Shown: positions 1 through 64,000 of the stretch, piece after piece
Layout of the letters: each line of letters begins with the position of its first letter
How positions within the stretch are numbered: position 1 is the first letter of the stretch
Assembly: GCF_003790525.1 (NCBI RefSeq)
Contig: NZ_CP033635.1
From: Escherichia coli
GTDB lineage: Bacteria; Pseudomonadota; Gammaproteobacteria; Enterobacterales; Enterobacteriaceae
Reading direction: 5' to 3' (one strand)
Length of the DNA stretch: 64,000 nucleotides
Position numbers and translations under genes: made by a program
Notes under the pieces: model-generated
The model's database searches: none
What the model was told of the DNA's origin: nothing
Seen by the model: the letters and a program-made list of their open reading frames with translations, nothing else

Positions 1-45
1 TTTACCTTTAGCGATATCAGCGGTAGTAATCGGTGTAGAGGTCAT
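1..45 (-). CDS. 5' end of an unidentified gene that continues beyond the window edge (N-terminus MTSTPITTADIAKGK)
   Basis: Reverse complement of 1..60 gives GAGGAA Shine-Dalgarno followed by ATG ACC TCT ACA CCG ATT ACT ACC GCT GAT ATC GCT AAA GGT AAA; divergent from the AraC-family gene; product not recognised. Confidence 0.4.
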   Translation of the reverse strand, partial: MTSTPITTADIAKGK

Positions 46-270
46 AGATATTCCTCGTGAATAGGGAGCAATTTTTAGTTTTATTGCAATGACATGATTA
101 ATTCTGCCGTGAACGGGAATATCAACAAGGCGAGAAAAGAGTAAAAAAAGGTGACGATTCCGACCTGAATTTAAAAGTGTGAATTGGATCAGGTGAAATT
201 AATGTTTTTGATTAATAATCAAAAGGTAATGTGTTTAATCATTAATGAATAAGCGGAAAATTACATATCA

Positions 271-1086
271 ATGCTCGAATTATCCATGACGTTACCGATT
301 AAAGTGCAAAATGGTGGATTATTTATTTCCCGTGGCGTAGGGAGGCATCCGGCAAGGCGGCTGGAGTCATGGGAAATTATCTTTGTCGAAAAAGGTCGAT
401 TAGCGATTCAGGAAGAAGAGCGGATATTTCTGGTCGATGCGGGAGAGAGTTTATTACTCTGGCCGAACCGACAGCATGTTGGGGTAGAGGATTTTCCCGC
501 CGATCTCAAATTTTACTGGCTGCATTTTGAGGTTAAAGCGCCGGATAGCGACCCGCGCTGGCTCACTCATCTTAGCGTGCCGCAACAAACTAAGGTTGCC
601 GATCCGCAGGTGCTGGTGGCCTTGTTTCGCCAGTTCTTAAGCGAACAGGAAAAGCATCAACGCACTCCGGCGCTGGAGTTTATTGTGCTGCTGATTTTGC
701 AGCAGCTCACCCGTGACGCGCGTCTTGATGAACAGGCCGATGGTGCAGGCACCACCCTTGCCTGGAAAGCGCAGAAACTGATTCGCACGCAATATCACCG
801 CCCGCTTTCCACGGCGCTTTTAGCCCGCGAGCTGTACTGCAATGCCGATTATCTTGGGCGCGTCTATCGGCGGGTGTTTCATCTGACGTTAACAGAAGCA
901 ATCCACCGCCAGCGAGTGCGCGAAGCCGAAAAGCTGTTAATTAGCGAAGCGCGATCGCTCACGGAAGTGGCGGCGTTGTGCGGGTTTAATGACGTCGGCT
1001 ATTTCCGGCAGATTTTTCGCAAGCACACCGGTTTAACGCCAGCAGCGTGGAAGCGGCGTTACAGCAAGGAACATATCAATTCGTAG
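271..1086 (+). CDS. AraC/XylS-family transcriptional regulator (N-terminal cupin-like sensing domain, C-terminal HTH)
   Basis: 271 aa ORF; C-terminal region with typical AraC HTH signature (…YLGRVYRRVFHLTLTEAIHRQRVREAEKLL…GFNDVGYFRQIFRKHTG); not recognised as a named K-12 gene at this position. Confidence 0.8.
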   Translation: MLELSMTLPIKVQNGGLFISRGVGRHPARRLESWEIIFVEKGRLAIQEEERIFLVDAGESLLLWPNRQHVGVEDFPADLKFYWLHFEVKAPDSDPRWLTHLSVPQQTKVADPQVLVALFRQFLSEQEKHQRTPALEFIVLLILQQLTRDARLDEQADGAGTTLAWKAQKLIRTQYHRPLSTALLARELYCNADYLGRVYRRVFHLTLTEAIHRQRVREAEKLLISEARSLTEVAALCGFNDVGYFRQIFRKHTGLTPAAWKRRYSKEHINS

Positions 1087-1117
1087 TGCCGGGGCGATGA
1101 AGCCCCGGTCTGAGAGA

Positions 1118-1813
1118 TTACTGCCCGTAATAGGCATTGGCCCCATGTTTACGCAGGTAGTGCTTATCCAGCAGTTCGTTTTGCATCGCAGGGAGCAGCG
1201 GTGCAAGCTGGCGCGAGAACAGGCCCATATAGGCGCACTCTTCCAGCACCACGGCGTTATGCACCGCATCGGCGGCGTTTTTTCCCCAGGCGAACGGGCC
1301 GTGAGAATGCACCAGTACAGCCGGGATTTGTGCCGGGTTCAACCCACGTTCTTCGAAGGTTTTAATGATCACTTCGCCGGTCTGGTATTCATACTCGCCG
1401 TTGATCTCCTCTGCGGTCATCTGTCGCGTGCAGGGGATGGCACCATAGAAGTAATCAGCGTGCGTGGTGCCCCAGGCGGGGAGATCCAGCCCGGCCTGCG
1501 ACCAGATGGTGGCGTGGCGCGAGTGGGTATGCACAATACCGCCAATTTCGGCATAGCGACGGTAAAGCGCCAGATGCGTTGGCGTGTCGGACGAGGGCTT
1601 TTTGCTGCCTTCCACCACTTTACCGCTGGCTATCTCAACCACCACCATATCGTCGGCGGTCATCACGTCGTACTCGACGCCGGAAGGTTTGATTACCATC
1701 CATTGCCGCGTTTCGTCTACCGCGCTGACATTGCCCCAGGTGAACGTCACCAGATGGTGAGCGGGAAGCGCCAGATTCGCCGCCAGCACGTCGGCTTTTA
1801 GTTGCTCTAACAT
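1118..1813 (-). CDS. sgbE: L-ribulose-5-phosphate 4-epimerase (class II aldolase family)
   Basis: 231 aa ORF, class II aldolase/epimerase; last gene of the yia-sgb operon by context. Confidence 0.9.
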
Positions 1814-2667
1814 ATAAATCCGGCCTCCTGCATACGCGCTTCAATCCAGCGCCGCGCCTGAATAATCTCCAGCACCGGCTCTTTGGCTTTTTCGGTCCAC
1901 ATCTCAATCAGAAATGATCCGCGATAGTTCAGTTCATGCAGCGTTTTGAAGATGCCAACGAAATCGACGCAGCCTTCGCCAAACGGCACATCACGGAACT
2001 GTCCGGGGCTTTGCTCGGTCACTGGCTGGGTGTCTTTCAGGTGGATCGCGGCGATACGGTCAATGCCCAGTTTCAGTTCGGCGGGAACATCATTGCCCCA
2101 GGCGCTGAGGTTGCCGACGTCCGGGTAGACGGTGAACCACGGCGAGGCGAGCATCTCGTCCCATTTTTTCCATTTGCTGATGGAGTTCATAAACGCGGTA
2201 TCCATAATCTCCACCGCCAGCATTACTTGTGATGCCGCCGCCTGTTCGACTGCCCACGCCAGCCCTTCAGCAAAACGTTGTTGGGTGCCTTCGTCGTGGT
2301 CTTCGTAATAGACGTCATAACCTGCCAGCTGGATGGTGCGAATGCCGAGATCGCGCGCCAGGCGAATCGCTTTACTCATGATTTCCCGCGCCCGTTCGCG
2401 CACTGCCTCGTCCCGGCTGCCAAAGGGAAAACGACGATGGGCAGACAGGCACATTGACGGAATGGCAACACCCGTTTCGATCATCGCAGTGACCAGCGAA
2501 GCACGTTGTGCGGCGCTCCAGTCAAGACGTGAGAGCCGTTCGTCGGTTTCATCCACCGACATTTCGACAAAATCAAAGCCACAGCTTTTTGCCAGCACCA
2601 GCCGCTCCGGCCAGGAGAGATCTTTCGCCAGCGCTTTTTCATAAATCCCTAACGGATGATTACGCAC
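1807..2667 (-). CDS. sgbU: L-xylulose-5-phosphate 3-epimerase
   Basis: ORF track 1807..2757; likely GTG start at 2667 giving 286 aa beginning (V)[14 protein letters not shown]; overlaps the sgbH stop. Confidence 0.85.
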
Positions 2668-3322
2668 GCGCACCTCCCCAGATGGCATCAATTTGTGCAT
2701 GGAAATCGCCAGCCACCTGCGCCGGATTTGCTGCGCCTGCCAGCGCCCGCCCGGCAATAAAGGCTTTCACGCGGATATCTTTAAACAGCGGCAGGTCAGC
2801 AGGGGTAATCCCGCCGGTAATGGAAAGCTCAAGGCCGATATCGGAAAGCGCCTTCATGCGTGCCAGATCGGCCTCGCCCCACTGTTGCCCGCTGGCCTGC
2901 GCGTCGCGACCGCGATGATAAATGGCCTGCCGCACGCCAAGACGATGCCAGTCGCGGGCGTCGTCCAGCGTCCAGTTACCGAACAGCTCTATCTGAATTT
3001 CACCACCGCAGCGTTGCGCCATGGCGTGGCCTTTTTCCACCGTCGCGAGCGGCGCAGCGCAGATGATGGTCATCCAGTTGGCACCCGCGCCAAACGCCTG
3101 TTGTGCGAGCGTTTCACCCGCGTCGGCGACCTTCCAGTCAGCAACGATGATTTTATCCGGGCACTGTTCGCGCAAGGCTTTCACCGCGCCAAGCCCTTCG
3201 TTTAAACAGAGAATGGTGCCCGCTTCGACGATATCGACGCTGCCTTTTAACAGCATCACGTCGCGCTGTGCGTCTTCAAGTGATGAGTGGTCGAGGGCCA
3301 GTTGCAGAAGTGGTCGGCTCAT
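2660..3322 (-). CDS. sgbH: 3-keto-L-gulonate-6-phosphate decarboxylase
   Basis: 220 aa, OMP-decarboxylase-like; operon position. Confidence 0.9.
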
Positions 3323-4815
3323 AATGTGTGCTCCTTGATGCGGGCGTGAAAGCCCTCAAGTGCGGCAATGAGATGCTGATAGCGTTGGTATTTTTGTTGG
3401 TAAAGCTGATGTGCGGTCATATCCGGCAGCAGGGTGCGTACCGGGTGCTGTAAATCACGTTGGGCTTCGCTGAAATCGCGATAAACTCCGGTGCCGACGC
3501 GGGCGGCAAGTGCCGCACCAAAGCAGCCGGTTTCTTCCACCTGCGGCAGCTCGATACGCAGACCGCTGACGTCCGCCAGCATTTGCATCCAGACATCGGA
3601 ATGCGCCGGGCCGCCAGTGACGCGCAGGGTGTGCACATCAGTAAAACGTTCGCGCATCCGGTTGAGATGGGTCATATGGCTGAACACCACGCCTTCATAA
3701 ATGGCCTGCAACAGGTGTGCGCGGGTATGAATGGCCTGCATCCCGTAGAAACCGCTGGTCATCTCCAATCCGGCGTTGCTGCCGTACAGGAACGGCAGGA
3801 AAAAGAGATCGCCCCCGGCCTTCGGCAAGCTGGCAACGGCCTGGTTAATCTCATCAAACGAGATTTCTCCCCACTGTGCGGTAAACCATTCGAGGTTGCC
3901 GGAAGAGGTGGGGCTGGCTTCGTGAACGATAAATTGACCATCGTTAACGTAGCGACCATAGACATACGGATGCGCTTCACCGTCACGTAAACCACGGGTT
4001 ATGCCGCTGGTCACCGCCCAGGTGCCCATCACCGCATTGAGGGTAAATTCGTCTTCGATCCCGGCACAGAGTGCGGTGGAAACCACATCAAACAGGCCGC
4101 CGACAACGGGCGTACCCGCTTTCAGACCGGTCAGTGCGGCTGTCTGAGCGGTGATTTCCCCGCAAATTTCGGCAGATCCGACAACAGGCGGCAGGGCGTG
4201 GTTGATTTCAGCGATCCCCAGCCAGTCGGTGAGGCACGGGTCATATTCCTCAAGACTCATGTTGTAGAGGTTGGACTCGGAAATATTGCTCTCTTCGCAA
4301 CCTTTGACGCCGGTTAAACACCAGCGCAGATAGTCGTGCGTCATCATTACGCAGCCAATTTGCGCGTAGCGTTCCGGTTCGTGCTCTTTCAGCCAGCGTA
4401 ACAGCGACACCGGATGCCCGGTCCACAAGGTTTGTCGGGTCAGCGGGTAGAGTTTTTCCGGGATGCCATCTTCCTGCCAGCGACGAACGATTTCCATCGC
4501 CCGGCGGTCCGAGGACAAAATAGCATTCCCGAGCGGCTTGTCGTTTTTATCCAGCAAAAACAAGCCCTTTCCCTGTGCGGAGATACCGATACCCACTATT
4601 TGCTCCCCGCTGACACCAGAATGAGTAAGCAGGGTGCGAATGACAGCCATGCAGCATTGCCACAGTTCTGCCATATCGCGCTCTGCCCAGCCTGGCTGCG
4701 GGCTTAATGCGCACAGCGGCAGGCGCTGCACGCCTGCCTCCCGGCCTTCGCGGTCATACAGCCCGGCTTTCAGCCAGCTACCGCCACAATCTAACCCCAG
4801 CCAGTATTGCGTCAT
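3319..4815 (-). CDS. lyxK: L-xylulose kinase (FGGY carbohydrate kinase)
   Basis: 498 aa FGGY kinase; 4 bp overlap with sgbH. Confidence 0.9.
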   Translation of the reverse strand: MTQYWLGLDCGGSWLKAGLYDREGREAGVQRLPLCALSPQPGWAERDMAELWQCCMAVIRTLLTHSGVSGEQIVGIGISAQGKGLFLLDKNDKPLGNAILSSDRRAMEIVRRWQEDGIPEKLYPLTRQTLWTGHPVSLLRWLKEHEPERYAQIGCVMMTHDYLRWCLTGVKGCEESNISESNLYNMSLEEYDPCLTDWLGIAEINHALPPVVGSAEICGEITAQTAALTGLKAGTPVVGGLFDVVSTALCAGIEDEFTLNAVMGTWAVTSGITRGLRDGEAHPYVYGRYVNDGQFIVHEASPTSSGNLEWFTAQWGEISFDEINQAVASLPKAGGDLFFLPFLYGSNAGLEMTSGFYGMQAIHTRAHLLQAIYEGVVFSHMTHLNRMRERFTDVHTLRVTGGPAHSDVWMQMLADVSGLRIELPQVEETGCFGAALAARVGTGVYRDFSEAQRDLQHPVRTLLPDMTAHQLYQQKYQRYQHLIAALEGFHARIKEHTL

Positions 4816-4818
4816 GGT

Positions 4819-5805
4819 TTATTGCACCTCATCCACGGCTTTCAGCAGATCAGCTCCCTGCGGCACATCTTTAACAAACATGTCGCGAACCTGATTCCCC
4901 AGTGCGTCGCTAAAGGCTTTGCGGTCGAGATCGGTGATGACTTCCACGCCCGCTTCTTTCATGCCGTCGATGATTTTTTGCTGATCTTCGGCAACCAGTT
5001 TGCGCTGGTAGTTACCCGCTTCCTGCGCAGATGAAATTAGCGCTTGCTGGAACTCCGGGGTTAAGCCGTCAAACTTCGCTTTGTTGATCACCACCAGAAG
5101 TGGCGAATAGGCGTGGTGCGTCAGAGAAAGGTACTTCTGTACTTCATAAAATTTTGCTGACCAGACGACGTTGATCGGGTGTTCCTGAGCGTCGATAGTG
5201 CGCGTTTCCAGCCCGGTATAGACTTCGGCAAACGGCATCGGGATCGGGTTAGCGCCAAAGACTTTGAATGCTGCGATATTCATCGGACTATTGTTGGTGC
5301 GGATTTTCAGCCCTTTCAGGTCGGCGGGGGTTTTAACCGGTGCGCGCGAGTTGGTGACATCGCGCCAGCCGTTTTCCCAGTAGGCCAGTACTTTCAGTCC
5401 TTTACCTTCAAGTGAGGCTTTCAGATCATCACCGACTTTGCCGTCGAGCGTTTTATGCGCGTGAGCGGTATCGCGGAACAGGAAAGGGACATCAAGCAAG
5501 TTCATCACTGGTGATAACCCGGCAAAGTTATTCGAGCCGGACATTTCCATATCGATGGTGCCGCCACGTACGCCGCTGATCATCGCCTGCGCGTTACCGA
5601 GAGTGCTGTCCGGGAACAGTTTTAATTTCAGCTCGCCTTTGGTTCTCTCCTGCAATAAATCATTGAATTTTTTCGCCGCAATATGTTGCGAGTCGGTTTG
5701 TGAGGTTTCATAACCGAAACGTAAAGATTGCGCCGCCATTGAAGATGTACTAAATGCAGCCAGGCCAGCAATGAATAATGCGTAGGTTACAGAGCGTAAT
5801 TTCAT
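4819..5805 (-). CDS. yiaO: TRAP transporter periplasmic solute-binding protein
   Basis: 328 aa with signal peptide; DctP-type binding protein. Confidence 0.9.
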   Translation of the reverse strand: MKLRSVTYALFIAGLAAFSTSSMAAQSLRFGYETSQTDSQHIAAKKFNDLLQERTKGELKLKLFPDSTLGNAQAMISGVRGGTIDMEMSGSNNFAGLSPVMNLLDVPFLFRDTAHAHKTLDGKVGDDLKASLEGKGLKVLAYWENGWRDVTNSRAPVKTPADLKGLKIRTNNSPMNIAAFKVFGANPIPMPFAEVYTGLETRTIDAQEHPINVVWSAKFYEVQKYLSLTHHAYSPLLVVINKAKFDGLTPEFQQALISSAQEAGNYQRKLVAEDQQKIIDGMKEAGVEVITDLDRKAFSDALGNQVRDMFVKDVPQGADLLKAVDEVQ

Positions 5806-5817
5806 AATATTTTCCTT

Positions 5818-7095
5818 TTAATTAATCCATTTCAAAGGGAGGATGATGAGATCGGGAATAAAAACAAATACGACTAATAATGAATATAAAACCAGGACGT
5901 AAGGGAAAACGCCTCTGACTGCATCATCGAATTTGAGTTTTGCCACCCCTGAAATAACGTTAAGCACATTACCGATAGGCGGTGTAATTAAGCCGATTGA
6001 GCAGTTAATGATAAACATGACACCGAAATAAATCGGATCGATTCCTGCCTCTTTAACTAAAGGCATTAATACCGGAGTAAGAATTAACACCGTCGGCGTT
6101 AAATCCATGACCATGCCGACAATCAGGATAGCCAGCATAATAACGATAAACAGCAGACGCGGTGAATCGACCAACGGTTGCAGTAAATCAGAAACCATCA
6201 TCGGCAATTCAGCAATGGTAATCAGCCAGGCAGAAACTTGTGCCGAGGCCACCAGAAACATTACCACTGAGGTGGTTTTCGCCGCGCCAATGAGTACATG
6301 CCAAAGTGTGGCGAAGGTCATTTCACGGTAAATAACTGTGGCGACAAACAGCGCATAGAAAGCAGCAACGGCCCCGGCTTCGGTAGGGGTAAACAGACCG
6401 GAGCGAAACCCGCCAATAATGATGACTGGAAGAAACAGCGCCCAGATACCGGAGACAAAAGAGTGCCAGATTTCCTGCATCGTTGCTTTTTGCTGGCGGG
6501 GTAAATTAAGGCGACTGGCCTGCCACCACCAGGTAAGCATCAGCGTTGCGCCCATCATCATGCCAGGGGCAATGCCCGCCATAAACAGCTTACTGATGGA
6601 TAATCCGCTGGAAACGCCGAAAATAATAAACGGAATGGAAGGGGGAATAATTGGCGCGATAATGCCGCCAGAGGCAATCAGCCCCGCCGCCCGGTTGACC
6701 GGGTAGTTGGCGCTGCGCATCATCGGCACCAGTAGAGCGGCAACGGCGGCGGTATCCGCAACGGCAGAACCAGAAAGGCTTGCCATAATCATAGCCGCCA
6801 GCACGCCGACGTAGCCCAGCCCGCCTGGTTTATGCCCCACCAGTTTCATCGGCAGGTCAACAATGCGTTTTGACAAGCCGCCCGCATTCATGATTTCACC
6901 CGCCAGCACAAAGAACGGAATCGCCAGCAGGGAGAAGCTGTCGGCTCCGTTCACCAGCGTTTGTGCCATGATCTGGACATCAAACATGCCCAGCCAGAAC
7001 ATTAACGCCGCCCCGCACAACAACAGTGCCCAGGCAATAGGCAAACCGATAGCAATACCACCCAACAGACAGCCCAGAAAAATCAGCACAGCCAT
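5818..7095 (-). CDS. yiaN: TRAP transporter large permease (DctM-type)
   Basis: 425 aa polytopic membrane protein. Confidence 0.9.
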   Translation of the reverse strand: MAVLIFLGCLLGGIAIGLPIAWALLLCGAALMFWLGMFDVQIMAQTLVNGADSFSLLAIPFFVLAGEIMNAGGLSKRIVDLPMKLVGHKPGGLGYVGVLAAMIMASLSGSAVADTAAVAALLVPMMRSANYPVNRAAGLIASGGIIAPIIPPSIPFIIFGVSSGLSISKLFMAGIAPGMMMGATLMLTWWWQASRLNLPRQQKATMQEIWHSFVSGIWALFLPVIIIGGFRSGLFTPTEAGAVAAFYALFVATVIYREMTFATLWHVLIGAAKTTSVVMFLVASAQVSAWLITIAELPMMVSDLLQPLVDSPRLLFIVIMLAILIVGMVMDLTPTVLILTPVLMPLVKEAGIDPIYFGVMFIINCSIGLITPPIGNVLNVISGVAKLKFDDAVRGVFPYVLVLYSLLVVFVFIPDLIILPLKWIN

Positions 7096-7097
7096 GA

Positions 7098-7571
7098 TTA
7101 AGCTCCTTGCGGTGGCGACGTTAGAGAATTGCTACGCGTGATGAGTTGATATAAATGACGCAGTTCAAAGAATGCGATAACGAGGCTGGTGGGCAGACAA
7201 GCGGCATACATCAGGCCGATGGGCAAACCGAGGATCGGTGAATAATCGCTCCAGTCCTGAATTGTTTTTAGCGTTGCGCCCCAGGCCAGTGCGCCACAAA
7301 TAAATAAGATTAAGGAATGGGTAACCAGAGCGACTCGTCGCTGCCATGCGGGGGAGAGTTTCTCCACCAGAAAGGTGACCTGAACGTGGGCGTTATCCAT
7401 AAAAGCCACAATCGCGCCAATAAATGTTAACCAGACAAATAAATAACGTGACAATTCATCTACAGATAAAATGCTTGTCTGAAAACCATATCTTAAAATA
7501 ATGTTTATAAACACAATACAGGAAAGTACGGCGAGATTAATCGCCAGTATTGCTTCAAGTATTTTTTTCAT
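7098..7571 (-). CDS. yiaM: TRAP transporter small permease (DctQ-type)
   Basis: 157 aa membrane protein directly upstream of yiaN. Confidence 0.88.
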
Positions 7572-7688
7572 AGCTATTCCTTGAGGCTATGTCTGTCATA
7601 ATTAAAGTTGCATGTGCAGCAACCTAAATTATTAATATAGTTAGAGCAATAACATTACCCAGGCGTTCTGGCGTAGACGATTATTCGA

Positions 7689-8159
<471 letters not shown>

Positions 8160-8167
8160 TTATCTCC

Positions 8168-9166
8168 TTATAACGCCTGGATTTTTGCCCACACGCTGTC
8201 ATCAACGGTGATGCCGTTACGGCGGTTTTCGGCCAGCAGGGTAGTAAATTCGTGGCCGGGTAAGCGGATGGCCTGGTTTTCGTCAGCGCGTTCAGCGGTA
8301 GTAACGTAATCCATGATGCGTTGCAGCTTGGCATCGCGGGTGGGGCCGTCGATCAATTTATCCACTTCGATGGCGATAAAGATTTGCGAAACGCCGTATT
8401 CGTCGCTGTTGTCCTGGGTGACTTCGGCAACCGATGCGCCGTCGGAAAGGAGAGTGGCGATCATATCCAGCACAATCGACATGCCAGAACCTTTCCAGTA
8501 GCCCATCGGCAAAATGCGGCGATTCTTCTCGATAACGCCAGGTTCTTTGGTCAAATTGCCCTCATCATCAAAGCCACCATCGACCGGGAGCTGACGGCCT
8601 GCCAGACGGTTAACTTCTAACATGCCGTAAGAGAACATCGACATCGACATATCGACCATGGTGATTGGGGTAGAAGGAATGGCGACGATCAGCGGGTTGG
8701 TGCCGATGCGACACTCTTTTGCGCCCCACGGCGGCATTACGGCGATGGAGTTGGTCCAGCAAATGCCAATATAGCCTTTTTCCGCCGCCTGCCAGCCGTA
8801 GCTGCCGCCGCGCATCCAGTGGTTGGCATTACGTAGTGCCACCAGACCAATACCGTGATCGGCAGCCAGTTCAATGGCGCGATCCATCATCTTTTTCGCT
8901 GTCAGGTTACCGATCGAACGCTGGGCGTCCCACTGTTCAATTGCGCCGAGGCTGGTTATACGTTTGGGTTGGGCATCAGGAATGATATCGCCGTTTTCCA
9001 GTTGTTGAATGAAACGAGGGAAACGATTAACGCCGTGAGAATAAACGCCGGATTCGGTGGTGCGGGCGAACATCTCTGCACAGGCGTCAGCCGTTTCGCT
9101 GTCAACGCCGCGTGAAATTAAGACCCGATTAAAGGCTGCTTTTAACTGCTCAAATGTCACTTTCAT
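8168..9166 (-). CDS. yiaK: 2,3-diketo-L-gulonate reductase
   Basis: 332 aa; first gene of the yia operon. Confidence 0.9.
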
Positions 9167-9366
9167 CCCAGGCTTCCTTGTTTTTTTGAACGCTTTTTTG
9201 GCTTAAAATTTCAATATACGAAACTTGATTTCAAATATATCGATCACTTTTTAACAAAGCAATCTGATTGATGAATTTCAAAAAACTTAAAAATCAAGTG
9301 GTTATAAATTATCTGTCGAGATCGTGAACTACGGCACACTTTGCGCTACCATCAGGACGCGACAAA

Positions 9367-10215
9367 ATGGGGAAAGAAGTGATGGGAAAAAAAGAGAACG
9401 AGATGGCGCAGGAAAAAGAGCGTCCAGCCGGAAGCCAGAGTCTGTTTCGTGGGTTGATGCTGATTGAGATTTTGAGCAACTATCCAAACGGTTGTCCGTT
9501 GGCGCATCTTTCGGAACTGGCTGGTTTAAATAAGAGTACCGTCCATCGCTTATTGCAGGGATTACAGTCCTGCGGCTATGTGACCACCGCGCCCGCCGCA
9601 GGGAGTTACCGCCTGACCACCAAATTTATTGCCGTCGGGCAGAAGGCGCTGTCTTCGCTGAATATCATTCATATCGCCGCTCCGCATCTTGAGGCATTGA
9701 ACATCGCCACTGGTGAAACCATTAACTTCTCCAGCCGCGAAGACGATCACGCTATTTTGATTTATAAGCTGGAACCCACAACCGGGATGCTGCGAACCCG
9801 TGCCTATATAGGCCAGCATATGCCGCTCTACTGTTCCGCAATGGGCAAGATCTACATGGCGTTTGGTCACCCGGACTACGTGAAGTCATACTGGGAAAGC
9901 CATCAGCATGAGATCCAGCCGTTAACCCGCAATACCATTACCGAGCTGCCCGCGATGTTCGACGAACTGGCGCACATTCGTGAAAGCGGAGCGGCGATGG
10001 ACAGAGAAGAAAACGAACTCGGCGTCTCCTGTATTGCTGTTCCGGTGTTTGATATTCATGGGCGGGTGCCGTACGCCGTGTCGATTTCGCTTTCGACATC
10101 ACGTCTGAAACAGGTGGGGGAGAAAAATCTCCTGAAACCACTGCGTGAAACCGCGCAGGCTATTTCTAATGAACTGGGATTTACTGTCAGGGACGACCAG
10201 GGCGCGATCACATAA
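9367..10215 (+). CDS. yiaJ: IclR-family transcriptional repressor of the yiaK-sgbE operon
   Basis: 282 aa IclR-type (N-terminal HTH, C-terminal effector domain); divergent from yiaK. Confidence 0.9.
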   Translation: MGKEVMGKKENEMAQEKERPAGSQSLFRGLMLIEILSNYPNGCPLAHLSELAGLNKSTVHRLLQGLQSCGYVTTAPAAGSYRLTTKFIAVGQKALSSLNIIHIAAPHLEALNIATGETINFSSREDDHAILIYKLEPTTGMLRTRAYIGQHMPLYCSAMGKIYMAFGHPDYVKSYWESHQHEIQPLTRNTITELPAMFDELAHIRESGAAMDREENELGVSCIAVPVFDIHGRVPYAVSISLSTSRLKQVGEKNLLKPLRETAQAISNELGFTVRDDQGAIT

Positions 10216-10316
10216 CGCTTTGGACAAGTGCCAAAACTTTAACATTTCCTTCGTTGGATCAAAGCAGTAGAGACGCGCTCTCTGGCACTCTGCTGTTTTA
10301 GTGCAAAGGAGTGATC

Positions 10317-10790
10317 ATGAACCGGTTTATTATTGCGGATGCGACGAAATGTATCGGTTGCCGTACCTGTGAAGTGGCTTGCGCAGTGTCGCATCAGGAG
10401 AATCAGGATTGCGCTGCGTTGTCACCAGACGAGTTTATTTCCCGTATTCGTGTCATTAAAGACCACAGCTGGACCACGGCAGTAGCCTGTCATCAGTGTG
10501 AAGATGCACCGTGCGCGAATGTCTGCCCTGTTGACGCGATAAGCCGTGAACATGGGCATATTTTCGTTGAACAATCACGTTGCATTGGCTGTAAAAGCTG
10601 TATGCTGGCTTGCCCGTTTGGTGCGATGGAGGTCGTTTCTTCGCGCAAAAAGGCGAGGGCGATTAAGTGCGATCTGTGCTGGCATCGGGCGACGGGACCG
10701 GCCTGTGTTGAAGCCTGCCCGACAAAGGCGTTGCAGTGCATGGATGTCGAGAAAGTGCAGCGGCATCGGCTACGACAGCAGTCTGTTTGA
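10317..10790 (+). CDS. ysaA: 4Fe-4S ferredoxin-type protein
   Basis: ATG at 10317 gives 157 aa; multiple CxxCxxCxxxCP motifs. Confidence 0.88.
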   Translation: MNRFIIADATKCIGCRTCEVACAVSHQENQDCAALSPDEFISRIRVIKDHSWTTAVACHQCEDAPCANVCPVDAISREHGHIFVEQSRCIGCKSCMLACPFGAMEVVSSRKKARAIKCDLCWHRATGPACVEACPTKALQCMDVEKVQRHRLRQQSV

Positions 10791-10837
10791 AACGTTTTTC
10801 CGGCGTTTTTTAACGCAGGAATAGTGCGCTTTGTTTA

Positions 10838-10945
10838 TGCCGGATGCGGCTTAAACGCCTTATCCGGCCTACAAATTCTTCCAAATTCAATATATTGCAG
10901 AAATGATGTAGGCCTGATAAGCGTAGCGCATCAGGCAATTTTTAA
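10838..10945. repeat. REP/BIME palindromic elements between convergent ysaA and avtA
   Basis: tgccggatgcggc…gccttatccggcctaca and inverted tgtaggcctgataagcg…gcatcaggca REP-type sequences. Confidence 0.75.
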
Positions 10946-12195
10946 TGACTTTCAGCCCAGGCGCGTTCAATCTCTTCCGCCAGAATCTTCACCCCCGCCT
11001 CAATTTTATCCGGCTCCGGCACGTAGTTCATGCGCATACATTGATGTGTATGTGGCCACGGTTTATCCAGCCCTGGGAAGAAGTTGTGCCCCGGCACCAT
11101 CAGCACGCCCCGTGCTTTCAGGCGCTGGTAGAGCTGCTCGGTCGTAATTGGCAAATCCTTAAACCATAGCCAGAGGAAAATGGCTCCTTCCGGTTTATGA
11201 ATCAGGCAGCGATCTTCCGGTAAATAGCGGCGAATGATGGCGATAGTTTCCTGAACACGCTGGTAATAAAACGGTTTGATAACCGTTTCAGACAGGCGCA
11301 GCAGATCGTTACGCTTAATCATTTCACACATTATCGCCGGACCAATACCGCCAGGCGCCAGGCTGATAATGCCGTTCATGTTGGTGATTGCGGTGATGAT
11401 TTTTTCATTGGCGATGATAATGCCGCAGCGCGAACCCGGTAGTCCCAGCTTGGAAAGACTCATGCACAGTACAATATTCGGATTCCACAGCGGGCGCGCT
11501 TCGCTGAAGATGATACCCGGGAACGGGACGCCATAAGCGTTATCAATCACCAGCGGAATGCCGTGTTGATTCGCCAGCGCGTCAAGCTTCAGCAACTCTT
11601 CGTCAGTAATCACATTGCCTGTTGGATTCGTCGGCCGGGAGACGCAAATCATCCCGGTTTCTTCGCCAATATGCAGATGCTCAAAATCGACGTGGTATTT
11701 AAACTGGCCTTCCGGCAGCAGTTCAATATTCGGACGCGCAGAGACAAACAGATCTTCTTCCAGTCCGGCGTCAGCGTAGCCAATATATTCCGGTGCCAGC
11801 GGAAACAGCACTTTTTTGATCCGACCATCGGCACGGCGTCCGGCAAACAGATTAAATAAGTAGAAAAACGCGCTCTGGCTGCCGTTTGTTAGTGCAATAT
11901 TCTGTGGTTCGATATCCCAACCCAACTTCTCGCGCAGCATTCCGGCAAGCAGTGTGAGTAGCTCCGTTTTCCCCTGTGGACCGTCGTAATTGCACAGTGC
12001 ATCAGTCGCTTTGCCACTTTCCAGCATGTCGGTCAGTAGCGTCTGGAAGTAGTCCTGCATTTCCGGGATCTGCGCTGGATTACCGCCGCCGAGCATAATC
12101 GCGCCAGGCGTGCGTAAACCGTCGTTCAGATCTTCCATCAGCAGCGTAATGCCGGAGTGGCGGGTAAATTTGTCACCAAAAAGGGAGAATGTCAT
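10942..12195 (-). CDS. avtA: valine-pyruvate aminotransferase (transaminase C)
   Basis: ATG (complement) at 12193..12195 gives 417 aa starting MTFSLFGDKF; ORF track over-extends the N-terminus. Confidence 0.9.
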   Translation of the reverse strand: MTFSLFGDKFTRHSGITLLMEDLNDGLRTPGAIMLGGGNPAQIPEMQDYFQTLLTDMLESGKATDALCNYDGPQGKTELLTLLAGMLREKLGWDIEPQNIALTNGSQSAFFYLFNLFAGRRADGRIKKVLFPLAPEYIGYADAGLEEDLFVSARPNIELLPEGQFKYHVDFEHLHIGEETGMICVSRPTNPTGNVITDEELLKLDALANQHGIPLVIDNAYGVPFPGIIFSEARPLWNPNIVLCMSLSKLGLPGSRCGIIIANEKIITAITNMNGIISLAPGGIGPAIMCEMIKRNDLLRLSETVIKPFYYQRVQETIAIIRRYLPEDRCLIHKPEGAIFLWLWFKDLPITTEQLYQRLKARGVLMVPGHNFFPGLDKPWPHTHQCMRMNYVPEPDKIEAGVKILAEEIERAWAESH

Positions 12196-12372
12196 AGCGG
12201 GATATCTGTCGAACTCTGTAGCAAGGAAGGTAACAATAACGCTACATTTGCTGGGGTGCAAATCGCTCTGTTGAAGAGGGAGCGGTGCTTTATCCTGCAA
12301 CGCTGATTAGAGCTGACATTTTATCCTGGTTGGCGGCTTCCCGAGGTACTGACGAACGGGAAGCCGGAAAAG

Positions 12373-14403
12373 TCACTGTTGCCCAGCCCAGATGACCAGC
12401 ACTTTATCGTCGCCATGCTCACGAACAAAGCCGTAGCCCTGCTTCATCGAAAGTGTCGTTTGTTTGCCCTCGCCAATTGCGGGATGGCGGGCGCGGAACT
12501 GGCTGATTTTCTGCCAGTGCGCGACGCTGGCGGCAGATTTACCGCTAACATCCTGCCAGTTCATATCCGAACGCGTACCTTGCAGCGGATCCGAACCGGT
12601 GGGGCCGAACGGACGCGAGGATTCATCACCATAAAAGATTTGTACCGCGCCTGGCGCTAATAACAATAACTCTGCTGCTTTATTACCACCTTCGCGGAAC
12701 AGGCGGGTATCATGCGATGAGAGGTAGCTCAACACGTTGAAATCCTGCAATTTCTCCGCCATTTGCTGCCAGGTCGTATCCATCTGCGCCAGACAATCGA
12801 CTGCTTTCGCCGCCTGCTCCTGATAATCGAAATTGATCATCGCATCGAAGCCGTGGCGATAGTAGTCACTTTGCATCACGCCGTGGCCCCAGGCTTCACC
12901 GGTCATCCAGAAAGGTTTGTCATCTAATGCTTTGTCGGAGTTAGCTTTTTTCCATTCGCGAAGCGCGGCGCTGGCTTCGGTTTTCAGTTGCTGCCAGGCG
13001 GGCAACTCAACATGTTTGGCGGTGTCGACCCGAAAACCATCAATCCCATAGTCGCGAACCCACTGACTTAACCAGTGGGTTAAGTAATCGCGAGGGGTAA
13101 AGCCGTCGATGACTTTAGCGTGGGTATCCGTTTTGTTTTTATAGAACACCGGCAGACCAGAAGCGGTCGTTGATTCGGTTTTGATATCCGGCAAAAAGGC
13201 CAGCGACATAGTGAGATCGTCGAATCCAGGATTGTCGTAATCGCCGATATCGGTTCTGATCCAGTTTTTTCCCCACCATTTATCCCAGCCTGTTTTGTCG
13301 CTGAAATTAATGTAATCGTTAAAGCTATGCCAGGTTTGCCCGGCGGCAGGTTTCCAGTCGCTCCAGCGTTCACCCAGCGTTTTTTTCACTTCGTCACCAG
13401 AAAGATATAACGCGCCAAACTGAAACTCCTGCATATCCGCCAGTGTGGCGTAACCGGTGTGGTTCATCACGACATCAAAGAGAATACGAATACCGCGCTG
13501 ATGCGCGCTATCAACCAGCGTCCGTAGATCGGCTTCGCGGCCCATATTGGCATCAAGATTCGTCCAGTCCTGTGTGTAATAACCGTGGTAGGCATAATGC
13601 GGGAAATCGCCTTTTGTACCGCCGCCGACCCAGCCGTGAATTTGCTCAAATGGGGCACTTATCCATAAAGCATTGACGCCCAGCTGCTGGAGGTAATCCA
13701 GTTTGTTGGTCAGGCCGCGTAAATCGCCGCCGTGAAAAGTGCCAATTTCTGCCATACCGTCTTTATGACGTCCGTAACTCTGGTCATTACTGGGATCGCC
13801 GTTTTCGAAACGATCTGTCAGCACAAAGTAAACCGTGGCGTTATGCCAGTCGAAAGGGGCAGAGGCGTCAGTTTCTGCCCGTTCCAGCAGGAGTAAACCG
13901 TTGCTGGTGGCAGCGGGTTGTAACGTTATTTGACCGTTCTTCACTATCGCAATTTGCTGGCTGTAATAATCCCGGACGGCGGCTCCCTCCGGAAAAGTGG
14001 CGCTGACATCCAGTGTGAGCGGTAATCCATCCCATTTCGGGCATTCACGGACCAGGCTTGCTACCGGTTCGACGGCGTTCTGGATGGAAATCATCAATGT
14101 TGGTGTACCGGAGCGGGTGTCTAGTTGCAGCGTATATTCGCCGTCCCTGAACAATCGCCATTGAGGCGGCGTGTTGCTACAAGGTTGCAGGGAAAGCATC
14201 TGATTGAGTTTTATCGCATCCGCAGGCTGCCAGCACTGTTGGTCAAAATTTAGCGTTAGTGGACGCGTACCTTTGGGCAACTGTGCGTGGCTGACAAATG
14301 TTCCCGTCCCCTGTTCGCTAAAGGCGGGAAACCCCGGAGAAGTCCAGCTGGCGGCAACGGCGAAGCCAGGAAGGAGTGTCAGAAAACAGGCGGCGAGTTT
14401 CAT
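12373..14403 (-). CDS. malS: periplasmic alpha-amylase
   Basis: 676 aa with signal peptide; GH13 alpha-amylase. Confidence 0.92.
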   Translation of the reverse strand: MKLAACFLTLLPGFAVAASWTSPGFPAFSEQGTGTFVSHAQLPKGTRPLTLNFDQQCWQPADAIKLNQMLSLQPCSNTPPQWRLFRDGEYTLQLDTRSGTPTLMISIQNAVEPVASLVRECPKWDGLPLTLDVSATFPEGAAVRDYYSQQIAIVKNGQITLQPAATSNGLLLLERAETDASAPFDWHNATVYFVLTDRFENGDPSNDQSYGRHKDGMAEIGTFHGGDLRGLTNKLDYLQQLGVNALWISAPFEQIHGWVGGGTKGDFPHYAYHGYYTQDWTNLDANMGREADLRTLVDSAHQRGIRILFDVVMNHTGYATLADMQEFQFGALYLSGDEVKKTLGERWSDWKPAAGQTWHSFNDYINFSDKTGWDKWWGKNWIRTDIGDYDNPGFDDLTMSLAFLPDIKTESTTASGLPVFYKNKTDTHAKVIDGFTPRDYLTHWLSQWVRDYGIDGFRVDTAKHVELPAWQQLKTEASAALREWKKANSDKALDDKPFWMTGEAWGHGVMQSDYYRHGFDAMINFDYQEQAAKAVDCLAQMDTTWQQMAEKLQDFNVLSYLSSHDTRLFREGGNKAAELLLLAPGAVQIFYGDESSRPFGPTGSDPLQGTRSDMNWQDVSGKSAASVAHWQKISQFRARHPAIGEGKQTTLSMKQGYGFVREHGDDKVLVIWAGQQ

Positions 14404-14722
14404 GGCGGATGAGTCCTTATTGCTGCGATTTCAGACAGTTTGCCAGCGATAAGCCAGACAAAACTCATCCCTGAGCGGTAAGTCCACAGGATGAGAAGCA
14501 AGGGTGAGCGATCGCGCGCAAAAAACGGCTGAATTTTGCGATAAACCCCACATTTTCTGCGATTTAGCGCCAATCTGAATCGTTAACTCGTGACATAGTT
14601 TCAGATTTGGACTATTCCTTGGGGTGCTCTTGACAGCTATTTTTGATATGATTTGAGATTCAACTCTCAAATTTGTGAAAAATATAAGGTGTTGGAATGA
14701 TTAAATCCGACCAGGAGACCTG
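14404..14722. promoter_or_regulatory. malS/bax divergent control region with MalT-box-like GGATGA motifs
   Basis: GGATGA at 14489..14494 and its reverse complement at 14465..14470; malS is MalT-dependent in K-12; exact boxes not verified. Confidence 0.3.
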
Positions 14723-15547
14723 ATGATTTTGACTCCCATACGACGATATGGGGCGATGATTCTTATGTTACTCACTCTGGTGTTTTCGAGTGAGGTGTTA
14801 GCGAAGACGCACACAACAACAGCGAGTCAAAAGTCCCACTTAACTAAAGCTAGTAATAAACAGGTAAGCAGTAAACAAGAGTATTCTCGCAATAGTGCAA
14901 AGAGTAGTTCACTTCCTGATTTGCGAAAATACCCTTCCGGAACACCAAGGAAAAAGGCGTTTCTCCGGACCGTAATGCCTTACATTACCAGCCAAAATGC
15001 GGCCATTACTGCGGAACGTAACTGGCTGATTTCAAAACAGTATCAGGGCCAATGGTCACCTGCTGAGCGTGCGCGTCTGAAAGACATCGCCAAACGCTAC
15101 AAGGTGAAGTGGTCTGGTAATACGCGAAAAATCCCGTGGAATACTTTCCTTGAACGCGTAGACATTATCCCTACCAGTATGGTGGCGACGATGGCTGCAG
15201 CAGAAAGCGGTTGGGGAACGTCGAAGCTGGCGCGCAACAACAACAACCTGTTCGGCATGAAATGCATGAAAGGACGTTGTACCAATGCGCCGGGTAAAGT
15301 GAAAGGGTACTCACAGTTTAGTTCTGTCAAAGAATCGGTGAGCGCCTATGTCACTAACCTCAATACGCACCCGGCTTACTCTTCGTTCCGTAAATCGCGT
15401 GCACAACTGCGTAAAGCGGATCAGGAAGTGACTGCCACAGCGATGATTCACAAGCTGAAGGGCTACTCGACCAAAGGGAAGAGTTATAACAACTACCTGT
15501 TCGCAATGTACCAGGATAACCAACGGTTAATCGCGGCGCATATGTAA
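14723..15547 (+). CDS. bax: Bax protein (glucosaminidase-like domain)
   Basis: 274 aa; K-12 gene order. Confidence 0.85.
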   Translation: MILTPIRRYGAMILMLLTLVFSSEVLAKTHTTTASQKSHLTKASNKQVSSKQEYSRNSAKSSSLPDLRKYPSGTPRKKAFLRTVMPYITSQNAAITAERNWLISKQYQGQWSPAERARLKDIAKRYKVKWSGNTRKIPWNTFLERVDIIPTSMVATMAAAESGWGTSKLARNNNNLFGMKCMKGRCTNAPGKVKGYSQFSSVKESVSAYVTNLNTHPAYSSFRKSRAQLRKADQEVTATAMIHKLKGYSTKGKSYNNYLFAMYQDNQRLIAAHM

Positions 15548-15561
15548 TTGCATTTCCTCGA

Positions 15562-15597
15562 GCCTTATCCGACTTGTCAGGCGGATAAGGCTTTTGC
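15562..15597 (+). terminator. stem-loop with T-tract downstream of bax
   Basis: gccttatccg-acttgtcag-gcggataaggc followed by ttttg. Confidence 0.6.
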
Positions 15598-15654
15598 TCG
15601 TATCGGGTGGTTGTGCTGAGTTACCTGATGCGACGCCGACAATTCTCATCATCG

Positions 15655-16833
15655 CTACAACATGACCTCGCTATTTACATCGCGATACTCTTTTGGCGTC
15701 GTGTCATATGCTTTTTTAAAAACAGAGTAGAAATATTGCAGCGATGGATAACCGCACATTTGCGATATCTCATTGATCGACAAGGTGGTTGAAATCAGCA
15801 GACTGCGCGCTTTCTCCAACTTCTCGGCATGAATCATTGCATGGATGGTTTCACCCACCTCTTCTTTAAAACGCTTCTCAAGATTGGAGCGTGATATGCC
15901 CACCGCATCCAGTACCTGATCCACTTTAATCCCTTTACAGGCGTGATTACGAATGTAATGCATGGCCTGAATAACGGCGGGATCGGTCAGCGAGCGGTAA
16001 TCTGTTGAGCGCCGTTCAATGACGCGAACTGGTGGGACCAAAATCCGCTGTAGCGGCATTTCTTCTTTATCTAATAATCGATGCAACAGTTTTGCCGCCT
16101 GATAGCCCATTTGCCGTGCGCCCTGAGCGACCGAAGAAAGGGCGACACGCGACAGATAGCGGGTCAGTTCTTCGTTATCGATGCCAATCACGCATAATTT
16201 TTCCGGTACGGGAATGTGTAGATGTTCACATACTTGCAGAATATGCCGTGCCCGGGCGTCAGTAACGGCAATAATCCCGGTTTGCGGTGGCAGCGTTTGT
16301 AGCCAGTCTGCCAGCCGATTTTGCGCGTGTTGCCAGTTCTCTGGCGCGGTTTCTAACCCCTGATAAACCACTCCGCGATACTTTTCTTCGGCGACAAGCT
16401 GACGAAATGCATATTCGCGTTCAGTGGCCCAACGTTTGCCGCTTGATTCCGGAAGACCATAAAAAGCAAAGCGGTTAACGCCTTTCTCTTTTAAATGCAA
16501 AAATGCGCTTTCAACCAGCGCATAGTTATCGGTGGCAATGTAATGAACGGGTGGGTAACTTTCGGCAAGGTGATACGAACCACCAACCCCAACAATGGGG
16601 ACGTCGACATCAGCCAGCGCTTGCTCGATTTGTTTGTCGTCGAAGTCGGCAATGACGCCATCTCCTAACCAGTCCTTGATTTTATCAATGCGGGCGCGGA
16701 AATCTTCTTCAATGAAAATATCCCATTCCGATTGTGACGCCTGTAAATATTCCCCTACGCCTTCTACTACCTGCCGGTCATAGGCTTTATTGGCATTGAA
16801 CAGTAATGTGATGCGGTGACGTTTAGTAAACAT
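15655..16833 (-). CDS. xylR: xylose operon transcriptional activator (periplasmic-binding-like domain plus AraC HTH)
   Basis: 392 aa. Confidence 0.93.
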   Translation of the reverse strand: MFTKRHRITLLFNANKAYDRQVVEGVGEYLQASQSEWDIFIEEDFRARIDKIKDWLGDGVIADFDDKQIEQALADVDVPIVGVGGSYHLAESYPPVHYIATDNYALVESAFLHLKEKGVNRFAFYGLPESSGKRWATEREYAFRQLVAEEKYRGVVYQGLETAPENWQHAQNRLADWLQTLPPQTGIIAVTDARARHILQVCEHLHIPVPEKLCVIGIDNEELTRYLSRVALSSVAQGARQMGYQAAKLLHRLLDKEEMPLQRILVPPVRVIERRSTDYRSLTDPAVIQAMHYIRNHACKGIKVDQVLDAVGISRSNLEKRFKEEVGETIHAMIHAEKLEKARSLLISTTLSINEISQMCGYPSLQYFYSVFKKAYDTTPKEYRDVNSEVML

Positions 16834-16910
16834 GGTTCTTTTCCTGCTGAATCATGCAAAAACTCAAAACCGGTAATACGTTACCGGCTTTGAGAAAATT
16901 TTTATCAAAA

Positions 16911-18092
16911 TCAAGAACGGCGTTTGGTTGCGGAGTCCATCCATACTGCCAGCAACAGAATCGCACCTTTAACGATATACTGCCAGAAGGTCGGTACATC
17001 CATCATACTCATGCCGTTATCCAGTGAAGCCATGATGAATGCCCCCATTACCGCTCCGGCCACGCTCCCGACGCCGCCTGCCAGACTGGTGCCGCCAATC
17101 ACACATGCGGCAATTGCGTCCAGTTCGGCGATATTTCCCGCAGAAGGTGAACCAGCGCCAAGTCGAGAACTGAGGATTAATCCGGCGATGGCTACCATTA
17201 ATCCGTTAATAGCGAACACGGCAAGTTTGGTGCGTTCAACGTTAATCCCGGAGAGCCGTGCTGCTTCCAGATTGCCGCCGATGGCATAAATGCGTCGTCC
17301 AAATGCCGTCCGCGTTGCCATAAACATTCCGCCGAGTAACAGCAACGTCAGCAGCAGAACAGGAGTGGGAACGCCACGGTAATCATTCAACAGCCAGATT
17401 GCGCCTAATACGATGATAGCGGTTAAAGCCTGGCGACCGACTACTGCGGTAGAAGCCGGAGACTGCAAACCCAAAGCCTGACGGCGCATTCTTCCGCGCC
17501 ATTGCCAGCCAACAAAAGCCATTAAGCCAAGCGCGCCAATGATGAAGCCGGTGCTGGCGGGTAGATAGCTTTGCCCGATTTGTGACATCGCGGCGCTGGT
17601 GGGGGAAACAGTCGTGCCGTTGGTGATGCCAATGAGTATGCCGCGAAATGCCAACATGCCCGCGAGGGTGACAATAAATGAAGGGACTTTGCGGTACGCG
17701 ACCCACCATCCGTTCCAGGCACCGAGAAGCAGTCCCAGAACCAAAGTCACAATGATGGTAAGTGGCAAAGGCCAGCCTAGCCAGACGTCACAAATCGCCG
17801 CGACGCCACCTAACAGCCCCATCATTGAGCCGACGGAAAGGTCGATTTCAGCAGAAATTATGACGAACACCATTCCTACCGCGAGGATGCCGGTAATCGC
17901 GGTTTGGCGTAACAGGTTGGAGACGTTACGGGCGCTTAAGTAGGCACCATCGGTGGTCCAGGTAAAGAACAGCATGATTGCGATGATAGCTGCAATCATC
18001 ACGAAGACCTGCAAATTCAGTGATTTCAGCCCGGAAAAGCCACCGGATGTCGGTACGGCTAATTTCACTTCAGACGGATTGCTTTTCGACAT
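16911..18092 (-). CDS. xylH: D-xylose ABC transporter permease
   Basis: 393 aa. Confidence 0.93.
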
Positions 18093-19611
18093 GATGTTCG
18101 CTCCTCAATGCGGCTTCCATCACCTGCTCCTGAGTCAGGTTATGATTTATCAGGTTGGCTTTTAGTTTCCCTTCATGCATCACCAGTACACGATCGCTAA
18201 GGCCGAGCACTTCAGGTAATTCGGAAGAGATGACAATAACGGCAATACCCTGCTGGACGAGTTGGTTAATTAATTTGTAGATCTCGTATTTCGCGCCAAT
18301 ATCGATACCCCTGGTGGGTTCATCAAGAATGAGAATGCGCGGGTTAAGTAACAGACAGCGAGCGAGGATCGCTTTTTGTTGATTGCCGCCGCTCAAACGT
18401 CCAATAGCAAGGTCGGAGGACGACGTTTTAACTTTGAGTTGCTGGATTGATTCCAGAATACATTTTTGCTCTGCCGCGTCATCAAGCTGGCTAATACCGC
18501 CGGTAAATTTATTGAGTGCGGCGAGGGTAATATTTTTACCAACCGCCATTACCGGAACGATGCCGTCGCGCTTTCTGTCTTCGGGTACCATCGCAATCCC
18601 CTGGGCGATGGCTTGCTGACAGTTACGAATATCTACCTGTTTGCCGTCAATATAAATTTTCCCTTCCCATTGTCCGGGCCACACACCAAACAGGCACTGA
18701 ATAGTCTCGGTACGTCCGGCACCAACGAGTCCGGCGATACCCAGTATTTCGCCACGTTTCAGGGAAAACGAGACATCATTAACTCGTTTAATATGACGAT
18801 TAACCGGATGCCATGCCGTCAGATGTTCAATACGTAATATTTCATCTCCGGTGGTATGTGGTTCATTAGGGTAAAGCGCGGTTAACTCTCGCCCGACCAT
18901 CATGGTGATAATATCGTCTTCACTCATTCCAGCAGCATCACGCGTGCCAATGTGCTGACCGTCGCGAATAACGAAAATCGTATCGGAAATCGCTTTGACT
19001 TCGTTGAGTTTGTGCGAAATATAAATACAGGCGATACCGTGCTGTTGTAGATCGCGAATAATATCCAGTAAAACCGACGTTTCCTGCTCAGTTAATGAGG
19101 CTGTCGGCTCATCGAGAATTAACAAACGCACCTGTTTATTAAGTGCCTTGGCAATTTCAACCAGTTGTTGTTGCCCAAGTCCTAAATCGCCAACGCGGGT
19201 ATCAGGTGAAATGGATAAACTGACCTGTGCGAGCAGCTTCTGACAGCGTAGCGTCATCAGGTCATAATCCATAATGCCATTATGGGTTATTTCGTTACCC
19301 AGGAAGATATTTTCCAGCACGGTCAGTTCTTTCACCAGCGCCAATTCCTGGTGAATAATGGCGATACCTTTGCGTTCGGTATCGCGGATGTGACTCGCCT
19401 GAATCTCTTCTCCCGCAAAAATAATTTCGCCTTCGTAGGAACCATGGGGATAAATACCACACAGCACTTTCATCAGCGTTGATTTACCTGACCCATTTTC
19501 CCCACAGAGTGAGACGATTTCGCCAGCATTCAACCGCAAGCTGACGTTATCAATCGCCTTCACACTGCCGAAGGTTTTGGTAATATTTTTCATTTCAAGT
19601 AGATAAGGCAT
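18070..19611 (-). CDS. xylG: D-xylose ABC transporter ATP-binding protein (two ABC domains)
   Basis: ATG (complement) at 19609..19611 gives 513 aa starting [12 protein letters not shown]; Walker [10 protein letters not shown]. Confidence 0.93.
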
Positions 19612-19688
19612 AACGACTCCACCTAAGCCAATTAATTCACGCGGCATGGAGAGAAATCACGCCCCCGCTCCGCGCCGGGGCGTAACGC

Positions 19689-20681
19689 TTACAGCTCGCT
19701 CTCTTTGTGGAATCCGTCTTTAACTACCGTATCTTTGATGTTGTTTTTATTCACATCGATCGGTGTCAGCAGGCGGGAGGGAACATCTTTCAGGCCATTA
19801 TTCAGTGTGGTATCCGCTTTTGGCTCCTGACCATTGCCCAACTCAACGGCAATTTCTGCGGCAGTATTTGCCAACAATGTAATAGGTTTATACACCGTCA
19901 TAGTTTGCGTACCGGCAGCAATACGTTTAATACCTGCAAGATCCGCATCCTGGCCGGAAATTGCTACTTTCCCTGATAAACCTTGCGCGCTTAATGCCTG
20001 AATTGCTCCTCCTGCGGTGGCATCGTTTGAGGCAACTACAGCATCAATTTTGTTATTATTGGCGGTTAGCGCGTTTTCCATAATTTTCAATGCGTTTTCC
20101 GGTAACCAGCCATCAACCCATTGGTCACCAACGACTTTAATTTTTCCGGAATCAACATAAGGTTTTAATACTTTCATTTGCCCGGCGCGGAACAGCTTGG
20201 CGTTGTTATCTACCGGCGAGCCGCCCATCAGGAAGTAATTACCTTGCGGAACAATATCGACCAGGGCTTTTGCCTGCAGTTCGCCGACTTTTTCGTTATC
20301 GAAAGAAATATAAAAATCGATATCCGCATCGTTAATCATACGGTCGTAAGCTAATACTTTAATACCTTCTTGTTTGGCTTCTTTTACAACGTTACTTAAT
20401 ACCTGACCGTTATACGGAATAATAACAAGAACATCGACGCCCCGGTTAATCATGTTTTCAATCTGCGACATTTGTGTTTCTTCATTGCCATTTGCAGACT
20501 GTACAAATACTTTCGCGCCGAGAGATTCTGCCTTTTTCACAAAAATATCTCGATCTTTTTGCCAGCGTTCAAGACGGAGATCATCAATCGCCATACCTAT
20601 TTTGACTTCTTTGGCGTGAGCCGCAACGTTGGTAAGCAGAAGTGAGGTGCAAAGGGTGAGTAGAATGTTCTTTATTTTCAT
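19689..20681 (-). CDS. xylF: D-xylose ABC transporter periplasmic binding protein
   Basis: start at 20681 gives 330 aa beginning MKIKNILLTLCTSLLL (signal peptide). Confidence 0.93.
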   Translation of the reverse strand: MKIKNILLTLCTSLLLTNVAAHAKEVKIGMAIDDLRLERWQKDRDIFVKKAESLGAKVFVQSANGNEETQMSQIENMINRGVDVLVIIPYNGQVLSNVVKEAKQEGIKVLAYDRMINDADIDFYISFDNEKVGELQAKALVDIVPQGNYFLMGGSPVDNNAKLFRAGQMKVLKPYVDSGKIKVVGDQWVDGWLPENALKIMENALTANNNKIDAVVASNDATAGGAIQALSAQGLSGKVAISGQDADLAGIKRIAAGTQTMTVYKPITLLANTAAEIAVELGNGQEPKADTTLNNGLKDVPSRLLTPIDVNKNNIKDTVVKDGFHKESEL

Positions 20682-21046
20682 GGTGTAGGGCCTTCTGTAG
20701 TTAGAGGACAGCTTTAATAAGTAACAATCACCGCGATAAACGTAACCAATTTTTAGCAACTAAACAGGGGAAAACAATTACAGATTTTTATCTTTCGATT
20801 ACGATTTTTGGTTTATTTCTTGATTTATGACAGAGATCTTACTTTTGTTGCGCAATTGTACTTATTGCATTTTTCTCTTCGAGGAATTACCCAGTTTCAT
20901 CATTCCATTTTATTTTGCGAGCGAGCGCACACTTGTGAATTATCTCAATAGCAGTGTGAAATAACATAATTGAGCAACTGAAAGGGAGTGCCCAATATTA
21001 CGACATCATCCATCACCCGCGGCATTACCTGATTATGGAGTTCAAT
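20682..21046. promoter_or_regulatory. xylF/xylA divergent promoter region (expected XylR and CRP sites)
   Basis: 365 bp AT-rich divergent intergenic region; individual operator sites not resolved by eye. Confidence 0.5.
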
Positions 21047-22369
21047 ATGCAAGCCTATTTTGACCAGCTCGATCGCGTTCGTTATGAAGGCTCAAAATCC
21101 TCAAACCCGTTAGCATTCCGTCACTACAATCCCGACGAACTGGTGTTGGGCAAGCGTATGGAAGAGCATTTGCGTTTTGCCGCCTGCTACTGGCACACCT
21201 TCTGCTGGAACGGGGCGGATATGTTTGGTGTGGGGGCGTTTAATCGTCCGTGGCAGCAGCCTGGTGAGGCACTGGCGTTGGCGAAGCGTAAAGCAGATGT
21301 CGCATTTGAGTTTTTCCACAAGTTACATGTGCCATTTTATTGCTTCCACGATGTAGATGTTTCCCCTGAGGGCGCGTCGTTAAAAGAGTACATCAATAAT
21401 TTTGCGCAAATGGTTGATGTCCTGGCAGGCAAGCAAGAAGAGAGCGGCGTGAAGCTGCTGTGGGGAACTGCTAACTGCTTTACAAACCCTCGCTATGGCG
21501 CGGGTGCGGCGACGAACCCAGATCCTGAAGTCTTCAGTTGGGCGGCAACGCAAGTTGTTACAGCGATGGAAGCAACCCATAAATTGGGCGGTGAAAACTA
21601 TGTCCTGTGGGGTGGTCGTGAAGGTTACGAAACGCTGTTAAATACCGACTTGCGCCAGGAGCGTGAACAGCTGGGCCGCTTTATGCAGATGGTGGTTGAG
21701 CATAAACATAAAATCGGTTTCCAGGGCACGTTGCTTATCGAACCGAAACCGCAAGAACCGACCAAACATCAATATGATTACGATGCTGCGACGGTCTATG
21801 GCTTCCTGAAACAGTTTGGTCTGGAAAAAGAGATTAAACTGAATATTGAAGCTAACCACGCGACGCTGGCAGGTCACTCTTTCCATCATGAAATAGCCAC
21901 CGCCATTGCGCTTGGCCTGTTCGGTTCTGTCGACGCCAACCGTGGCGATGCGCAACTGGGCTGGGACACCGACCAGTTCCCGAACAGTGTGGAAGAGAAT
22001 GCGCTGGTGATGTATGAAATTCTCAAAGCAGGCGGTTTCACCACCGGTGGTCTGAACTTCGATGCCAAAGTACGTCGTCAAAGTACTGATAAATATGATC
22101 TGTTTTACGGTCATATCGGCGCGATGGATACGATGGCGTTGGCGCTGAAAATTGCAGCGCGCATGATTGAAGATGGCGAGCTGGATAAACGCATCGCGCA
22201 GCGTTATTCCGGCTGGAATAGCGAATTAGGCCAGCAAATCCTGAAAGGCCAAATGTCACTGGCAGATTTAGCCAAATATGCTCAGGAACATAATTTGTCT
22301 CCGGTGCATCAGAGTGGTCGCCAGGAGCAACTGGAAAATCTGGTAAATCATTATCTGTTCGACAAATAA
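21047..22369 (+). CDS. xylA: xylose isomerase
   Basis: ATG at 21047 gives 440 aa starting [16 protein letters not shown]. Confidence 0.95.
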
Positions 22370-22440
22370 CGGCTAACTGTGCAGTCCGTTGGCCCGGTTA
22401 TCAGTAGCGATACCGGGCATTTTTTTAAGGAACGATCGAT

Positions 22441-23895
22441 ATGTATATCGGGATAGATCTTGGCACCTCGGGCGTAAAAGTTATTTTGCTCAATGAGCAG
22501 GGTGAGGTGGTTGCTGCGCAAACGGAAAAGCTGACCGTTTCGCGCCCGCATCCACTCTGGTCGGAACAAGACCCGGAACAGTGGTGGCAGGCAACTGATC
22601 GCGCAATGAAAGCTCTGGGCGTTCAGCATTCTCTGCAAGACGTTAAAGCATTAGGTATTGCCGGACAGATGCACGGTGCAACCTTACTGGATGCCCAGCA
22701 ACGGGTATTACGCCCTGCCATTTTGTGGAACGACGGGCGCTGTGCGCAAGAGTGCACTTTGCTGGAAGCGCGAGTTCCGCAATCACGGGTGATTACCGGT
22801 AACCTGATGATGCCCGGATTTACTGCGCCTAAATTGCTATGGGTTCATCGGCATGAGCCGGAGATATTCCGTCAAATCGATAAAGTATTATTACCGAAAG
22901 ATTACTTGCGTCTGCGTATGACGGGGGAGTTTGCCAGCGATATGTCTGACGCAGCTGGCACTATGTGGCTGGATGTCGCAAAGCGTGACTGGAGCGATCT
23001 CATGCTGCAGGCTTGCCACTTATCTCGTGACCAGATGCCCGCATTATACGAAGGCAGCGAAATTACTGGTGCTTTGCTACCTGAAGTTGCGAAAGCGTGG
23101 GGTATGGCGACGGTGCCAGTTGTCGCAGGCGGTGGCGATAATGCAGCTGGTGCGGTTGGTGTGGGAATGGTTGATGCTAATCAGGCAATGTTATCGCTGG
23201 GGACGTCGGGGGTCTATTTTGCTGTCAGCGAAGGATTCTTAAGCAAGCCAGAAAGCGCCGTACACAGCTTTTGCCATGCGCTCCCGCAGCGTTGGCATTT
23301 AATGTCTGTGATGCTGAGTGCGGCTTCTTGCCTGGATTGGGCCGCAAAATTAACCGGTCTGAGCAATGTTCCAGCTTTAATCGCGGCTGCTCAACAGGCT
23401 GATGAAAGTACCGAGCCTGTCTGGTTTCTGCCTTATCTTTCCGGTGAACGTACGCCACACAACAATCCCCAGGCGAAGGGGGTTTTCTTTGGTTTGACCC
23501 ATCAACATGGTGCTAATGAACTGGCGCGAGCAGTGCTGGAAGGCGTGGGTTATGCGCTGGCAGATGGCATGGATGTCGTACATGCCTGCGGCATTAAACC
23601 GCAAAGTGTTACGCTGATTGGTGGCGGGGCTCGTAGTGAGTACTGGCGTCAGATGCTGGCGGATATCAGCGGTCAGCAGCTCGATTACCGCACAGGGGGA
23701 GATGTGGGGCCAGCACTGGGTGCAGCAAGGCTGGCGCAGATTGCGACGAATCCAGAGAAATCGCTCATTGAATTGTTGCCACAACTACCGTTAGAACAGT
23801 CGCATCTACCAGATGCGCAGCGTTATGCCGCTTATCAGCCACGACGAGAAACGTTCCGTCGCCTCTATCAGCAACTTCTGCCATTAATGGCGTAA
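22441..23895 (+). CDS. xylB: xylulokinase (FGGY family)
   Basis: 484 aa. Confidence 0.95.
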   Translation: MYIGIDLGTSGVKVILLNEQGEVVAAQTEKLTVSRPHPLWSEQDPEQWWQATDRAMKALGVQHSLQDVKALGIAGQMHGATLLDAQQRVLRPAILWNDGRCAQECTLLEARVPQSRVITGNLMMPGFTAPKLLWVHRHEPEIFRQIDKVLLPKDYLRLRMTGEFASDMSDAAGTMWLDVAKRDWSDLMLQACHLSRDQMPALYEGSEITGALLPEVAKAWGMATVPVVAGGGDNAAGAVGVGMVDANQAMLSLGTSGVYFAVSEGFLSKPESAVHSFCHALPQRWHLMSVMLSAASCLDWAAKLTGLSNVPALIAAAQQADESTEPVWFLPYLSGERTPHNNPQAKGVFFGLTHQHGANELARAVLEGVGYALADGMDVVHACGIKPQSVTLIGGGARSEYWRQMLADISGQQLDYRTGGDVGPALGAARLAQIATNPEKSLIELLPQLPLEQSHLPDAQRYAAYQPRRETFRRLYQQLLPLMA

Positions 23896-24063
23896 ACGTT
23901 ATCCCCTGCCTGACCGGGTGGGGGATAATTCACATCTATATATCTCAGTAATTAATTAATATTTAGTATGAATTTATTCTGAAAATCATTTGTTAATGGC
24001 ATTTTTCAGTTTTGTCTTTCGTTGGTTACTCGTAATGTATCGCTGGTAGATATGGAGATCGTT

Positions 24064-24405
24064 ATGAAAACCTCAAAGACTGTGGCAAAACTATTATTTG
24101 TTGTCGGGGCGCTGGTTTATCTGGTTGGGCTATGGATCTCATGCCCATTGTTAAGTGGAAAAGGCTATTTTCTTGGCGTGTTAATGACAGCAACTTTTGG
24201 CAATTATGCATATCTTCGCGCAGAAAAACTCGGGCAACTGGATGATTTTTTTATCCGCGTCTGCCAGTTGCTGGCGTTAATCACTATCGGTCTCTTGTTT
24301 ATCGGTGTTTTAAACGCACCTATCAATGCTTATGAAATGGTGATCTATCCCATCGCCTTTTTTGTCTGCTTGTTTGGTCAAATGCGTTTGTTTCGCTCGG
24401 CATGA
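24064..24405 (+). CDS. yiaB: small inner-membrane protein of the YiaA/YiaB family
   Basis: ATG at 24064 gives 113 aa; two hydrophobic segments; symbol assigned from size and K-12 order. Confidence 0.7.
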   Translation: MKTSKTVAKLLFVVGALVYLVGLWISCPLLSGKGYFLGVLMTATFGNYAYLRAEKLGQLDDFFIRVCQLLALITIGLLFIGVLNAPINAYEMVIYPIAFFVCLFGQMRLFRSA

Positions 24406-24450
24406 GCAACATAAACCTCTTACACATTCAGGAATGAAAGGAATACTGTG

Positions 24451-24888
24451 ATGGACAACAAAATATCAACCTATTCACCGGCATTTAGTATTGTGTCATG
24501 GATAGCTCTCGTTGGTGGTATCGTTACCTATCTGTTAGGACTATGGAATGCAGAGATGCAGTTAAATGAAAAAGGATATTATTTTGCCGTACTGGTATTA
24601 GGACTGTTTTCTGCGGCGTCTTATCAAAAGACCGTTCGGGACAAGTATGAAGGCATACCGACCACCTCCATTTATTATATGACTTGCCTGACGGTCTTTA
24701 TTATCTCTGTTGCGTTATTGCTGGTAGGTCTGTGGAATGCAACGTTATTACTCAGCGAAAAAGGCTTTTATGGGCTGGCTTTCTTCTTAAGCTTGTTTGG
24801 TGCAGTAGCGGTGCAGAAGAATATTCGTGATGCCGGAATAAACCCACCAAAAGAAACACAGGTTACCCAGGAAGAATACAGCGAATAA
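24451..24888 (+). CDS. yiaA: inner-membrane protein of the YiaA/YiaB family (internally duplicated)
   Basis: 145 aa; contains two copies of a GLWN…EKG(Y/F)Y…QK..RD module related to yiaB. Confidence 0.7.
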
Positions 24889-24929
24889 TTCACATAAGCC
24901 CGGTCAGTCCAATGTGACCGGGCTTTTAT

Positions 24930-25925
24930 TTAACTCACTAGTCTGTTTCTGTCGATTCGTTGTACCAGCATAGAAAGTAACAAACTCGCTGCCAACGTCG
25001 CGCAAAAGATCCAAATAATATCGAGTATTGGCCAGTTTTTAAGCTCAATCCCCCGGGTACGCAGCGCATGGATAATCAATGCATGGAACCCGTATATACC
25101 TAAAGAATGGCGTGATATCAGCCCAAGCCCGGGAACAGTGTGTGTATCCAGCGTGTTTTTAACCAGAGTCAATAGCGTGATTGCGCAGATAAAAACCATC
25201 GGCCCACAGTAAAGATACCAGGTATCGGCAAAATTTCCGCGCCACTGCAATTCATATAATGTCCCGCGAGAGATAATAAATACCCCCGTCGCAAACAGTG
25301 CGGCGCACACCCACGACAGTGCTTTATGCTGTGTGTCCATCATCCCTATAGCGCGGCCCAACATGCCATACAGGATGTAGTAAAAAGTATCGCCATTGAT
25401 ATATAAGTTAATTGGCAGCCATTCAAAACCGTCAATTTTCTGCGGCACTGTGTTTGGGTTAGCGATAATGCCAATCACCACCATTAGCACCAGCAACATT
25501 TTTCCGCCGACGTTCTTCACCTGAATCAGCGGTGAAACCAGATAAATCACCGCAATCGCGAAGAAAAACCACAAGTGGTAAAACACTGGCTTTTGCAGCA
25601 GGTTTTTCAGCGCTAACTCCATATTGATGGAGGTAAACAGCGCAATGTAGAGCAGCGCAACAGTGCTATAAAACAGCAGGCATAAGCCGATGCGCAAGAA
25701 ATGGCGCGGCTGGGCGCTGCGTTCGCCAAAAAAGAGATAGCCGGAAATCATGAAAAATAGCGGCACGCTGACACGAGAGGCAGAATTCAGAACATTGGCG
25801 ATATCCCATGTGACGGGGCTAACACTATGAGCATTGGTCACATACCAGGTAGTGGTGTGAATCATCACCACCATTAAACACGCTATCCCTCGCAGGTTAT
25901 CAATCCAGTAAATTTTGGGCTGCAT
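24930..25925 (-). CDS. wecH: membrane O-acetyltransferase (acyltransferase 3 family; enterobacterial common antigen acetylation)
   Basis: 331 aa polytopic acyltransferase_3 protein. Confidence 0.85.
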
Positions 25926-26099
25926 CTGTGTCTCTGTATCTGGTTAAAAAAAGTCTGACCGATAAATCATTCGGTTGGCGCACTGGAATAATCTGAGTTT
26001 TATCACTACAGCTTATAGAGGCTTAAGGAAATTCGTAAGATATCAGCCACTATACCGATATAAATAATAAGACTCACCTGCAAACCAGACGGTAATTTA

Positions 26100-26408
26100 A
26101 TGATGATGAACTCTTTCTTTCCGGCAATGGCGCTTATGGTGCTTATGGCGCTAGTGGGTTGTTCTACACCGCCACCCGTGCAGAAAGCACAACGGGTAAA
26201 GGTTGATCCTCTGCGTTCGTTGAATATGGAAGGGCTATGCAAAGATCAGGCGGCAAAACGCTATAATACAGGTGCGCAAAAAATCGACGTCACCGCATTT
26301 GAACAGTTCCAGGGGAGCTACGAAATGCGCGGTTATACCTTCCGTAAAGAGCAGTTTGTCTGTTCTTTTGACGCAGATGGCCATTTTTTGCATCTTTCCA
26401 TGCGTTAA
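26100..26408 (+). CDS. ysaB: small lipoprotein
   Basis: about 100 aa with lipobox LVGC; position upstream of glyQ. Confidence 0.7.
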   Translation: MMMNSFFPAMALMVLMALVGCSTPPPVQKAQRVKVDPLRSLNMEGLCKDQAAKRYNTGAQKIDVTAFEQFQGSYEMRGYTFRKEQFVCSFDADGHFLHLSMR

Positions 26409-26502
26409 GCCCTGCTTTTTCCCGTTTCGTACTGTATATCTTCCATCCAGCGGGTATACTGATCCCTTCCTTTAAATCCACACGTATCCAGCACGAAATA
26501 AT

Positions 26503-27414
26503 ATGCAAAAGTTTGATACCAGGACCTTCCAGGGCTTGATCCTGACCTTACAGGATTACTGGGCTCGCCAGGGCTGCACCATTGTTCAACCATTGGACAT
26601 GGAAGTCGGCGCGGGAACCTCTCACCCAATGACCTGTCTGCGCGCGCTGGGGCCAGAACCGATGGCGGCTGCTTATGTTCAGCCTTCTCGTCGCCCGACC
26701 GATGGTCGCTACGGCGAAAACCCCAACCGTTTACAGCACTACTATCAGTTCCAGGTGGTCATTAAGCCATCGCCGGACAATATTCAGGAGCTGTACCTTG
26801 GTTCTCTGAAAGAGCTGGGCATGGACCCGACCATCCACGACATCCGTTTCGTGGAAGATAACTGGGAAAACCCGACGCTGGGTGCCTGGGGGCTGGGCTG
26901 GGAAGTGTGGCTGAACGGCATGGAAGTGACGCAGTTCACTTACTTCCAGCAGGTTGGTGGTCTGGAGTGTAAACCGGTTACCGGCGAGATCACCTACGGT
27001 CTGGAACGTCTGGCAATGTACATTCAGGGCGTAGACAGCGTTTACGACCTGGTCTGGAGCGACGGCCCGCTGGGTAAAACCACCTACGGCGACGTGTTCC
27101 ATCAGAACGAAGTGGAGCAGTCCACTTACAACTTCGAATACGCGGATGTGGATTTCCTGTTCACCTGCTTTGAGCAGTACGAGAAAGAAGCGCAGCAGCT
27201 GCTGGCGCTGGAAAATCCGCTGCCGCTGCCAGCCTACGAGCGTATTCTGAAAGCCGCCCACAGCTTCAACCTGCTGGATGCGCGTAAAGCCATCTCCGTC
27301 ACCGAGCGTCAGCGCTATATTCTGCGCATTCGCACCCTGACCAAAGCAGTGGCAGAAGCATACTACGCTTCCCGTGAAGCCCTCGGCTTCCCGATGTGCA
27401 ACAAAGATAAGTAA
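26503..27414 (+). CDS. glyQ: glycyl-tRNA synthetase alpha subunit
   Basis: 303 aa. Confidence 0.96.
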
Positions 27415-27423
27415 GAGGCGGCT

Positions 27424-29493
27424 ATGTCTGAGAAAACTTTTCTGGTGGAAATCGGCACTGAAGAGCTGCCACCAAAAGCACTGCGCAGCCTGGCTGAGTC
27501 CTTTGCTGCGAACTTTACTGCGGAGCTGGATAACGCTGGCCTCGCACACGGCACCGTTCAATGGTTTGCTGCTCCGCGTCGTCTGGCGCTGAAAGTGGCT
27601 AACCTGGCGGAAGCGCAACCGGATCGTGAAATCGAAAAACGCGGCCCGGCAATTGCCCAGGCGTTCGACGCTGAAGGCAAACCGAGCAAAGCGGCAGAAG
27701 GTTGGGCGCGTGGTTGCGGTATTACCGTTGACCAGGCTGAGCGTCTGACTACCGATAAAGGCGAATGGCTGCTGTATCGCGCCCATGTGAAGGGCGAAAG
27801 CACCGAAGCACTGCTGCCGAATATGGTTGCGACTTCGCTGGCGAAACTGCCGATCCCGAAACTGATGCGTTGGGGCGCAAGCGACGTGCACTTCGTGCGT
27901 CCGGTTCACACCGTGACCCTGCTGCTGGGCGACAAAGTTATTCCGGCTACCATTCTGGGTATTCAGTCCGATCGCGTGATTCGCGGTCACCGCTTTATGG
28001 GCGAGTCGGAATTCACTATCGACAATGCCGATCAGTATCCGGAAATTCTGCGTGAGCGCGGGAAAGTCATCGCCGATTACGAAGAACGTAAGGCGAAGAT
28101 TAAAGCCGATGCCGAAGAAGCGGCGCGTAAGATTGGCGGTAACGCTGACTTAAGCGAAAGCCTGTTGGAAGAAGTCGCTTCGCTGGTGGAATGGCCGGTT
28201 GTGCTGACCGCAAAATTCGAAGAGAAATTCCTCGCGGTGCCGTCTGAAGCGCTGGTTTACACCATGAAAGGTGACCAGAAATACTTCCCGGTGTATGCGA
28301 ACGACGGCAAACTGCTGCCGAACTTTATCTTCGTTGCCAATATCGAATCGAAAGATCCGCAGCAAATTATCTCTGGTAACGAGAAAGTCGTTCGTCCACG
28401 TCTGGCGGATGCCGAGTTCTTCTTCAACACCGACCGTAAAAAACGTCTGGAAGATAACCTGCCGCGCCTGCAAACCGTGTTGTTCCAGCAACAGCTGGGT
28501 ACACTGCGCGACAAAACTGACCGCATCCAGGCGCTGGCTGGCTGGATTGCTGAACAGATTGGCGCTGACGTTAACCACGCAACCCGTGCGGGCCTGCTGT
28601 CCAAGTGCGACCTGATGACCAACATGGTCTTCGAGTTCACCGACACCCAGGGCGTTATGGGGATGCACTACGCGCGTCACGATGGCGAAGCGGAAGATGT
28701 TGCCGTGGCGCTGAACGAGCAGTATCAGCCGCGCTTTGCCGGTGATGACCTGCCGTCTAACCCGGTAGCCTGTGCGCTGGCGATTGCTGACAAGATGGAT
28801 ACTCTGGCGGGTATCTTCGGTATCGGCCAGCATCCGAAAGGCGACAAAGACCCGTTTGCGTTGCGTCGTGCCGCACTTGGCGTGCTGCGTATTATCGTTG
28901 AGAAGAACCTCAATCTTGACCTGCAAACCCTGACCGAAGAAGCAGTGCGTCTGTATGGCGATAAGCTGACTAATGCCAACGTGGTTGATGATGTTATCGA
29001 CTTTATGCTCGGTCGCTTCCGCGCCTGGTATCAGGACGAAGGTTACACCGTTGACACCATCCAGGCGGTACTGGCGCGTCGTCCGACTCGTCCGGCTGAT
29101 TTCGATGCCCGAATGAAAGCGGTATCGCACTTCCGTACCCTGGATGCAGCTGCAGCACTGGCGGCGGCGAACAAGCGTGTATCTAACATTCTGGCGAAAT
29201 CTGACGAAGTGCTGAGCGACCGCGTGAATGCCTCTACTCTGAAAGAGCCGGAAGAAATTAAACTGGCGATGCAGGTTGTGGTGCTACGTGACAAGCTAGA
29301 GCCGTACTTTGCTGAAGGTCGTTACCAGGATGCGCTGGTCGAACTGGCTGAGCTGCGTGAACCGGTTGATGCCTTCTTCGATAAAGTGATGGTCATGGTT
29401 GATGACAAAGAATTGCGAATCAACCGTCTTACCATGCTGGAGAAACTGCGCGAATTATTCCTGCGAGTTGCGGATATTTCGCTGTTGCAGTAA
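27424..29493 (+). CDS. glyS: glycyl-tRNA synthetase beta subunit
   Basis: 689 aa. Confidence 0.96.
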
Positions 29494-29506
29494 TAACGTC
29501 GTTATT

Positions 29507-29536
29507 AAAAAGCCTGCCATCTGGCAGGCTTTTTTA
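29507..29536 (+). terminator. rho-independent terminator of glyQS
   Basis: agcctgcc-atct-ggcaggct followed by ttttttat. Confidence 0.8.
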
Positions 29537-29770
29537 TCGCTAAATAATAGAGCAACCTTTAATAATCTTCTGCTGAATAAAGATTGTCTCATATATTAAT
29601 TTTATGAGATTTTTTTAGGATTATATCAAGGAGAAGAAACGAACTTATTAAGCTAGAATAGCTGCGGGTGCTTGAGACTGTTTGTCTCAGGTATTCACCG
29701 AAAGGCAGACAGAGAAAAGCCCCACCTGACTATAAATCAAAGTGTGTACTGACCCCAGAAAGTTGGACAG

Positions 29771-30622
29771 TTAAACACGAGGCATATAGGTCTGATTCCG
29801 ATATTCAATTGGAGTCAGACCTTTTAATTTCAGGCTAATTCTTCTGCTGTTGTAGTATTCAATATATTCCGTAACAGCATCCTTCAGCTCGCTTATATTA
29901 CTGAACTCATCAAGATAAAAACACTCCGACTTTAAGGTTCCAAAGAAACACTCCACCACAGCATTATCCAGACAATTGCCTTTTCTGGACATGCTTTGTT
30001 TAATACCATGTTCTTTAAGGATATTTTGATATCTTCTCATACGATACTGCCATCCCTGGTCAGAGTGCAGAACAGGATGCTCGTGAGGATTAAGCTTTTT
30101 GAATGCCTGATCGAGCATATTCTCGACCATGTTCATCACTGGTCTTTCCGAAAGGCTGTAAGAAATAACTTCGTTGTTGAAGAGATCTATTACTGGAGAC
30201 AAATACAGCTTGCGCCCATTGACTGCAAATTCAGTAACATCGGTAACCCACTTCTCGTTTGGCCGCGTAGCCTTGAAATCTCTTTGGAGAACATTGGGGG
30301 CGGTTTGCCCTACCTCTCCTCTGTAAGAGCGGTATCGCTTGACCTTAATCGCTGCCTTCAGTGAGAGGATTCCCATCAGGCGCTGAACAGCTTTATGGTT
30401 AATCTGTTTCCCTTCTCGATGAAGAGACAGCGTTACCCTACGGTATCCGTATCGGCCTCTATTCTCATGATAAATCTCACCAATACGCTTTTTAACGTCC
30501 GCATACTTGTCAGGCTTGCTGAGAGCCTTTAGATGGTAATAAAACGTACTGCGCGGTATCTCCGCAGCCCTGAGAAGCTCATCAAGAGGATAAAACTGCC
30601 TTAGCTCGTTGAGTACTTTCAC
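29771..30622 (-). CDS. insK: IS150 transposase OrfB (DDE catalytic domain)
   Basis: 283 aa. Confidence 0.92.
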
Positions 30623-31140
30623 TTTTTCGTGGGATGAGCTAAGGCTTTCAGCTTTTTTAGATACACAAGCCGCGTTTCAAGAAATCGAACTTGCCTTTCA
30701 AGATCCTCAATGCGTCGGTCTTTTGACAGCTCCAATGCTGATGCCGCTTTTTCTGGATCAACTGATATTGCAATGTTTCTTTTGGTGCCAATCTTGAGCG
30801 CGCGTAAACCAGCTTCTCCGCGCTCTTCATAAACCTTCAGCCACCTGGCTACAGAACCACTACCAGCAAGCATAAAGTGAGCAGCAGCCTGATTAAGAGA
30901 CATGTGCTGCTCGATCACAGCTTTCACGACCTTAATACGCAACTCAGGATCAGCACTAACACCTTTAGGTTTGGGAATTAAACCTTTTTCTCCATGTTTT
31001 TCATAGAGGGCAACCCATGTCCTGACCTGGGTTCGGGGGACACCAAAACGTGCCGAGATGATCCTGTAACCATCATCAGTAGTGAAGTAGTGATTCACGA
31101 CTTCAAGGCGCTTTTCAAAAGGGTATTTTGGCTTTGACAT
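30619..31140 (-). CDS. insJ: IS150 OrfA (HTH DNA-binding)
   Basis: 173 aa; overlaps insK as in IS3-family elements. Confidence 0.92.
   Translation of the reverse strand: MSKPKYPFEKRLEVVNHYFTTDDGYRIISARFGVPRTQVRTWVALYEKHGEKGLIPKPKGVSADPELRIKVVKAVIEQHMSLNQAAAHFMLAGSGSVARWLKVYEERGEAGLRALKIGTKRNIAISVDPEKAASALELSKDRRIEDLERQVRFLETRLVYLKKLKALAHPTKK
30652..30658 (-). promoter_or_regulatory. A-AAA-AAG slippery heptamer for the programmed -1 frameshift producing the InsJK fusion transposase
   Basis: reverse complement of cttttttag at 30652..30660 reads ctaAAAAAG, near the 3' end of insJ. Confidence 0.6.
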
Positions 31141-31219
31141 ATCAGGGGCTATTCCATTTCATCGTCCAACAAAATGGGTGCAGTACATACTCGTTGGAAA
31201 TCAACACAGGAGGCTGGGA

Positions 31220-31372
31220 ATGCCGCAGAAATATAGATTACTTTCTTTAATAGTGATTTGTTTCACGCTTTTATTTTTCACCTGGATGATAAGAGATTCA
31301 CTGTGTGAATTGCATATTAAACAGGGGAGTTATGAGCTGGCGGCGTTTTTAGCCTGCAAATTGAAAGAGTAA
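31220..31372 (+). CDS. hokA: Hok-family type I toxin; locus disrupted because IS150 lies 32 bp upstream
   Basis: 50 aa MPQKYRLLSLIVICFTLLFFTWMIRDSLCELHIKQGSYELAAFLACKLKE; hok-like mRNA 5' sequence (gtgcttgagactgtttgtctcag) is found on the far side of IS150 near 29675. Confidence 0.85.
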   Translation: MPQKYRLLSLIVICFTLLFFTWMIRDSLCELHIKQGSYELAAFLACKLKE

Positions 31373-31505
31373 GCGTCTTCGGCGGGAAGTTATTCCCGCC
31401 TTTCTTACGGCGTTGCGCATTCTCATTGCACCCAAATTTATTCTTCACAAAAATAATAATAGATTTTATTACGCGAACGATTATTTATTTCCTGAATAAA
31501 CAAAT

Positions 31506-31536
31506 AAAAAAATCCCCGCCATTTGGCAGGGATCTT
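31506..31536 (-). terminator. rho-independent terminator of cspA
   Basis: minus-strand hairpin atccctgcc-aaat-ggcggggat followed by T-tract. Confidence 0.7.
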
Positions 31537-31560
31537 AGATTCTGTGCTTTTAAGCAGAGA

Positions 31561-31773
31561 TTACAGGCTGGTTACGTTACCAGCTGCCGGGCCTTTAGCG
31601 CCGCTTTCGATGGTGAAGGACACTTTCTGACCTTCGTCCAGAGATTTGTAACCATCGTTCTGGATAGCAGAGAAGTGTACGAACACGTCTTTAGAGCCAT
31701 CGTCAGGAGTGATGAAGCCGAAGCCTTTGTCAGCGTTGAACCATTTTACGATACCAGTCATTTTACCGGACAT
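31561..31773 (-). CDS. cspA: major cold-shock protein CspA
   Basis: 70 aa [70 protein letters not shown]. Confidence 0.98.
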
Positions 31774-31932
31774 AGTGTATTACCTTTAATAATTAAGTGT
31801 GCCTTTCGGCGATATGGCGTGCTTTACAGATTTTGAAGCGTTAAAGGAATGTGCACTACGAGGGGTATCAACGATAACTCTTGAAGGGACTTGCCTTACT
31901 ACACTGCTTTAATGGTCTGTACGTCAAACCGT
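31774..31932 (-). promoter_or_regulatory. cspA long 5' untranslated leader (cold-responsive RNA thermosensor region)
   Basis: about 160 nt between the expected promoter and the cspA start codon; boundaries approximate. Confidence 0.55.
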
Positions 31933-32053
31933 TGATGTGCATTAAGCCACGCATTGGCGGGTGATGCAACAATTATTTTTCATATTTATGATTAATCGGT
32001 TGGAAAACGGTCCTGTCATCAGGACCGTAAACAGCAATAAAGTGGATAAAAGT

Positions 32054-32344
32054 CTATTCCATCAACTGCTTACTTAATGCCGGGTTGGCTTGAATCAAAC
32101 GCATCAATTTTAGTTCGGCACTTGAAGGCTTCACGCGTCTGGATTCCCATTCCTTTACCATGGCGACTGATACGCCCAAAACCCGGGCGAAATCATCGAT
32201 TTTTAACCCTGTCCCTTTTCGTAACTGCTCAATTTCGGTACAGGACGTTGTTCTGTGCGTCAGGGTAATTTTCTGCGTTTCATCTTTAAAAACAATCTGT
32301 TCCAGGCTGCTCAACAGCTCATGCATTGGATCTTTATATTCCAT
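32054..32344 (-). CDS. yiaG: HTH (XRE/Cro-type) domain protein
   Basis: 96 aa. Confidence 0.85.
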   Translation of the reverse strand: MEYKDPMHELLSSLEQIVFKDETQKITLTHRTTSCTEIEQLRKGTGLKIDDFARVLGVSVAMVKEWESRRVKPSSAELKLMRLIQANPALSKQLME

Positions 32345-32777
32345 TGAAAACTCCTCAAATCACACTGCGGGATCGTGAATTGCATCGAAGCTCATTAAGA
32401 ATAGTCGGGAAAAACAGACACAGCGGGGTGTAGTCAGGGCATGCTCTGGCTATGATTCGATTCAGCCAGTCATTTAGCGTGACTTATAGCCACCTAACGA
32501 TCTGATAAATGCCGATATATCTCTTACCACTCCCGGTTTGTAAAGATTTCGAAAATCTAACGTTCTGAGAAGGCGTAAATCTCTGGCTACAAAAAAAGCA
32601 ACGGCACTATCATTTTTTAACAATGAAACAACAAATTAACCTTGTTTCATTTTCTCCATGATTTTACCAGGAAGATTACGTAGAAAGGGTATCCTGCAAG
32701 CCTGTCCTGGACTATCCTTGTCACGTCAGACACGCGTGTGTCGTTGTGCGCTTTTTTTGGGTGAAAGGAGTAAGAAA

Positions 32778-33488
32778 ATGGCGACAGGAAAGTCCTGCTC
32801 TCGCTGGTTTGCGCCTCTTGCGGCGTTATTAATGGTAGTTAGCCTGAGTGGGTGTTTTGATAAAGAAGGCGATCAGCGTAAAGCGTTTATCGACTTCCTG
32901 CAGAATACAGTGATGCGTAGCGGTGAACGTCTACCAACCCTGACTGCCGATCAGAAAAAACAGTTTGGTCCTTTTGTCTCTGATTACGCGATTCTGTATG
33001 GTTATTCTCAGCAGGTGAATCAGGCGATGGATTCCGGTCTGCGCCCGGTTGTAGACAGCGTTAACGCAATTCGCGTACCGCAGGATTACGTTACGCAAAG
33101 CGGCCCACTGCGTGAAATGAACGGTTCTCTGGGTGTGCTGGCGCAACAGCTGCAAAATGCGAAGTTGCAGGCCGATGCTGCACACTCTGCGCTAAAACAG
33201 AGCGATGACCTGAAACCGGTTTTCGATCAGGCATTCACCAAAGTGGTAACGACGCCAGCTGATGCATTGCAACCGTTGATTCCGGCGGCACAAACTTTCA
33301 CGCAACAACTGGTGATGGTTGGAGACTACATTGCTCAGCAAGGTACTCAGGTGAGCTTTGTCGCAAATGGCATCCAGTTCCCGACGTCACAGCAGGCAAG
33401 TGAATATAACAAACTGATTGCGCCATTACCGGCACAGCATCAGGCGTTTAATCAGGCCTGGACTACAGCAGTTACTGCAACCCAATAA
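32778..33488 (+). CDS. yiaF: lipoprotein (DUF3053)
   Basis: ATG at 32778 gives 236 aa starting MATGKSCSRWFAPLAALLMVVSLSGC (lipobox). Confidence 0.85.
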   Translation: MATGKSCSRWFAPLAALLMVVSLSGCFDKEGDQRKAFIDFLQNTVMRSGERLPTLTADQKKQFGPFVSDYAILYGYSQQVNQAMDSGLRPVVDSVNAIRVPQDYVTQSGPLREMNGSLGVLAQQLQNAKLQADAAHSALKQSDDLKPVFDQAFTKVVTTPADALQPLIPAAQTFTQQLVMVGDYIAQQGTQVSFVANGIQFPTSQQASEYNKLIAPLPAQHQAFNQAWTTAVTATQ

Positions 33489-33492
33489 AGAG

Positions 33493-33522
33493 TAAAAGCC
33501 CGAGCGATTATCGGGCTTTACT
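33493..33522. terminator. bidirectional terminator between convergent yiaF and ghrB
   Basis: aaagcccga-gcgattat-tcgggcttt flanked by A-run and T-run. Confidence 0.7.
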
Positions 33523-33537
33523 CCACGCAGTCGCGGC

Positions 33538-34512
33538 TTAGTCCGCGACGTGCGGATTCACACAGTTCTTCTCAACCTTTCCTTGTAACGCATCAATCAA
33601 ATTATCCACGGCACAGGCGGCCATGCCATAACGCGTCTCATGGGTGGCAGATCCAATATGCGGTACTGCGACGACGTTGGCCATTGAGAGCAACGGCGAA
33701 TCTACAGACAGTGGCTCTTGTTCGAAGACATCCAGCCCGGCGGCGTGAATTTCCCCTTTCTGCAATGCAGCAATCAGTGCATTTTCATCAACCACCGGGC
33801 CACGTCCGGCATTAATGAAAATAGCGGAGGATTTCATTTTGGCGAATTGTTCTGCGCCAAACAGATGATGCGTTTCATCAGTTAACGGCAGGATCAGGCA
33901 AACGAAATCTGACTCTTGTAACAGTGTATCCAAATCGCAGTAGCGGGCGTTGAAGCGTTCTTCTGCTTCTTTATGGTGGCGACGTGCGTTATAGAGGATG
34001 GGCATGTTGAAGCCAAATTGCGCACGTTGTGCCAGCGCCATGCCGATCCGTCCCATCCCGACAATGCCCAGTGTTTTATGGTGAACGTCAGTGCCGTACC
34101 AGTCCGGGCCTATGCTCGCGGTCCATTCGCCTGCTTTTACCCGTTCTGCTACCTCCACAACCCGACGAGCGGTAGACAACACCAGCGCCATCAGCGTATC
34201 GGCGACGGTTTCTGTTAATACGGTTGGTGTGTGCATCAGCAGAATTTTTCGGGCGGTAAGCGCATCGACATCAAAATTGTCATAGCCGACGGAGATCGTT
34301 GATGTGGCACGCAGTTTCGGCATTTTTTCCAGCAATGCGGCATCAACATTCTCATTTGAACCCAGCAAGCCTTCAGCTTCGGCAAAAATTGCTGCATTTT
34401 GTTCGACGGTTTGTGGGCTGAGGTTTGCCACCTGGTGAACGGTGAAATGTTCTTGCAGGCGTTGCAGTAAATCATCAGGTAAGGCTTTGTAGAGGATAAC
34501 GGACGGCTTCAT
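33538..34512 (-). CDS. ghrB: glyoxylate/hydroxypyruvate reductase B (2-ketogluconate reductase)
   Basis: start at 34512 gives 324 aa beginning [12 protein letters not shown]; D-2-hydroxyacid dehydrogenase family. Confidence 0.9.
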
Positions 34513-34615
34513 GCTTCTCTCCATTCACTGATAAGGCGATCACCTTAGCCTGAAATATGATGAAGGAAAACTGAAGAATGCCAGGTGATTTCTGTATCAC
34601 CTGACATGAAAGGGA

Positions 34616-35275
34616 TTACAGTGGGCTTAAGGTAATTTCTACACGGCGGTTTTGCGCCTTACCTTCTGCGGTGCTGTTGCTGGCGATTGGGTTAGCCGGG
34701 CCAAGGCCTTGAGTACGGATGCGGCTGGCGTCCACGCCCTGGGTGATCAACGCGCTGGCAACGGAATCCGCACGCTGCTGGGAGAGACGCATGTTCAGGT
34801 CGTGCCCCCCCGTGCTGTCGGTATAACCAATCACGTTAACCGCCGTTTTCGGATACTCTTTCAGTACCATTGCCACGCCGGTCAGGGTGTTAGCGCCCGC
34901 CGGTTTCAGGGTTGCGCTGCTGCTGTCGAAGGTCACATTGTTCGGCATATTGAGGATAATGTTATCCCCGCTGCGGGTTACGCTAACACCAGTGCCGCGC
35001 ATTTTGTCACGCAGCTTCGCTTCCTGCACATCCATGTAATAACCAACGCCGCCGCCCAGAGCTGCGCCTGCTGCTGCGCCAATGAGCGCGCCTTTACCGC
35101 GATCTTTCTTCGAAGAAGAGAGCGCACCAATACCCGCGCCAACGAGAGAGCCCAGACCTGCGCCGATAGCAGATTTACCTGCTTCGCGTTCGCCGGTGTA
35201 AGGGTTAGTTGTACAGCCAGATACCGCCAGAGCGCCACTCACTACGGCGGCAATAAGATAAACACGTTTCTTCAT
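34616..35275 (-). CDS. yiaD: OmpA-domain outer-membrane lipoprotein
   Basis: 219 aa; lipobox VSGC; glycine-rich linker; C-terminal OmpA-like domain. Confidence 0.88.
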   Translation of the reverse strand: MKKRVYLIAAVVSGALAVSGCTTNPYTGEREAGKSAIGAGLGSLVGAGIGALSSSKKDRGKGALIGAAAGAALGGGVGYYMDVQEAKLRDKMRGTGVSVTRSGDNIILNMPNNVTFDSSSATLKPAGANTLTGVAMVLKEYPKTAVNVIGYTDSTGGHDLNMRLSQQRADSVASALITQGVDASRIRTQGLGPANPIASNSTAEGKAQNRRVEITLSPL

Positions 35276-35427
35276 TGTTAATCCTTAATAACCTTTTTAT
35301 TCTTTGCCACGGGTTCCGTGGCGGGAGATTATGCCGCGTGAACATGAAGATTATTCCTGGGAATACTCGGAAATTTGTAAGTAATATTTAACTGCTCAAT
35401 ACATCTAACCTTTCAGGAGTCTTCGGT

Positions 35428-37761
35428 TTGGCCAACTCATCCTCACGATATTCCGTTCTGACTGCCGCCCACTGGGGGCCTATGCTGGTTGAAACCGACG
35501 GCGAAACCGTGTTTAGCTCGCGTGGCGCGTTAGCCACAGGAATGGAAAACTCCTTGCAGAGCGCGGTTCGCGACCAGGTTCACAGCAATACGCGGGTGCG
35601 ATTTCCAATGGTGCGCAAAGGCTTTCTTGCGTCACCGGAAAATCCGCAAGGCATTCGTGGGCAGGATGAATTTGTTCGCGTGAGTTGGGATGAGGCGCTG
35701 GAGCTTATTCACCATCAACATAAACGCATTCGTGAGGCTTATGGTCCGGCATCGATTTTTGCGGGTTCCTACGGCTGGCGTTCAAACGGCGTGCTGCATA
35801 AGGCCTCGACATTATTACAACGCTATATGGCGCTGGCAGGCGGTTATACTGGGCATCTGGGGGATTATTCGACCGGCGCGGCACAGGCGATCATGCCGTA
35901 TGTCGTGGGGGGCAGCGAAGTTTATCAACAGCAAACCAGTTGGCCGCTGGTGCTGGAACATAGCGATGTCGTGGTGCTGTGGAGTGCTAACCCACTCAAT
36001 ACGCTGAAAATTGCGTGGAATGCATCCGATGAGCAGGGGCTTTCTTACTTTTCCGCACTGCGTGACAGCGGGAAAAAGCTGATCTGCATTGATCCAATGC
36101 GATCGGAAACCGTCGATTTCTTTGGCGATAAAATGGAATGGGTGGCACCGCACATGGGCACCGATGTTGCGCTGATGCTGGGGATCGCCTATACGCTGGT
36201 GGAAAATGGTTGGCACGACGAAGCGTTTCTGGCGCGTTGCACCACAGGTTATGCCGTCTTCGCCTCTTATTTGCTGGGCGAGAGTGACGGAATAGCGAAA
36301 AACGCCGAATGGGCGGCAGAGATTTGTGGTGTTGGCGCAGCGAAAATCCGCGAGCTGGCGGCTCTTTTCCACCAAAATACCACCATGCTGATGGCTGGCT
36401 GGGGAATGCAACGTCAACAGTTTGGCGAGCAAAAGCACTGGATGATCGTCACGCTGGCGGCAATGTTGGGGCAAATCGGCACACCCGGCGGCGGTTTTGG
36501 TCTTTCTTACCATTTTGCCAATGGTGGTAACCCCACGCGCCGCGCTGCGGTGCTCTCTTCCATGCAGGGTAGCTTGCCTGGCGGCACCGATGCGGTGGAT
36601 AAAATCCCTGTTGCCCGCATTGTTGAAGCACTGGAAAACCCCGGTGGCGCATATCAACATAACGGTATGGACCGACATTTCCCGGATATTCGTTTTATCT
36701 GGTGGGCGGGCGGTGCCAACTTTACTCATCATCAGGATACCAATCGCCTGATCCGTGCCTGGCAAAAACCGGAGCTGGTGGTGATCTCTGAATGCTTCTG
36801 GACGGCTGCGGCGAAACACGCGGATATCGTTCTGCCTGCGACCACTTCGTTTGAGCGTAATGATCTCACCATGACCGGCGATTACAGTAATCAGCATCTG
36901 GTGCCGATGAAGCAAGTGGTGCCTCCACGTTATGAAGCGCGTAATGATTTTGATGTCTTTGCCGAGTTGAGTGAACGTTGGGAGAAGGGCGGCTATGCGC
37001 GGTTTACGGAAGGAAAAAGTGAGCTGCAATGGCTGGAAACGTTTTATAACGTTGCCCGGCAGCGCGGGGCAAGCCAGCAGGTTGAATTGCCGCCATTTGC
37101 TGAGTTCTGGGAAGCCAACCAGTTAATTGAGATGCCGGAAAACCCGGACAGCGAGCGGTTTATTCGCTTCGCCGATTTTCGCCGCGATCCGCAGGCGCAT
37201 CCATTAAAAACCGCCAGCGGTAAGATTGAAATCTTCTCGCAGCGTATTGCCGATTACGCTTATCCGGATTGCCCTGGGCATCCAATGTGGCTGGAGCCGG
37301 ACGAATGGCAGGGCAATGCCGAACCGGAACAGTTGCAGGTACTTTCTGCTCATCCGGCACATCGTCTGCACAGCCAGCTGAATTACAGTTCTCTGCGCGA
37401 ATTGTACGCGGTGGCAAATCGTGAGCCTGTCACCATTCATCCTGACGATGCCCAGGCGCGCGGCATACAAGATGGCGATATTGTTCGGTTGTGGAACGCA
37501 CGCGGGCAAATTCTTGCCGGAGCGGTCATTAGCGAGGGAATTAAACCTGGCGTGATTTGCATTCATGAAGGGGCATGGCCGGATCTGGATTTAACCGCTG
37601 ACGGTATTTGTAAAAACGGCGCGGTGAACGTTCTGACCAAAGATCTCCGCAGCTCGCGGCTGGGGAATGGCTGTGCGGGTAATACGGCGCTGGCATGGCT
37701 GGAAAAATACAACGGTCCGGAACTGACACTTACAGCGTTTGAACCACCGGCCAGCTCATAA
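35428..37761 (+). CDS. bisC: biotin sulfoxide reductase (molybdopterin oxidoreductase)
   Basis: 777 aa. Confidence 0.93.
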
Positions 37762-38170
37762 TCCAGGTGGGTAGTTGGGTTTCATCTTGCCATGCGCAGT
37801 CGACAATGTGAAAACCCTGCGCATGGTAAAAATCTATCGCCGGTTGATTTTTTTGATAAACCTCCAGCATCAGATGGGGATGGCGCTGCTGCACATACTG
37901 CATTAGCGCCTTACCAATACCGCGTCTGACGGCCTTCGGTGCGACAAACATTGCAGCCAGAAACCGGCCTTCCATAATGCTGACAAAACCGAGAAGCTTA
38001 CCGTCTTCTTCCCAGACCCAGTTTTGCGCGTTGGCAAGATAGGCATCCCGCACCAGCGGAATGCAATCACGCCAGTAATTCGCTTTTATAAAGGGATGCC
38101 CCCAGGTTGTACTTTCCAGCCACAGTTCGAGGATCGCGGGGAGTTCTGAACGTTGCGCTTCCCGAATCAT
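37730..38170 (-). CDS. yiaC: GNAT-family N-acetyltransferase
   Basis: 146 aa; 3' end overlaps the bisC 3' end by 32 bp. Confidence 0.88.
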
Positions 38171-38730
38171 GGTTTATTTCCCGGATAGCAACAGCAGCCA
38201 ACCACATGATCATTCACCAGCCCACATGCCTGCATAAAGGAGTAACAGATTGTGGTACCAACAAACTTAAAACCACGCTTTTTCAGGGCTTTAGATAGAG
38301 CGTCGGAGGCGGGCGTAGATGTAGGGATTTCGCTCAACGTTGTGGCTTGTGTCACCTGTGGTTGATGATTGACAAACGACCAGACAAAGTCGGCAAACGG
38401 TTCGCCGTTCTGTTCCATTTGCAGGTACGCCCGCGCATTACCAATAATTGCCTGAATTTTCCCGCGATGGCGGATAATCCCGGCGTCCTGTACCAGTCTT
38501 TCGACATCCTCTTCCTGCATTGCTGCCACCTTCACCGGATCGAACTGATGAAAGCTGGCGCGATAGTTTTCGCGTTTTTTGAGGACGGTGATCCACGATA
38601 ATCCAGCCTGCTGCCCTTCCAGGCAGATCATTTCGAACAGTTTTTTACTGTCAGTTTCAGGCACGCCCCATTCATTATCATGGTAGGCAATATAAAGCGG
38701 ATCCTGACTCACCCAGCCGCAACGTTCCAT
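38167..38730 (-). CDS. tag: DNA-3-methyladenine glycosylase I
   Basis: ATG (complement) at 38728..38730 gives 187 aa starting MERCGWVSQDPLYIAYHDNEWGVP; ORF track over-extends the N-terminus. Confidence 0.93.
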   Translation of the reverse strand: MERCGWVSQDPLYIAYHDNEWGVPETDSKKLFEMICLEGQQAGLSWITVLKKRENYRASFHQFDPVKVAAMQEEDVERLVQDAGIIRHRGKIQAIIGNARAYLQMEQNGEPFADFVWSFVNHQPQVTQATTLSEIPTSTPASDALSKALKKRGFKFVGTTICYSFMQACGLVNDHVVGCCCYPGNKP

Positions 38731-38881
38731 ACTTTCCCTCGCTATGTACCCGATCGTAAAAATTTCAGCCGCTTTTCTTGACGCATCGGTGAAAAAGTCA
38801 ATATTTAATACAGGGCTACTATGCCCGATATCCTTCATACAATGACAATAATATTGCCGAATTCGGCTCTTCCCTGGAGTC

Positions 38882-39586
38882 GTGTTAATGATCATAAAAA
38901 AAAGCGGTGGTCGCTGGCAGCTAAGCCTGCTGGTGAGCGTGGTAATCAGTGCCTTTTTTCTCAACACAGCTTACGCCTGGCAACAAGAATATATCGTTGA
39001 TACGCAACCCGGACATTCCACAGAGCGTTACACCTGGGATAGCGATCATCAACCTGATTACAACGATATTTTGTCGCAACGTATTCAAAGTAGCCAAAGG
39101 GCGCTGGGACTGGAAGTCAATCTGGCGGAAGAAACCCCTGTGGATGTCACCAGTAGTATGAGTATGGGGTGGAATTTTCCTTTATATCAACAGGTTACAA
39201 CCGGTCCGGTCGCGGCATTACATTACGATGGCACAACCACCTCGATGTATAACGAGTTTGGCGACAGTACTACCACGCTGACCGATCCGTTATGGCATGC
39301 CAGCGTGAGTACTTTAGGCTGGCGTGTTGACTCCCGGCTTGGCGATCTCCGACCCTGGGCGCAAATCAGCTATAACCAGCAATTTGGCGAGAATATCTGG
39401 AAGGCGCAATCAGGCCTGAGCCGGATGACGGCGACAAACCAGAACGGCAACTGGCTGGATGTCACCGTAGGCGCTGATATGTTGCTCAATCAAAATATTG
39501 CTGCCTATGCGGCGCTATCTCAGGCAGAAAATACCACTAACAATAGCGACTATCTGTATACGATGGGGGTTAGTGCCAGATTTTAA
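38882..39586 (+). CDS. yhjY: outer-membrane autotransporter beta-domain-like protein
   Basis: 234 aa with signal peptide and C-terminal aromatic residue (…GVSARF). Confidence 0.75.
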   Translation: MLMIIKKSGGRWQLSLLVSVVISAFFLNTAYAWQQEYIVDTQPGHSTERYTWDSDHQPDYNDILSQRIQSSQRALGLEVNLAEETPVDVTSSMSMGWNFPLYQQVTTGPVAALHYDGTTTSMYNEFGDSTTTLTDPLWHASVSTLGWRVDSRLGDLRPWAQISYNQQFGENIWKAQSGLSRMTATNQNGNWLDVTVGADMLLNQNIAAYAALSQAENTTNNSDYLYTMGVSARF

Positions 39587-39680
39587 CGTTATAGATACAA
39601 TTGAAACCCATAAATAACAACTAATGTGGCGATAGTGGGGACTAACTTACTAAATAATAAATTTGGCGAATAATTGTCGA

Positions 39681-39731
39681 GTCATTCATTCCTGAACTAA
39701 TGCATTTCATTCCGTTCTGATGGCATTTCAT
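39681..39731 (+). promoter_or_regulatory. yhjX promoter direct repeats (YpdB-type response-regulator binding site)
   Basis: TGCATTTCAT (39701..39710), 11 bp spacer, GGCATTTCAT (39722..39731), plus a degenerate third copy GTCATTCATT at 39681; about 85 bp upstream of the yhjX ATG. Confidence 0.7.
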
Positions 39732-39814
39732 GCCGTTTTTCCCCAGGCATAAAGCGCACTTCGTTATGGTTGTCAGCAGAGATTTTTCCTTTTTATTACT
39801 GCAGGAATACTGCC

Positions 39815-41023
39815 ATGACACCTTCAAATTATCAGCGTACTCGCTGGCTGACACTCATCGGTACTATCATTACCCAGTTTGCTCTGGGGTCGGTTTATAC
39901 CTGGAGTCTGTTTAACGGTGCGCTTTCTGCCAAGCTGGGGGCTCCTGTAAGCCAGGTTGCTTTCTCTTTCGGCTTGTTAAGTCTGGGGCTGGCAATTTCA
40001 TCTTCTGTTGCGGGCAAATTGCAGGAACGTTTTGGTGTTAAACGCGTCACTATGGCTTCCGGCATTTTGCTGGGATTAGGTTTCTTCCTGACAGCACATT
40101 CCAACAACCTGATGATGCTGTGGTTAAGCGCCGGTGTGTTGGTTGGTCTGGCGGATGGTGCGGGTTACCTGTTGACGCTCTCTAACTGCGTGAAGTGGTT
40201 TCCGGAGCGTAAGGGACTTATCTCTGCTTTTGCTATCGGTTCTTATGGTCTGGGCAGCCTGGGTTTTAAATTTATCGACACGCACCTGCTCGAAACGGTG
40301 GGTCTGGAAAAAACCTTTGTTATTTGGGGCGCGATTGTACTGGTGATGATTGTCTTTGGCGCAACGTTAATGAAAGATGCGCCGAAGCAGGAAGTGAAAA
40401 CCAGCAATGGTGTGGTGGAGAAGGACTACACCCTGGCAGAGTCGATGCGTAAACCGCAGTACTGGATGTTAGCGGTTATGTTCCTGACTGCGTGCATGAG
40501 TGGTCTGTATGTGATTGGTGTAGCGAAAGATATCGCTCAAAGTCTGGCGCATCTTGATGCAATTTCCGCAGCCAATGCTGTGACGGTTATTTCCATCGCC
40601 AACCTTTCTGGTCGTCTGGTGCTGGGCATTCTGTCTGACAAAATCGCCCGTATCCGTGTTATCACCATTGGTCAGGTGATATCGCTGGTGGGTATGGCGG
40701 CCCTGCTGTTTGCACCATTGAATGCAGTGACGTTCTTTGCAGCGATTGCCTGCGTGGCGTTTAACTTTGGCGGCACTATCACGGTGTTCCCGTCACTGGT
40801 CAGTGAGTTCTTCGGCCTCAATAACCTGGCGAAAAACTACGGTGTGATTTATCTCGGTTTCGGTATCGGCAGCATTTGTGGGTCGATTATCGCCTCACTG
40901 TTTGGCGGCTTCTATGTGACTTTCTACGTCATTTTTGCCCTGCTGATTCTGTCTCTGGCGCTTTCAACGACCATTCGCCAGCCAGAGCAGAAAGTATTGC
41001 GTGAAGCGCATGGCTCCCTTTAA
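39815..41023 (+). CDS. yhjX: MFS transporter (oxalate/formate antiporter family), pyruvate-inducible
   Basis: ATG at 39815 gives 402 aa starting MTPSNYQRTRWLTLIGT. Confidence 0.9.
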   Translation: MTPSNYQRTRWLTLIGTIITQFALGSVYTWSLFNGALSAKLGAPVSQVAFSFGLLSLGLAISSSVAGKLQERFGVKRVTMASGILLGLGFFLTAHSNNLMMLWLSAGVLVGLADGAGYLLTLSNCVKWFPERKGLISAFAIGSYGLGSLGFKFIDTHLLETVGLEKTFVIWGAIVLVMIVFGATLMKDAPKQEVKTSNGVVEKDYTLAESMRKPQYWMLAVMFLTACMSGLYVIGVAKDIAQSLAHLDAISAANAVTVISIANLSGRLVLGILSDKIARIRVITIGQVISLVGMAALLFAPLNAVTFFAAIACVAFNFGGTITVFPSLVSEFFGLNNLAKNYGVIYLGFGIGSICGSIIASLFGGFYVTFYVIFALLILSLALSTTIRQPEQKVLREAHGSL

Positions 41024-41105
41024 TCATCTGCCGCGAGCTACTGGGCTTTAACCTTAGTGTGAATCAAACGCATCAACGCAATGTATAAACAATGACGCGT
41101 AAAAT

Positions 41106-41131
41106 TTGGGCCAGTTAACTGGCCCTTTTTA
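41106..41131 (+). terminator. rho-independent terminator of yhjX
   Basis: gggccag-ttaa-ctggccc followed by tttttac. Confidence 0.75.
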
Positions 41132-41346
41132 CTGCTTTTTGTAACGCTAAAGTCTCTTTTCAAACTTGCATTTTTGTAAATTTGTGCTTCATGCACACTC
41201 TTTCCCCACACTTTTTCCCTTTGCTGTGGTCTACTTATTCGCGCGTGTAGATTTTACTTATCTGACTACCTCCGCACTTTTCCCCTGCCGGGCCTGAAAA
41301 GCCGCTAAGCAGGGTGTTATCACCTGTTTGTCCAGGGTTTGTTTGC

Positions 41347-43038
41347 ATGAGATACATCAAATCGATTACACAGCAGAAGCTGAGCTTTTTGCTTGCAATC
41401 TATATTGGCCTTTTTATGAATGGCGCGGTTTTTTACCGCCGCTTCGGCAGCTATGCGCACGATTTTACCGTCTGGAAAGGTATTTCTGCTGTTGTTGAAC
41501 TGGCCGCCACCGTACTGGTGACCTTCTTTTTACTGCGTCTTCTTTCGCTGTTTGGCCGCCGCAGCTGGCGTATTCTGGCATCGCTGGTGGTGCTCTTTTC
41601 CGCAGGTGCCAGCTATTACATGACCTTCCTTAATGTAGTCATTGGTTATGGCATCATCGCATCCGTCATGACCACCGATATCGACCTGTCAAAAGAAGTT
41701 GTTGGTCTGAACTTTATTCTCTGGTTAATCGCCGTAAGCGCGTTGCCTCTTATCCTTATCTGGAATAACCGCTGTCGTTACACCTTGCTCCGACAACTGC
41801 GAACCCCAGGGCAGCGTATTCGCAGCCTGGCGGTCGTCGTACTGGCAGGTATTATGGTTTGGGCACCGATTCGTTTGCTGGATATCCAGCAGAAGAAAGT
41901 GGAGAGGGCGACAGGTGTTGATTTGCCGAGTTATGGCGGCGTCGTCGCGAACTCTTATCTGCCATCAAACTGGCTTTCGGCATTAGGTCTTTATGCCTGG
42001 GCGCGGGTCGATGAATCTTCCGATAACAATTCTCTCCTTAACCCTGCGAAGAAGTTTACGTACCAGGCTCCACAAAACGTTGATGATACATATGTCGTTT
42101 TCATTATTGGTGAAACCACGCGCTGGGATCATATGGGCATTTTCGGCTATGAACGCAATACCACACCGAAACTGGCTCAGGAGAAAAATCTGGCGGCGTT
42201 CCGTGGTTACTCCTGTGATACTGCAACCAAACTCTCACTGCGTTGCATGTTTGTACGTCAGGGTGGAGCAGAAGATAATCCGCAGCGCACATTAAAAGAA
42301 CAGAATATTTTCGCGGTGCTGAAGCAGTTAGGATTCACTTCTGATCTCTACGCTATGCAAAGCGAAATGTGGTTCTACAGCAATACGATGGCGGACAACA
42401 TTGCTTATCGTGAGCAGATTGGTGCGGAGCCACGTAACCGTGGCAAACCGGTAGATGATATGTTGCTGGTAGACGAAATGCAGCAGTCGCTGGGGCGCAA
42501 CCCGGATGGTAAGCATCTGATCATTCTGCATACCAAAGGCTCACACTTTAACTACACCCAGCGTTACCCGCGCAGCTTTGCGCAGTGGAAGCCGGAATGT
42601 ATTGGTGTTGATAGCGGCTGTACCAAAGCGCAGATGATCAACTCATACGACAACTCGGTGACCTATGTGGATCACTTTATTTCCAGCGTGATTGATCAGG
42701 TTCGCGATAAGAAAGCGATTGTGTTCTATGCAGCTGACCACGGTGAGTCAATTAATGAACGCGAGCACCTGCACGGCACGCCGCGTGAACTGGCACCGCC
42801 GGAACAGTTCCGTGTGCCGATGATGGTCTGGATGTCGGATAAATATCTGGAAAATCCGGTCAATGCGCAGGCATTTGCGCAGCTGAAAAAAGAAGCCGAC
42901 ATGAAAGTGCCACGCCGTCATGTAGAGCTGTACGACACCATCATGGGGTGTCTTGGCTATACTTCACCGGATGGTGGAATTAACGAAAACAACAACTGGT
43001 GCCACATCCCGCAGGCAAAAGAGGCAGCGGCTAACTAA
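41347..43038 (+). CDS. eptB: Kdo2-lipid A phosphoethanolamine transferase
   Basis: ATG at 41347 gives 563 aa starting [19 protein letters not shown]; membrane domain plus sulfatase-like domain. Confidence 0.92.
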
Positions 43039-43088
43039 GAAGCCTGCTGACTTTCTCGCCGATCAAAAGGCATTTTGCTATTAAGGGA

Positions 43089-43117
43089 TTGACGAGGGCG
43101 TATCTGCGCAGTAAGAT
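43089..43117 (+). promoter_or_regulatory. proK promoter (sigma70 -35 TTGACG, 17 bp spacer, -10 TAAGAT, GC-rich discriminator)
   Basis: ttgacg at 43089..43094 and taagat at 43112..43117, followed by gcgccccgc before the tRNA 5' end. Confidence 0.7.
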
Positions 43118-43129
43118 GCGCCCCGCATT

Positions 43130-43206
<77 letters not shown>

Positions 43207-43214
43207 AATTCGAA

Positions 43215-43241
43215 AAGCCTGCTCAACGAGCAGGCTTTTTT
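43215..43241 (+). terminator. rho-independent terminator of proK
   Basis: aagcctgct-caacg-agcaggctt followed by ttttttg. Confidence 0.85.
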
Positions 43242-43296
43242 GCATCTGTAGCTCATGAGGAAGAGAACCCCCGGGGGCGGGGAGGTTCGATTCGAC

Positions 43297-43385
43297 GTAG
43301 GCCTGATAAGACGCGCCAGCGTCGCATCAGGCAAATGTACCGGCCCATTGTCGGATGCGGCGCGACCGCCTTATCCGATCTACAC
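43297..43385. repeat. REP/BIME palindromic element pair
   Basis: gtaggcctgataagacgcg…gcatcaggca and …tcggatgcggcgcgaccgccttatccgatctaca. Confidence 0.7.
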
Positions 43386-43899
43386 ACCACACATTTCCCT
43401 GCCAAATTTGCGCCCCATATCTCACTATCCATTAACGGATTTGTGACAGAAACCATTGTCTTTTTTTATATTTGCTTAAATCTTTTTTTGCGTTACTTAT
43501 GGCTGGCGCTGGCATTTTCCGCTGTGCGTTTTAGCGTTCATGGTATTAATCGCTCAGATATCCACCTTTACCTCAGATTTTTTTCATTAAATGCATAAAA
43601 CTTAATCACCAAATGTTGCTAAATATTAAGCTGATTGTTCTGGTTGTGTTGGCGTAGCACAAATTTCTCTGCTGCAAATAGCTGTTTGAAGTTTTTTTAA
43701 TCTTTGTTTGTGGATTCTCACCGTTGGTGTAAATCCCGGTTGGCTGTATTGACGTTTTCACATTCTGTTGACAGATTGTAGGTCACGAGGGGCATTTTAT
43801 GGAGGATCCGCACTGTTACACTGATGTTAATTAGTACGGCATCCCCACCTCATAACGTTGACCCGACCGGGCAAAAAACAAAAAAGGTCAGGCAGCGAC

Positions 43900-43940
43900 A
43901 ACCCACTGCAAAGGGTTAAAACAACAAACATCACAATTGG
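43900..43940 (+). promoter_or_regulatory. C/A-rich segment of the dppA 5' leader (GcvB sRNA target-type sequence)
   Basis: aaaacaacaaacatcacaatt immediately upstream of the dppA RBS. Confidence 0.55.
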
Positions 43941-43949
43941 AGCAGAATA

Positions 43950-45557
43950 ATGCGTATTTCCTTGAAAAAGTCAGGGATGCTGAAGCTTGGTCTCAGCCTG
44001 GTGGCTATGACCGTCGCAGCAAGTGTTCAGGCTAAAACTCTGGTTTATTGCTCAGAAGGATCTCCGGAAGGGTTTAACCCGCAGCTGTTTACCTCCGGTA
44101 CCACCTATGACGCCTCTTCCGTACCGCTTTATAACCGCCTGGTTGAATTTAAAATCGGCACCACCGAAGTGATCCCGGGCCTCGCTGAAAAGTGGGAAGT
44201 CAGCGAAGACGGTAAAACCTATACCTTCCATCTGCGTAAAGGTGTGAAGTGGCACGACAATAAAGAATTCAAACCGACGCGCGAACTGAACGCCGATGAC
44301 GTGGTGTTCTCGTTCGATCGTCAGAAAAACGCGCAAAACCCGTACCATAAAGTTTCTGGCGGCAGCTACGAATACTTTGAAGGCATGGGCTTGCCGGAGC
44401 TGATCAGCGAAGTGAAAAAGGTGGACGATAACACCGTTCAGTTTGTGCTGACTCGCCCGGAAGCGCCGTTCCTCGCTGACCTGGCAATGGACTTCGCCTC
44501 TATTCTGTCAAAAGAATATGCTGACGCGATGATGAAAGCCGGTACACCGGAAAAACTGGATCTCAACCCAATCGGTACCGGCCCGTTCCAGTTACAGCAG
44601 TACCAGAAAGATTCCCGTATTCGCTATAAAGCGTTTGATGGCTACTGGGGCACCAAACCGAAGATCGATACGCTGGTCTTCTCTATTACTCCTGACGCTT
44701 CCGTGCGTTACGCGAAATTGCAGAAGAACGAATGCCAGGTGATGCCGTACCCGAACCCGGCAGATATCGCCCGCATGAAGCAGGATAAATCCATCAACCT
44801 GATGGAAATGCCGGGGCTGAATGTCGGTTATCTCTCGTATAACGTGCAGAAAAAACCACTGGATGACGTGAAAGTTCGCCAGGCTCTGACCTACGCGGTG
44901 AACAAAGACGCCATCATCAAAGCAGTTTATCAGGGCGCGGGCGTATCAGCGAAAAACCTGATCCCGCCAACCATGTGGGGCTATAACGACGACGTTCAGG
45001 ACTACACTTACGATCCTGAAAAAGCGAAAGCCTTGCTGAAAGAAGCGGGTCTGGAAAAAGGTTTCTCCATCGACTTGTGGGCAATGCCGGTACAACGTCC
45101 GTATAACCCGAACGCTCGCCGCATGGCGGAGATGATTCAGGCAGACTGGGCGAAAGTCGGCGTGCAGGCCAAAATCGTCACCTACGAATGGGGTGAGTAC
45201 CTCAAGCGTGCGAAAGATGGCGAGCATCAGACGGTAATGATGGGCTGGACTGGCGATAACGGGGATCCGGATAACTTCTTCGCCACCCTGTTCAGCTGCG
45301 CCGCCTCTGAACAAGGCTCCAACTACTCAAAATGGTGCTACAAACCGTTTGAAGATCTGATTCAACCGGCGCGTGCTACCGACGACCACAATAAACGTGT
45401 TGAACTGTACAAACAAGCACAGGTCGTGATGCACGATCAGGCTCCGGCACTGATCATCGCTCACTCCACCGTGTTTGAACCGGTACGCAAAGAAGTTAAA
45501 GGCTATGTGGTTGATCCATTAGGCAAACATCACTTCGAAAATGTCTCTATCGAATAA
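43950..45557 (+). CDS. dppA: dipeptide ABC transporter periplasmic binding protein
   Basis: 535 aa with signal peptide. Confidence 0.96.
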   Translation: MRISLKKSGMLKLGLSLVAMTVAASVQAKTLVYCSEGSPEGFNPQLFTSGTTYDASSVPLYNRLVEFKIGTTEVIPGLAEKWEVSEDGKTYTFHLRKGVKWHDNKEFKPTRELNADDVVFSFDRQKNAQNPYHKVSGGSYEYFEGMGLPELISEVKKVDDNTVQFVLTRPEAPFLADLAMDFASILSKEYADAMMKAGTPEKLDLNPIGTGPFQLQQYQKDSRIRYKAFDGYWGTKPKIDTLVFSITPDASVRYAKLQKNECQVMPYPNPADIARMKQDKSINLMEMPGLNVGYLSYNVQKKPLDDVKVRQALTYAVNKDAIIKAVYQGAGVSAKNLIPPTMWGYNDDVQDYTYDPEKAKALLKEAGLEKGFSIDLWAMPVQRPYNPNARRMAEMIQADWAKVGVQAKIVTYEWGEYLKRAKDGEHQTVMMGWTGDNGDPDNFFATLFSCAASEQGSNYSKWCYKPFEDLIQPARATDDHNKRVELYKQAQVVMHDQAPALIIAHSTVFEPVRKEVKGYVVDPLGKHHFENVSIE

Positions 45558-45570
45558 TTAAAAGCCATAC

Positions 45571-45612
45571 CCGGTGGCGCTGTGCCTCTGCGTGCAGCGC
45601 CATCCGGCAGCA
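45571..45612 (+). terminator. REP-like stem-loop in the dppA-dppB intergenic region (likely attenuator/mRNA stabiliser)
   Basis: tggcgctg-tgcctctgcgtg-cagcgcca palindrome. Confidence 0.5.
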
Positions 45613-45707
45613 ATACTTCATTCCCTGTCCCACAAGGGCGGGAATTGATTTGTGAGCAATACAGACACGCAGTTCCAGGCTGCGGGTCATTATAGAGAAT
45701 CCGGGTT

Positions 45708-46727
45708 ATGTTGCAGTTTATTCTCCGACGTTTGGGACTCGTCATCCCCACGTTTATCGGTATTACCCTTCTCACATTTGCCTTTGTCCACATGATCCCG
45801 GGCGATCCGGTGATGATCATGGCGGGCGAGCGTGGGATCTCCCCAGAGCGTCACGCGCAATTGCTGGCTGAACTCGGCTTAGATAAACCGATGTGGCAGC
45901 AGTATCTCCATTACATTTGGGGCGTAATGCACGGTGATTTAGGCATTTCCATGAAAAGCCGAATTCCGGTATGGGAAGAGTTCGTGCCGCGCTTTCAGGC
46001 TACGCTGGAACTTGGCGTCTGCGCGATGATTTTTGCGACGGCAGTCGGTATTCCGGTTGGTGTGCTGGCTGCGGTTAAACGTGGTTCCATTTTCGATCAC
46101 ACAGCGGTTGGCCTGGCGCTGACCGGCTACTCGATGCCAATTTTCTGGTGGGGCATGATGCTGATCATGCTGGTTTCGGTGCACTGGAACCTGACGCCTG
46201 TCTCCGGTCGTGTGAGCGACATGGTGTTCCTCGATGATTCCAATCCGTTAACCGGTTTTATGCTGATCGACACCGCCATCTGGGGTGAAGACGGTAACTT
46301 TATCGATGCCGTCGCCCATATGATCCTACCCGCCATTGTGCTGGGTACCATCCCGCTGGCGGTCATTGTGCGTATGACGCGCTCCTCGATGCTGGAAGTG
46401 CTGGGCGAAGATTATATCCGCACCGCGCGTGCCAAAGGTCTTACCCGGATGCGGGTGATTATCGTCCATGCGCTGCGTAACGCGATGCTGCCGGTGGTGA
46501 CCGTTATCGGCCTGCAGGTGGGAACATTGCTGGCGGGGGCGATTCTGACTGAAACCATCTTCTCGTGGCCCGGTCTGGGGCGTTGGTTGATTGACGCACT
46601 GCAACGCCGCGATTATCCGGTAGTGCAGGGCGGCGTATTGCTGGTGGCGACGATGATTATCCTCGTCAACCTGCTGGTCGATTTGCTGTACGGCGTGGTG
46701 AACCCGCGTATTCGTCATAAGAAGTAA
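45708..46727 (+). CDS. dppB: dipeptide ABC transporter permease
   Basis: 339 aa. Confidence 0.95.
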   Translation: MLQFILRRLGLVIPTFIGITLLTFAFVHMIPGDPVMIMAGERGISPERHAQLLAELGLDKPMWQQYLHYIWGVMHGDLGISMKSRIPVWEEFVPRFQATLELGVCAMIFATAVGIPVGVLAAVKRGSIFDHTAVGLALTGYSMPIFWWGMMLIMLVSVHWNLTPVSGRVSDMVFLDDSNPLTGFMLIDTAIWGEDGNFIDAVAHMILPAIVLGTIPLAVIVRMTRSSMLEVLGEDYIRTARAKGLTRMRVIIVHALRNAMLPVVTVIGLQVGTLLAGAILTETIFSWPGLGRWLIDALQRRDYPVVQGGVLLVATMIILVNLLVDLLYGVVNPRIRHKK

Positions 46728-46736
46728 GGGGACATC

Positions 46737-47639
46737 ATGTCACAGGTTACTGAAAATAAAGTGATTAGCGCACCGGTGCCGATGACCCCGTTACAGGAGT
46801 TCTGGCACTATTTTAAACGCAACAAAGGCGCGGTTGTCGGGCTGGTTTACGTCGTCATCGTGCTGTTTATCGCGATCTTTGCCAACTGGATTGCACCCTA
46901 TAACCCGGCGGAACAGTTCCGCGATGCACTGCTCGCCCCGCCAGCCTGGCAGGAAGGCGGCAGCATGGCGCACTTGCTGGGCACTGATGACGTGGGGCGT
47001 GATGTGCTGTCGCGGCTGATGTACGGCGCGCGCTTGTCGCTGCTGGTTGGCTGTCTGGTAGTGGTGTTATCGCTGATTATGGGCGTTATTCTCGGCCTGA
47101 TCGCTGGTTACTTTGGCGGTCTGGTCGATAACATCATCATGCGCGTGGTCGATATCATGCTGGCGCTGCCAAGTCTACTGCTGGCACTGGTGCTGGTGGC
47201 GATTTTCGGCCCGTCGATTGGTAACGCCGCGCTGGCGCTAACCTTCGTTGCGCTGCCGCATTATGTGCGCTTAACCCGCGCCGCCGTGCTGGTGGAAGTT
47301 AACCGCGATTACGTCACCGCGTCTCGCGTGGCGGGTGCCGGGGCAATGCGCCAGATGTTTATTAACATCTTCCCGAACTGCCTTGCGCCGCTGATTGTTC
47401 AGGCGTCGCTCGGTTTCTCTAACGCTATTCTCGATATGGCCGCCCTTGGCTTCCTCGGCATGGGGGCGCAGCCGCCAACGCCGGAGTGGGGCACCATGCT
47501 CTCTGACGTGTTGCAGTTCGCGCAAAGCGCCTGGTGGGTCGTGACCTTCCCGGGTCTGGCGATCCTGCTGACGGTGCTGGCATTTAACCTGATGGGTGAC
47601 GGTCTGCGTGACGCGCTCGATCCCAAACTGAAGCAGTAA
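46737..47639 (+). CDS. dppC: dipeptide ABC transporter permease
   Basis: 300 aa. Confidence 0.95.
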
Positions 47640-47649
47640 GAGGTTCGAG

Positions 47650-48633
47650 ATGGCGTTATTAAATGTAGATAAATTATCGGTGCATTTCGGCGACGAAAGC
47701 GCACCGTTCCGCGCCGTAGACCGCATCAGCTACAGCGTAAAACAGGGCGAAGTAGTCGGGATTGTGGGTGAGTCCGGCTCTGGTAAATCGGTCAGTTCGC
47801 TGGCGATTATGGGGCTGATTGATTATCCGGGCCGCGTAATGGCGGAAAAGCTGGAGTTTAACGGTCAGGATTTACAGCGTATCTCAGAAAAAGAGCGCCG
47901 CAACCTGGTGGGTGCCGAAGTGGCGATGATCTTCCAGGACCCGATGACCAGCCTTAACCCGTGCTACACCGTGGGTTTCCAGATTATGGAAGCGATTAAG
48001 GTGCATCAGGGCGGCAACAAAAGTACCCGCCGTCAGCGGGCGATTGACCTGCTGAATCAGGTCGGTATTCCCGATCCGGCATCGCGTCTGGATGTTTACC
48101 CGCATCAGCTTTCCGGCGGCATGAGCCAGCGCGTGATGATCGCCATGGCGATTGCCTGTCGGCCAAAACTGCTGATTGCCGATGAACCAACCACTGCGCT
48201 GGACGTGACCATTCAGGCGCAAATCATTGAACTACTGCTGGAGCTACAGCAGAAAGAGAACATGGCGCTGGTGTTAATTACCCATGACCTGGCGCTGGTG
48301 GCGGAAGCGGCACATAAAATCATCGTGATGTATGCAGGTCAGGTGGTGGAAACGGGCGATGCGCACGCCATCTTCCATGCGCCGCGTCACCCGTATACTC
48401 AGGCATTGCTGCGTGCGCTGCCGGAATTTGCTCAGGATAAAGAACGTCTGGCGTCGTTGCCAGGTGTTGTTCCCGGCAAGTATGACCGTCCGAACGGCTG
48501 CCTGCTTAACCCGCGCTGTCCCTACGCCACTGACAAATGCCGCGCTGAAGAACCGGCGCTGAATATGCTCGCTGACGGGCGTCAGTCCAAATGCCACTAC
48601 CCACTTGATGATGCCGGGAGGCCGACACTATGA
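47650..48633 (+). CDS. dppD: dipeptide ABC transporter ATP-binding protein
   Basis: 327 aa; Walker A GESGSGKS. Confidence 0.95.
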
Positions 48634-49634
48634 GTACGCAAGAGGCCACCTCGCAACAACCGCTGTTGCAGGCTATCGACCTGAAAAAACATTATCCGGT
48701 GAAGAAAGGTATGTTCGCGCCGGAACGTCTGGTGAAGGCGCTGGACGGCGTTTCGTTTAACCTTGAACGTGGCAAAACGCTGGCAGTAGTAGGTGAATCT
48801 GGCTGCGGTAAATCGACCCTCGGTCGGTTACTGACGATGATCGAAACGCCCACCGGTGGTGAGCTGTATTACCAGGGGCAGGATCTGCTCAAGCACGATC
48901 CGCAGGCGCAGAAGTTGCGTCGGCAGAAAATCCAGATCGTCTTTCAGAATCCCTATGGTTCGCTAAATCCGCGTAAAAAAGTTGGGCAAATTCTTGAAGA
49001 GCCGCTGCTTATTAATACCAGCTTAAGCAAAGATCAGCGTCGGGAAAAAGCCCTGTCGATGATGGCGAAAGTCGGCCTGAAAACCGAGCATTACGACCGC
49101 TATCCGCATATGTTCTCCGGCGGTCAGCGTCAGCGTATCGCCATTGCCCGTGGTCTGATGCTCGACCCGGATGTGGTGATTGCCGATGAGCCGGTTTCCG
49201 CGCTGGACGTCTCAGTGCGTGCGCAGGTGCTGAATCTGATGATGGATTTGCAGCAGGAGTTGGGGCTGTCTTATGTCTTTATCTCCCACGACCTGTCAGT
49301 GGTTGAGCACATTGCCGATGAAGTGATGGTGATGTACCTGGGCCGCTGCGTGGAGAAGGGAACGAAGGACCAAATCTTCAATAACCCGCGTCATCCGTAC
49401 ACTCAGGCGCTACTCTCCGCGACGCCGCGCCTGAACCCGGACGATCGCCGCGAGCGCATCAAGCTCACCGGTGAACTGCCAAGCCCGCTCAATCCACCGC
49501 CGGGTTGCGCCTTCAACGCCCGCTGTCGTCGGCGCTTCGGCCCCTGCACCCAGTTGCAGCCGCAGCTAAAAGACTACGGCGGTCAACTGGTAGCTTGTTT
49601 TGCTGTTGATCAGGATGAAAATCCGCAGCGTTAA
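48630..49634 (+). CDS. dppF: dipeptide ABC transporter ATP-binding protein
   Basis: 334 aa; Walker [10 protein letters not shown]; 4 bp overlap with dppD. Confidence 0.95.
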
Positions 49635-49663
49635 CTCACAAAACCGGGGCCGTGCGCTCCGGT

Positions 49664-50935
49664 TTACTCAATCAGCTTCAACAGTGGCGACAAGCATAGC
49701 AAAATGCCGTAAAGCAGAATCAGCCAGGCTTTAAATCCGCGAAGTTTTTCCAGTTGTGCGACTTTATAGATCAGGAAAAACGGAATGAGGCACGACACAA
49801 TGCCATATAACGGGCTTCCCAACTGAAAGAACACCAGCACCGATACACGAAACGAAACCCAAATCGTCAACGTAATGACGATAAAAGCGCAGATCGCCAG
49901 AGTCAGCACGCGTGAATTAATTTTCTTGGTATCAATAATTCGGCTTAACAGATTGAGAATAATGCCTTTAATGGCCTCGTGGAAACCGAGATAAATGCCA
50001 AAGAATGCGGTCAGTACGGCAAAGATATTCAGCACCGTAGAGGTGATATGAATGATATGCCCAGGGATCACCTGCGCGGCCAGTGCCAGTGCCGAGATAT
50101 TTTGTTCAAAGGCAGAAACGGCTTCTTCGTGGCTAATTGAGAAGGTAAACGAAAAGGCAAAAAACAGGATCACCGCGATGAGCGTGACATAACTAATTCG
50201 GTGGGTACGCAGCGCGAGCCGGGTTGCCAGTACTTTATCCGCTTCCCGTTTACGATAGGCAATATTCATTGGGTTAAGTACCTGAATAAATACCGCAGAA
50301 AAGAAGCAAAAGGGAATGGTAAGCAGGACATCGCGGAAAAAGACGGAGGCTTGCGGGAAGGCGGTTATATTGGCGAAATTCCAGTGCGGGATCATCGCAA
50401 AACCGAACACGACGATAATCCCTACTTTGACCACCACCATTGGCCCGGAAATCTTAAACAGTAATCGTTCACCACCAGACGCAATTGCCACCAGTACGGC
50501 GAAAATGGCGACTTTATAAAGTAGAGATTGTGAAAGATCGGCATCGGTTAAACCGAAGGTTTTCAGGTACGAGGCGCTGTCGAAAACCACGGAGAGAGAG
50601 TAGATAAAAATCCCGTGGATAATCATCAAAAAGTAGATAACCCCGAGGAAAATTCCCCAGTTCTTCCCCAGGTAATGACTGATAATATCGGTGTAGTCAT
50701 TACAGGAATCGCTTTCAGAAAGGGTTTTTAAATAAATGTCCTGCACTACCCAGGTGGCAGGATAAGCAATGATCGCTGCGGTAATAAATACCCAAATTCC
50801 CTTCAAGCCAATTTGTACTGGCATCAGCACGGTTCCGGCACCAATCGCCATGCCTATGCATAATAAAACCCAGCCGAAGTCGTAGCGTGTAAACGGCAAT
50901 TTCTGATCGTGTTTCGGTAGTGTGTTGTGCTGCAT
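49664..50935 (-). CDS. yhjV: HAAAP-family (serine/aromatic amino acid-type) transporter
   Basis: ATG (complement) at 50933..50935 gives 423 aa starting [15 protein letters not shown]. Confidence 0.85.
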
Positions 50936-51410
50936 AAAGTCCTGTCCAGAAAGAAGTCGGCCTCGCAAAAATGAATAAACCCAGTTTCTCTTGCGCAACA
51001 GGTGGAGAAGTCGAATACGCAGTATGTAAAAAATGAGGCAACAGATTCACTGGGGAGGTCGCGAGGAGGCGCAATTCTACAAAATTGCGCATTTCACTAC
51101 CAGTCTGGAGTCAGCCCGGATATGAACTGCAACTATTGCAAATAAAGAAATTAAGCTGGAATGCATCACGCAATGAGGAAGATTGCCGGGTGCTGACGGT
51201 AAAAAGCAATCGTAGAATCAGCGGCAAGCCGGAAAGGTTCCGGTGAGGCGCAATGTTGCGGGGGCTTAATCCCTGGTGGCATTGGTTGCTGGAGAGAGAA
51301 AACCCCCGCATATTGCAGGTATGCACCTGACAACATCACGGGGGCTAATCTTGAACCTAGACCACTCAAGAATAGCCGCGAAACGTTGTCATTACAACAC
51401 AGGCGGCTAT

Positions 51411-51518
51411 ATGACGCTCGCAGAACTGGGCATGGCCTTCTGGCATGATTTAGCGGCTCCGGTCATTGCTGGCATTCTTGCCAGCATGATCGTGAACTGG
51501 CTGAATAAGCGGAAGTAA
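51411..51518 (+). CDS. ldrD: Ldr-family type I toxin peptide (35 aa), copy 1
   Basis: MTLAELGMAFWHDLAAPVIAGILASMIVNWLNKRK. Confidence 0.85.
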   Translation: MTLAELGMAFWHDLAAPVIAGILASMIVNWLNKRK

Positions 51519-51893
51519 CGTGTCAGACGGGCGTCAGGCTGCCGTAATGGCAATTTGCGCCCGGACCAGGCCGCAGGGATAAAACTCTGCGGCCTTTTTC
51601 GTAAGAAAAATGCAACGGTTGCAAGCGGATAATATTCTGCGGAATGCGCAGCACAGAGTGAAGACGTGACGGATTCCGGAACAGAAAAACAGTCGTAGAA
51701 TCAGCGGCAAGCCGGAAAGGTTCCGGTGAGGCGCAATGTTGCGGGGGCTTTATCCCTGGTGGCATTGGTTGCTGGAGAGAGAAAACCCCCGCACGTTGCA
51801 GGTATGCACCTGACAACACCACGGGGGCTAATCTTGACTCTAGACCACTCAAGAATAGCCGCGAAACGTTGTCATTACAACACAGGCGGCTAT

Positions 51894-52001
51894 ATGACGC
51901 TCGCAGAGCTGGGCATGGCCTTCTGGCATGATTTAGCGGCTCCGGTCATTGCTGGCATTCTTGCCAGCATGATCGTGAACTGGCTGAACAAGCGGAAGTA
52001 A
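51894..52001 (+). CDS. Ldr-family type I toxin peptide (35 aa), copy 2
   Basis: identical peptide to copy 1. Confidence 0.85.
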   Translation: MTLAELGMAFWHDLAAPVIAGILASMIVNWLNKRK

Positions 52002-52377
52002 CGTGTCAGACGGGCGTCAGGCTGCCGTAATGGCAATTTGCGCCCGGACCAGGCCGCAGGGATAAAACTCTGCGGCCTTTTTCGTAAGAAAAATGCAACG
52101 GTTGCAAGCGGATAATATTCTGCGGAATGCGCAGCACAGAGTGAAGAAGTGATGGATTTCGACGAACAAAAATGGCCGTAGAATCAGCGGCAAGCCGGAA
52201 GGGTTCCGGTGAGGCGCAATGTTGCGGGGGGCTTTATCCCTGGTGGCATTGGTTGCTGGAGAGAGAAAACCCCCGCACGTTGCAGGTATGCACCTGACAA
52301 CACCACGGGGGCTAATCTTGACTCTAGACCACTCAAGAATAGCCGCGAAACGTTGTCATTACAACACAGGCGGCTAT

Positions 52378-52485
52378 ATGACGCTCGCAGAGCTGGGCAT
52401 GGCCTTCTGGCATGATTTAGCGGCTCCGGTCATTGCTGGCATTCTTGCCAGTCTGATCGTGAACTGGCTGAACAAGCGGAAGTAA
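52378..52485 (+). CDS. Ldr-family type I toxin peptide (35 aa), copy 3 (M26L)
   Basis: MTLAELGMAFWHDLAAPVIAGILASLIVNWLNKRK. Confidence 0.85.
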   Translation: MTLAELGMAFWHDLAAPVIAGILASLIVNWLNKRK

Positions 52486-52861
52486 CGTGTCAGACGGGCG
52501 TCAGGCTGCCGTAATGGCAATTTGCGCCCGGATCAGGCCGCAGGGATAAAACTCTGCGGCCTTTTTCGTAAGAAAAATGCAACGGTTGCAAGCGGATAAT
52601 ATTCTGCGGAATGCGCAGCACAGAGTGAAGACGTGACGGATTCCGGAACAGAAAAACAGTCGTAGAATCAGTGGCAAGCCGGAAGGGTTCCGGTGAGGCG
52701 CAATGTTGCGGGGGGCTTAATCCCTGGTGGCATTGGTTGCTGGAGAGAGAAAACCCCCGCACGTTGCAGGTATGCACCTGACAACATCACGGGGGCTAAT
52801 CTTGAACCTTAACAACTCAAGAATAGCCGCGAAACGTTGTCATTACAACAGAGGCGGCTAT

Positions 52862-52969
52862 ATGACGCTCGCAGAACTGGGCATGGCCTTCTGGCATGAT
52901 TTAGCGGCTCCGGTCATTGCTGGCATTCTTGCCAGTCTGATCGTGAACTCGCTGAATAAGCGGAAGTAA
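52862..52969 (+). CDS. Ldr-family type I toxin peptide (35 aa), copy 4 (M26L, W31S)
   Basis: MTLAELGMAFWHDLAAPVIAGILASLIVNSLNKRK; tgg to tcg change. Confidence 0.8.
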   Translation: MTLAELGMAFWHDLAAPVIAGILASLIVNSLNKRK

Positions 52970-53055
52970 CGTGTCATGCGGGCGTCAGGCTGCCGTAATG
53001 GCAAGTTGCGCCCGGACCAGGCCGCAGGGGTGAAACTCTGCGGCCTTTTTCGTTC

Positions 53056-54735
53056 TTATTGCGGGTAAGGCACCCAGTCGCCGCCGTTCAGGCGAACGTA
53101 CGGTTTATCCTGGTATTGAATAACTACTGCATTTGAGTTCTCGGAGACCGGTGCTGTTTGTGGCAACCCACTGGTGAGTTTTTTCCAGTCAACATTGTCT
53201 TCGGTGAAAATCTTGCCATCAAGAACCCGAACCACCAGATCGGAGATAGCCAGGAAGCTGCTCGGTTGGTCGATGACAATCGGTGCCCCCTGATGTGGTG
53301 CCTTCATGCCGAAGAATTTCACCCCAACGGGGACGTCTGTGATAGACGGGCTAGGGATATCACGTAGGCCAGATACCTGCATTCTGTCGCCCTTCAGCGC
53401 GCCGCCGTGTTCTGGCACCACGACCACCATCACTTTACGACCCGATTTCTCCAGTTCAGTAAAGAAGGCGTCCAGTTCATCAAAGAATTTCTGCGCCCGC
53501 GCTTTGTAATCCGCTGTTTTGCTGACGCCCGGATAATGGTTGCCGTCATGCAGTGGAAGCGTGTTGTAGAACGTGGCACTACGGCTGTTTTTATCTTTTT
53601 CGGTAACGTCCAGCCAGCGGTTAAGCACGGCGGTATCGTCATAAACCGGCGAACCATCAAAGCCCAGCAAAATAACCGGCAGATTTGTTTGATCCATCAA
53701 TTCGGTCTGCATGCCACCATTTTCGCGAACTTCTTTCAAAAAACCGCCGAACTGGCCGTTATGTCCCATCATCAGGTGCTGGGTAAAGCCCAGTTTCGAC
53801 AGGTTATCAAACAGATAGCAGTCATTATTTGCCGGTTGATACAGATTAGTGTGCGAAGTCTGCCCGCAGCTGGCGCGCAGTAAACGGATCGCCGCCGGGC
53901 CACTGTGGGAGGTGGCGGAGTTAAAGTTCTTGAACTCAATATCGAAATGCGACCACAGCGGATGCGACATCAACCCGGCGGCTTCAATATCCGACCAGGA
54001 AAGCGAACAGATATTAATCACCAGTAGTTCAAATGGCTGAGCATCAGCGGGCAGCGAAGACGGGAAGGTCGATTTACGTTTCGCCTCCGCGTTATAGAAA
54101 TTATTCAGCCAGGCGTTAAGGTTCGCCGTTGTTGGCGGTGCAGTTTGTGCGGGCATATCACCCACTACCGGTGCGCCACCCGTCGCCGCAACGGTTGCCG
54201 CTGCGTTACCACCCGTCGTTGTTACAGTGGTCGTCGGTTGACCGGCAGGCCACAAGGAGAAACTTGGTCCCGCCAGGGTAAGTACGTTCAGCCATAGCAG
54301 AATGGCAACCACAAAAACGGTAATGCGAATCCATTGTGACAGGAATAACCAGGCCACTAATAAAACAAAAATGGCCCCAATCATCTGCCAGTTAATAAAG
54401 CGTGTGACAAGGTCGATTAAATAATCGGTACTGAACCCCGCCACCTGCGAACCCTGGCTCATTATGCTTTCCGGGCCAGGCAACCAGGTGTCATGCCAGA
54501 ACAAAGCAAAGCCGATCGGCAGGGCAATCCAGTGGCGTAAGCGATGCAGGCTGTAGCGCGGAATGGGCATCAGCAGAAACGCGGCAAACACCAGATTGAG
54601 GAGCGGATGGAAGTTAAGATATCCTGCCCACAACAGGCCGAACTTAACCAGAAAATAGAAGTTCCAGCCGGAAAGGCCGCGCCAGTATTGCCAGAGGGAA
54701 GAAGGCATGGCGGTATTTTGCGTAAATTGAGTCAT
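53056..54735 (-). CDS. bcsG: cellulose phosphoethanolamine transferase
   Basis: 559 aa; N-terminal membrane domain plus alkaline-phosphatase-superfamily domain. Confidence 0.92.
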
Positions 54736-54923
54736 TTTTTGGTTGCCCTGGCTTTTTCCGTGCGGCGTAACGTCCCGGCCGGTTTAACATAACGAGGTTT
54801 AGCAAAGAACAAACGTAAGGTGTCGCGAATGCGTCGCAAAGAGTGCCGCGCCAGATAGCCCAGCGGGAAAAATATCAGTGCGCAAACGACAATAATTTCA
54901 ATGATATCGCTGATGGTCATCAT
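54732..54923 (-). CDS. bcsF: cellulose biosynthesis small membrane protein
   Basis: 63 aa, single TM; overlaps bcsG and bcsE. Confidence 0.88.
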
Positions 54924-56491
54924 GATGAGCGCTCCACAGCATCATCTAACAGTCGCATTGGTTCTGGTATTCGTCGCCAGTGGCGACCATCGTGCTCGGC
55001 ATTGATGACCGGTTTAGAACTTTGCGTTAAAGGCAGCGGCATGCCCCATTGTTCTGGGGCAAGCAGGCGCATCTGCACCAGCTCGGCACTGATTTGATCA
55101 TCTTCAAACCAGACCATACGGTTTGAGAAAATGTCGCCAGTCGGCAATGGGAAAATATGATTCAACGCGGTATCCAGATCGTTAATCCGACAGAATGAGA
55201 GAAACAGCACCAGCCGATTACCGCCAATGGTCATGATATCGCCAGTGCGATTAGGGCGACATAGCGTCAGGGCTTGCTCAACGCGGATACCCGGTACCGG
55301 ACGTAGGGCAACCAGAACGCCTTTACCGTGGGCAGGTAATAGAGGGTTATTCATCATGTTGTTGACGGCATTACAGAACACATCCCACTTCTGGAAACCA
55401 CGCAGTTTGAGCGGCTGGGTCATTGACAGCAAGGTAGTGATATCTTCCGGCACATAGCGACTAAACTTCTGCCCTTGCACGCTTTCGATCATCGTCAGAC
55501 AGCGGGAGAGTGGGGCATTCCATGGGATAACCATATTTGCACCGCAGGCCAATAACAAACGTTCATCGGTGGCGCGCAGGCTAGCGGTATTTTCCCGTAC
55601 GAGGATTTTCATCGCACTACCGCGCTGGCGACGCAGAGTATGAATGCTGCGGGCCAGTGGCTCGATTTGCGCATTTTGTTGTAAAGAAAAGACCACCGTC
55701 GCCGCCTGAGCGGTACGGGCTTCATTAAACAGGACTTCGTTATTGTTGAACAGTTGCCAGTGTTCCGATAGCGGCGGCGCACCTTCAAGTACAGAAACAT
55801 TACTCAGAATGCGTTTTTCGTCGCTGCGTGGTTGGATTTCCGCCTCTTGGTGTTGAACTAATGTCCAGCAACCATTTTGTTGCTGAACGCTAAGCTGCTG
55901 ACGGGCGCTGACCCCTTTTTCGTTGCACCAGAAAGCAATATCCAGCAAATGTTGGTCGCCCTGAAAACGCAAACTGGCAAGACCAAAAAGTGAACGGTAT
56001 TCCTCAAGTAACAATGAAAATTGTTTATCGTTATTATTTCCGGAATTAATTACCAAAAGCGAACAATGGTTTAGCCGGCTCCATTTATTCATTTTATCCA
56101 ACCATGAGCGAAGCCGCTCGGCAGGAATGTTTTGCCATGCGTTATTTGCGCAAACAAGAATAAAAAGGTAATTATGGGGATCAATAGAACACTGCAAATC
56201 ACGGGCCAAATAGTATAGACCTTTTTCATGATTTAGCATTGAAAATAATGTTATTTTTCCCGGCCCTTGAGAATCATCTAATTGAAAGATTTTCGCTGGA
56301 TCGCTGTCCATGCTAATGACCGCGACGTGTGCGGTTTCAGCCTGGGATGCAATTGTTTGATTCGCCAGACTGATAGCATCTTCATGGCGATCGACGTTAA
56401 ACCACCAGACGCCGCCTGCTGGCATATGTCGCAGCTCATCCCATAATGATGAGATACCGATAGAGAATACAGGGTCCACAATGTCCCTCAT
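54920..56491 (-). CDS. bcsE: cellulose biosynthesis protein BcsE (c-di-GMP-binding GIL domain)
   Basis: 523 aa. Confidence 0.92.
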
Positions 56492-56762
56492 GTCAACATT
56501 TTGTCTGATTATCAGTTTACTAGCGAAAGCTAAGAAATAAACCTACCATTGAAATTAAAACTTATCAGATTTAGCATGTGAATCAATTTAGCAGGTCACA
56601 AGACATGTGATTTTAGTCTTTTCGTTTTTAACTTTTTCTGTTGCGTAACGGAAAGTCAAAAAGTGAGCACATTCCCGTCTCGCCGTAAACAATAAACCGG
56701 CGAAATGCTCACGGTTAGAATTGTCTCATGAACGGTACGGTTATTTCATAGGGATCAAGCAA

Positions 56763-56951
56763 ATGAATAACAATGAACCAGATACTCTGCCTGATCCCGC
56801 GATAGGCTATATCTTCCAGAATGATATTTTGGCGTTAAAGCAGGCATTTTCACTGCCTGATATTGATTATGCCGATATTTCCCAACGCGAACAGTTGGCC
56901 GCGGCATTAAAACGCTGGCCGTTGCTGGCAGAGTTTGCGCAACAAAAGTAG
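56763..56951 (+). CDS. bcsR: cellulose biosynthesis protein BcsR
   Basis: ATG at 56763 gives 62 aa MNNNEPDTLPDPAIGYIFQNDILALKQAFSLPDIDYADISQREQLAAALKRWPLLAEFAQQK. Confidence 0.88.
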   Translation: MNNNEPDTLPDPAIGYIFQNDILALKQAFSLPDIDYADISQREQLAAALKRWPLLAEFAQQK

Positions 56952-56962
56952 GGGATTGGTGA

Positions 56963-57715
56963 ATGGCCGTACTGGGATTGCAGGGGGTGCGGGGAGGCGT
57001 GGGGACAACAACCATCACCGCCGCATTAGCCTGGTCATTACAAATGTTGGGAGAAAATGTCCTGGTGGTCGATGCCTGCCCGGACAACTTGTTGCGCCTG
57101 TCATTTAACGTTGATTTTACCCACCGTCAGGGCTGGGCCAGAGCTATGCTGGATGGCCAGGACTGGCGTGACGCCGGGTTGCGCTATACCTCGCAGCTCG
57201 ATTTGCTGCCTTTTGGTCAGTTATCCATTGAAGAACAAGAAAATCCACAGCACTGGCAAACCCGGCTGAGCGATATTTGCTCCGGCTTACAGCAACTAAA
57301 AGCCAGCGGGCGTTACCAGTGGATTTTAATTGACTTACCGCGTGATGCCTCACAGATAACCCACCAGCTGCTGAGTTTGTGCGATCACTCGCTGGCAATC
57401 GTCAATGTGGATGCCAACTGCCATATCCGACTGCATCAGCAAGCGCTGCCGGATGGCGCGCATATTTTGATTAATGACTTCCGTATCGGCAGTCAGGTTC
57501 AGGACGATATTTACCAGCTTTGGTTGCAAAGCCAGCGCCGATTACTGCCAATACTCATTCATCGTGATGAAGCGATGGCTCAATGCCTGGCGGCTAAGCA
57601 ACCAGTCGGTGAATACCGCAGTGATGCGCTGGCGGCTGAAGAGATACTGACGCTGGCTAACTGGTGCCTGTTGAACTATTCCGGGCTGAAAACGCCAGTC
57701 GGGAGTGCATCATGA
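56963..57715 (+). CDS. bcsQ: cellulose biosynthesis protein BcsQ (MinD/ParA-type ATPase), intact reading frame
   Basis: 250 aa uninterrupted; codon 6 is TTG (56978..56980); deviant Walker A GVRGGVGTTT. Confidence 0.92.
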   Translation: MAVLGLQGVRGGVGTTTITAALAWSLQMLGENVLVVDACPDNLLRLSFNVDFTHRQGWARAMLDGQDWRDAGLRYTSQLDLLPFGQLSIEEQENPQHWQTRLSDICSGLQQLKASGRYQWILIDLPRDASQITHQLLSLCDHSLAIVNVDANCHIRLHQQALPDGAHILINDFRIGSQVQDDIYQLWLQSQRRLLPILIHRDEAMAQCLAAKQPVGEYRSDALAAEEILTLANWCLLNYSGLKTPVGSAS

Positions 57716-60330
57716 GTATCCTGACCCGGTGGTTGCTTATCCCGCCGGTCAACGCGCGGCTTATCGGGCGTTATCGCGATTATCGTCGTCACGGTGCGTC
57801 GGCTTTCAGCGCGACGCTCGGCTGTTTTTGGTTGATCCTGGCCTGGATTTTTATTCCGCTGGAGCACCCGCGCTGGCAGCGTATTCGCGCAGAACATAAA
57901 AACCTGTATCCGCATATCAACGCCTCGCGTCCGCGTCCGCTGGACCCGGTCCGTTATCTCATTCAAACATGCTGGTTACTGATCGGTACATCGCGCAAAG
58001 AAACGCCGAAACCGCGCAGGCGGACATTTTCAGGTCTGCAGAATATTCGTGGACGTTACCATCAATGGATGAACGAGCTGCCTGAGCGCGTTAGCCATAA
58101 AACACAGCATCTCGATGAGAAAAAAGAACTCGGCCATTTGAGCGCCGGGGCGCGGCGGTTGATCCTCGGTATCATCGTCACCTTCTCGCTGATTCTGGCG
58201 TTAATCTGCGTTACCCAGCCGTTTAACCCGCTGGCGCAGTTTATCTTCCTGATGCTGCTGTGGGGTGTAGCGCTGATCGTACGGCGGATGCCGGGGCGCT
58301 TCTCGGCGCTAATGTTGATTGTGCTGTCGCTGACCGTTTCTTGCCGTTATATCTGGTGGCGCTACACCTCTACGCTGAACTGGGACGATCCGGTCAGCCT
58401 GGTGTGCGGGCTTATTCTGCTGTTCGCCGAAACGTACGCGTGGATTGTGCTGGTGCTCGGTTACTTCCAGGTGGTATGGCCGCTGAATCGTCAGCCGGTG
58501 CCATTGCCGAAAGATATGTCGCTGTGGCCGTCGGTGGATATCTTTGTCCCGACTTACAACGAAGATCTCAACGTGGTGAAAAATACGATTTACGCCTCGC
58601 TGGGTATCGACTGGCCGAAAGACAAGCTGAACATCTGGATCCTCGATGACGGCGGCAGGGAAGAGTTTCGCCAGTTTGCGCAAAACGTGGGGGTGAAATA
58701 TATCGCCCGTACCACTCATGAACATGCGAAAGCGGGCAACATCAACAATGCGCTGAAATATGCCAAAGGCGAGTTCGTGTCGATTTTCGACTGCGACCAC
58801 GTACCAACGCGATCGTTCCTGCAAATGACCATGGGCTGGTTCCTGAAAGAAAAACAACTGGCGATGATGCAGACGCCGCACCACTTCTTCTCACCGGACC
58901 CGTTTGAACGCAACCTGGGACGTTTCCGTAAAACACCGAACGAAGGCACGCTGTTCTATGGTCTGGTGCAGGACGGCAACGATATGTGGGACGCCACCTT
59001 CTTCTGCGGTTCATGTGCGGTGATTCGCCGTAAACCGCTGGATGAAATTGGCGGCATTGCTGTCGAAACGGTAACTGAAGATGCGCATACTTCTCTGCGT
59101 TTGCACCGTCGTGGCTATACCTCCGCGTATATGCGTATTCCGCAGGCGGCGGGGCTGGCGACCGAAAGTCTGTCGGCGCATATCGGTCAGCGTATTCGCT
59201 GGGCGCGCGGGATGGTACAAATCTTCCGTCTCGATAACCCGCTCACCGGTAAAGGGCTGAAGTTTGCTCAGCGGCTATGTTACGTCAACGCCATGTTCCA
59301 CTTCTTGTCGGGCATTCCACGGCTGATCTTCCTGACTGCGCCGCTGGCGTTCCTGCTGCTTCATGCCTACATCATCTATGCGCCAGCGTTGATGATTGCC
59401 CTGTTCGTGCTGCCGCATATGATCCATGCCAGCCTGACCAACTCCAAGATCCAGGGCAAATATCGCCACTCTTTCTGGAGTGAAATCTACGAAACGGTGC
59501 TGGCGTGGTATATCGCACCACCGACGCTGGTGGCGCTGATTAACCCGCACAAAGGCAAATTTAACGTCACCGCCAAAGGTGGACTGGTGGAAGAAGAGTA
59601 CGTCGACTGGGTGATCTCGCGGCCCTACATCTTCCTTGTTCTGCTCAACCTGGTGGGCGTTGCGGTAGGCATCTGGCGCTACTTCTATGGCCCGCCAACC
59701 GAGATGCTCACCGTGGTCGTCAGTATGGTGTGGGTGTTCTACAACCTGATTGTTCTTGGCGGCGCAGTTGCGGTATCGGTAGAAAGCAAACAGGTACGCC
59801 GATCGCACCGCGTGGAGATGACGATGCCCGCGGCAATTGCCCGCGAAGATGGTCACCTCTTTTCGTGTACCGTTCAGGATTTCTCCGACGGTGGTTTGGG
59901 GATCAAGATCAACGGTCAGGCGCAGATTCTGGAAGGGCAGAAAGTGAATCTGTTGCTTAAACGTGGTCAGCAGGAATACGTCTTCCCGACCCAGGTGGCG
60001 CGCGTGATGGGTAATGAAGTTGGGCTGAAATTAATGCCGCTCACCACCCAGCAACATATCGATTTTGTGCAGTGTACGTTTGCCCGTGCGGATACATGGG
60101 CGCTCTGGCAGGACAGCTATCCGGAAGATAAGCCGCTGGAAAGTCTGCTGGATATTCTGAAGCTCGGCTTCCGTGGCTACCGCCATCTGGCGGAGTTTGC
60201 GCCTTCTTCGGTGAAGGGCATATTCCGTGTGCTGACTTCTCTGGTTTCCTGGGTTGTATCGTTTATTCCGCGCCGCCCGGAGCGGAGCGAAACGGCACAA
60301 CCATCGGATCAGGCTTTGGCTCAACAATGA
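57712..60330 (+). CDS. bcsA: cellulose synthase catalytic subunit (GT2 plus PilZ)
   Basis: ATG at 57712 (ATGA overlap with the bcsQ stop) gives 872 aa starting MSILTRWLLIPPVNARL. Confidence 0.95.
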   Translation: MSILTRWLLIPPVNARLIGRYRDYRRHGASAFSATLGCFWLILAWIFIPLEHPRWQRIRAEHKNLYPHINASRPRPLDPVRYLIQTCWLLIGTSRKETPKPRRRTFSGLQNIRGRYHQWMNELPERVSHKTQHLDEKKELGHLSAGARRLILGIIVTFSLILALICVTQPFNPLAQFIFLMLLWGVALIVRRMPGRFSALMLIVLSLTVSCRYIWWRYTSTLNWDDPVSLVCGLILLFAETYAWIVLVLGYFQVVWPLNRQPVPLPKDMSLWPSVDIFVPTYNEDLNVVKNTIYASLGIDWPKDKLNIWILDDGGREEFRQFAQNVGVKYIARTTHEHAKAGNINNALKYAKGEFVSIFDCDHVPTRSFLQMTMGWFLKEKQLAMMQTPHHFFSPDPFERNLGRFRKTPNEGTLFYGLVQDGNDMWDATFFCGSCAVIRRKPLDEIGGIAVETVTEDAHTSLRLHRRGYTSAYMRIPQAAGLATESLSAHIGQRIRWARGMVQIFRLDNPLTGKGLKFAQRLCYVNAMFHFLSGIPRLIFLTAPLAFLLLHAYIIYAPALMIALFVLPHMIHASLTNSKIQGKYRHSFWSEIYETVLAWYIAPPTLVALINPHKGKFNVTAKGGLVEEEYVDWVISRPYIFLVLLNLVGVAVGIWRYFYGPPTEMLTVVVSMVWVFYNLIVLGGAVAVSVESKQVRRSHRVEMTMPAAIAREDGHLFSCTVQDFSDGGLGIKINGQAQILEGQKVNLLLKRGQQEYVFPTQVARVMGNEVGLKLMPLTTQQHIDFVQCTFARADTWALWQDSYPEDKPLESLLDILKLGFRGYRHLAEFAPSSVKGIFRVLTSLVSWVVSFIPRRPERSETAQPSDQALAQQ

Positions 60331-60340
60331 TGATAACGCG

Positions 60341-62680
60341 ATGAAAAGAAAACTATTCTGGATTTGTGCAGTGGCTATGGGGATGAGTGCGTTCCCCTCT
60401 TTCATGACGCAGGCGACGCCAGCAACGCAACCACTGATCAATGCTGAGCCAGCTGTAGCCGCCCAGACGGAACAAAATCCGCAGGTGGGGCAAGTGATGC
60501 CGGGCGTGCAGGGCGCTGATGCCCCCATCGTGGCGCAGAACGGTCCTTCGCGTGATGTGAAGCTGACCTTTGCGCAAATTGCGCCGCCGCCGGGCAGCAT
60601 GGTGCTACGTGGCATTAACCCGAACGGCAGCATTGAGTTTGGTATGCGCAGTGATGAAGTGGTGACGAAGGCGATGCTCAACCTCGAATACACGCCATCG
60701 CCATCGTTACTGCCTGTCCAGTCGCAGTTAAAGGTTTATCTCAATGATGAACTGATGGGCGTGCTGCCAGTGACCAAAGAACAGTTGGGTAAAAAAACGC
60801 TGGCGCAAATGCCCATTAACCCACTGTTTATTACCGACTTCAACCGTGTGCGGCTGGAGTTTGTCGGCCATTATCAGGACGTGTGCGAAAACCCGGCCAG
60901 CACCACGCTTTGGCTGGATGTTGGGCGGAGCAGTGGACTGGATTTGACCTATCAGACCCTGAATGTGAAGAATGACCTGTCACACTTCCCGGTGCCATTC
61001 TTTGACCCGCGTGATAACCGCACCAACACCTTGCCGATGGTCTTTGCGGGTGCGCCGGATGTTGGGCTGCAACAAGCATCTGCCATTGTCGCCTCGTGGT
61101 TTGGTTCGCGTTCTGGCTGGCGTGGGCAGAACTTCCCGGTGCTCTATAACCAACTGCCGGATCGCAATGCCATTGTTTTTGCCACTAATGACAAACGGCC
61201 GGACTTCCTGCGCGATCATCCGGCGGTAAAAGCCCCGGTGATTGAAATGATCAACCATCCGCAGAATCCTTACGTCAAACTGCTGGTGGTCTTTGGTCGT
61301 GACGACAAAGACCTGTTGCAGGCAGCGAAAGGTATCGCTCAGGGTAACATTCTGTTCCGTGGTGAAAGCGTGGTAGTGAATGAAGTGAAACCGCTGCTAC
61401 CGCGTAAGCCGTACGATGCGCCGAACTGGGTGCGTACCGATCGTCCGGTCACCTTTGGTGAACTGAAAACCTATGAAGAACAGTTACAATCCAGCGGTCT
61501 TGAGCCAGCAGCGATTAACGTTTCGCTAAATCTGCCGCCGGATCTCTACCTGATGCGCAGTACCGGCATTGATATGGATATCAACTATCGCTACACCATG
61601 CCGCCGGTGAAAGACAGTTCGCGGATGGATATCAGCCTGAATAACCAGTTCCTGCAATCCTTCAACCTGAGCAGTAAACAGGAGGCGAACCGCCTGCTGC
61701 TGCGGATTCCGGTATTACAAGGTTTGCTGGATGGCAAAACGGATGTCTCTATTCCGGCGCTGAAACTGGGCGCGACCAACCAGTTGCGGTTCGACTTTGA
61801 GTATATGAACCCGATGCCGGGCGGTTCGGTGGATAACTGTATTACCTTCCAGCCGGTGCAGAATCATGTGGTGATTGGTGACGACTCCACCATCGACTTC
61901 TCGAAGTATTACCACTTCATCCCGATGCCGGATCTACGCGCCTTTGCTAACGCGGGCTTCCCGTTCAGCCGGATGGCGGATCTGTCACAAACCATCACCG
62001 TGATGCCGAAAGCGCCTAACGAAGCACAGATGGAAACCTTGCTGAATACCGTTGGCTTTATCGGTGCGCAGACGGGCTTCCCGGCGATTAACCTGACGGT
62101 GACCGATGATGGCAGCACCATTCAGGGCAAAGATGCCGACATCATGATCGTCGGTGGTATCCCGGACAAACTGAAAGACGACAAGCAGATCGACCTGTTG
62201 GTGCAGGCGACCGAAAGCTGGGTGAAAACGCCGATGCGCCAGACCCCATTCCCCGGCATTGTACCGGACGAGAGCGATCGCGCGGCAGAAACTCAGTCAA
62301 CGCTGACCTCTTCCGGTGCGATGGCAGCGGTGATTGGCTTCCAGTCGCCGTATAACGACCAGCGTAGCGTGATTGCGCTGCTGGCAGATAGCCCACGCGG
62401 TTATGAAATGCTTAACGATGCGGTGAACGATAGCGGCAAACGCGCCACCATGTTCGGTTCGGTCGCGGTGATCCGCGAGTCCGGTATCAATAGCCTGCGT
62501 GTTGGCGACGTCTATTACGTTGGCCATCTGCCGTGGTTCGAACGCTTATGGTATGCCCTGGCAAACCATCCGATTCTGCTGGCGGTGCTGGCGGCAATCA
62601 GCGTCGTGCTGCTGGCATGGGTACTGTGGCGTTTGCTGCGTATTATCAGCCGTCGTCGTCTTAACCCGGATAACGAGTAA
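60341..62680 (+). CDS. bcsB: cellulose synthase periplasmic subunit
   Basis: ATG at 60341 gives 779 aa starting MKRKLFWICAVAMGMSAFP. Confidence 0.95.
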   Translation: MKRKLFWICAVAMGMSAFPSFMTQATPATQPLINAEPAVAAQTEQNPQVGQVMPGVQGADAPIVAQNGPSRDVKLTFAQIAPPPGSMVLRGINPNGSIEFGMRSDEVVTKAMLNLEYTPSPSLLPVQSQLKVYLNDELMGVLPVTKEQLGKKTLAQMPINPLFITDFNRVRLEFVGHYQDVCENPASTTLWLDVGRSSGLDLTYQTLNVKNDLSHFPVPFFDPRDNRTNTLPMVFAGAPDVGLQQASAIVASWFGSRSGWRGQNFPVLYNQLPDRNAIVFATNDKRPDFLRDHPAVKAPVIEMINHPQNPYVKLLVVFGRDDKDLLQAAKGIAQGNILFRGESVVVNEVKPLLPRKPYDAPNWVRTDRPVTFGELKTYEEQLQSSGLEPAAINVSLNLPPDLYLMRSTGIDMDINYRYTMPPVKDSSRMDISLNNQFLQSFNLSSKQEANRLLLRIPVLQGLLDGKTDVSIPALKLGATNQLRFDFEYMNPMPGGSVDNCITFQPVQNHVVIGDDSTIDFSKYYHFIPMPDLRAFANAGFPFSRMADLSQTITVMPKAPNEAQMETLLNTVGFIGAQTGFPAINLTVTDDGSTIQGKDADIMIVGGIPDKLKDDKQIDLLVQATESWVKTPMRQTPFPGIVPDESDRAAETQSTLTSSGAMAAVIGFQSPYNDQRSVIALLADSPRGYEMLNDAVNDSGKRATMFGSVAVIRESGINSLRVGDVYYVGHLPWFERLWYALANHPILLAVLAAISVVLLAWVLWRLLRIISRRRLNPDNE

Positions 62681-62686
62681 TTGAAG

Positions 62687-63793
62687 ATGAATGTGTTGCG
62701 TAGTGGACTCGTGACGATGCTGCTGCTGGCTGCCTTTAGTGTTCAGGCAGCCTGCAACTGGCCTGCCTGGGAGCAATTCAAAAAGGATTACATCAGTCAG
62801 GAAGGGCGCGTCATTGACCCAAGTGACGCGCGTAAAATCACCACTTCCGAAGGGCAAAGTTACGGCATGTTCTTTGCCCTGGCGGCTAACGACCGTGCAG
62901 CTTTCGATAATATTCTCGACTGGACGCAGAACAATCTCGCTCAGGGTTCTTTAAAAGAACGTTTGCCCGCATGGCTGTGGGGCAAGAAAGAGAACAGTAA
63001 GTGGGAAGTGCTGGACAGCAATTCGGCCTCCGATGGTGATGTCTGGATGGCCTGGTCGTTGCTGGAGGCGGGGCGTTTGTGGAAAGAGCAGCGTTATACC
63101 GACATCGGCAGCGCGTTGTTAAAACGTATTGCGCGGGAGGAAGTGGTGACGGTGCCTGGGCTGGGTTCCATGTTGTTGCCGGGCAAAGTGGGATTTGCAG
63201 AGGATAACAGCTGGCGTTTTAACCCCAGCTACCTGCCGCCGACGCTGGCGCAGTATTTCACCCGCTTTGGCGCGCCGTGGACTACGCTGCGCGAAACCAA
63301 TCAACGTTTATTGCTGGAAACCGCCCCGAAAGGCTTTTCGCCAGACTGGGTGCGCTATGAGAAAGACAAAGGCTGGCAGCTAAAAGCCGAAAAAACATTG
63401 ATCAGCAGCTACGACGCGATCCGCGTTTACATGTGGGTAGGCATGATGCCTGACAGCGATCCGCAAAAAGCGCGGATGCTCAACCGGTTTAAACCGATGG
63501 CGACATTCACCGAGAAAAACGGTTATCCGCCGGAAAAAGTGGATGTGGCTACGGGGAAAGCACAGGGTAAAGGACCGGTCGGTTTTTCTGCCGCCATGCT
63601 GCCCTTTTTACAAAACCGCGATGCGCAGGCCGTTCAGCGCCAGCGCGTGGCCGATAACTTTCCCGGCAGCGATGCCTATTACAACTATGTGCTGACCCTG
63701 TTTGGACAAGGCTGGGATCAACACCGTTTCCGCTTCTCGACAAAAGGTGAGTTATTACCTGACTGGGGCCAGGAATGCGCAAATTCACACTAA
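62687..63793 (+). CDS. bcsZ: endo-1,4-beta-glucanase (GH8)
   Basis: 368 aa starting [21 protein letters not shown]. Confidence 0.93.
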
Positions 63794-64000
63794 ACATATT
63801 CACGCTTTCCCTCGGTCTGGCCGTCATGCCGATGGTCGAGGCAGCACCAACCGCTCAGCAACAGTTGCTGGAGCAAGTTCGGTTAGGCGAAGCGACCCAT
63901 CGTGAAGACCTGGTGCAACAGTCGTTGTATCGTCTGGAACTTATTGATCCGAATAACCCGGACGTCGTTGCCGCCCGTTTCCGTTCTCTGTTACGTCAGG
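63776..64000 (+). CDS. bcsC: cellulose synthase outer-membrane/TPR subunit, 5' portion only (continues beyond the window)
   Basis: ATG at 63776 overlapping the bcsZ 3' end; [40 protein letters not shown]…; no stop codon within the window. Confidence 0.88.

Follow-up and report, generated by a model that had tools for sequence, protein, structure and literature searches.

MelR of Escherichia coli is an AraC-family activator, and the melAB operon, which encodes an alpha-galactosidase and a GPH symporter, is co-dependent on CRP. The GH127 gene of Geobacillus stearothermophilus presumably forms part of a large cluster for arabinan utilisation. In Bifidobacterium longum, an importer and the intracellular enzyme HypBA1 serve the use of beta-Ara2 (PMC7263609). 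Here, we examine the left edge of a 64-kb stretch of DNA (hereafter the window), which is 100% identical to Escherichia coli SMS-3-5, whose RefSeq annotation was used for the genes lying outside it. According to our analysis, to which we assign a probability of roughly 0.7, positions 1..1117 are the right end of an ancestral Enterobacteriaceae unit for beta-L-arabinofuranosides, which is regulated by its own AraC-type protein and was deleted in K-12.

In SMS-3-5 the annotated order is yiaT, GH127, MFS, AraC-family regulator, sgbE, and three of these genes form a module in which a two-gene operon, encoding a GPH symporter and a GH127 glycosidase, is divergent from the gene of an AraC/XylS regulator. 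The original prediction had pointed out that the left edge of the window departs from the K-12 gene order, and all the sequence features which it described there were found where it placed them. The divergent gene with its start at 45, which leaves the window, is now recognised as that of an annotated 466-aa MFS transporter. Its first 15 codons occupy 1..45 on the minus strand, where the reverse strand 45..1 translates as MTSTPITTADIAKGK, and the whole gene, the portion to the left of the window included, is annotated at L001 12645..14045. The gene encoding the 656-aa GH127 protein (L001 10664..12634, RefSeq annotation) is separated from the symporter gene by 10 nt, its Shine-Dalgarno sequence AAGGAG overlaps the stop codon of the transporter gene, and it is followed by yiaT. 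The view of the regulator gene as the edge of a small catabolic module is therefore correct, with the body of the module (GPH symporter, GH127, then yiaT) lying outside the window.

On the other side, sgbE (1118..1813, minus strand; ORF and RefSeq annotation) encodes L-ribulose-5-phosphate 4-epimerase and is the final gene of the yiaK-sgbE operon. It is convergent with the regulator gene, the two stop codons being at 1118..1120 and 1084..1086, respectively, and is a neighbour which stands outside the module. From sgbE on, the proposed colinearity with K-12 holds in a comparison by annotation over the first ~15 kb of the window, and the statement that yiaT adjoins sgbE in K-12 is true when intact genes only are counted. 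Since the regulator gene directly adjoins sgbE here and in 28 other loci, and since both gene sets belong to pentose-related metabolism, the regulator might be thought to control the yiaK-sgbE (L-xylulose / 2,3-diketo-L-gulonate) operon instead of the symporter-GH127 operon. We deem this very unlikely, because the regulator gene converges on sgbE from the distal 3' end of that operon, which according to the annotation already has its own IclR-type regulator, YiaJ. Moreover, of the 73 loci from other genera, 39 have no sgbE close to the module, and in these the regulator is still paired with MFS-GH127; likewise, 427 O157-type genomes keep the regulator gene at the junction despite the deletion of yiaK-sgbE. 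The regulator, symporter and GH127 trio was present in 73 of the 79 orthologous loci, and the regulator was tightly divergent from MFS-GH127 in 72 of the 79, across about 25 genera; the regulator probably activates the divergent symporter-GH127 operon. In other genera the neighbours of the module, identified by eye from sequence and without a family search, resemble aldB, yiaY, selA/selB, a ROK kinase, an OmpA-like protein and DbpA. No glycosidase gene was apparent among them, so the module looks self-contained.

The 271-aa AraC/XylS regulator reported at 271..1086 on the plus strand is supported by its ORF, by Pfam and NCBIfam profiles, by the RefSeq annotation and by orthologues, which share 62-93% identity over the 79 loci. 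It consists of an N-terminal AraC-type cupin sensor domain (PF02311 AraC_binding, 33.8 bits against a cut-off of 21.1, residues 26-132) and a C-terminal double helix-turn-helix (PF12833 HTH_18, 69.8 bits against 33.6, residues 184-263; PF00165 HTH_AraC, 40.9 bits against 26.6). It thus combines the two-HTH DNA-binding domain of the AraC/XylS family with the AraC-type cupin ligand-binding/dimerisation domain of the sugar-responsive subgroup. The start codon at 271 is backed by the N-terminus MLELS, which is kept in the orthologues, and since residue 6 of the orthologues is mostly Ile, the Met further along is not conserved as another possible start. The best NCBIfam match of the regulator is the AraC model NF007860, but its score of 60.1 bits is far under the equivalog cut-off of 208 and the identity to K-12 AraC is 23% over the full length, so the regulator was rejected as AraC itself.

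The symporter matches the TIGR00792 gph model with 334.1 bits (cut-off 231.35; residues 25-462) and PF13347 (MFS_2) with 248.7 bits, which also exceeds the cut-off, and it belongs to the glycoside-pentoside-hexuronide (GPH):cation symporter family over its 12-helix length. The top NCBIfam matches are the YagG subfamily (357.5 bits against a cut-off of 610) and the PRK11462 GPH model (326.3 against 836), and since both scores are under the curated cut-offs the protein was assigned to neither subfamily. The MelB equivalog (209.9 against 456) and the glucuronide transporter equivalog (195.1 against 528) were rejected as well.

In the GH127 protein, all three domains exceed their cut-offs (PF07944, 374.3 bits; PF20736, 85.7 bits; PF20737, 88.8 bits). 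The closest solved structure is Geobacillus 4QJY, with 55% identity over 628 aligned residues (E = 1.8e-235), and HypBA1 was matched with E = 4e-153. The five residues E322, E338, C340, C417 and C418 of HypBA1, which comprise the cysteine nucleophile, the acid/base Glu and the Zn ligands (PMC10728902), align with E318, E334, C336, C414 and C415 of the module enzyme, all five being kept, and C412 aligns with the HypBA1-specific C415. By eye, the N-terminus (MNISEVDLHKL...) bears no resemblance to a signal peptide. On these grounds we infer that the protein is a cytoplasmic beta-L-arabinofuranosidase. One alternative accepts the module as ancestral but supposes that its substrate is another furanoside or plant glycoside, the specificity of GH127 differing from that of HypBA1. 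The GH127 family does include an aceric-acid hydrolase and 3,6-anhydro-D-galactosidases (PMC5698469), a Salmonella GH127-family gene, likened to this one by family alone, was reported to be lactulose-induced (PMC13304739), and GPH transporters handle many different glycosides. However, the strongest matches, 4QJY and HypBA1, are both described as beta-L-arabinofuranosidases, all catalytic residues are kept together with the equivalent of the HypBA1-specific cysteine, and the aceric-acid-hydrolase model scores less than half its cut-off (NF049879, 457.4 bits against 950, the better of two matching stretches covering residues 252-649), which led us to reject that activity and to regard a different substrate as improbable. 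Salmonella STM0148 was rejected as an orthologue, since it is an unrelated GH43 alpha-enzyme.

The divergent control region at 46..270, described as AT-rich in the original prediction, has indeed a G+C content of 31.6%, whereas that of the regulator gene is 52.9% and that of the whole window 51.1%. We aligned 75 distinct orthologous intergenic regions from about 25 genera and counted the spacings between conserved elements. In this footprint, a core corresponding to 97..222 is kept at fixed spacing across genera, while both leader regions differ in length and sequence. The cross-genus footprint is a ready map of the control region for tests. At the operon side of the core, the conserved blocks ATT.ATT.TGC and CAACAAGG, whose starts are 28 nt apart in all 46 sequences having both patterns, outline a predicted operon promoter at 97..128 on the minus strand. 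Two candidates fit there, one with a -10 element CAGAAT (106->101) and a -35 element TTGTTG (128->123) separated by a 16-nt spacer, the other with ATTAAT (102->97) and TTGATA (125->120) and a 17-nt spacer, and the operon transcription start is predicted near 90..94. Conservation is the sole basis of the proposed promoters. A generic sigma-70 scan of 1..1300 returned no strong promoter; at the operon promoter, a weak match is as expected if the promoter is activator-dependent.

Abutting the predicted -35, at about -37 to -76, lies a conserved box of 40 bp (131..170; consensus A...AAAAGTATAAAAAG.TGACGATTCCGACCTGAT, at least 90% column conservation in the 75 sequences), within which the distance from ACAAG to ATTCCGAC is 32 in 73 of 73 sequences. 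We propose that this box is the binding site of the AraC-type regulator. A repeat finder detected no AraC-type direct half-site repeats in 131..170. Local alignment with the K-12 control region between araC and araBAD led us to reject a resemblance of the box to araI1/araI2: the best score, 21, was attained by 16 of the 300 shuffled sequences, and the match lay elsewhere than on araI.

Further along, a CRP-like site AAAG-TGTGA-ATTGGA-TCAGG (175..193, centre 185.5) is indicated by its match to the consensus and by conservation. The CRP-like half-site pair noted earlier, TGTGAATTGGATCAGG, is present at 178..193, but taken alone it does not rise above chance (28 such matches against 24.8 expected in the window); it has two mismatches to TGTGA-N6-TCACA. 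Across genera, conservation reaches at least 90% in AAA.TGTGA and in GATC, and 68 of 73 sequences have TGTGA at 21 nt after ATTCCGAC. Relative to the predicted transcription starts, the centre of the site lies at about -91 for the operon and at about -41.5 for the regulator gene, whose start is predicted near 226..227 on the plus strand. The element AAA.TGTGA....GATC could instead be part of an operator, be it for the AraC-type regulator or for some other factor, in which case catabolite control would be absent or indirect. This is suggested by the single good half-site, the right half retaining only TC, and by the frequency of matches with two mismatches, of which chance alone would give about one per 2.3 kb. 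Nevertheless, the conserved AAA-TGTGA-N4-GA-TC coincides with the most informative positions of the CRP consensus, and the distances to the two predicted starts resemble those of class II promoters and of the araBAD arrangement, so we consider such an operator the less probable interpretation, if a serious one, and retain that of a putative CRP site.

Toward the regulator gene, a repeat finder and conservation revealed the perfect palindrome TTTTGATTA-A-TAATCAAAA at 206..224 on the plus strand, which contains the predicted -10 of the regulator gene, AATAAT, at 214..219. Most genera keep the motif TTAATAATCAA, which follows TGTGA at a distance of 36 nt in 53 sequences and precedes the ATG of the regulator gene by 55-58 nt; the Buttiauxella/Cedecea/Atlantibacter group lacks it. 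In 1..1400, a permissive Rfam search gave only three sub-threshold chance matches and no RNA family.

Between the regulator and sgbE stops, the hairpin placed earlier at 1089..1108 is real and extends over 1088..1109 (GCCGGGGC-GAUGAA-GCCCCGGU), with a G+C-rich 8-bp stem and a 6-nt loop. The segment 1080..1125 folds at -22.7 kcal/mol (z = -4.1). The hairpin is specific to Escherichia and identical in K-12. It was rejected as an intrinsic (Rho-independent) terminator, since no T-run is present on either strand and a terminator scan gave no call. The deletion junction of O157:H7 falls in its loop, after 1098.

The module had been regarded as strain-specific, but it is carried by 2313 of 5426 complete E. 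coli genomes (about 43%), and four configurations of the locus occur within the species. The module is retained in SMS-3-5, O157:H7 and ST131-type genomes, and deleted in K-12, W, E24377A and CFT073. A deletion scar is shared by K-12 and 2460 others, 2461 of the 5426 genomes in all (about 45%). In the 427 O157-type genomes of the same set the module is kept and yiaK-sgbE is deleted, with the regulator gene next to the junction and annotated as intact in the O157 record examined. In further strains, the module was lost together with yiaTUVW. What remains in K-12 are ysaC, corresponding to the final 34 codons of the regulator, and ysaD, corresponding to about 63 codons of GH127, which align to the module at 90-95% identity. 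Accordingly, the presence of the AraC gene at the same place in K-12, which the original prediction had named as its refutation, is found in part: the gene is present at the site, but only as its last 102 bp. In K-12-type genomes, 983..1117 on the plus strand, that is ysaC (b4648, a pseudogene) and the hairpin, is the sole part of the module left beside sgbE. The mapped K-12 breakpoints define two deletions, one of about 210 bp and one of about 4021 bp, which would have removed the unit from K-12 and about 45% of E. coli, leaving ysaC and ysaD. In the literature searched, the only experimental role that we found reported for ysaC/ysaD was that of a neutral site for insertions.

The lack of intact genes between sgbE and yiaT in K-12, and the absence or fragmentary state of the module in 57% of the complete E. 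coli genomes, could also be explained by a strain-specific catabolic island inserted between these two genes in SMS-3-5. We find this hardly credible and reject horizontal acquisition. Pieces of two of the three module genes sit at exactly the same site in K-12, and the order yiaU-yiaT-GH127-MFS-regulator-sgbE-sgbU is also that of Citrobacter, Enterobacter, Lelliottia, Huaxiibacter and Pseudocitrobacter, so that the inserted segment proposed earlier is contradicted by the same context in other genera and by the K-12 fragments. The G+C content of the module (53-57%) is like that of its flanks, no composition-based sign of horizontal transfer was detected, and the SMS-3-5 annotation shows no mobility genes, integrase, IS or tRNA features at the module. 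Finally, the sampled scar genomes have the same match extents among the matches listed, which fits one inherited deletion. Taken together, the K-12 fragments, the shared gene context, the flank-like G+C and the lack of mobility genes indicate a loss in K-12 and not a gain here, and the window departs from the K-12 order because K-12 lost the unit by deletion. The module is therefore an ordinary gene-loss polymorphism, not an insertion, made of parts of known kinds, and the locus provides a clear illustration of reductive evolution acting repeatedly on a single site. A difference from K-12 need not be an acquisition; here, K-12 is the derived, deleted state.

As for the function of the ancestral unit, the symporter would import a small beta-L-arabinofuranosyl glycoside, most likely beta-1,2-arabinobiose or a comparable breakdown product of the hydroxyproline-rich glycoproteins or pectin of plants, freed by other microbes. 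GH127 would hydrolyse it via its zinc-bound cysteine nucleophile to L-arabinose, which would enter the AraBAD pathway. The cupin domain of the regulator may sense the glycoside or its product, the regulator would activate the operon from the conserved 40-bp box beside a weak -35, and the putative CRP site common to both promoters may impose catabolite control. E. coli is not known to have an extracellular enzyme which releases beta-arabino-oligosaccharides, so it would rely on other organisms for making use of the module. In the literature searched there was no experimental characterisation of the module or its GH127 in E. coli or any enterobacterium, and the EDL933 transcriptome supplements searched for expression data contained no usable entries. 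More tentatively, and at somewhat less than even odds, the unit represents an undescribed enterobacterial scavenging of beta-L-arabinofuranosyl oligosaccharides with an AraC-type sensor and CRP, whose presence or loss is niche-relevant between lineages, the beta-Ara2 possibly being freed from plant extensins by bifidobacteria or Bacteroides. If so, it might account for the report that GH127 co-segregates with invasive IBD isolates (PMC11879602). The supply of L-arabinose was recently tied to the gut fitness of Salmonella and EHEC (PMC10016319, PMC11127945), and judging from its genes the module is a plausible route to L-arabinose from beta-linked plant arabinosides for many E. coli, O157:H7 included, and for other enterobacteria.

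Compared with the described systems, the module enzyme is closest to the GH127 of Geobacillus stearothermophilus (4QJY/4QK0; 55% identity), but the latter belongs to a Gram-positive thermophile whereas the former is part of a minimal three-gene unit. With the HypBA1 system the module shares a three-domain GH127 with zinc and catalytic residues kept and, plausibly, the import of an oligosaccharide followed by its intracellular cleavage. Unlike that system, its importer is a GPH symporter instead of an ABC transporter, its regulator is AraC-type, and GH121 (HypBA2) and GH43 (HypAA) accompany it in none of the surveyed loci. The K-12 pairs yicJ-yicI and yagG-yagH likewise couple a symporter, there of the GPH pentoside type, with an intracellular glycosidase, although the partner in the module is a GH127 and not a xylosidase and the symporter falls under both subfamily cut-offs. 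The resemblance to araC/araBAD extends to the cupin and double HTH of the regulator, to divergent promoters with a CRP-like site between them and to the conserved box abutting the -35 at about -37 to -76, the place of araI in araBAD, and the expected product, L-arabinose, would feed AraBAD. However, the regulator is 23% identical to AraC, the similarity of the box to the ara control region is at chance, and there is no sign of a distal O2-type looping site in the module. As regards melR/melAB, the operon order is reversed, the transporter coming first in the module, the glycosidase families are unrelated (GH127 versus GH4), and the module proteins are under the cut-offs of the MelR (38.6 against 253 bits) and MelB (210 against 456) models. 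Yet the two systems are alike in that an AraC-family regulator is divergent from an operon for a cytoplasmic glycosidase and a GPH symporter, with a CRP-like site in the shared control region here, and MelB is the nearest solved relative of the symporter (structure matches, E = 1.8e-38).

According to our analysis, window positions 1..1117 match the E. coli SMS-3-5 chromosome (NC_010498.1, reverse strand) at 100% identity; the locus examined there, L001, includes a further 14 kb to the left, and L001 14001 equals window position 1. The elements described in the original prediction were recovered, namely the ORF at 271..1086 with its 271-aa product, the N-terminus MTSTPITTADIAKGK on the reverse strand of 45..1, the AT-rich spacer at 46..270 (31.6% G+C), the CRP-like TGTGAATTGGATCAGG at 178..193, and a hairpin between the regulator and sgbE stop codons, which is strong and lies at 1088..1109. 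The 271-aa protein carries AraC_binding and HTH_18/HTH_AraC domains, each exceeding its Pfam cut-off, and is classified on this basis as a two-domain AraC/XylS regulator of the sugar-responsive type; its start at 271 is backed by the N-terminal MLELS conserved among orthologues. It was rejected as AraC itself, scoring 60 bits against an equivalog cut-off of 208 bits and sharing 23% identity with K-12 AraC. The divergent gene leaving the window encodes a 466-aa glycoside-pentoside-hexuronide (GPH):cation symporter (TIGR00792, 334 bits, cut-off 231; PF13347, 249 bits), for which the closest solved structure is the melibiose permease MelB.

A GH127 gene starts 10 nt downstream of the symporter gene, its Shine-Dalgarno sequence overlapping the symporter stop codon, and is followed by yiaT in convergent orientation. 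Its 656-aa product has the full set of three GH127 domains and shares 55% identity with structure 4QJY, a Geobacillus GH127 beta-L-arabinofuranosidase; its alignment with Bifidobacterium longum HypBA1 gave E = 4e-153. Residues E318, E334, C336, C414, and C415 align with HypBA1 E322, E338, C340, C417, and C418, whose roles have been described, C417 being the nucleophile (PMC10728902). The enzyme probably stays in the cytoplasm, given that its N-terminus bears no resemblance to signal peptides. At family level, all three products are ordinary representatives of known groups, the regulator being of the AraC type, the symporter of the GPH family, and the enzyme of GH127.

The proposal that this is the edge of a strain-specific catabolic module, inserted between sgbE and yiaT, holds as far as the module edge is concerned, but K-12 remnants, outgroup loci, and module composition contradict the insertion of a strain-specific island. 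Between sgbE and yiaT, MG1655 keeps two annotated pseudogenes, ysaC (b4648, 102 bp) and ysaD (b4649, 192 bp), which align with the final 34 codons of the regulator gene (window 983..1086) and with codons ~558-621 of the GH127 gene, respectively. Relative to SMS-3-5, K-12 is missing ~210 bp (L001 10562..10771) and 4021 bp (L001 10962..14982). A 9-bp direct repeat, TGCGGCTGG, borders the smaller deletion (L001 10553-10768), which takes out the GH127 3' end together with two REP-like palindromes that separate the stop codons of yiaT and GH127 (L001 ~10587-10665); the junction of the larger deletion has essentially no microhomology. Identity between K-12 and SMS-3-5 is 98.8% on the yiaT side (L001 9663-10561), 94.9% on the sgbE side (window 983-1899), and 90% in the ysaD fragment; this unequal identity across the scar suggests separate histories for each side, by recombination or pseudogene decay.

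When one genome per species was scanned, regulator orthologues (62-93% identity) were found at 79 loci in ~25 genera of Enterobacteriaceae and Erwiniaceae. Regulator, symporter, and GH127 occur together in 73 of the 79, with the tight divergent layout in 72, and the remaining six are mostly cut contigs. The order yiaU-yiaT-GH127-MFS-regulator-sgbE-sgbU-...-lyxK is found in Citrobacter, Enterobacter, Lelliottia, Huaxiibacter, and Pseudocitrobacter, and the regulator-sgbE junction also in Salmonella diarizonae, Klebsiella, Raoultella, Kluyvera, Kosakonia, and Phytobacter. Module G+C (53-57%) is like that of the flanks, and the SMS-3-5 locus annotation contains no mobility genes within the module. 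Because outgroups carry the module at this site, the comparison shows its loss from K-12, not its gain by SMS-3-5. We give the gene identities and this deletion history a probability above 0.95. The K-12 remnants already had gene names; what is useful here is the corrected polarity, the mapping of the locus in four states, and the mapping of its control region by conservation.

These four configurations were found among 5426 complete E. coli genomes, the module being called present at ≥80% of its 4.6 kb. It is present in 2313 genomes (among them SMS-3-5, O157:H7, and ST131), which presumably include the 427 with the O157:H7-type junction. The latter keep the module, with a truncated yiaJ directly after the regulator gene (junction region 10086-10228 of the O157:H7 locus L004) and the whole yiaK-sgbE operon deleted. 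Control of the yiaK-sgbE operon by the regulator is unlikely, since the pairing with MFS-GH127 persists both in these genomes and in 39 loci without sgbE, and YiaJ already serves as that operon's own regulator. The contiguous K-12 scar occurs in 2461 genomes, including K-12, W, E24377A, and O111:H8, and its equal extents among sampled matches fit a single inherited event. Neither module nor scar is present in ~650 genomes, most of which appear to have the configuration of B1172 (L085 5415-7695), where aldB abuts sgbE and yiaW, yiaV, yiaU, yiaT, and the module are missing. CFT073 probably shares it; a search there with the regulator 3' end gave no match. GH127 was previously noted as a CAZy family varying by lineage in E. 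coli (bioRxiv 10.1101/2021.10.19.464957), and its co-segregation with invasive IBD isolates has been reported (PMC11879602). Further variation was seen nearby: a Fic-family protein gene between yiaY and aldB (L001 3749-5044) in SMS-3-5, O157:H7, and B1172, absent from K-12 DH1; a DUF4862-family gene between yiaM and yiaL in B1172 (L085 13561-14481), not in SMS-3-5 or K-12; and an IS421 (IS4-like) element within sgbE of the scar-type H77 (NZ_AP042666.1), where sgbE is annotated as two class II aldolase fragments.

At window 1098/1099, the O157:H7-type junction falls within the hairpin loop. This hairpin (-22.7 kcal/mol, z = -4.1) is identical in K-12 and has a variant form in Escherichia whittamii; Salmonella and Citrobacter are without it, and there the convergent regulator gene and sgbE nearly abut. 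Lacking a T-run, it does not qualify as an intrinsic terminator; it may still stabilise or end both convergent transcripts. In the E. whittamii representative genome, sgbU lies almost directly after the regulator gene and hairpin (L012 8813-8857), and sgbE appears to be deleted.

Alignment of 75 distinct orthologous spacers revealed leaders differing in length and sequence on both sides of a conserved core with rigid spacing. The block ATT.ATT.TGC (~97..108) starts 28 nt before the ACAAG start within CAACAAGG (122..130) in 46/46 sequences, and this ACAAG starts 32 nt ahead of ATTCCGAC in 73/73. On the minus strand, both blocks fit a weak predicted operon promoter, with candidate -35 TTGTTG or TTGATA, -10 CAGAAT or ATTAAT, and a predicted start at ~90..94. 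The conserved 40-bp box A...AAAAGTATAAAAAG.TGACGATTCCGACCTGAT (131..170) lies at about -37 to -76 of that start, where class-typical AraC-family activators bind; a suspected resemblance of this box to araI was rejected by a shuffle test. In AAA.TGTGA....GATC (175..192), TGTGA is 21 nt beyond ATTCCGAC in 68/73 sequences, and TTAATAATCAA (212..222) follows 36 nt beyond TGTGA in 53, with the predicted regulator-gene -10 AATAAT at 214..219. The CRP-like site, centred at 185.5, is ~-91 from the predicted operon start and ~-41.5 from that of the regulator gene. With 28 such matches in the window against 24.8 expected, the site alone is at chance level, and only TC is conserved in its right half; the predicted CRP site is nevertheless credible because precisely the informative CRP positions are conserved. 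A generic scan found no promoter in the control region, as expected if the promoters were activator-dependent. The octamer TGATTAAT is present in both predicted -10 regions (window 95-102, 206-224), and a perfect palindrome, TTTTGATTA-A-TAATCAAAA (206-224), spans the predicted regulator-gene -10. Most genera conserve this palindrome, which may serve some dimeric factor as operator or may mediate autoregulation.

The enzymology of the module points to beta-L-arabinofuranosides. In B. longum, extracellular GH121 frees beta-Ara2 from hydroxyproline-rich glycoproteins, and, after import, HypBA1 cleaves the freed beta-Ara2 inside the cell (PMC7263609). The surveyed enterobacterial loci differ from this system in that inspection of neighbour sequences gave no extracellular partner enzyme; the neighbours resemble aldB, yiaY, selAB, and similar genes. 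For this reason, uptake of glycosides freed by others is deemed the likeliest role: other organisms would release small beta-L-arabinofuranosyl glycosides, the module would take them up and hydrolyse them, and the L-arabinose would go to AraBAD. We regard this substrate class as reasonably probable. GH127 may instead act on another substrate, though this is less probable; the aceric-acid-hydrolase model scores less than half of its cut-off. In its parts list the module equals melR/melAB: a divergent regulator of the AraC type accompanies a symporter of the GPH family and a cytoplasmic glycosidase.

Follow-up and report, generated by a model that had tools for sequence, protein, structure and literature searches.

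The closest described system is the yiaKLMNO-lyxK-sgbHUE (yiaK-S) operon of Escherichia coli K-12, for which catabolite control has been described and whose YiaMNO system is, to our knowledge, the only TRAP transporter of that strain. The label "cryptic" given to it reflects work of the 1990s on L-lyxose and L-xylulose. The K-12 repressor YiaJ (PlaR) binds between yiaJ and yiaK, and deletion of yiaJ leaves the operon strongly up-regulated and growth on L-ascorbate faster (PMC6237786). The PlaR box of K-12 overlaps the yiaK promoter, and PlaR is released from it by L-ascorbate as well as alpha-D-galacturonate (PMC6958661). The substrate of YiaMNO has been debated, L-xylulose having been proposed earlier and 2,3-diketo-L-gulonate later (PMC4324149).

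Other known systems resemble the locus in part. UlaD, UlaE, and UlaF of the ulaABCDEF (sga) operon are paralogous to SgbH, SgbU, and SgbE and catalyze the same three reactions, but that operon relies on PTS uptake of ascorbate, the UlaG lactonase, and control by UlaR, and it is without a TRAP transporter, the YiaK reductase, and the LyxK kinase (PMC4324149). The Klebsiella operon yiaK-L-X1-X2-P-Q-R-S has its locus, yiaJ, yiaK, yiaL, lyxK, and sgbHUE in common with the DNA analyzed here, whereas an MFS gene (yiaX2) takes the place of yiaMNO and a DUF4862 gene follows yiaL; the aerobic use of L-ascorbate is reported to depend on this operon (Campos 2008, as cited in PMC4324149). Finally, a ten-gene operon in Salmonella enterica, E. 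marmotae, Pseudocitrobacter, and B2-type E. coli (e.g., ST131) shares enzymes, TRAP architecture, and chromosomal locus (malS-avtA-ysaA-yiaJ, where the flanks are in view) with our locus, but it includes an extra DUF4862 gene of 306-312 aa, absent here, and yiaM/yiaN alleles whose proteins differ by 15-27% from those described below.

Identity and intactness of the operon

The window, by which we mean the whole 64,000-nucleotide stretch of E. coli DNA that was analyzed, is a 100% match to E. coli SMS-3-5 (NC_010498.1) over positions 1-12000. The same interval is also 100% identical in several independent complete genomes, and an assembly or sequencing error masking a frameshift is therefore unlikely. 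The ORF listing and the RefSeq annotation of NC_010498.1 place nine operon genes on the minus strand at 1118-9166 and yiaJ/plaR on the plus strand at 9367-10215, which confirms the exact span of 1118-10215 given in the preliminary description; none of the ten genes carries a pseudogene flag in that annotation. Judged from its sequence, the region is very probably the SMS-3-5 orthologue of the K-12 yiaK-S operon together with its divergent repressor gene, and no result speaks against this identification. The features are as follows.

1089-1108, unstranded: GC-rich hairpin CCGGGGC-GATGAA-GCCCCGG, read from the sequence in the 31-bp spacer between convergent sgbE and an AraC-family gene
1118-1813, minus: sgbE, predicted L-ribulose-5-phosphate 4-epimerase (NF009002, 509.7 bits against a cutoff of 386; Pfam Aldolase_II)
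1807-2667, minus: sgbU, predicted L-xylulose-5-P / L-ribulose-5-P 3-epimerase (TIGR00542, 520 bits against 272; Pfam AP_endonuc_2)
2660-3322, minus: sgbH, predicted 3-keto-L-gulonate-6-P decarboxylase (NF009831, 445.7 bits against 294; Pfam OMPdecase)
3319-4815, minus: lyxK, L-xylulose / 3-keto-L-gulonate kinase of the FGGY family (annotated lyxK; Pfam FGGY_N and FGGY_C)
4819-5805, minus: yiaO, periplasmic solute-binding subunit, DctP type, family 7 (TIGR00787, 370 bits against 175; Pfam DctP, E=2e-108)
5818-7095, minus: yiaN, TRAP large membrane subunit, DctM type (equivalog NF011634, 916 bits against 800; Pfam DctM)
7098-7571, minus: yiaM, TRAP small membrane subunit, DctQ type (equivalog NF007374, 329.6 bits against 260; Pfam DctQ)
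7572-7688, minus: yiaL-yiaM spacer, 117 bp, the sole sizeable gap in the operon and the site of the DUF4862 gene in related loci
7689-8156, minus: yiaL, DUF386 (YhcH/YjgK/YiaL) protein (TIGR00022, 219 bits against 45.5; Pfam DUF386)
8168-9166, minus: yiaK, 2,3-diketo-L-gulonate reductase (3-dehydro-L-gulonate 2-dehydrogenase; NCBIfam, Pfam Ldh_2, PDB match)
9167-9366, unstranded: divergent yiaJ-yiaK regulatory spacer, 200 bp, equal in length to that of K-12
9216-9236, unstranded: PlaR-box-like palindrome ATTTGAAATCAAGTTTCGTAT, a motif match in the yiaJ-yiaK spacer
9323-9338, unstranded: CRP-like site TGTGCCGTAGTTCACG, the same motif as in K-12
9367-10215, plus: yiaJ (plaR), IclR-family repressor (annotated YiaJ; Pfam HTH_IclR and IclR_C)

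Compared with K-12 MG1655 (b3574-b3583), window positions 983-12000 form a single collinear block of 97.0% identity, in which all ten genes are shared, their order, orientation, and junctions are unchanged, the spacers again measure 200 bp and 117 bp, and the ysaA-avtA-malS flanks are held in common. Gene lengths and start codons are identical throughout, each protein has 0-8 substitutions (39 over the ten), and the regulatory spacers differ by 6 substitutions. Downstream of sgbE the two strains part: an intact AraC-family regulator and an MFS gene are present here, only ysaC/ysaD pseudogene remnants in K-12. All nine operon genes had been called intact, and they are; lengths, starts, and frames are those of K-12 MG1655, no internal stop occurs, and the alignment reveals no frameshift or premature stop in any of the ten genes. 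The tight or overlapping junctions reported earlier are likewise borne out by the coordinates: sgbU/sgbH and sgbH/lyxK overlap by 8 and 4 nt (and sgbE/sgbU by 7 nt), and the gaps at lyxK/yiaO and yiaN/yiaM measure 3 and 2 nt (those at yiaO/yiaN and yiaL/yiaK, 12 and 11 nt). Of the eight operon junctions, seven are overlaps or gaps of 2-12 nt, which suggests translational coupling; the operon contains no real gap other than the 117 nt between yiaM and yiaL. Beyond sgbE, the hairpin at 1089-1108 is a candidate transcript end, although it is not among the calls of the consensus terminator scan and lacks a T-run on the operon strand.

RefSeq annotation, NCBIfam, Pfam, and the K-12 comparison agree with the gene identities and order first proposed. 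The expected Pfam domains are present in all ten products. Seven of these score above the curated cutoff of an NCBIfam model that is either an equivalog or enzyme-specific, whereas only broad subfamily NCBIfam models were passed by YiaO and YiaL and none by LyxK and YiaJ. YiaK scores 671 bits against the cutoff of 316 for equivalog NF009750 and matches the crystal-structure sequences PDB 1nxu/1s20 ('yiaK') at E=1e-224; it differs from its K-12 counterpart at 2 aa, and its TAA stop (TGA in K-12) is the sole stop-codon difference among the genes. SgbH, SgbU, and SgbE each lie above the curated NCBIfam cutoff for their predicted activity. SgbH and SgbE each have 4 aa differences from K-12, SgbE being a paralogue of AraD/UlaF that RefSeq labels 'araD'. 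PGAP names sgbH 'ulaD', a RefSeq label that we set aside because the position of the gene is that of sgbH. The start of sgbU is GTG, as in K-12, and the TIGR00542 profile aligns from residue 1-2; a longer ORF with a TTG start at 2757 is disfavored, since both the profile alignment and the K-12 start support 2667. LyxK shares 490 of 498 residues with K-12 LyxK, but all NCBIfam equivalogs fall below cutoff (the XylB model scores 256 against 380), so that its name and substrate specificity rest on K-12 orthology. YiaL, whose PDB relatives are YhcH/HI0227, has 6 aa differences from K-12 and a dN/dS of 0.16.

The presence of a TRAP transporter, another element of the preliminary description, is confirmed by the annotation and by the NCBIfam and Pfam families of YiaM, YiaN, and YiaO. 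A hydropathy scan (19-mers) finds 4 hydrophobic segments in YiaM, a protein identical to that of K-12. YiaN, with 2 aa differences from K-12, matches Pfam DctM across the full model (E=2e-138), and the crude scan resolves 9 segments at its threshold (about 12 are typical of DctM subunits). YiaO has 5 aa differences from K-12, many PDB relatives in the DctP family, and an N-terminus, MKLRSVTYALFIAGLAAFSTSSMA-AQ, that by eye resembles a signal peptide. No ABC ATPase domain was found in any of the nine operon products by annotation, NCBIfam, or Pfam.

Values of dN/dS range from 0.00 to 0.16 relative to K-12, and over the same range relative to a more divergent E. coli allele, so that the genes are under purifying selection. 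The operon is no longer seen as simply "cryptic", the earlier term, but as serving the use of 2,3-diketo-L-gulonate and, aerobically, of L-ascorbate, under repression by PlaR. One could still suppose that it is a decaying, silent relic that merely looks intact, given the historical description, the loss of most or all of it from ~11% of complete E. coli genomes (5426 minus 4817), the 141-bp yiaJ remnant that is all O157:H7 retains, and an IS3-family transposase inside the matched region in some strains (H22). A relic, however, would have to be reconciled with ten genes free of frameshifts and stops, with a dN/dS that stays at 0.00-0.16 even where dS between alleles exceeds 1, with synteny kept in Salmonella, E. 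albertii, E. fergusonii, E. marmotae, and Klebsiella, and with the derepression and altered ascorbate growth caused by yiaJ deletion in K-12 (PMC6237786). The selection signal has already largely refuted such a view, and we consider it very improbable. What we have, then, is a textbook operon, already known and well studied, confirmed as present and intact in SMS-3-5, an environmental multidrug-resistant strain. Its presence is correct but ordinary; the result serves mainly to anchor the annotation of the first 10 kb and matters little otherwise.

Control region and proposed pathway

That the repressor gene is divergent and of the IclR family, as first described, is confirmed: yiaJ lies on the plus strand, and its product contains HTH_IclR (PF09339, residues 25-74) and IclR_C (PF01614, residues 92-268). 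Like K-12 PlaR it has 282 aa, and 281 of these are identical, L278Q being the single change. In the spacer, ATTTGAAATCAAGTTTCGTAT agrees with 13 of the 16 specified positions of a symmetrized PlaR box, our own variant with GTTTCA in place of GTTCA, and with 11 of 15 positions of the box printed in PMC6958661; it is kept between the strain and K-12, save for one base near the edge. Retention of this palindrome and of the CRP-like motif suggests a putative operator and a putative CRP site. A sigma-70 consensus scan missed the yiaK promoter, its hit count being at chance (8 against 8.5 expected).

The mechanism we propose takes its steps from K-12 work and carries them to this strain by orthology; expression, substrates, and regulation here are inferred in that way. 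PlaR, bound to the palindromic box over the yiaK promoter, would keep the operon off until released by L-ascorbate or alpha-D-galacturonate, the CRP-like site suggesting catabolite control in addition, and the nine genes would then be transcribed as a single unit. 2,3-Diketo-L-gulonate, derived from oxidized ascorbate, would be imported by the TRAP transporter, with YiaO as the binding protein, YiaM and YiaN as the membrane subunits, and an ion gradient rather than ATP as the driving force. YiaK would convert it to 3-keto-L-gulonate, which LyxK would phosphorylate (L-xylulose may also be a LyxK substrate); SgbH would decarboxylate the product to L-xylulose-5-P, and epimerization by SgbU and SgbE would yield D-xylulose-5-P for the pentose phosphate pathway. 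No step in this scheme would be assigned to YiaL.

A main role in the catabolism of rare pentoses (L-xylulose and L-lyxose), with YiaMNO importing L-xylulose, and not in the use of 2,3-diketo-L-gulonate or ascorbate, would fit with LyxK being an L-xylulose kinase activated in L-lyxose-utilizing mutants, and with the assignment of L-xylulose as the YiaMNO substrate by Plantinga et al. 2004, as summarized in PMC4324149 and PMC6958661. Against it, YiaK (the keto-gulonate reductase) and SgbH (the 3-keto-L-gulonate-6-P decarboxylase) would be superfluous for a pentose route, and ascorbate is an effector of PlaR. We regard a primarily pentose role as unlikely and retain the ascorbate-linked pathway set out above.

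Origin of the nine-gene form

The operon had also been called complete. It is so relative to K-12, but not relative to the ten-gene version, in which a DUF4862 gene stands between yiaL and yiaM in Salmonella, Pseudocitrobacter, E. marmotae, and 1056 of 5426 complete E. coli genomes; from its position, this gene is probably the Klebsiella yiaX1. Three operon states are found among those 5426 genomes: the nine-gene form (~69%), the ten-gene form with the DUF4862 isomerase-like gene and divergent yiaMN (~19%), and a state in which most or all of the operon is missing (~11%), which includes O157:H7. At the site concerned, the 117-bp spacer has 3 differences from K-12 and is nearly identical in E. 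albertii and E. fergusonii; it has no Rfam match, and its RNA fold (z = -1.27) is not significant.

On balance we lean toward a mosaic origin of the nine-gene form, in which a segment made up of the yiaL 3′ tip, the adjoining spacer, and yiaM-yiaN replaced an ancestral yiaX1-yiaM-yiaN segment, possibly altering the scope of the pathway. This reading concerns the origin of the operon and is compatible with the functional explanation given above. It is favored by the DUF4862 gene that follows yiaL in Klebsiella as well as in the genomes just listed, and by sharp breaks in homology to the ten-gene loci at window positions 7708 and 7590-7593. Within 7571-5772, nucleotide identity to the ten-gene allele is 62-82%, compared with 92-96% beyond that stretch. 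YiaM and YiaN have 72.6% and 85.2% aa identity to the ten-gene E. coli allele, while the other products have 96-99%, except for YiaL (92.9%), whose gene spans the left breakpoint. Among nine-gene loci from three Escherichia species, moreover, identity is 94-98% in the block, compared with 88-93% in the flanks. No donor was identified in a comparison that took one representative per lineage.

The event may also have run in the other direction. E. fergusonii and E. albertii branch outside E. coli, and both also carry the nine-gene form, so the ten-gene form of B2 strains and E. marmotae could instead be the one that was re-acquired. We give about even chances to the nine-gene form being derived and not ancestral, with approximately 7708-5772 (the last ~19 nt of yiaL through yiaN) having replaced yiaX1(DUF4862)-yiaM-yiaN.

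The three-state distribution is a by-product of modest value. It does imply that what is found in K-12 for the use of ascorbate and 2,3-diketo-L-gulonate need not hold in B2 (ST131-type) or O157 strains, and DUF4862/YiaX1 emerges as an uncharacterized candidate enzyme of the pathway. Since most other enterobacteria keep the DUF4862 gene in the operon, the K-12-type pathway may be a trimmed version. If the derived mosaic is real, a predicted xylose-isomerase-like TIM-barrel enzyme was lost and TRAP membrane subunits differing by 15-27% in protein were gained; the only TRAP-linked pathway of E. coli would then exist in two versions, carried by different lineages, that are functionally distinct and may differ in substrate scope.

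Integrity of the operon

The first 12,000 positions of the window are 100% identical to the SMS-3-5 chromosome (NC_010498.1, 3965970-3977969, reverse strand), as well as to several further complete genomes, and the SMS-3-5 RefSeq annotation and a mechanical ORF list agree on the gene set. The yiaKLMNO-lyxK-sgbHUE operon and its repressor occupy 1118-10215, exactly the span claimed in the preliminary description, with nine genes on the minus strand and yiaJ divergent from them on the plus strand.

Genes by window position, with amino acid differences from K-12 MG1655, NCBIfam model (score/cutoff, bits) and junction with the next gene listed
1118-1813, minus, sgbE: 4 differences; NF009002, 510/386; 7-nt overlap with sgbU
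1807-2667, minus, sgbU (GTG start as in K-12): 7; TIGR00542, 520/272; 8-nt overlap with sgbH
2660-3322, minus, sgbH: 4; NF009831, 446/294; 4-nt overlap with lyxK
3319-4815, minus, lyxK: 8; no equivalog model passed; 3-nt gap to yiaO
4819-5805, minus, yiaO: 5; TIGR00787, 370/175; 12-nt gap to yiaN
5818-7095, minus, yiaN: 2; NF011634, 916/800; 2-nt gap to yiaM
7098-7571, minus, yiaM: 0; NF007374, 330/260; 117-nt gap to yiaL
7689-8156, minus, yiaL: 6; TIGR00022, 219/45.5; 11-nt gap to yiaK
8168-9166, minus, yiaK: 2; NF009750, 671/316; 200-nt divergent spacer to yiaJ
9367-10215, plus, yiaJ: 1; no equivalog model passed

Compared gene by gene with the K-12 MG1655 region, none of the ten genes has a frameshift or premature stop. 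All ten are equal to their K-12 counterparts in length and start codon, including the GTG of sgbU; the ten contain no internal stops, and RefSeq flags none of them as a pseudogene. Window 983-12000 aligns to K-12 as a single block at 97.0% identity, in which the spacers keep their lengths and differ by 6 substitutions in 200 bp and 3 in 117 bp. The dN/dS ratios span 0.00-0.16 against K-12, and the same range is obtained with an E. coli allele that diverges far more; from these ratios and the K-12 comparison, we conclude that the ten genes are intact and under purifying selection. The junctions described earlier as tight or overlapping (sgbU/sgbH, sgbH/lyxK, lyxK/yiaO and yiaN/yiaM) are so by their coordinates, and a Shine-Dalgarno-like purine-rich stretch (AGGA or GGAG) precedes the start of most genes, yiaJ being without one. 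The observation of an intact operon is confirmed in every particular and its interpretation is supported; the operon is an already known system, and the copy in the window is unremarkable.

Two ORFs were set aside. A 234-aa ORF at 1097-1801 (plus strand), antisense to nearly all of sgbE, looks like a mechanical artefact, and so apparently is the longest sgbU ORF (1807-2757, minus strand), which begins at a TTG 30 codons upstream; the GTG start is backed by the K-12 annotation and by a profile match from residue 1. The RefSeq pipeline, PGAP, gives sgbH (2660-3322) and sgbE (1118-1813) the paralogue-family names 'ulaD' and 'araD'. Their position and the K-12 comparison identify them as sgbH and sgbE, and the paralogue names could misdirect automated pathway inference.

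Transporter, pathway and regulation

In each defining feature that is open to a check by sequence, YiaMNO qualifies as a TRAP transporter. YiaM, YiaN and YiaO fall in the Pfam families DctQ, DctM and DctP; four hydrophobic segments were counted in YiaM; a PDB sequence search with YiaO returned many binding proteins of the DctP family, and the N-terminus of YiaO resembles a signal peptide (MKLRSVTYALFIAGLAAFSTSSMA, then AQ); and no ABC ATPase is encoded among the operon products. The description of YiaMNO as one of the few TRAP transporters in E. coli is an understatement: K-12 is not known to have another; a literature search on this last point returned nothing decisive.

The remaining products belong to the Pfam families Ldh_2 (YiaK), OMPdecase (SgbH), AP_endonuc_2 (SgbU) and Aldolase_II (SgbE), and LyxK (FGGY_N and FGGY_C) and YiaJ (HTH_IclR and IclR_C) have the expected architectures. 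The sequences deposited with the YiaK crystal structures 1nxu and 1s20 match YiaK at E=1e-224. From these family assignments and established knowledge, for which work by Yew and Gerlt in 2002 is reportedly the source, the pathway would proceed from the YiaK reductase through the LyxK kinase, the SgbH decarboxylase, the SgbU 3-epimerase and the SgbE 4-epimerase to D-xylulose-5-P.

Regulation and function in this strain are inferred by orthology from K-12, in which ChIP-exo gave two peaks for YiaJ in the yiaJ-yiaK interval, deletion of yiaJ strongly up-regulated the operon, and a yiaJ mutant used L-ascorbate faster and grew on it microaerobically (PMC6237786). By genomic SELEX (gSELEX) and gel shifts, YiaJ acts chiefly on the yiaK operon, and the protein was given the new name PlaR (PMC6958661). 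The substrate of YiaMNO was reported first as L-xylulose and later as 2,3-diketogulonate (PMC4324149). Given this literature on YiaJ/PlaR, ascorbate and diketogulonate, calling the pathway 'cryptic', as the preliminary description did, is dated rather than wrong.

Two elements lie in the 200-bp yiaK/yiaJ spacer (operon orientation).
9338-9323: CRP-like TGTGCCGTAGTTCACG
9236-9216: palindrome ATTTGAAATCAAGTTTCGTAT

The palindrome matches the PlaR box as printed, ATnTGAAACnnnGTTCAnTT (PMC6958661), at 11 of 15 specified positions, and a symmetrised variant that we propose (GTTTCA for GTTCA) at 13 of 16; its core half-sites are the same in K-12, with one substitution near the box edge. In K-12 the yiaK promoter has been mapped by experiment and is overlapped by the PlaR box (PMC6958661); our placement of that promoter rests on this literature, since a sigma-70 scan gave chance-level matches and none within the spacer. 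Over 900-10400, consensus scans found 8 promoters (8.5±2.6 expected), the yiaK promoter not being picked out, and 15 terminators (11.4±3.5 expected); because both counts are at chance level, we claim no internal promoter or terminator. An Rfam scan of 1-12500 (evalue mode) had no match inside the operon; outside it, the only matches were to REP-type sRNA families on the downstream side of ysaA, plus two in the AraC-family gene that fell below threshold.

Distribution and flanking sequence

Of 5426 complete E. coli genomes, 5424 match the 9.1-kb region to some extent, but only 4817 have 80% or more of it; about 11% of the genomes are without at least 20% of the region. O157:H7 SS17 (5184-6141 in comparison locus L010) keeps only a 141-bp remnant of the yiaJ 3' end, which directly abuts the AraC-family gene, sgbE through most of yiaJ having been deleted. 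In at least one genome an IS3-family transposase is annotated within the matched region.

Downstream of sgbE, where K-12 has only ysaC/ysaD pseudogene remnants and homology to it starts at window 983, the window has an AraC-family regulator gene in intact form at 271-1086, and positions 1-45 hold the end of a gene for an MFS transporter. In O157:H7 a gene of glycoside hydrolase family 127 belongs to this module as well. sgbE and the AraC-family gene converge with 31 bp between them, and those 31 bp hold a GC-rich 7-bp hairpin (CCGGGGC-GATGAA-GCCCCGG, 1089-1108) that could be a shared transcript-end structure; the operon strand shows no T-run there, and the hairpin was not called by the terminator scan. 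On the other flank, the ysaA-avtA spacer (10833-10915) holds REP-type repeat elements, with an ES036/CssrF match (45.3, Rfam gathering score 37.6), a sub-threshold naRNA4 match on the other strand and a 49-bp inverted match in the K-12 comparison. A C51S change in ysaA relative to K-12 was considered as loss of an Fe-S ligand and rejected: all the relatives examined have S or T at position 51, and only K-12 has Cys.

A nine-gene and a ten-gene form

In about one-fifth of complete E. coli genomes the region matches in two pieces at only about 91% identity, and these genomes carry a 306-aa DUF4862 gene between yiaL and yiaM. The gene is found in 1056 of the 5426, ST131 included. Salmonella enterica, E. 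marmotae and Pseudocitrobacter have it exactly where the window has its 117-bp spacer; Klebsiella has it after yiaL, with an MFS gene in place of yiaMNO. E. albertii, E. fergusonii and K-12 share the nine-gene form with the window, and the spacers of the first two differ little from the window's.

Stretches for comparison with window 7572-7708 (3' tip of yiaL and yiaL-yiaM spacer) in four loci
L003 (with the ten-gene form), 7948-9003: includes the DUF4862 gene at 8061-8981, which is not in the window
L004, 7001-7933
L005, 7001-7921
L009, 4984-5922

Against every ten-gene locus, homology breaks at 7708, within yiaL and 19 nt from its 3' end, and again at 7590-7593, and the roughly 114 bp between have no detectable counterpart there. 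The 117-bp spacer is not recognisable as a deletion scar, a blastn search (word size 7) for DUF4862 remnants having returned only chance-level matches (E≥0.89). Folding the 117-nt spacer gave no evidence of a structured element (z = -1.27; 28 of 200 shuffles fold as well).

Divergence between the forms extends beyond the spacer. YiaM and YiaN are only 72.6% and 85.2% identical to the products of the ten-gene E. coli allele, the other operon products being 96-99% identical apart from YiaL (92.9%), which spans the left breakpoint; that allele's YiaM and YiaN are 95.5% and 98.4% identical to those of E. marmotae. Nucleotide identity to ten-gene E. coli is 62-82% over 7571-5772 (yiaM, yiaN and the start of yiaO), rising to 88% early in yiaO and to 92-96% farther on, with the rest of the operon at 92-97%; over about 5772-7571, dS reaches 1.6-2.4 and dN/dS is 0.05-0.08. 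Among three Escherichia species of the nine-gene type, this block is 94-98% identical, whereas its flanks are 88-93% identical. These alignments are read most economically as replacement of a segment, or as one of the two forms having spread horizontally, in either direction.

Since it follows yiaL and some Klebsiella entries label it a "chemotaxis protein", the DUF4862 gene is probably the Klebsiella yiaX1; yiaX1 has been called a "chemotaxis-like" protein (PMC4324149). An AlphaFold model from a shallow 12-sequence alignment (pLDDT 76.8, pTM 0.82) is a beta/alpha barrel; in a Foldseek search of the PDB it came closest to L-rhamnose isomerase, xylose isomerase and ketose 3-epimerase (TM 0.6-0.67, E down to 5e-9). 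A PDB sequence search gave no match, so that the fold search alone was informative, and a literature search on the family returned almost nothing. As a lead, the model points to an enzyme resembling sugar isomerases or epimerases, and away from a chemotaxis protein. The polymorphism around the yiaL-yiaM spacer is the only new angle on this operon, of modest evolutionary and physiological interest, and the DUF4862 protein, as modelled, may be an as yet uncharacterised enzyme in the diketogulonate pathway.

Follow-up and report, generated by a model that had tools for sequence, protein, structure and literature searches.

The YiaAB family (PF05360, "yiaA/B two helix domain"; TCDB 9.B.44; NCBIfam NF008482 and NF008492) has E. 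coli YiaA and YiaB themselves as its reference members. TCDB 9.B.44 describes the YiaA-YiaB family as putative transporters, and the four TMS of its members have been reported to arise from two by duplication (PMC3061005). The duplicated c-subunits of F-type ATPases are also listed by Saier's group among the 2-to-4 TMS hairpin families (PMC3061005), and they share the mechanism seen in the YiaAB family, in which a helical hairpin is duplicated in tandem and fused. That YiaA and YiaB are built of repeats is already known, as reflected in the Pfam family name, the NCBIfam models, and the TCDB entry, and both proteins agree with the TCDB description of two domains (four TMS) per protein.

Here, we describe the yiaB–yiaA pair in a 64,000-nucleotide stretch of E. 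coli DNA (contig NZ_CP033635.1; hereafter, the window), and document how the modules of the two products correspond, their four predicted helices, and the taxonomic spread, evolutionary rates, and synteny of the two genes. The genes very probably encode paralogous small inner-membrane proteins, each a four-helix bundle of two YiaAB hairpins, which originated by the order of duplications discussed below. Both genes are annotated in every E. coli genome, and the finding in itself matters little; the useful outcome is a correction, namely that YiaB is a two-module, four-helix protein with a degenerate second hairpin, and not an ancestral single unit.

Organization of the yiaB–yiaA locus

In the RefSeq annotation, the gene order is xylA, xylB, yiaB, yiaA, the convergent wecH, ysaB, and glyQS (Table 1). 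The yiaB and yiaA genes share the same orientation, are separated by 45 bp in E. coli, and are 100% identical to the annotated genes of E. coli SMS-3-5; bases 23900–24930 of the window are also 100% identical to several other genomes. The region is matched in 5425 of 5426 complete E. coli genomes, and at least 80% of it is held by 5302 of the 5426. The gene coordinates and the YiaA peptides quoted in a preliminary description of this DNA are correct, and the coordinates agree with RefSeq.

Table 1. Positions of the genes, hairpin modules, and flanking elements at the yiaB–yiaA locus (window coordinates).
Feature	Position	Strand	Description
xylB	22441-23895	+	
AT-rich xylB-yiaB intergenic region	23896..24063	+	presumed yiaB promoter region
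yiaB CDS	24064-24405	+	113 aa + stop; ORF, RefSeq "inner membrane protein YiaB"; four-helix inner-membrane protein
YiaB hairpin 1, aa 5-56	24076..24231	+	N-type YiaAB module
YiaB hairpin 2, aa 61-112	24244..24399	+	degenerate C-type YiaAB module (GVLNAPINAYEMVIY...LFGQMRLFR)
yiaA CDS	24451-24888	+	145 aa + stop; ORF, RefSeq annotation; four-helix inner-membrane protein
YiaA hairpin 1, aa 12-64	24484..24642	+	N-type module ending ...QKTVRD; PF05360
YiaA hairpin 2, aa 75-127	24673..24831	+	C-type module ending ...QKNIRD; PF05360
GC-rich hairpin + T-run	24896..24925		between convergent yiaA and wecH; likely terminator
wecH	24930-25925	-	convergent with yiaA

The GC-rich hairpin between yiaA and wecH consists of 11 pairs, 7 of which are G-C, followed by TTATTT, and is likely a terminator, as judged by its match to the consensus. 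A second inverted repeat (TTATCCCC...GGGGATAA) lies directly behind the xylB stop codon at 23897–23931; it has no T-run, is not called by the terminator scan, and is followed by a very AT-rich stretch and then yiaB. A sigma-70 consensus scan found no plus-strand site near yiaB or yiaA, and a search for sigma-32 promoters 5' of the two genes gave no convincing match; the best site, with 10 of 14 positions, was dropped as evidence, as this score is reached 80 times within the window.

Internal repeat of YiaA

Smith–Waterman local alignment (BLOSUM62) of the N-terminal half of YiaA with its C-terminal half gives a score of 104, compared with 24.6 ± 4.8 for shuffled sequences (z = 16.6), and this score is equalled by none of 2000 shuffles. 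PF05360 matches YiaA twice, at residues 12–64 (77 bits) and residues 75–127 (70.2 bits), each time over profile positions 1–53 of 53; the whole-protein score of 136.2 bits lies above the gathering threshold of 26.6 bits, and NF008482 scores 197.4 bits at a curated cut-off of 150. The motif G-L-W-N ... E-K-G-Y-Y ... Q-K-x-x-R-D is present in both hairpins, its columns are nearly invariant, and YiaA shows no difference from the family reference. The preliminary description had assigned two modules to YiaA and had named self-alignment as the check on this repeat; the significant alignment of the two halves and the paired PF05360 matches bear it out.

YiaB contains two modules

The view that yiaB and yiaA are tandem paralogues is upheld by BLASTP (30% identity, E = 4e-12). 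The same alignment places YiaB residues 7–112 on YiaA residues 15–124, spanning both YiaA modules, and the NF008492 and NF008482 models each match the other paralogue end to end. When a profile of 15 YiaB orthologues was aligned with a profile of 48 diverse YiaA-family proteins using hhalign, 109 collinear columns were obtained (probability 99.4%, E = 6.7e-22). In Smith–Waterman comparisons with shuffles, the C-terminal half of YiaB matches the C-terminal half of YiaA (z = 12.3) and does not match the N-terminal half of YiaA (z = 0.4). YiaB is a complete two-module, four-helix protein, and its modules match those of YiaA one-to-one and in order.

The earlier proposal that YiaB is a single module, from which YiaA would have been derived as a doubled, fused copy of the two-helix unit, appeals to the LVGLW...GKGYF motif, which is obvious just once in E. 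coli YiaB, to the missing repeat on direct YiaB self-comparison, and to the length of YiaB, which is 32 aa shorter than YiaA. The halves of YiaB compared directly are indeed not significantly similar, either by Smith–Waterman alignment (z = -0.2) or by hhalign with orthologue half-profiles (E = 0.038), so that the repeat in YiaB rests on transitive homology through YiaA; and since the C-terminal half matches only the C-terminal half of YiaA and not its own N-terminal half, a reading by eye shows one motif. The length difference is accounted for by the N- and C-terminal tails and the linker, and not by a missing module. The single-unit proposal is scarcely conceivable in view of the collinear alignment over both YiaA modules, which already refutes it, and it is further contradicted by the similarity of the C-terminal halves, which extends to the family C-module profile (E = 1.3e-12), by the four helices in the AF2 model of YiaB, and by the second module of a Citrobacter YiaB orthologue, which retains WNAP..EKG.

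The degeneracy of YiaB is uneven between its two hairpins. Hairpin 1 retains LVGLW...SGKGYF and has lost QK..RD, and hairpin 2 of E. coli YiaB reads GVLN...EMVIY...MRLFR, in which the W-N…E-K-G motif is lost. The module consensus of the preliminary description therefore holds for YiaB in its LVGLW and GKGYF parts but not in its QK..RD part, which is replaced by YLRAEK and MRLFRS, and the combined G-L-W-N/E-K-G-Y-Y/QK..RD motif is not found in YiaB, which is degenerate despite its established homology. The Citrobacter orthologue keeps GVWNAP..LEKGLY in the second module (GVWNAPLSPLEKGLY, compared with GVLNAPINAYEMVIY in E. coli), and it is because of the degeneracy of this module in E. coli that it was overlooked at first reading.

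The same degeneracy is apparent in domain scores. All model sets are matched above their cut-offs by the two proteins, with YiaB reaching 170.8 bits with NF008492 (curated cut-off 130) and 44.9 bits over the whole protein with PF05360, above the gathering threshold of 26.6 bits. The first PF05360 domain of YiaB (residues 6–51) scores 40.1 bits, and the second stretch alone scores 15.6 bits (E = 0.019), below the gathering score, which sets YiaB apart from the family reference. Automated domain tables can consequently show one YiaB domain, and a single PF05360 match in such a table is not to be taken as a single module.

Similarity also persists in the DNA. The codons of AFF..LFG at 24355–24378 in yiaB and 24778–24801 in yiaA are 75% identical. 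The (L/V)GLW codons at 24121–24141, 24532–24552, and 24721–24741, which represent three of the four hairpins, are 71–86% alike over 21 nt, and the EKGY(Y/F) codons are likewise still similar in three of the four hairpins; the fourth hairpin, module 2 of YiaB, is absent from both DNA repeat families.

Order of the duplications

Separate N- and C-hairpin HMMs, built from 62 diverse two-module representatives of the family, distinguish the two halves of YiaB. In 20 of 20 YiaB sequences (that of the window and 19 homologues), the first half favours the N-module HMM and the second half favours the C-module HMM; for the window YiaB, the scores are 23.8 bits (N-module) versus 10.7 bits (C-module) for the first half, and 21.9 bits (C-module) versus 8.1 bits (N-module) for the second. 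The hhalign comparisons follow the same pattern, with E = 8.9e-14 for YiaB-N against family N and E = 1.3e-12 for YiaB-C against family C, compared with 5e-9 for YiaB-N against family C and 1e-7 for YiaB-C against family N; the family N and C profiles match each other with E = 6e-27. In a neighbour-joining (distance) tree of 60 modules, based on about 58 columns, the split between YiaA-N plus YiaB-N and YiaA-C plus YiaB-C has 86% bootstrap support, and YiaB-N and YiaB-C appear as sisters in 5%. The N–C architecture is present in 108 of the best 150 representatives from the YiaA search. Since YiaB-N pairs with YiaA-N and YiaB-C pairs with YiaA-C, the internal duplication is older than the yiaA/yiaB gene duplication.

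The reverse order, in which a single-hairpin gene was first duplicated in tandem and each copy was then doubled internally, is extremely unlikely. Independent internal duplications do seem to occur in the family, as described below for Paenibacillus, where the repeats are 46–83% identical and cluster together, but separate doubling of yiaA and yiaB conflicts with the grouping of like modules in the tree (86% versus 5% for the YiaB halves as sisters), with the agreement of module-specific HMM scores in all 20 YiaB sequences, and with the N and C signatures common to 108 of the best 150 family representatives. The idea of a duplication and fusion of a small two-helix unit stands for YiaA and for the family; the part of it that fails is the assignment of roles, as YiaB does not represent that single unit and YiaA did not arise by doubling of YiaB.

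Single hairpins and independent duplications

A search seeded with a Paenibacillus member of the family found single-hairpin proteins of 86–98 aa in Bacillaceae (P0452–P0499), named from Bacillus, Cytobacillus, Psychrobacillus, Domibacillus, Paenisporosarcina, Metabacillus, and Brevibacillus; the Cytobacillus firmus member is called "putative membrane protein YubF" by one source. These proteins score 50–67 bits with the proteobacterial N-module HMM and share the YiaAB module in the form RNTxAFT...IGLYN...LNEKGYY...TQKVTRDN. Unlike YiaA and YiaB, which have two hairpins, they have one hairpin per polypeptide and would need to pair to build an equivalent four-helix unit. The real single-unit form of the family is represented by these Bacillaceae proteins, and not by YiaB.

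The two-module proteins of Paenibacillus and relatives (P0245, P0440, P0444, P0448, P0454, and P0502) have repeats that are 46–83% identical, compared with 33–47% in the proteobacterial branch. In a module tree that includes them, the Paenibacillus repeats cluster together (P0502 with 100% bootstrap support, the P0444 group with 82%), the N modules and the C modules of the proteobacterial branch form separate monophyletic groups (98% and 95%), and the split expected from one shared ancient duplication has 0% support. This suggests that the hairpin duplications in Paenibacillus were independent, recurrent, and of more recent date, the alternative being gene conversion between the repeats.

The single-module entries among the best 150 representatives of the YiaA search are nearly all fragments or frameshift products. 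Four complete proteins of 79–90 aa (P0170, P0242, P0249, and P0253) score equally with both module HMMs and are composed of the first helix of module N and the second helix of module C; in P0170, which resembles the YiaA of K. pneumoniae, the sequence from one GLWNA to the next is precisely deleted, and P0249 and P0253 (L012:132-371 and L013:1079-1324) are each found on one short contig. Single-module matches of the YiaA search were accordingly rejected as ancestors, being fragments, frameshifts, or N/C chimeras, and the four chimeras are derived variants or assembly artefacts. Their sequences have the form predicted for a deletion between the two repeats.

Taken further, the YiaAB hairpin may be an unusually labile unit, with repeated 2-to-4-helix fusions, reversal by deletion between repeats, and an asymmetric pseudo-heterodimer in YiaB, a tentative reading to which we give somewhat less than even chances. 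Fusion seems to have occurred independently on several occasions, one in the proteobacterial branch and no fewer than two or three in Paenibacillaceae, and one hairpin of YiaB may have been freed from the motif constraint to give the asymmetric pseudo-heterodimer. If this reading were true, the family would offer a compact natural series in which to follow fused membrane dimers as they form, become asymmetric, and collapse. The single hairpins of Bacillaceae, the Paenibacillus duplications, and the asymmetric divergence of YiaB are of interest for the evolution of repeats in membrane proteins; they do not tell what YiaA and YiaB do.

Predicted structure and topology

The AF2 model of YiaA (pLDDT 90.8) contains helices at residues 10–33, 38–66, 73–96, and 101–129, and that of YiaB (pLDDT 90.1) contains helices at residues 5–26, 30–56, 61–84, and 89–112, with predicted hairpin turns of 3–4 residues in both proteins. 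Topology prediction had been named in the preliminary description as a check, and the four predicted helices of YiaB are at variance with one two-helix unit. In the loops between the hydrophobic cores, YiaA has 6 lysine and arginine residues on the inferred cytoplasmic side and 1 outside, and YiaB has 4 and 1, respectively. This clustering of positive residues on the side where the termini and central loop lie fits an N-in/C-in arrangement, which is the likely topology of both proteins as judged from their sequences. Global topology studies reportedly placed the C-termini in the cytoplasm. Structure searches with YiaA and YiaB found nothing specific.

Distribution, rates, and origin of yiaB

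The YiaA type is widespread: the scored candidates include more than 7900 clusters at 90% identity, and there are 524 representatives at 50% identity; it occurs in Enterobacterales and beyond, and its named members include Salmonella, Citrobacter, Klebsiella, Kluyvera, Erwinia, Pantoea, Hafnia, Providencia, and Yersinia. The search for the YiaB type gave 141 matches, named only from Escherichia, Shigella, Citrobacter, and Klebsiella, and no genera other than Escherichia, Salmonella, Citrobacter, and Klebsiella yielded yiaB itself. The xylB–yiaB–yiaA–wecH tandem recurs in contigs of Salmonella, K. pneumoniae, and Citrobacter. Hafnia and Yersinia have a lone yiaA at unrelated loci (metJ–yiaA–rpmE in Yersinia) and no yiaB.

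Between genera, dN is 0.28–0.57 for yiaB, 0.09–0.17 for yiaA, 0.08–0.14 for xylB, and 0.09–0.20 for wecH, and YiaB changes at about three times the rate of YiaA; the dN/dS values are only rough, given the saturation of dS between genera. The pN of yiaB (0.23–0.40) is well below its saturated pS (0.72–0.77), 31 columns are invariant across 15 YiaB orthologues, and Escherichia, Salmonella, Citrobacter, and Klebsiella all have an uninterrupted yiaB reading frame, which varies little in length. From its restricted distribution, its faster rate, and the excess of pS over pN, it follows that YiaB is a young copy confined to one lineage, evolving fast and still under constraint.

In two contigs, the xylB–wecH gap holds only the yiaB type: one carrying a protein named from Citrobacter freundii (L004:5001-5354) and one from Klebsiella oxytoca (L005:5001-5381). 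No yiaA lies within these 10-kb loci, yiaB abuts or overlaps wecH, and the fast-evolving copy is the one retained. Of the yiaB and yiaA alleles from E. coli and Shigella (P0120, P0164, P0068, P0005, and P0271), some are frameshifted; some carry an identical foreign tail, GNDSNLLIVFYVQIMPDDFVMQLHRF, which we take to be the translation of an IS1 end, and others carry a shared foreign N-terminal extension. Both yiaB and yiaA are evidently dispensable and have been struck by insertion sequences in some lineages.

These disrupted alleles, the loss of family motifs in YiaB, and an amino-acid change at about three times the rate seen in yiaA and the flanking genes could be taken to mean that yiaB is a relic left by the duplication, without function and in decay. 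Decay is very unlikely, as a relic would not be expected to keep an intact frame of similar length in four genera, 31 invariant columns in 15 orthologues, and a pN far under the saturated pS; moreover, 5302 of 5426 complete E. coli genomes retain at least 80% of the region, and yiaB is the copy kept in C. freundii and K. oxytoca.

The parsimonious reading is that yiaB arose by local tandem duplication, which is favoured by the adjacency of the two genes, by their shared orientation, and by the slightly higher identity of YiaB to enterobacterial YiaA (mostly 28–31%) than to distant family members (14–28%). An origin in which yiaB or yiaA entered the xylB–wecH gap by transfer or translocation is unlikely, although yiaA occupies unrelated loci in Yersinia and Hafnia, yiaB stands alone at the xylB–wecH locus in some species, and YiaA and YiaB are merely 30% identical. 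It has to be weighed against the 45-bp spacing in E. coli and the same orientation of the genes, an arrangement conserved in four genera, against the marginally closest relationship of YiaB to enterobacterial YiaA, and against the restriction of YiaB-type proteins to genera that also hold the tandem pair.

With local duplication as the preferred reading, the history of the two genes may be outlined in three steps. A single-hairpin gene of the YubF type, still found in Bacillaceae, would have doubled internally in an ancestor of the proteobacterial branch, converting a presumed hairpin homodimer into one fused pseudo-dimer, and the N and C modules would have acquired distinct signatures before the yiaA/yiaB gene duplication. 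Much later, the two-module yiaA-type gene would have been duplicated in tandem between xylB and wecH in the Escherichia/Salmonella/Citrobacter/Klebsiella clade. The upstream copy, yiaB, would then have sped up about three times, losing QK..RD from the ends of its helices on the cytoplasmic side and, in the case of Escherichia, W-N...E-K-G from hairpin 2 as well; present-day YiaB would be an asymmetric version under continuing purifying selection.

Functional context

The literature search found no functional study of YiaA or YiaB, and the available reports are incidental. yiaA has been used as a reporter gene under sigma-32 control (PMC10519446), and yiaB and yiaA have been described as separate transcription units activated only by the D114E mutant of Lrp (PMC10127797). 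A SoxS ChIP site has been located at Salmonella yiaB (PMC10268841), yiaB was one of the hits in a chemical-genetic screen with silver (PMC6071238), and a clone overexpressing yiaB got through round one of an alanine-export screen but no further (PMC10299036). Gene neighbourhoods in Escherichia (xylB/wecH), Yersinia (metJ/rpmE), Hafnia, and two metagenomic relatives reveal no conserved partner. Sigma-54 activator genes lie near two yiaA-family loci, and this proximity looks coincidental.

Because only one clade shows the link to xylAB and sigma-32 reportedly controls yiaA, YiaA and YiaB could be small stress-related membrane components rather than parts of xylose catabolism, although our confidence in this is low. 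With similarly low confidence, the position of yiaBA beside xylAB might be a clade-specific accident that carries no functional link, and the functional unit might be the hairpin pair, which the single-hairpin relatives would build as homodimers.

Other features of the window

An IS150 copy (about 29771–31140) lies between a match to a sok-like antitoxin RNA (29666–29762) and hokA (about 31220–31372), such that the insertion parts the hokA toxin gene from its regulator (29666–31372). On the minus strand at 31506–31933, a full match to the Rfam cspA thermoregulator (500.9 bits) covers a cold-shock gene that RefSeq labels "cspE"; on account of its position between yiaG and hokA and of this leader, the gene seems to be a mislabelled cspA. 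Between bcsG and yhjV, a tandem array with a 484-bp period (51202–53453) contains five annotated Ldr type I toxin genes and four matches to the rdlD antitoxin RNA; K-12 presumably has a single ldrD/rdlD pair at this position.

Follow-up and report, generated by a model that had tools for sequence, protein, structure and literature searches.

An intact IS150 replacing 38 bp of hokA leader sequence: a K-12-type allele of a probably dead type I toxin–antitoxin locus in a non-K-12 Escherichia coli

The hokA locus of the E. coli contig NZ_CP033635.1 carries an intact IS150 element that replaces 38 bp of the hokA leader. We consider it highly probable (about 85%) that this is the K-12-type hokA::IS150 allele residing in a non-K-12 E. 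coli background, and that it constitutes a dead type I toxin–antitoxin locus. All coordinates below refer to the window, i.e. the whole 64,000-nucleotide stretch of this contig that was analysed.

The element occupies positions 29745..31187 on the minus strand and is exactly 1443 bp long, with IRR (TGTACTGACCCC) at 29745, forming its left end, and IRL (GGGTGCAGTACA) at 31187, forming its right end. The inverted repeats are imperfect, being identical over their first 7 nt, and the termini are canonical (TGTACTG...CAGTACA), conforming to the 5′-TG...CA-3′ rule. Both reading frames are intact on the minus strand: insJ (orfA, 173 aa, 30619..31140) encodes the helix-turn-helix part and matches Pfam HTH_28 (81.5 bits) and HTH_29, and insK (orfB, 283 aa, 29771..30622) encodes the DDE integrase-core part of the transposase and matches rve (101.7 bits), rve_2, rve_3 and HTH_21. 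The two frames are linked through a −1 frameshift at the heptamer A AAA AAG, which is the reverse complement of the plus-strand letters at 30652..30658, and in other genomes RefSeq labels the same element a programmed-frameshift transposase. In an alignment with the reference copy of K-12 MG1655, the element is full length and identical at 1426 of 1443 sites (98.8%, 17 differences); the copies of strains E20 and 2016C-3878 are identical to that of the window. Considering (i) its length, (ii) its termini, (iii) its two frameshift-joined reading frames, and (iv) its near-identity to the reference, the element is IS150 (IS3 family, IS150 group). The complete IS150 reported in the initial annotation is thus borne out, as is every coordinate given there. 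The 3-bp direct target duplication that usually accompanies IS150 is absent, the left flank being GTG and the right flank TAC, just as they had been read; this absence describes the insertion event and not the element, whose assignment to IS150 is unaffected.

Both flanks are hok-locus sequence. To the left, the hokA mRNA leader survives for its first 79 nt (29666..29744, plus strand), which start with GGGUGCUUGAG, contain a long stem and are severed from the remainder of the leader by IS150. An Rfam RF01794 match beginning at GGGUGCUUGAG (29666..29762, plus strand) scores 68.8 bits, above the gathering score of 59, and confirms the hok-type mRNA 5′ sequence previously noticed near position 29675. 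A candidate promoter −10 element, TAGAAT (29654..29659, plus strand), was read from the sequence 6 nt upstream of the leader; it lacks a convincing −35 element, and a consensus scan did not call its −10 element either. To the right, exactly 32 nt (31188..31219, plus strand) separate the end of IS150 from the hokA ATG. By alignment with the uninterrupted locus, they comprise the end of the leader with the last 10–11 codons of the mokA frame, and they include the hokA Shine-Dalgarno sequence AGGAGG (31208..31213, plus strand). The 50-codon toxin ORF itself (31220..31372, plus strand) is intact, as had been proposed; it matches Pfam HOK_GEF (PF01848) with 83.2 bits at a cut-off of 22 bits, and the sole residue of HokA that differs from K-12 is residue 36 (Gly in the window, Glu in K-12). 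The stop codon is followed by a GC-rich stem-loop found by the consensus scan (31381..31400, plus strand), which belongs to the 3′ structure of hok mRNA, and by a candidate fold-back-inhibition element, CTCATTGCACCC (31422..31433, plus strand), which was picked by eye from analogy with R1 hok mRNA and is partially complementary to the 5′ end GGGTGC at 29666. Antisense to the hokA 3′ end is a 23-codon ysaE-like ORF (31349..31420, minus strand), at the position of which other genomes annotate ysaE or a hypothetical protein. Rfam matches near the glyS terminator (STnc370 and leader families) are weak and fall below their gathering scores.

Alignment of the window with K-12, strain E20 and the uninterrupted locus of strain EC42405 defines the junctions: between AAAGTG and TACTCG, the window lacks exactly 38 bp (AGGCTACCCTATGCCTGAACACCATAAGGTTAGCCTCT) of the uninterrupted sequence. 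The hok sequence of the window fits only positions 1–83 of the RF01794 model before IS150 begins, whereas the EC42405 locus (1727–1878) scores 124 bits; about 66 model positions are missing at the junction. The missing segment contains a hairpin at model positions 84–123 (−15.1 kcal/mol, z −2.95; antisense strand −22.5 kcal/mol, z −4.55) and the mokA ATG, which is in frame with hokA and, in EC42405, lies 20 codons upstream of it. We infer that the segment also held the −10 element of sokA and the 5′ target-recognition part of this antisense RNA. The placement of the sokA promoter follows from positional homology with R1-type sok promoters, an R1-like plasmid locus (L012) displaying ttgcgc-17-tatcct at the homologous place. 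What is left of sokA in the window is the 3′ 35 nt of the RNA (29709..29743, minus strand), mapped from the MG1655 sokA pseudogene b4614 (3722077–3722111), which likewise sits beside IS150 in a region free of indels between K-12 and the window. On the other side of IS150 there is a putative orphaned −35 element, TTGATT (31199..31204, minus strand), assigned by R1 sok homology; its −10 partner (TAACCT in uninterrupted loci) would have been in the missing 38 bp. The remnants are thus split by IS150, with the sokA 3′ part on the left and the sokA −35 element, the mokA end and the hokA Shine-Dalgarno sequence on the right. With its ATG lost, the mok frame would no longer be coupled to hok, and, the promoter being placed by homology, no Sok antisense RNA with a promoter of its own is expected. 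Of the earlier proposal that IS150 separates hokA from its promoter and from the mok/sok region, the cut-off of the promoter and leader therefore stands; an intact mok/sok region that is merely displaced does not.

The same alignment bears on the missing duplication. IS150 normally generates 3-bp duplications, and GTG and TAC could conceivably descend from one by mutation, so the allele might represent a simple insertion in which point mutations eroded the duplication or the ends were misread by one base. We regard this as extremely improbable. The 38 bp missing here are retained by every clean-insertion allele and by the 2831 genomes with an uninterrupted locus, and both ends of the element are canonical and exactly 1443 bp apart. 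The 38-bp gap rules out both a decayed duplication and a one-base offset, the latter having been suggested in the initial annotation together with a secondary rearrangement; the rearrangement is the suggestion that proved correct.

The allele is already known and is of the K-12 type. The MG1655 locus shares with the window its position, its orientation, the 38-bp loss, the right junction CAGTACA/TACTCG (slashes mark IS150 boundaries here and below) and its neighbours, glyS on one side and cspA and yiaG on the other. The MG1655 annotation (NC_000913.3) shows IS150 (insJ b3557, insK b3558), hokA (b4455) and the pseudogenes mokA (b4647) and sokA (b4614) in the arrangement of the window, with mokA ending at the insertion sequence, and a passage in PMC11551753, citing Pedersen and Gerdes (1999, Mol Microbiol 32:1090), describes sokA of MG1655 as disrupted by IS150. 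The window is nevertheless not K-12, as its flanks and its IS150 belong to a different lineage. The left flank differs from K-12 at 25 of 719 sites, and the base adjoining IRR is G in the window and T in K-12. Over the same 719 bp, the window has a single difference from an uninterrupted strain, and K-12 has a single difference from an allele in which IS150 is in the opposite orientation. The 17 differences between the two IS150 copies comprise 12 synonymous, 3 non-synonymous and 2 non-coding changes, and neutral divergence in place is disfavoured as their source by the 12:3 ratio. Nine of the 17 window variants are common to the independently inserted copy of strain GF4-3, and the K-12 copy is identical to copies inserted in hokC. 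Exact matches to the window allele occur in strains E20 and 2016C-3878; this is a minority version, and ranked sampling suggests that it occurs in fewer than about 160 genomes.

These observations raise the possibility of two independent origins, in which the same hairpin was replaced once in the window allele, with its G at IRR and its variant IS150, and once in the K-12 allele, with its T at IRR and its canonical IS150. The substitution pattern is that of purifying selection, not of decay in place, and the variants shared with GF4-3, the identity of the K-12 copy to the hokC copies and the near-identity of each left flank to a different allele all point in this direction. On the other hand, the shared orientation and the shared 38-bp loss are most simply explained by one event, recombination and gene conversion between IS copies could exchange flanks and IS interiors, and just five alleles of this type were examined nucleotide by nucleotide. 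On balance, we hold two origins to be somewhat less probable than one.

IS150 is a frequent occupant of hok leaders. Among 5426 complete E. coli genomes, the hokA locus is uninterrupted in 2831, and about 48% have IS150 in the hokA leader, within two nucleotides of the same spot. The junctions of the window occur in 1632–1653 genomes, a count that includes 94 clean insertions in the same orientation, and the hairpin-replacing allele type accounts for about 30% of all genomes; IS150 is in the opposite orientation in 883. The homologous spot in hokC is occupied in 273 genomes, and the hokE leader is interrupted in about 450. Clean insertions in hokA (in ST131-type and other strains), hokC, sokE (sokE::IS150) and plasmid hok involve the same element and the same few target nucleotides at the base of the mok/sokT hairpin. 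Like the window allele, they split the leader; they differ from it in that they keep the hairpin and are flanked by 3–5 bp duplications (AAG, AAGTG, ACC, TAC, TAA), of which the window has neither. At the left foot of the hokA hairpin, strain REF2 carries atcaAAG/IS/AAGtgagg in the orientation of the window, JCH8249 and GF4-3 have an AAG duplication with IS150 in the opposite orientation, and Z226-6 has AAGTG duplicated; the left-foot insertion in hokC has an ACC duplication. At the right foot of plasmid hok, one locus (L012) reads gcctctTAC/IRR..IRL/TACtgcgc and another (L013) cccgaTAA/IS/TAAccg, both in the orientation of the window. IRR adjoins the hairpin arm in the opposite-orientation hokA alleles, in the hokC and hokE insertions and in the right-foot insertions of plasmids.

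Combining these findings, we propose that both feet of the hairpin would be preferred IS150 targets. The right junction of the window (IRL/TAC) would be what a right-foot insertion that had duplicated TAC leaves on its right side, and the left junction (AAAGTG/IRR) would lie at the left-foot target. As the two junctions are one of each foot type, the allele is likely a composite that arose by deletion of the hairpin together with one of the TAC copies, and the 3-bp duplication would be missing because the 38 bp and that TAC copy are gone. It could have formed by (i) a deletion adjacent to an IS end, (ii) recombination between two directly oriented IS150 copies, one per foot, or (iii) a single deletion-coupled insertion. 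No right-foot IS150 in hokA with the hairpin still present was found in the 5426 genomes, so the proposed intermediate is known from plasmid paralogues only. The T that adjoins IRR in K-12 is not produced by any simple deletion model without an extra substitution.

The third route would make the duplication-free state original: a single integration would have been coupled to loss of the hairpin, with the IS ends joined to both feet or the IS captured at a palindrome break, and a duplication would never have been made. Such events have precedent. In three populations of the long-term evolution experiment, 14 of 68 IS150 moves had deletions, of 14 bp to 49 kb, and no duplication (Ngan et al., bioRxiv 10.1101/2024.06.02.596822), and deletion-coupled, duplication-free IS150 insertions made up about 17% of IS movements in those populations (bioRxiv 10.1101/2024.06.02.596822; mBio 2024, PMC11708052). 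As in the window, these events left a new IS150 copy with unduplicated flanks and removed the DNA between the junctions, in one case as little as 14 bp; they are laboratory events, whereas the window holds a natural allele fixed in many lineages, with endpoints at two preferred targets. The hokE::IS150 allele of E. coli B (BL21) likewise combines an adjacent deletion and a missing duplication with IRR at the foot of a hok hairpin, but there about 162 bp were lost next to IRL, and with them the promoter and 5′ leader, while the hairpin stayed intact. A one-step origin is further favoured by the absence of the right-foot intermediate and by the location of both junctions at positions that serve as strand-transfer sites in other alleles. 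Against it, the mechanism is hypothetical, and, having a large loop and a stem of no more than about 9 bp, the segment is not expected to undergo cruciform extrusion or hairpin cleavage. Moreover, the hairpin-replacing allele was found neither in the opposite orientation at hokA, where 883 of 883 genomes retain the hairpin, nor at hokC, where both orientations were searched. We therefore consider a one-step origin plausible but unlikely.

Whatever its route of formation, the composite allele leaves the hokA promoter and the first 79 leader nucleotides 1.44 kb from hokA, beyond IS150. A terminator-like hairpin found inside IS150 by the consensus scan (29788..29822, plus strand; a 15-bp stem followed by TTTAATTT) would stop transcripts arriving from that promoter. 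The scan, which required 9 of 12 consensus positions, found no promoter reading from IS150 towards hokA on the plus strand near IRL, and nothing reached the threshold for read-out, hokA or sokA promoters; the promoter positions given here follow from homology only. hokA would thus be neither transcribed from its own promoter nor translatable via mok coupling, and sokA would not be made either, so the locus is probably inert despite its intact toxin ORF. This anatomy supports the silencing of the toxin ORF, which had been thought probable before, as a likely consequence.

Some features count against silencing. IRL contains, at 31178, an in-frame GTG from which a 64-codon ORF extends into hokA, and TTGACA at 31128..31133, read by eye, could serve as a weak outward −35 element. 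That many genomes have kept an intact hokA ORF could point to residual function. An allele that is rewired instead of dead, with hokA expressed from a promoter in or at the edge of IS150, perhaps as the 64-codon GTG fusion, would account for these features, for the intact Shine-Dalgarno sequence and for the persistence of the allele, with a conserved ORF, in about 30% of genomes. Against it stand the negative promoter scan near IRL and the loss of the antitoxin, as expression without it should be lethal; R1 hok without sok gave only loss-of-function mutants (PMC9841398). The K-12 locus is, in addition, regarded as inactivated in the literature. We judge continued expression to be very unlikely.

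For annotation, it follows that hokA of the window is best described as a silent remnant and mokA and sokA as pseudogenes, and that the missing target duplication is not an error of assembly or reading. The survey ties IS150 strongly to hok leaders and shows plasmid hok loci to be hit at the mirror-image hairpin foot. It bears on whether selection or the target preference of the transposon disarms the hok/sok loci of chromosomes, a question touched on in the literature, where hok/sok loci are noted as insertion hot spots. Tentatively, and with the odds rather against it, we suggest that IS150 recognises both feet of the conserved mok/sokT hairpin in a fixed geometry and that the hairpin-replacing allele formed more than once, the window and K-12 lineages carrying different IS150 sublineages on different haplotypes. 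If so, hok leaders would be structure-specific landing pads for IS150, and a transposon would repeatedly disarm toxin loci in a stereotyped way.

The region read, 29300..31700, runs from the 3′ end of glyS (stop at 29493), followed by its own terminator, through an AT-rich spacer, a hok-type leader, IS150 and hokA to cspA, which lies on the strand opposite hokA and has a thermoregulator leader. The initial annotation had described a complete IS150 with insJ, insK and a frameshift heptamer, and all of its coordinates held when the ORFs, IS ends, heptamer and leader were re-checked. The element (29745..31187) is exactly 1443 bp long, with ends TGTACTGACCCC and GGGTGCAGTACA, and its minus strand carries intact insJ (31140..30619, 173 aa, HTH_28 and HTH_29 matches), intact insK (30622..29771, 283 aa, rve, rve_2 and rve_3 matches) and the heptamer A AAA AAG (reverse complement of 30652..30658). 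hokA (31220..31372, plus strand) encodes 50 residues with a Pfam HOK_GEF match of 83 bits, and its ATG lies 32 nt from the IS end. The leader (29666..29762) scores 68.8 bits with Rfam RF01794 (gathering score 59); this family, though named ‘sok’, models the hok-sense leader as far as the hok AUG, and about 66 model positions are skipped at the IS start. A 23-codon ORF antisense to the hokA 3′ end (31349..31420, minus strand) is the counterpart of MG1655 ysaE (b4793) and is annotated likewise in most genomes looked at. In Rfam, the glyS terminator region (29501..29567, minus strand) hits the enterobacterial sRNA STnc370 below threshold (46.3 bits, gathering score 54), and so does the uninterrupted locus of EC42405.

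When the two flanks were joined and searched in 5426 complete E. coli genomes, 2831 of them had an unbroken hokA locus, exceeding the joined flanks in length by 38-42 bp. In an alignment of the window with K-12, E20 and the uninterrupted EC42405 locus, exactly 38 bp that separate AAAGTG from TACTCG in EC42405, AGGCTACCCTATGCCTGAACACCATAAGGTTAGCCTCT, are missing from the IS-bearing alleles. The intact locus scores 124 bits with RF01794, and the absent bases make up the stem-loop that the model has at positions 84-123; either strand of this segment folds into a hairpin (z-scores −2.95 and −4.55), and within it lies the mokA ATG, 20 codons upstream of hokA and in frame. At the equivalent position an R1-like plasmid locus (L012) carries the R1-type sok promoter, ttgcgc-17-tatcct, whose hokA counterpart would by positional homology be TTGATT-17-TAACCT on the minus strand. 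The putative sokA −35 element would then be kept at 31204..31199, with the −10 element and the sokA 5′ end falling in the absent 38 bp. As the hairpin, the mokA ATG and the presumed sokA −10 element are all absent, the regulatory core of the locus has been swapped for IS150, not merely split. The initial annotation saw correctly that IS150 lies 32 bp upstream of hokA, but its reading as plain separation of the toxin ORF from promoter and mok/sok gives way to the replacement of 38 bp, which, in the alignment to the uninterrupted locus, also explains the missing 3-bp duplication for which offset ends or a secondary rearrangement had been suggested.

In other genomes, IS150 is found at most 2 nt from the window site with the hairpin intact. 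Insertions at the left of the two hairpin bases (the left foot) of hokA have the orientation of the window in REF2 (atcaAAG/IS/AAGtgaggcta) and the opposite one in JCH8249 and GF4-3 (AAG duplication) and in Z226-6 (AAGTG on both sides), and a hokC locus (L011) has an opposite-orientation left-foot insertion, atcaACC/IS/ACCcgaggcc. Right-foot insertions in the window's orientation occur in two plasmid hok loci, the R1-like one (gcctctTAC/IRR...IRL/TACtgcgc) and L013 (cccgaTAA/IS/TAAccgcc). The paralogues hokC (L010, L011), hokE (L017, L018) and plasmid hok (L012, L013) have IS150 at the homologous foot of the hairpin; in most cases IRR (TGTACTGACCCC) is the end adjoining the hairpin arm, at the left foot in hokC and hokE and at the right foot in the plasmid loci, which is consistent with the two-fold symmetry of the palindrome. 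The hokE loci of E. coli B strain BL21 (L017, 225..2201) and AR_0369 (L018) resemble the window in having an IS150 without target duplication and with flanking loss; IRR is at the hairpin foot, and about 162 bp are missing on the IRL side, the promoter of hokE and its 5′ leader among them. The BL21 copy is itself broken by IS1. An IS4-like IS421/IS186 starts about 78 bp past the stop of hokC (L010, L011, L014) and hokE (L017, L018) in all these strains, which makes the 3′ end of hok genes a further IS hot spot, as it is in K-12. In GF4-3 the hokA locus is flanked on each side by additional annotated genes (L009, 1426..1785 and 3846..4217), a hypothetical ORF of 119 aa that follows glyS and a yidD-like gene ahead of cspA, and the annotation gives hokA as frameshifted; these oddities may be assembly errors or genuine insertions.

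Given the plasmid right-foot insertions with TAC duplication, the right junction of the window, CAGTACA/TACTCG, is of the right-foot type, being the remainder expected of such an event. The left junction, AAAGTG/TGTACTG, stops at the same nucleotide as the Z226-6 left-foot allele. The simplest reading of these sequences is a composite allele, in which the stretch from one preferred IS150 target position to the other, with the hairpin and one TAC copy, would have dropped out. Such an allele could arise by (i) a right-foot insertion and then an adjacent deletion from IRR into the left-foot site, (ii) recombination between two directly oriented IS150 copies, one at each foot, or (iii) one integration coupled to deletion; all three routes fit the composite reading and none is preferred. 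The deletion-coupled route is documented for IS150 by Ngan et al., who recorded 68 IS150 moves across three long-term evolution populations; 14 of these came with deletions, from 14 bp up to 49 kb in size, and none of the 14 had a duplication. Against the two-step routes stands the absence from the 5426 genomes of any right-foot IS150 in hokA with the hairpin intact. Hairpin-replacing alleles in the opposite orientation at hokA, or at hokC, were likewise not found in this collection.

IS150 has the hokA promoter region and the leader's first 79 nt on its upstream side, and a consensus scan found a terminator-like hairpin on the hokA-sense strand (29788..29822, a 15-bp stem and then a T-rich tract) 44 nt inside the element. 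Translation of hok requires that of mok in the R1 system; the mokA start is absent from the window allele. With the leader cut off, the terminator-like hairpin in place, and the mokA start and the putative sokA −10 element and 5′ end lost, the locus should express neither toxin nor antitoxin. This anatomy agrees with the initial proposal that hokA is probably silenced, and the K-12 locus is treated in the literature as inactivated. The caveats are that the toxin ORF is still intact, that an in-frame GTG at 31178 in IRL opens a 64-codon ORF into hokA and that TTGACA at 31128..31133 could serve as a weak −35 element. The hybrid ORF (31178..31372, plus strand) would read MQYILVGNQHRRLG followed by HokA, its GTG lying within the IS150 left inverted repeat. 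There is no obvious ribosome-binding site ahead of this GTG, and the consensus scan found no promoter directed out of IRL toward hokA.

The window carries, in a different lineage, the hokA::IS150 allele of the type known from K-12. In the MG1655 reference record, IS150 occupies 3720633-3722075; both mokA (b4647), which stops at the IS, and sokA (b4614, 35 nt), on its other side, are listed as pseudogenes. A passage of PMC11551753, citing Pedersen and Gerdes 1999, gives MG1655 sokA as disrupted by IS150, and the same article puts the isolates with sokE::IS150 at more than 400; a population-genomic study (bioRxiv 10.1101/527788) and evolution experiments with E. coli B derivatives (PMC5419217) have each reported hok/sok loci as hot spots for insertion. 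From the MG1655 annotation and these papers, the finding is therefore already known. Across the 5426 complete genomes, the hokA leader is uninterrupted in 2831 and holds IS150 in about 48%, the hairpin-replacing type accounting for about 29-30%. Window-type junctions number 1632 (left) and 1653 (right), counts that include 94 clean same-orientation insertions, many labelled ST131; opposite-orientation insertions at hokA number 883, hokC left-foot insertions 273, and the hokE leader is interrupted in about 450. In an evenly spaced ranking of window-type left-junction matches the K-12 version is dominant, and from this ranking, not a direct count, we estimate that the version in the window occurs in fewer than about 160 genomes.

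By its sequence the window is of a non-K-12 lineage; its left flank differs from that of K-12 at 25 sites over 719 bp, compared to one for the uninterrupted EC42405 locus. The base left of IRR (29744) is G in the window, E20, 2016C-3878 and the intact loci, but T in K-12 and D72; the MG1655 sokA pseudogene annotation begins one base past this T. We compared the window IS150 (29745..31187) with the copies in K-12 (L002), REF2 (L004), GF4-3 (L009), the hokC loci (L010, L011) and L005 and L008. The K-12 copy, which is identical to hokC-inserted copies of other strains, differs from that of the window at 17 sites (12 synonymous, 3 non-synonymous, 2 non-coding); 9 of the 17 window variants are common to the independently inserted GF4-3 copy, and the window version is exactly matched in E20 and 2016C-3878. 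The mostly synonymous nature of the differences argues for distinct active sublineages of IS150 rather than drift in place. The hairpin-replacing allele may have arisen twice, or it may have had a single origin, with later swapping of both the flanks and the interior of the IS through recombination or gene conversion; the five sequenced examples on which this choice rests are too few to decide it. Whether IS150 targets the feet of the hok-leader hairpin by structure, and whether the hairpin-replacing allele has formed more than once, is the modestly interesting question that this locus raises.

Follow-up and report, generated by a model that had tools for sequence, protein, structure and literature searches.

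A 32-bp convergent coding overlap of bisC and yiaC in Escherichia coli, kept across Enterobacteriaceae loci

The genes bisC and yiaC of Escherichia coli run toward each other and share 32 bp of coding sequence, at positions 37730-37761 of the 64,000-nucleotide window that we analyzed (the window being the whole stretch of DNA). The reading we favor, with a probability of about 0.8, is that this is a genuine, long-conserved dual-coding overlap which has no dedicated terminator, whose transcripts are terminated by Rho within the opposing gene, and which persists as a frozen by-product of gene packing. The overlap is real but of an ordinary kind, and it had been recorded before, in reference annotations and in a published list of excludons. 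Added here are its presence in every Enterobacteriaceae locus examined, the conserved structure encoded at both ends, and the interlocking of each stop codon with codons of the partner gene.

Results

Geometry of the bisC/yiaC overlap

bisC occupies 35428-37761 on the plus strand and encodes a biotin sulfoxide reductase of 777 aa, ending in a TAA stop at 37759-37761 (ORF list and RefSeq). yiaC occupies 37730-38170 on the minus strand and encodes a GNAT lysine acetyltransferase/lactylase of 146 aa, a call that agrees among the ORF list, RefSeq, homologues and an AlphaFold2 model. Its TAA stop is the reverse complement of the tta at 37730-37732, and the raw sequence and the ORF list are concordant on the ends of both genes. 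The shared segment, TTACAGCGTTTGAACCACCGGCCAGCTCATAA, is therefore coding on both strands: its 32 bp hold both stop codons, the final nine codons of each gene and two bases of the tenth-from-last codon. The residues encoded are T769-S777 of BisC, with part of the L768 codon, and M138-L146 of YiaC, with part of the I137 codon. The overlap length modulo 3 is 2, and the register sets first codon positions opposite each other and second positions opposite third ones, an arrangement called “phase 1.” Intergenic space between the two genes is zero.

The initial annotation had described the bisC stop as lying within the 3' end of yiaC in a 32-bp convergent overlap, and this proved exact by sequence, by the ORF list and by RefSeq annotation of both SMS-3-5 and MG1655. 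There is no earlier stop in yiaC, nor does bisC end upstream; in each case the TAA is the first in-frame stop of a conserved, experimentally characterized gene. The 801 bases around the junction are 100% identical to E. coli SMS-3-5, for which RefSeq gives bisC and yiaC exactly these ends. In K-12 MG1655, RefSeq places yiaC (b3550) at 3713652..3714092 and bisC (b3551) at 3714061..3716394, again a 32-bp overlap, and the overlap is thus already in the reference annotation. The junction region was found in 5,421 of 5,426 complete E. coli genomes.

Two observations concern bisC itself. In E. coli BE104 (NZ_CP040643.1, 3764-4009) the gene has been deleted, and what remains is its first 153 nt together with ~84 nt of foreign sequence; similarity to our window restarts 8 nt outside the yiaC stop, yiaC is intact, and the deletion looks to have been engineered in a laboratory strain. 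Separately, the ORF list contains a 404-codon frame antisense inside bisC (35815-37029, minus strand) that is covered by no annotation and probably represents the kind of shadow ORF that GC-rich genes give rise to.

By annotation, the window contains 10 convergent gene pairs, two of which overlap. The second is formed by a 23-codon hypothetical ORF and the 3' end of hokA, which share 24 nt (31349-31372), and the counterpart pair, ysaE-hokA, is also in the ExcludonFinder list (PMC12288877). Elsewhere in the window (~51297-53453) lies a tandem array of five genes, at ~484 bp spacing, that RefSeq assigns to the Ldr family of type I toxins, and only four rdlD antitoxin RNAs reach the Rfam gathering score in that region against the five toxin genes.

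Conservation of the overlap across Enterobacteriaceae

A YiaC scan of our genome collection returned only Escherichia loci, and wider taxa were reached through a protein search and exact-sequence contig look-ups. The overlap was kept in all 14 of the other loci obtained, from other Escherichia species and other Enterobacteriaceae genera; it measured 32 bp in 12 of them and 38 bp in two. Five further Escherichia loci (E. albertii, E. whittamii and cryptic-clade strains) all had the 32-bp form, with substitutions inside the overlap. The same length (yiaC at 4001-4441 and bisC from 4410 in the coordinates of the fetched loci) was found in Salmonella, Citrobacter amalonaticus, C. rodentium, a Raoultella-like strain, Enterobacter ludwigii and Pseudescherichia, as well as in two other Enterobacteriaceae loci. 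The 38-bp form belongs to Kosakonia and Lelliottia, where yiaC spans 4001-4447, the overlap spans 4410-4447 and YiaC has 148 aa.

Across 11 representative taxa from nine genera, 23 of the 32 columns in the overlap are invariant. Mean pairwise identity is 0.87 in the overlap, compared with 0.73-0.85 in the bisC flank and 0.81, falling to 0.65, in the yiaC flank, making the overlap locally the most conserved stretch of DNA, above either flank. Double purifying selection would yield this pattern.

The position of each stop codon is written into its partner. For yiaC, the stop codon is complementary to the TTA within the BisC Leu-Thr codons CTT-ACN (CTT-ACA here). BisC has two Leu-Thr pairs (..L-T-L-T-A..), and it is the Leu using CTT rather than CTG that sets the YiaC stop; in Kosakonia and Lelliottia, a synonymous Leu change (CTT/CTG) in bisC shifts the yiaC stop by two codons. 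Reciprocally, bisC stops at a TAA or TGA that complements bases of the YiaC Ile-Met codons, ATT-ATG or ATC-ATG. Each stop is thus locked in conserved partner codons, which argues that the arrangement is held by double purifying selection and not by a demonstrated regulatory need.

The gene order yhjX-yhjY-tag-yiaC-bisC is kept in nearly all fetched Enterobacteriaceae loci, with tag uncalled in C. rodentium; eptB lies upstream of yhjX except in C. rodentium, and yiaD lies downstream of bisC except in Kosakonia. The RefSeq name of yhjX (39815-41023) is now L-lactate MFS transporter, and the gene sits three genes from yiaC, a reported lysine lactylase.

Rho-dependent termination past the yiaC stop

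RefSeq places tag, the presumed upstream operon partner of yiaC, at 38167-38730 on the minus strand. In E. coli, the stop of tag and the start of yiaC share 4 nt (ATGA, 38167-38170), which points to co-transcription of the two genes. In the other genera with tag called (L008, L009, L011-L015, L019 and L020), Tag has 192-193 aa and its gene overlaps yiaC by 20-23 nt (4001-4023). Thus tag has changed its 3' end, whereas the yiaC/bisC overlap has kept its place.

Beyond the yiaC stop, the minus strand would be read as C-rich, G-poor untranslated RNA antisense to bisC (37450-37729), a candidate Rho loading region. In 80-nt windows from 37729 to 37450, the C fraction is 0.30-0.36, the G fraction 0.17-0.25 and the C/G ratio 1.4-1.8; the median ratio for the whole of antisense bisC is 1.25, and the tract is moderately higher, within the upper range and not distinctive. 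This candidate tract lies upstream of a mapped zone of Rho termination. Adams et al. 2021 (PMC7815308) used DirectRNA-seq with and without bicyclomycin (BCM) to map Rho termination regions in 800-nt windows, and their supplementary file 2 lists a region at MG1655 3714344(+), labeled “antisense bisC.” Reads upstream and downstream of it number 90 and 23 without BCM and 60 and 112 with BCM (Rho score 7.3, p 5.5e-14). We verified the coordinate mapping: the peak of this bicyclomycin-sensitive region, at the coarse resolution of the map, falls 252 nt past the yiaC stop, at 37478 on the minus strand of our window. On the yiaC strand, the published K-12 data thus contain more readthrough when Rho is inhibited, and they show, at coarse resolution, that the tag-yiaC message runs into antisense bisC and is stopped by Rho. 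Owing to the 800-nt windows and the low read counts, they do not pinpoint the true 3' end of the yiaC strand. A Term-seq table contains no 3' end between MG1655 3713700 and 3714299, and the SMRT-Cappable-seq supplements mention neither bisC nor yiaC.

Transcript overlap and the excludon question

Overlap of the yiaC and bisC transcripts in vivo is supported by the literature, through the Rho region just described and through ExcludonFinder (PMC12288877, NAR 2025, Table 1), which lists yiaC-bisC among 165 convergent excludons of MG1655. A convergent excludon is defined there by RNA-seq transcript boundaries that overlap in at least 50% of 58 data sets. Because the two ORFs themselves overlap, such a listing is near-automatic once both genes are expressed and adds little. 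According to the same authors, validation of double-stranded RNA with p19 is not feasible for convergent pairs (PMC12288877).

These observations bear on the alternative that the overlap has been kept because expression of bisC and of tag-yiaC is mutually antagonistic, through polymerase collisions and/or RNase III cleavage, making the pair a functional excludon. Apart from the listing, this explanation draws on reports in the literature that excludon pairs as a class have higher synteny than other neighboring pairs, and that head-on RNA polymerase collisions influence termination at convergent E. coli genes; it would also fit the conservation of overlap and gene order in every Enterobacteriaceae locus examined, from at least nine genera. 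We nevertheless consider it unlikely. Overlapping ORFs force full-length transcripts to overlap in any case, dual-coding constraint already accounts for the conservation, and the low read counts at the locus imply that collisions are rare. Nor is a functional link between BisC and Tag/YiaC evident. That the exact overlap is kept as a switch, by which BisC, acting in the repair of oxidized methionine and biotin, and Tag-YiaC, acting in alkylation repair and in lysine acetylation/lactylation, antagonize each other's expression as a functional excludon of coding sequences, we regard as quite improbable. Exact conservation is expected under selection for a regulatory overlap as well, and alone it cannot separate a frozen accident from a functional excludon. 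The earlier remark that the arrangement “allows mutual antisense or transcriptional interference” is accordingly a permissive statement: an antisense or collision effect of the overlap is possible, and regulation, be it by an excludon or by colliding polymerases, is allowed but unsupported.

Transcript termination on the bisC side

The initial annotation had also held that the two mRNAs must overlap at their 3' ends with no intergenic terminator. In a scan with terminator and promoter consensus models, no hit of either kind fell near the junction, no site from 36400 to 38390 resembled an intrinsic terminator, and the terminator-like hits overall were as many as the shuffle expectation. Rfam returned no family at the junction, either in an E-value scan of 35000-39500 (even at E = 1) or in a gathering-threshold scan of the whole window. 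When both strands of the junction were folded, z-scores ran from -1.3 to +0.3, which is not unusually structured. The pairing of a GC-rich stem with flanking A and U tracts, as in a bidirectional intrinsic terminator, is not present between bisC and yiaC. Together with the zero intergenic space and the published K-12 transcript overlap, these results bear out the earlier claim.

Past the bisC stop, C is about equal to G for ~100 nt, after which C exceeds G (ratio 1.3-1.9) over 37880-38080 on the plus strand. From base composition, this tract, antisense to yiaC, is a candidate Rho loading region, and we infer that bisC transcripts would be ended by Rho inside antisense yiaC or tag. Supplementary file 2 of Adams et al. 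2021 has no entry on the minus strand (K-12 orientation) in the yiaC/tag region; expression of bisC is probably too low in LB.

A stem-loop that forms on both strands lies within yiaC at 37787-37829, 26-68 nt past the bisC stop. Its stem is a 10-bp perfect palindrome, CCATGCGCAG...CTGCGCATGG, with folding energies of -21.1 kcal/mol on the plus strand and -19.3 kcal/mol on the minus strand, and its flanks read ..CATCTT and TAAAAAT.., with no U tract. It might be supposed that this element, despite its missing U tract, terminates transcription or places collisions in both directions, or that it forms a hairpin protecting the 3' end of bisC mRNA; stem-loops are known from the literature to position polymerase collisions at convergent genes. 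Its counterpart is strong (-21 to -27 kcal/mol) in Salmonella, C. rodentium, the Raoultella-like locus and Kosakonia, and the Salmonella stem has one compensatory pair, which requires amino-acid changes in both arms (Q->L, C->S). However, the counterpart is weak in K-12 (-10.9 kcal/mol) and in C. amalonaticus (-6.6 kcal/mol), flanking U or A tracts are lacking, and the arms encode the conserved H-A-Q and C-A-W of YiaC, such that protein constraint can explain the stem. Moreover, the 64-kb window has 108 loci of equal or greater stability. On these four grounds the hairpin was set aside as evidence, and we judge a role for it in termination or transcript protection to be very unlikely.

Both C-termini are genuine

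Because 3' ends are set by the first in-frame stop and not by start choice, the only question for the coding overlap is whether both genes are real and read to those stops. For BisC, the characterized biotin sulfoxide reductase, the last 300 residues align to solved DMSO/TMAO reductase structures right to the chain ends. The tail ..LTAFEPP aligns to the final residues of 1eu1, 1e60 and 7l5i; its counterparts are ..YAGAPVTVTVFDTP in 1eu1 and ..YTGPAVTLTGFVAP in 1e60, and beyond the aligned end the 1eu1 chain has two more residues and the 1e60 chain three. Since BisC ends with its structural homologues, its C-terminus is ancestral and not an extension.

YiaC has been characterized as a lysine acetyltransferase and lactylase (PMC6199490, PMC9636275). 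Residues P134, T135, W136, M138 and W140 do not vary among 24 aligned homologues (54-97% identity). In an AlphaFold2 model (mean pLDDT 94.8), the last beta-strand runs from 133 to 140 and is followed by a low-confidence tail of six residues. The overlap encodes the end of that strand, four residues that include the invariant M138 and W140. At 146 aa, YiaC is about as long as its paralogue YjaB (147 aa). We conclude that the overlap is true dual coding. A recent 3' extension of one gene into the other was considered and rejected, given that BisC ends with its structural homologues and that YiaC matches YjaB in length.

Long overlaps in prokaryotic annotations are often mispredictions, and some assemblies carry N-terminally extended YiaC calls of 191-214 aa, but the notion that one ORF is unreal or is not translated to its annotated stop is effectively refuted by 3' ends that do not depend on the start codon, by the experimental characterization of both proteins, by conserved C-termini that match the ends of their homologues, and by the overlap in 14/14 other loci.

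Discussion

The dual-coding reading can be put as a mechanism. RNA polymerase transcribing tag-yiaC must run past the yiaC stop into bisC, and RNA polymerase transcribing bisC must run past the bisC stop into yiaC. The RNA made past each stop is untranslated antisense RNA, the normal substrate for Rho. For the tag-yiaC transcript, K-12 measurements place a Rho-dependent region ~250 nt inside antisense bisC, and we propose an equivalent event for bisC. At their 3' ends the two mRNAs are therefore complementary over at least 32 nt, and probably over a few hundred.

In practical terms, constructs that delete or tag either gene at its 3' end need to take the common 32 bp into account. The locus is also a tidy textbook example of stops locked in partner codons, where one protein becomes longer through a synonymous change in the other gene. 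Were a reciprocal regulatory effect shown, the pair would be one more validated excludon.

Among known systems, the tag-yiaC side resembles other E. coli cases in which Rho terminates untranslated 3' and antisense RNA, in its BCM-sensitive readthrough past the yiaC stop and its untranslated C-rich RNA. It differs in that the terminator lies inside the coding sequence of the opposing gene, and the matching event for bisC is a predicted one. The bidirectional intrinsic terminators described by SEnd-seq and the RNA polymerase collision model share with our locus the convergent layout and a stem-loop on both strands near the boundary. In contrast to them, bisC/yiaC has no intergenic region, no A/U tracts and no match in the terminator scan, and its stem is poorly kept in K-12.

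The likeness to excludons is that the yiaC and bisC transcripts overlap and that the E. coli excludome names the pair. Classic excludons, however, overlap through long UTRs, whereas here it is the coding sequences that overlap; and the outcome that defines an excludon is mutually exclusive expression with RNase III processing, while bisC/yiaC is likened to the class by its transcript overlap.

The closest relatives are the convergent overlapping pairs of prokaryotes, which form a common and well-described class. Huvet and Stumpf (PMC4161906) counted 663 overlapping adjacent pairs in E. coli, 75 of them convergent, and phase 1 is reported for nearly half of convergent overlaps when 4-nt overlaps are set aside. 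Like these, bisC and yiaC are two real genes on opposite strands with common 3' ends in phase 1, and the length of their overlap shifts through movement of a stop codon, as in Kosakonia and Lelliottia. Compared with the majority of convergent overlaps, which are 4 nt long, that of bisC/yiaC is longer (32 bp), and its ends encode conserved structure and not dispensable extensions. With 3' coding nucleotides shared between genuine C-termini and retained at all 14 other loci, nothing essential sets bisC/yiaC apart from convergent overlapping pairs.
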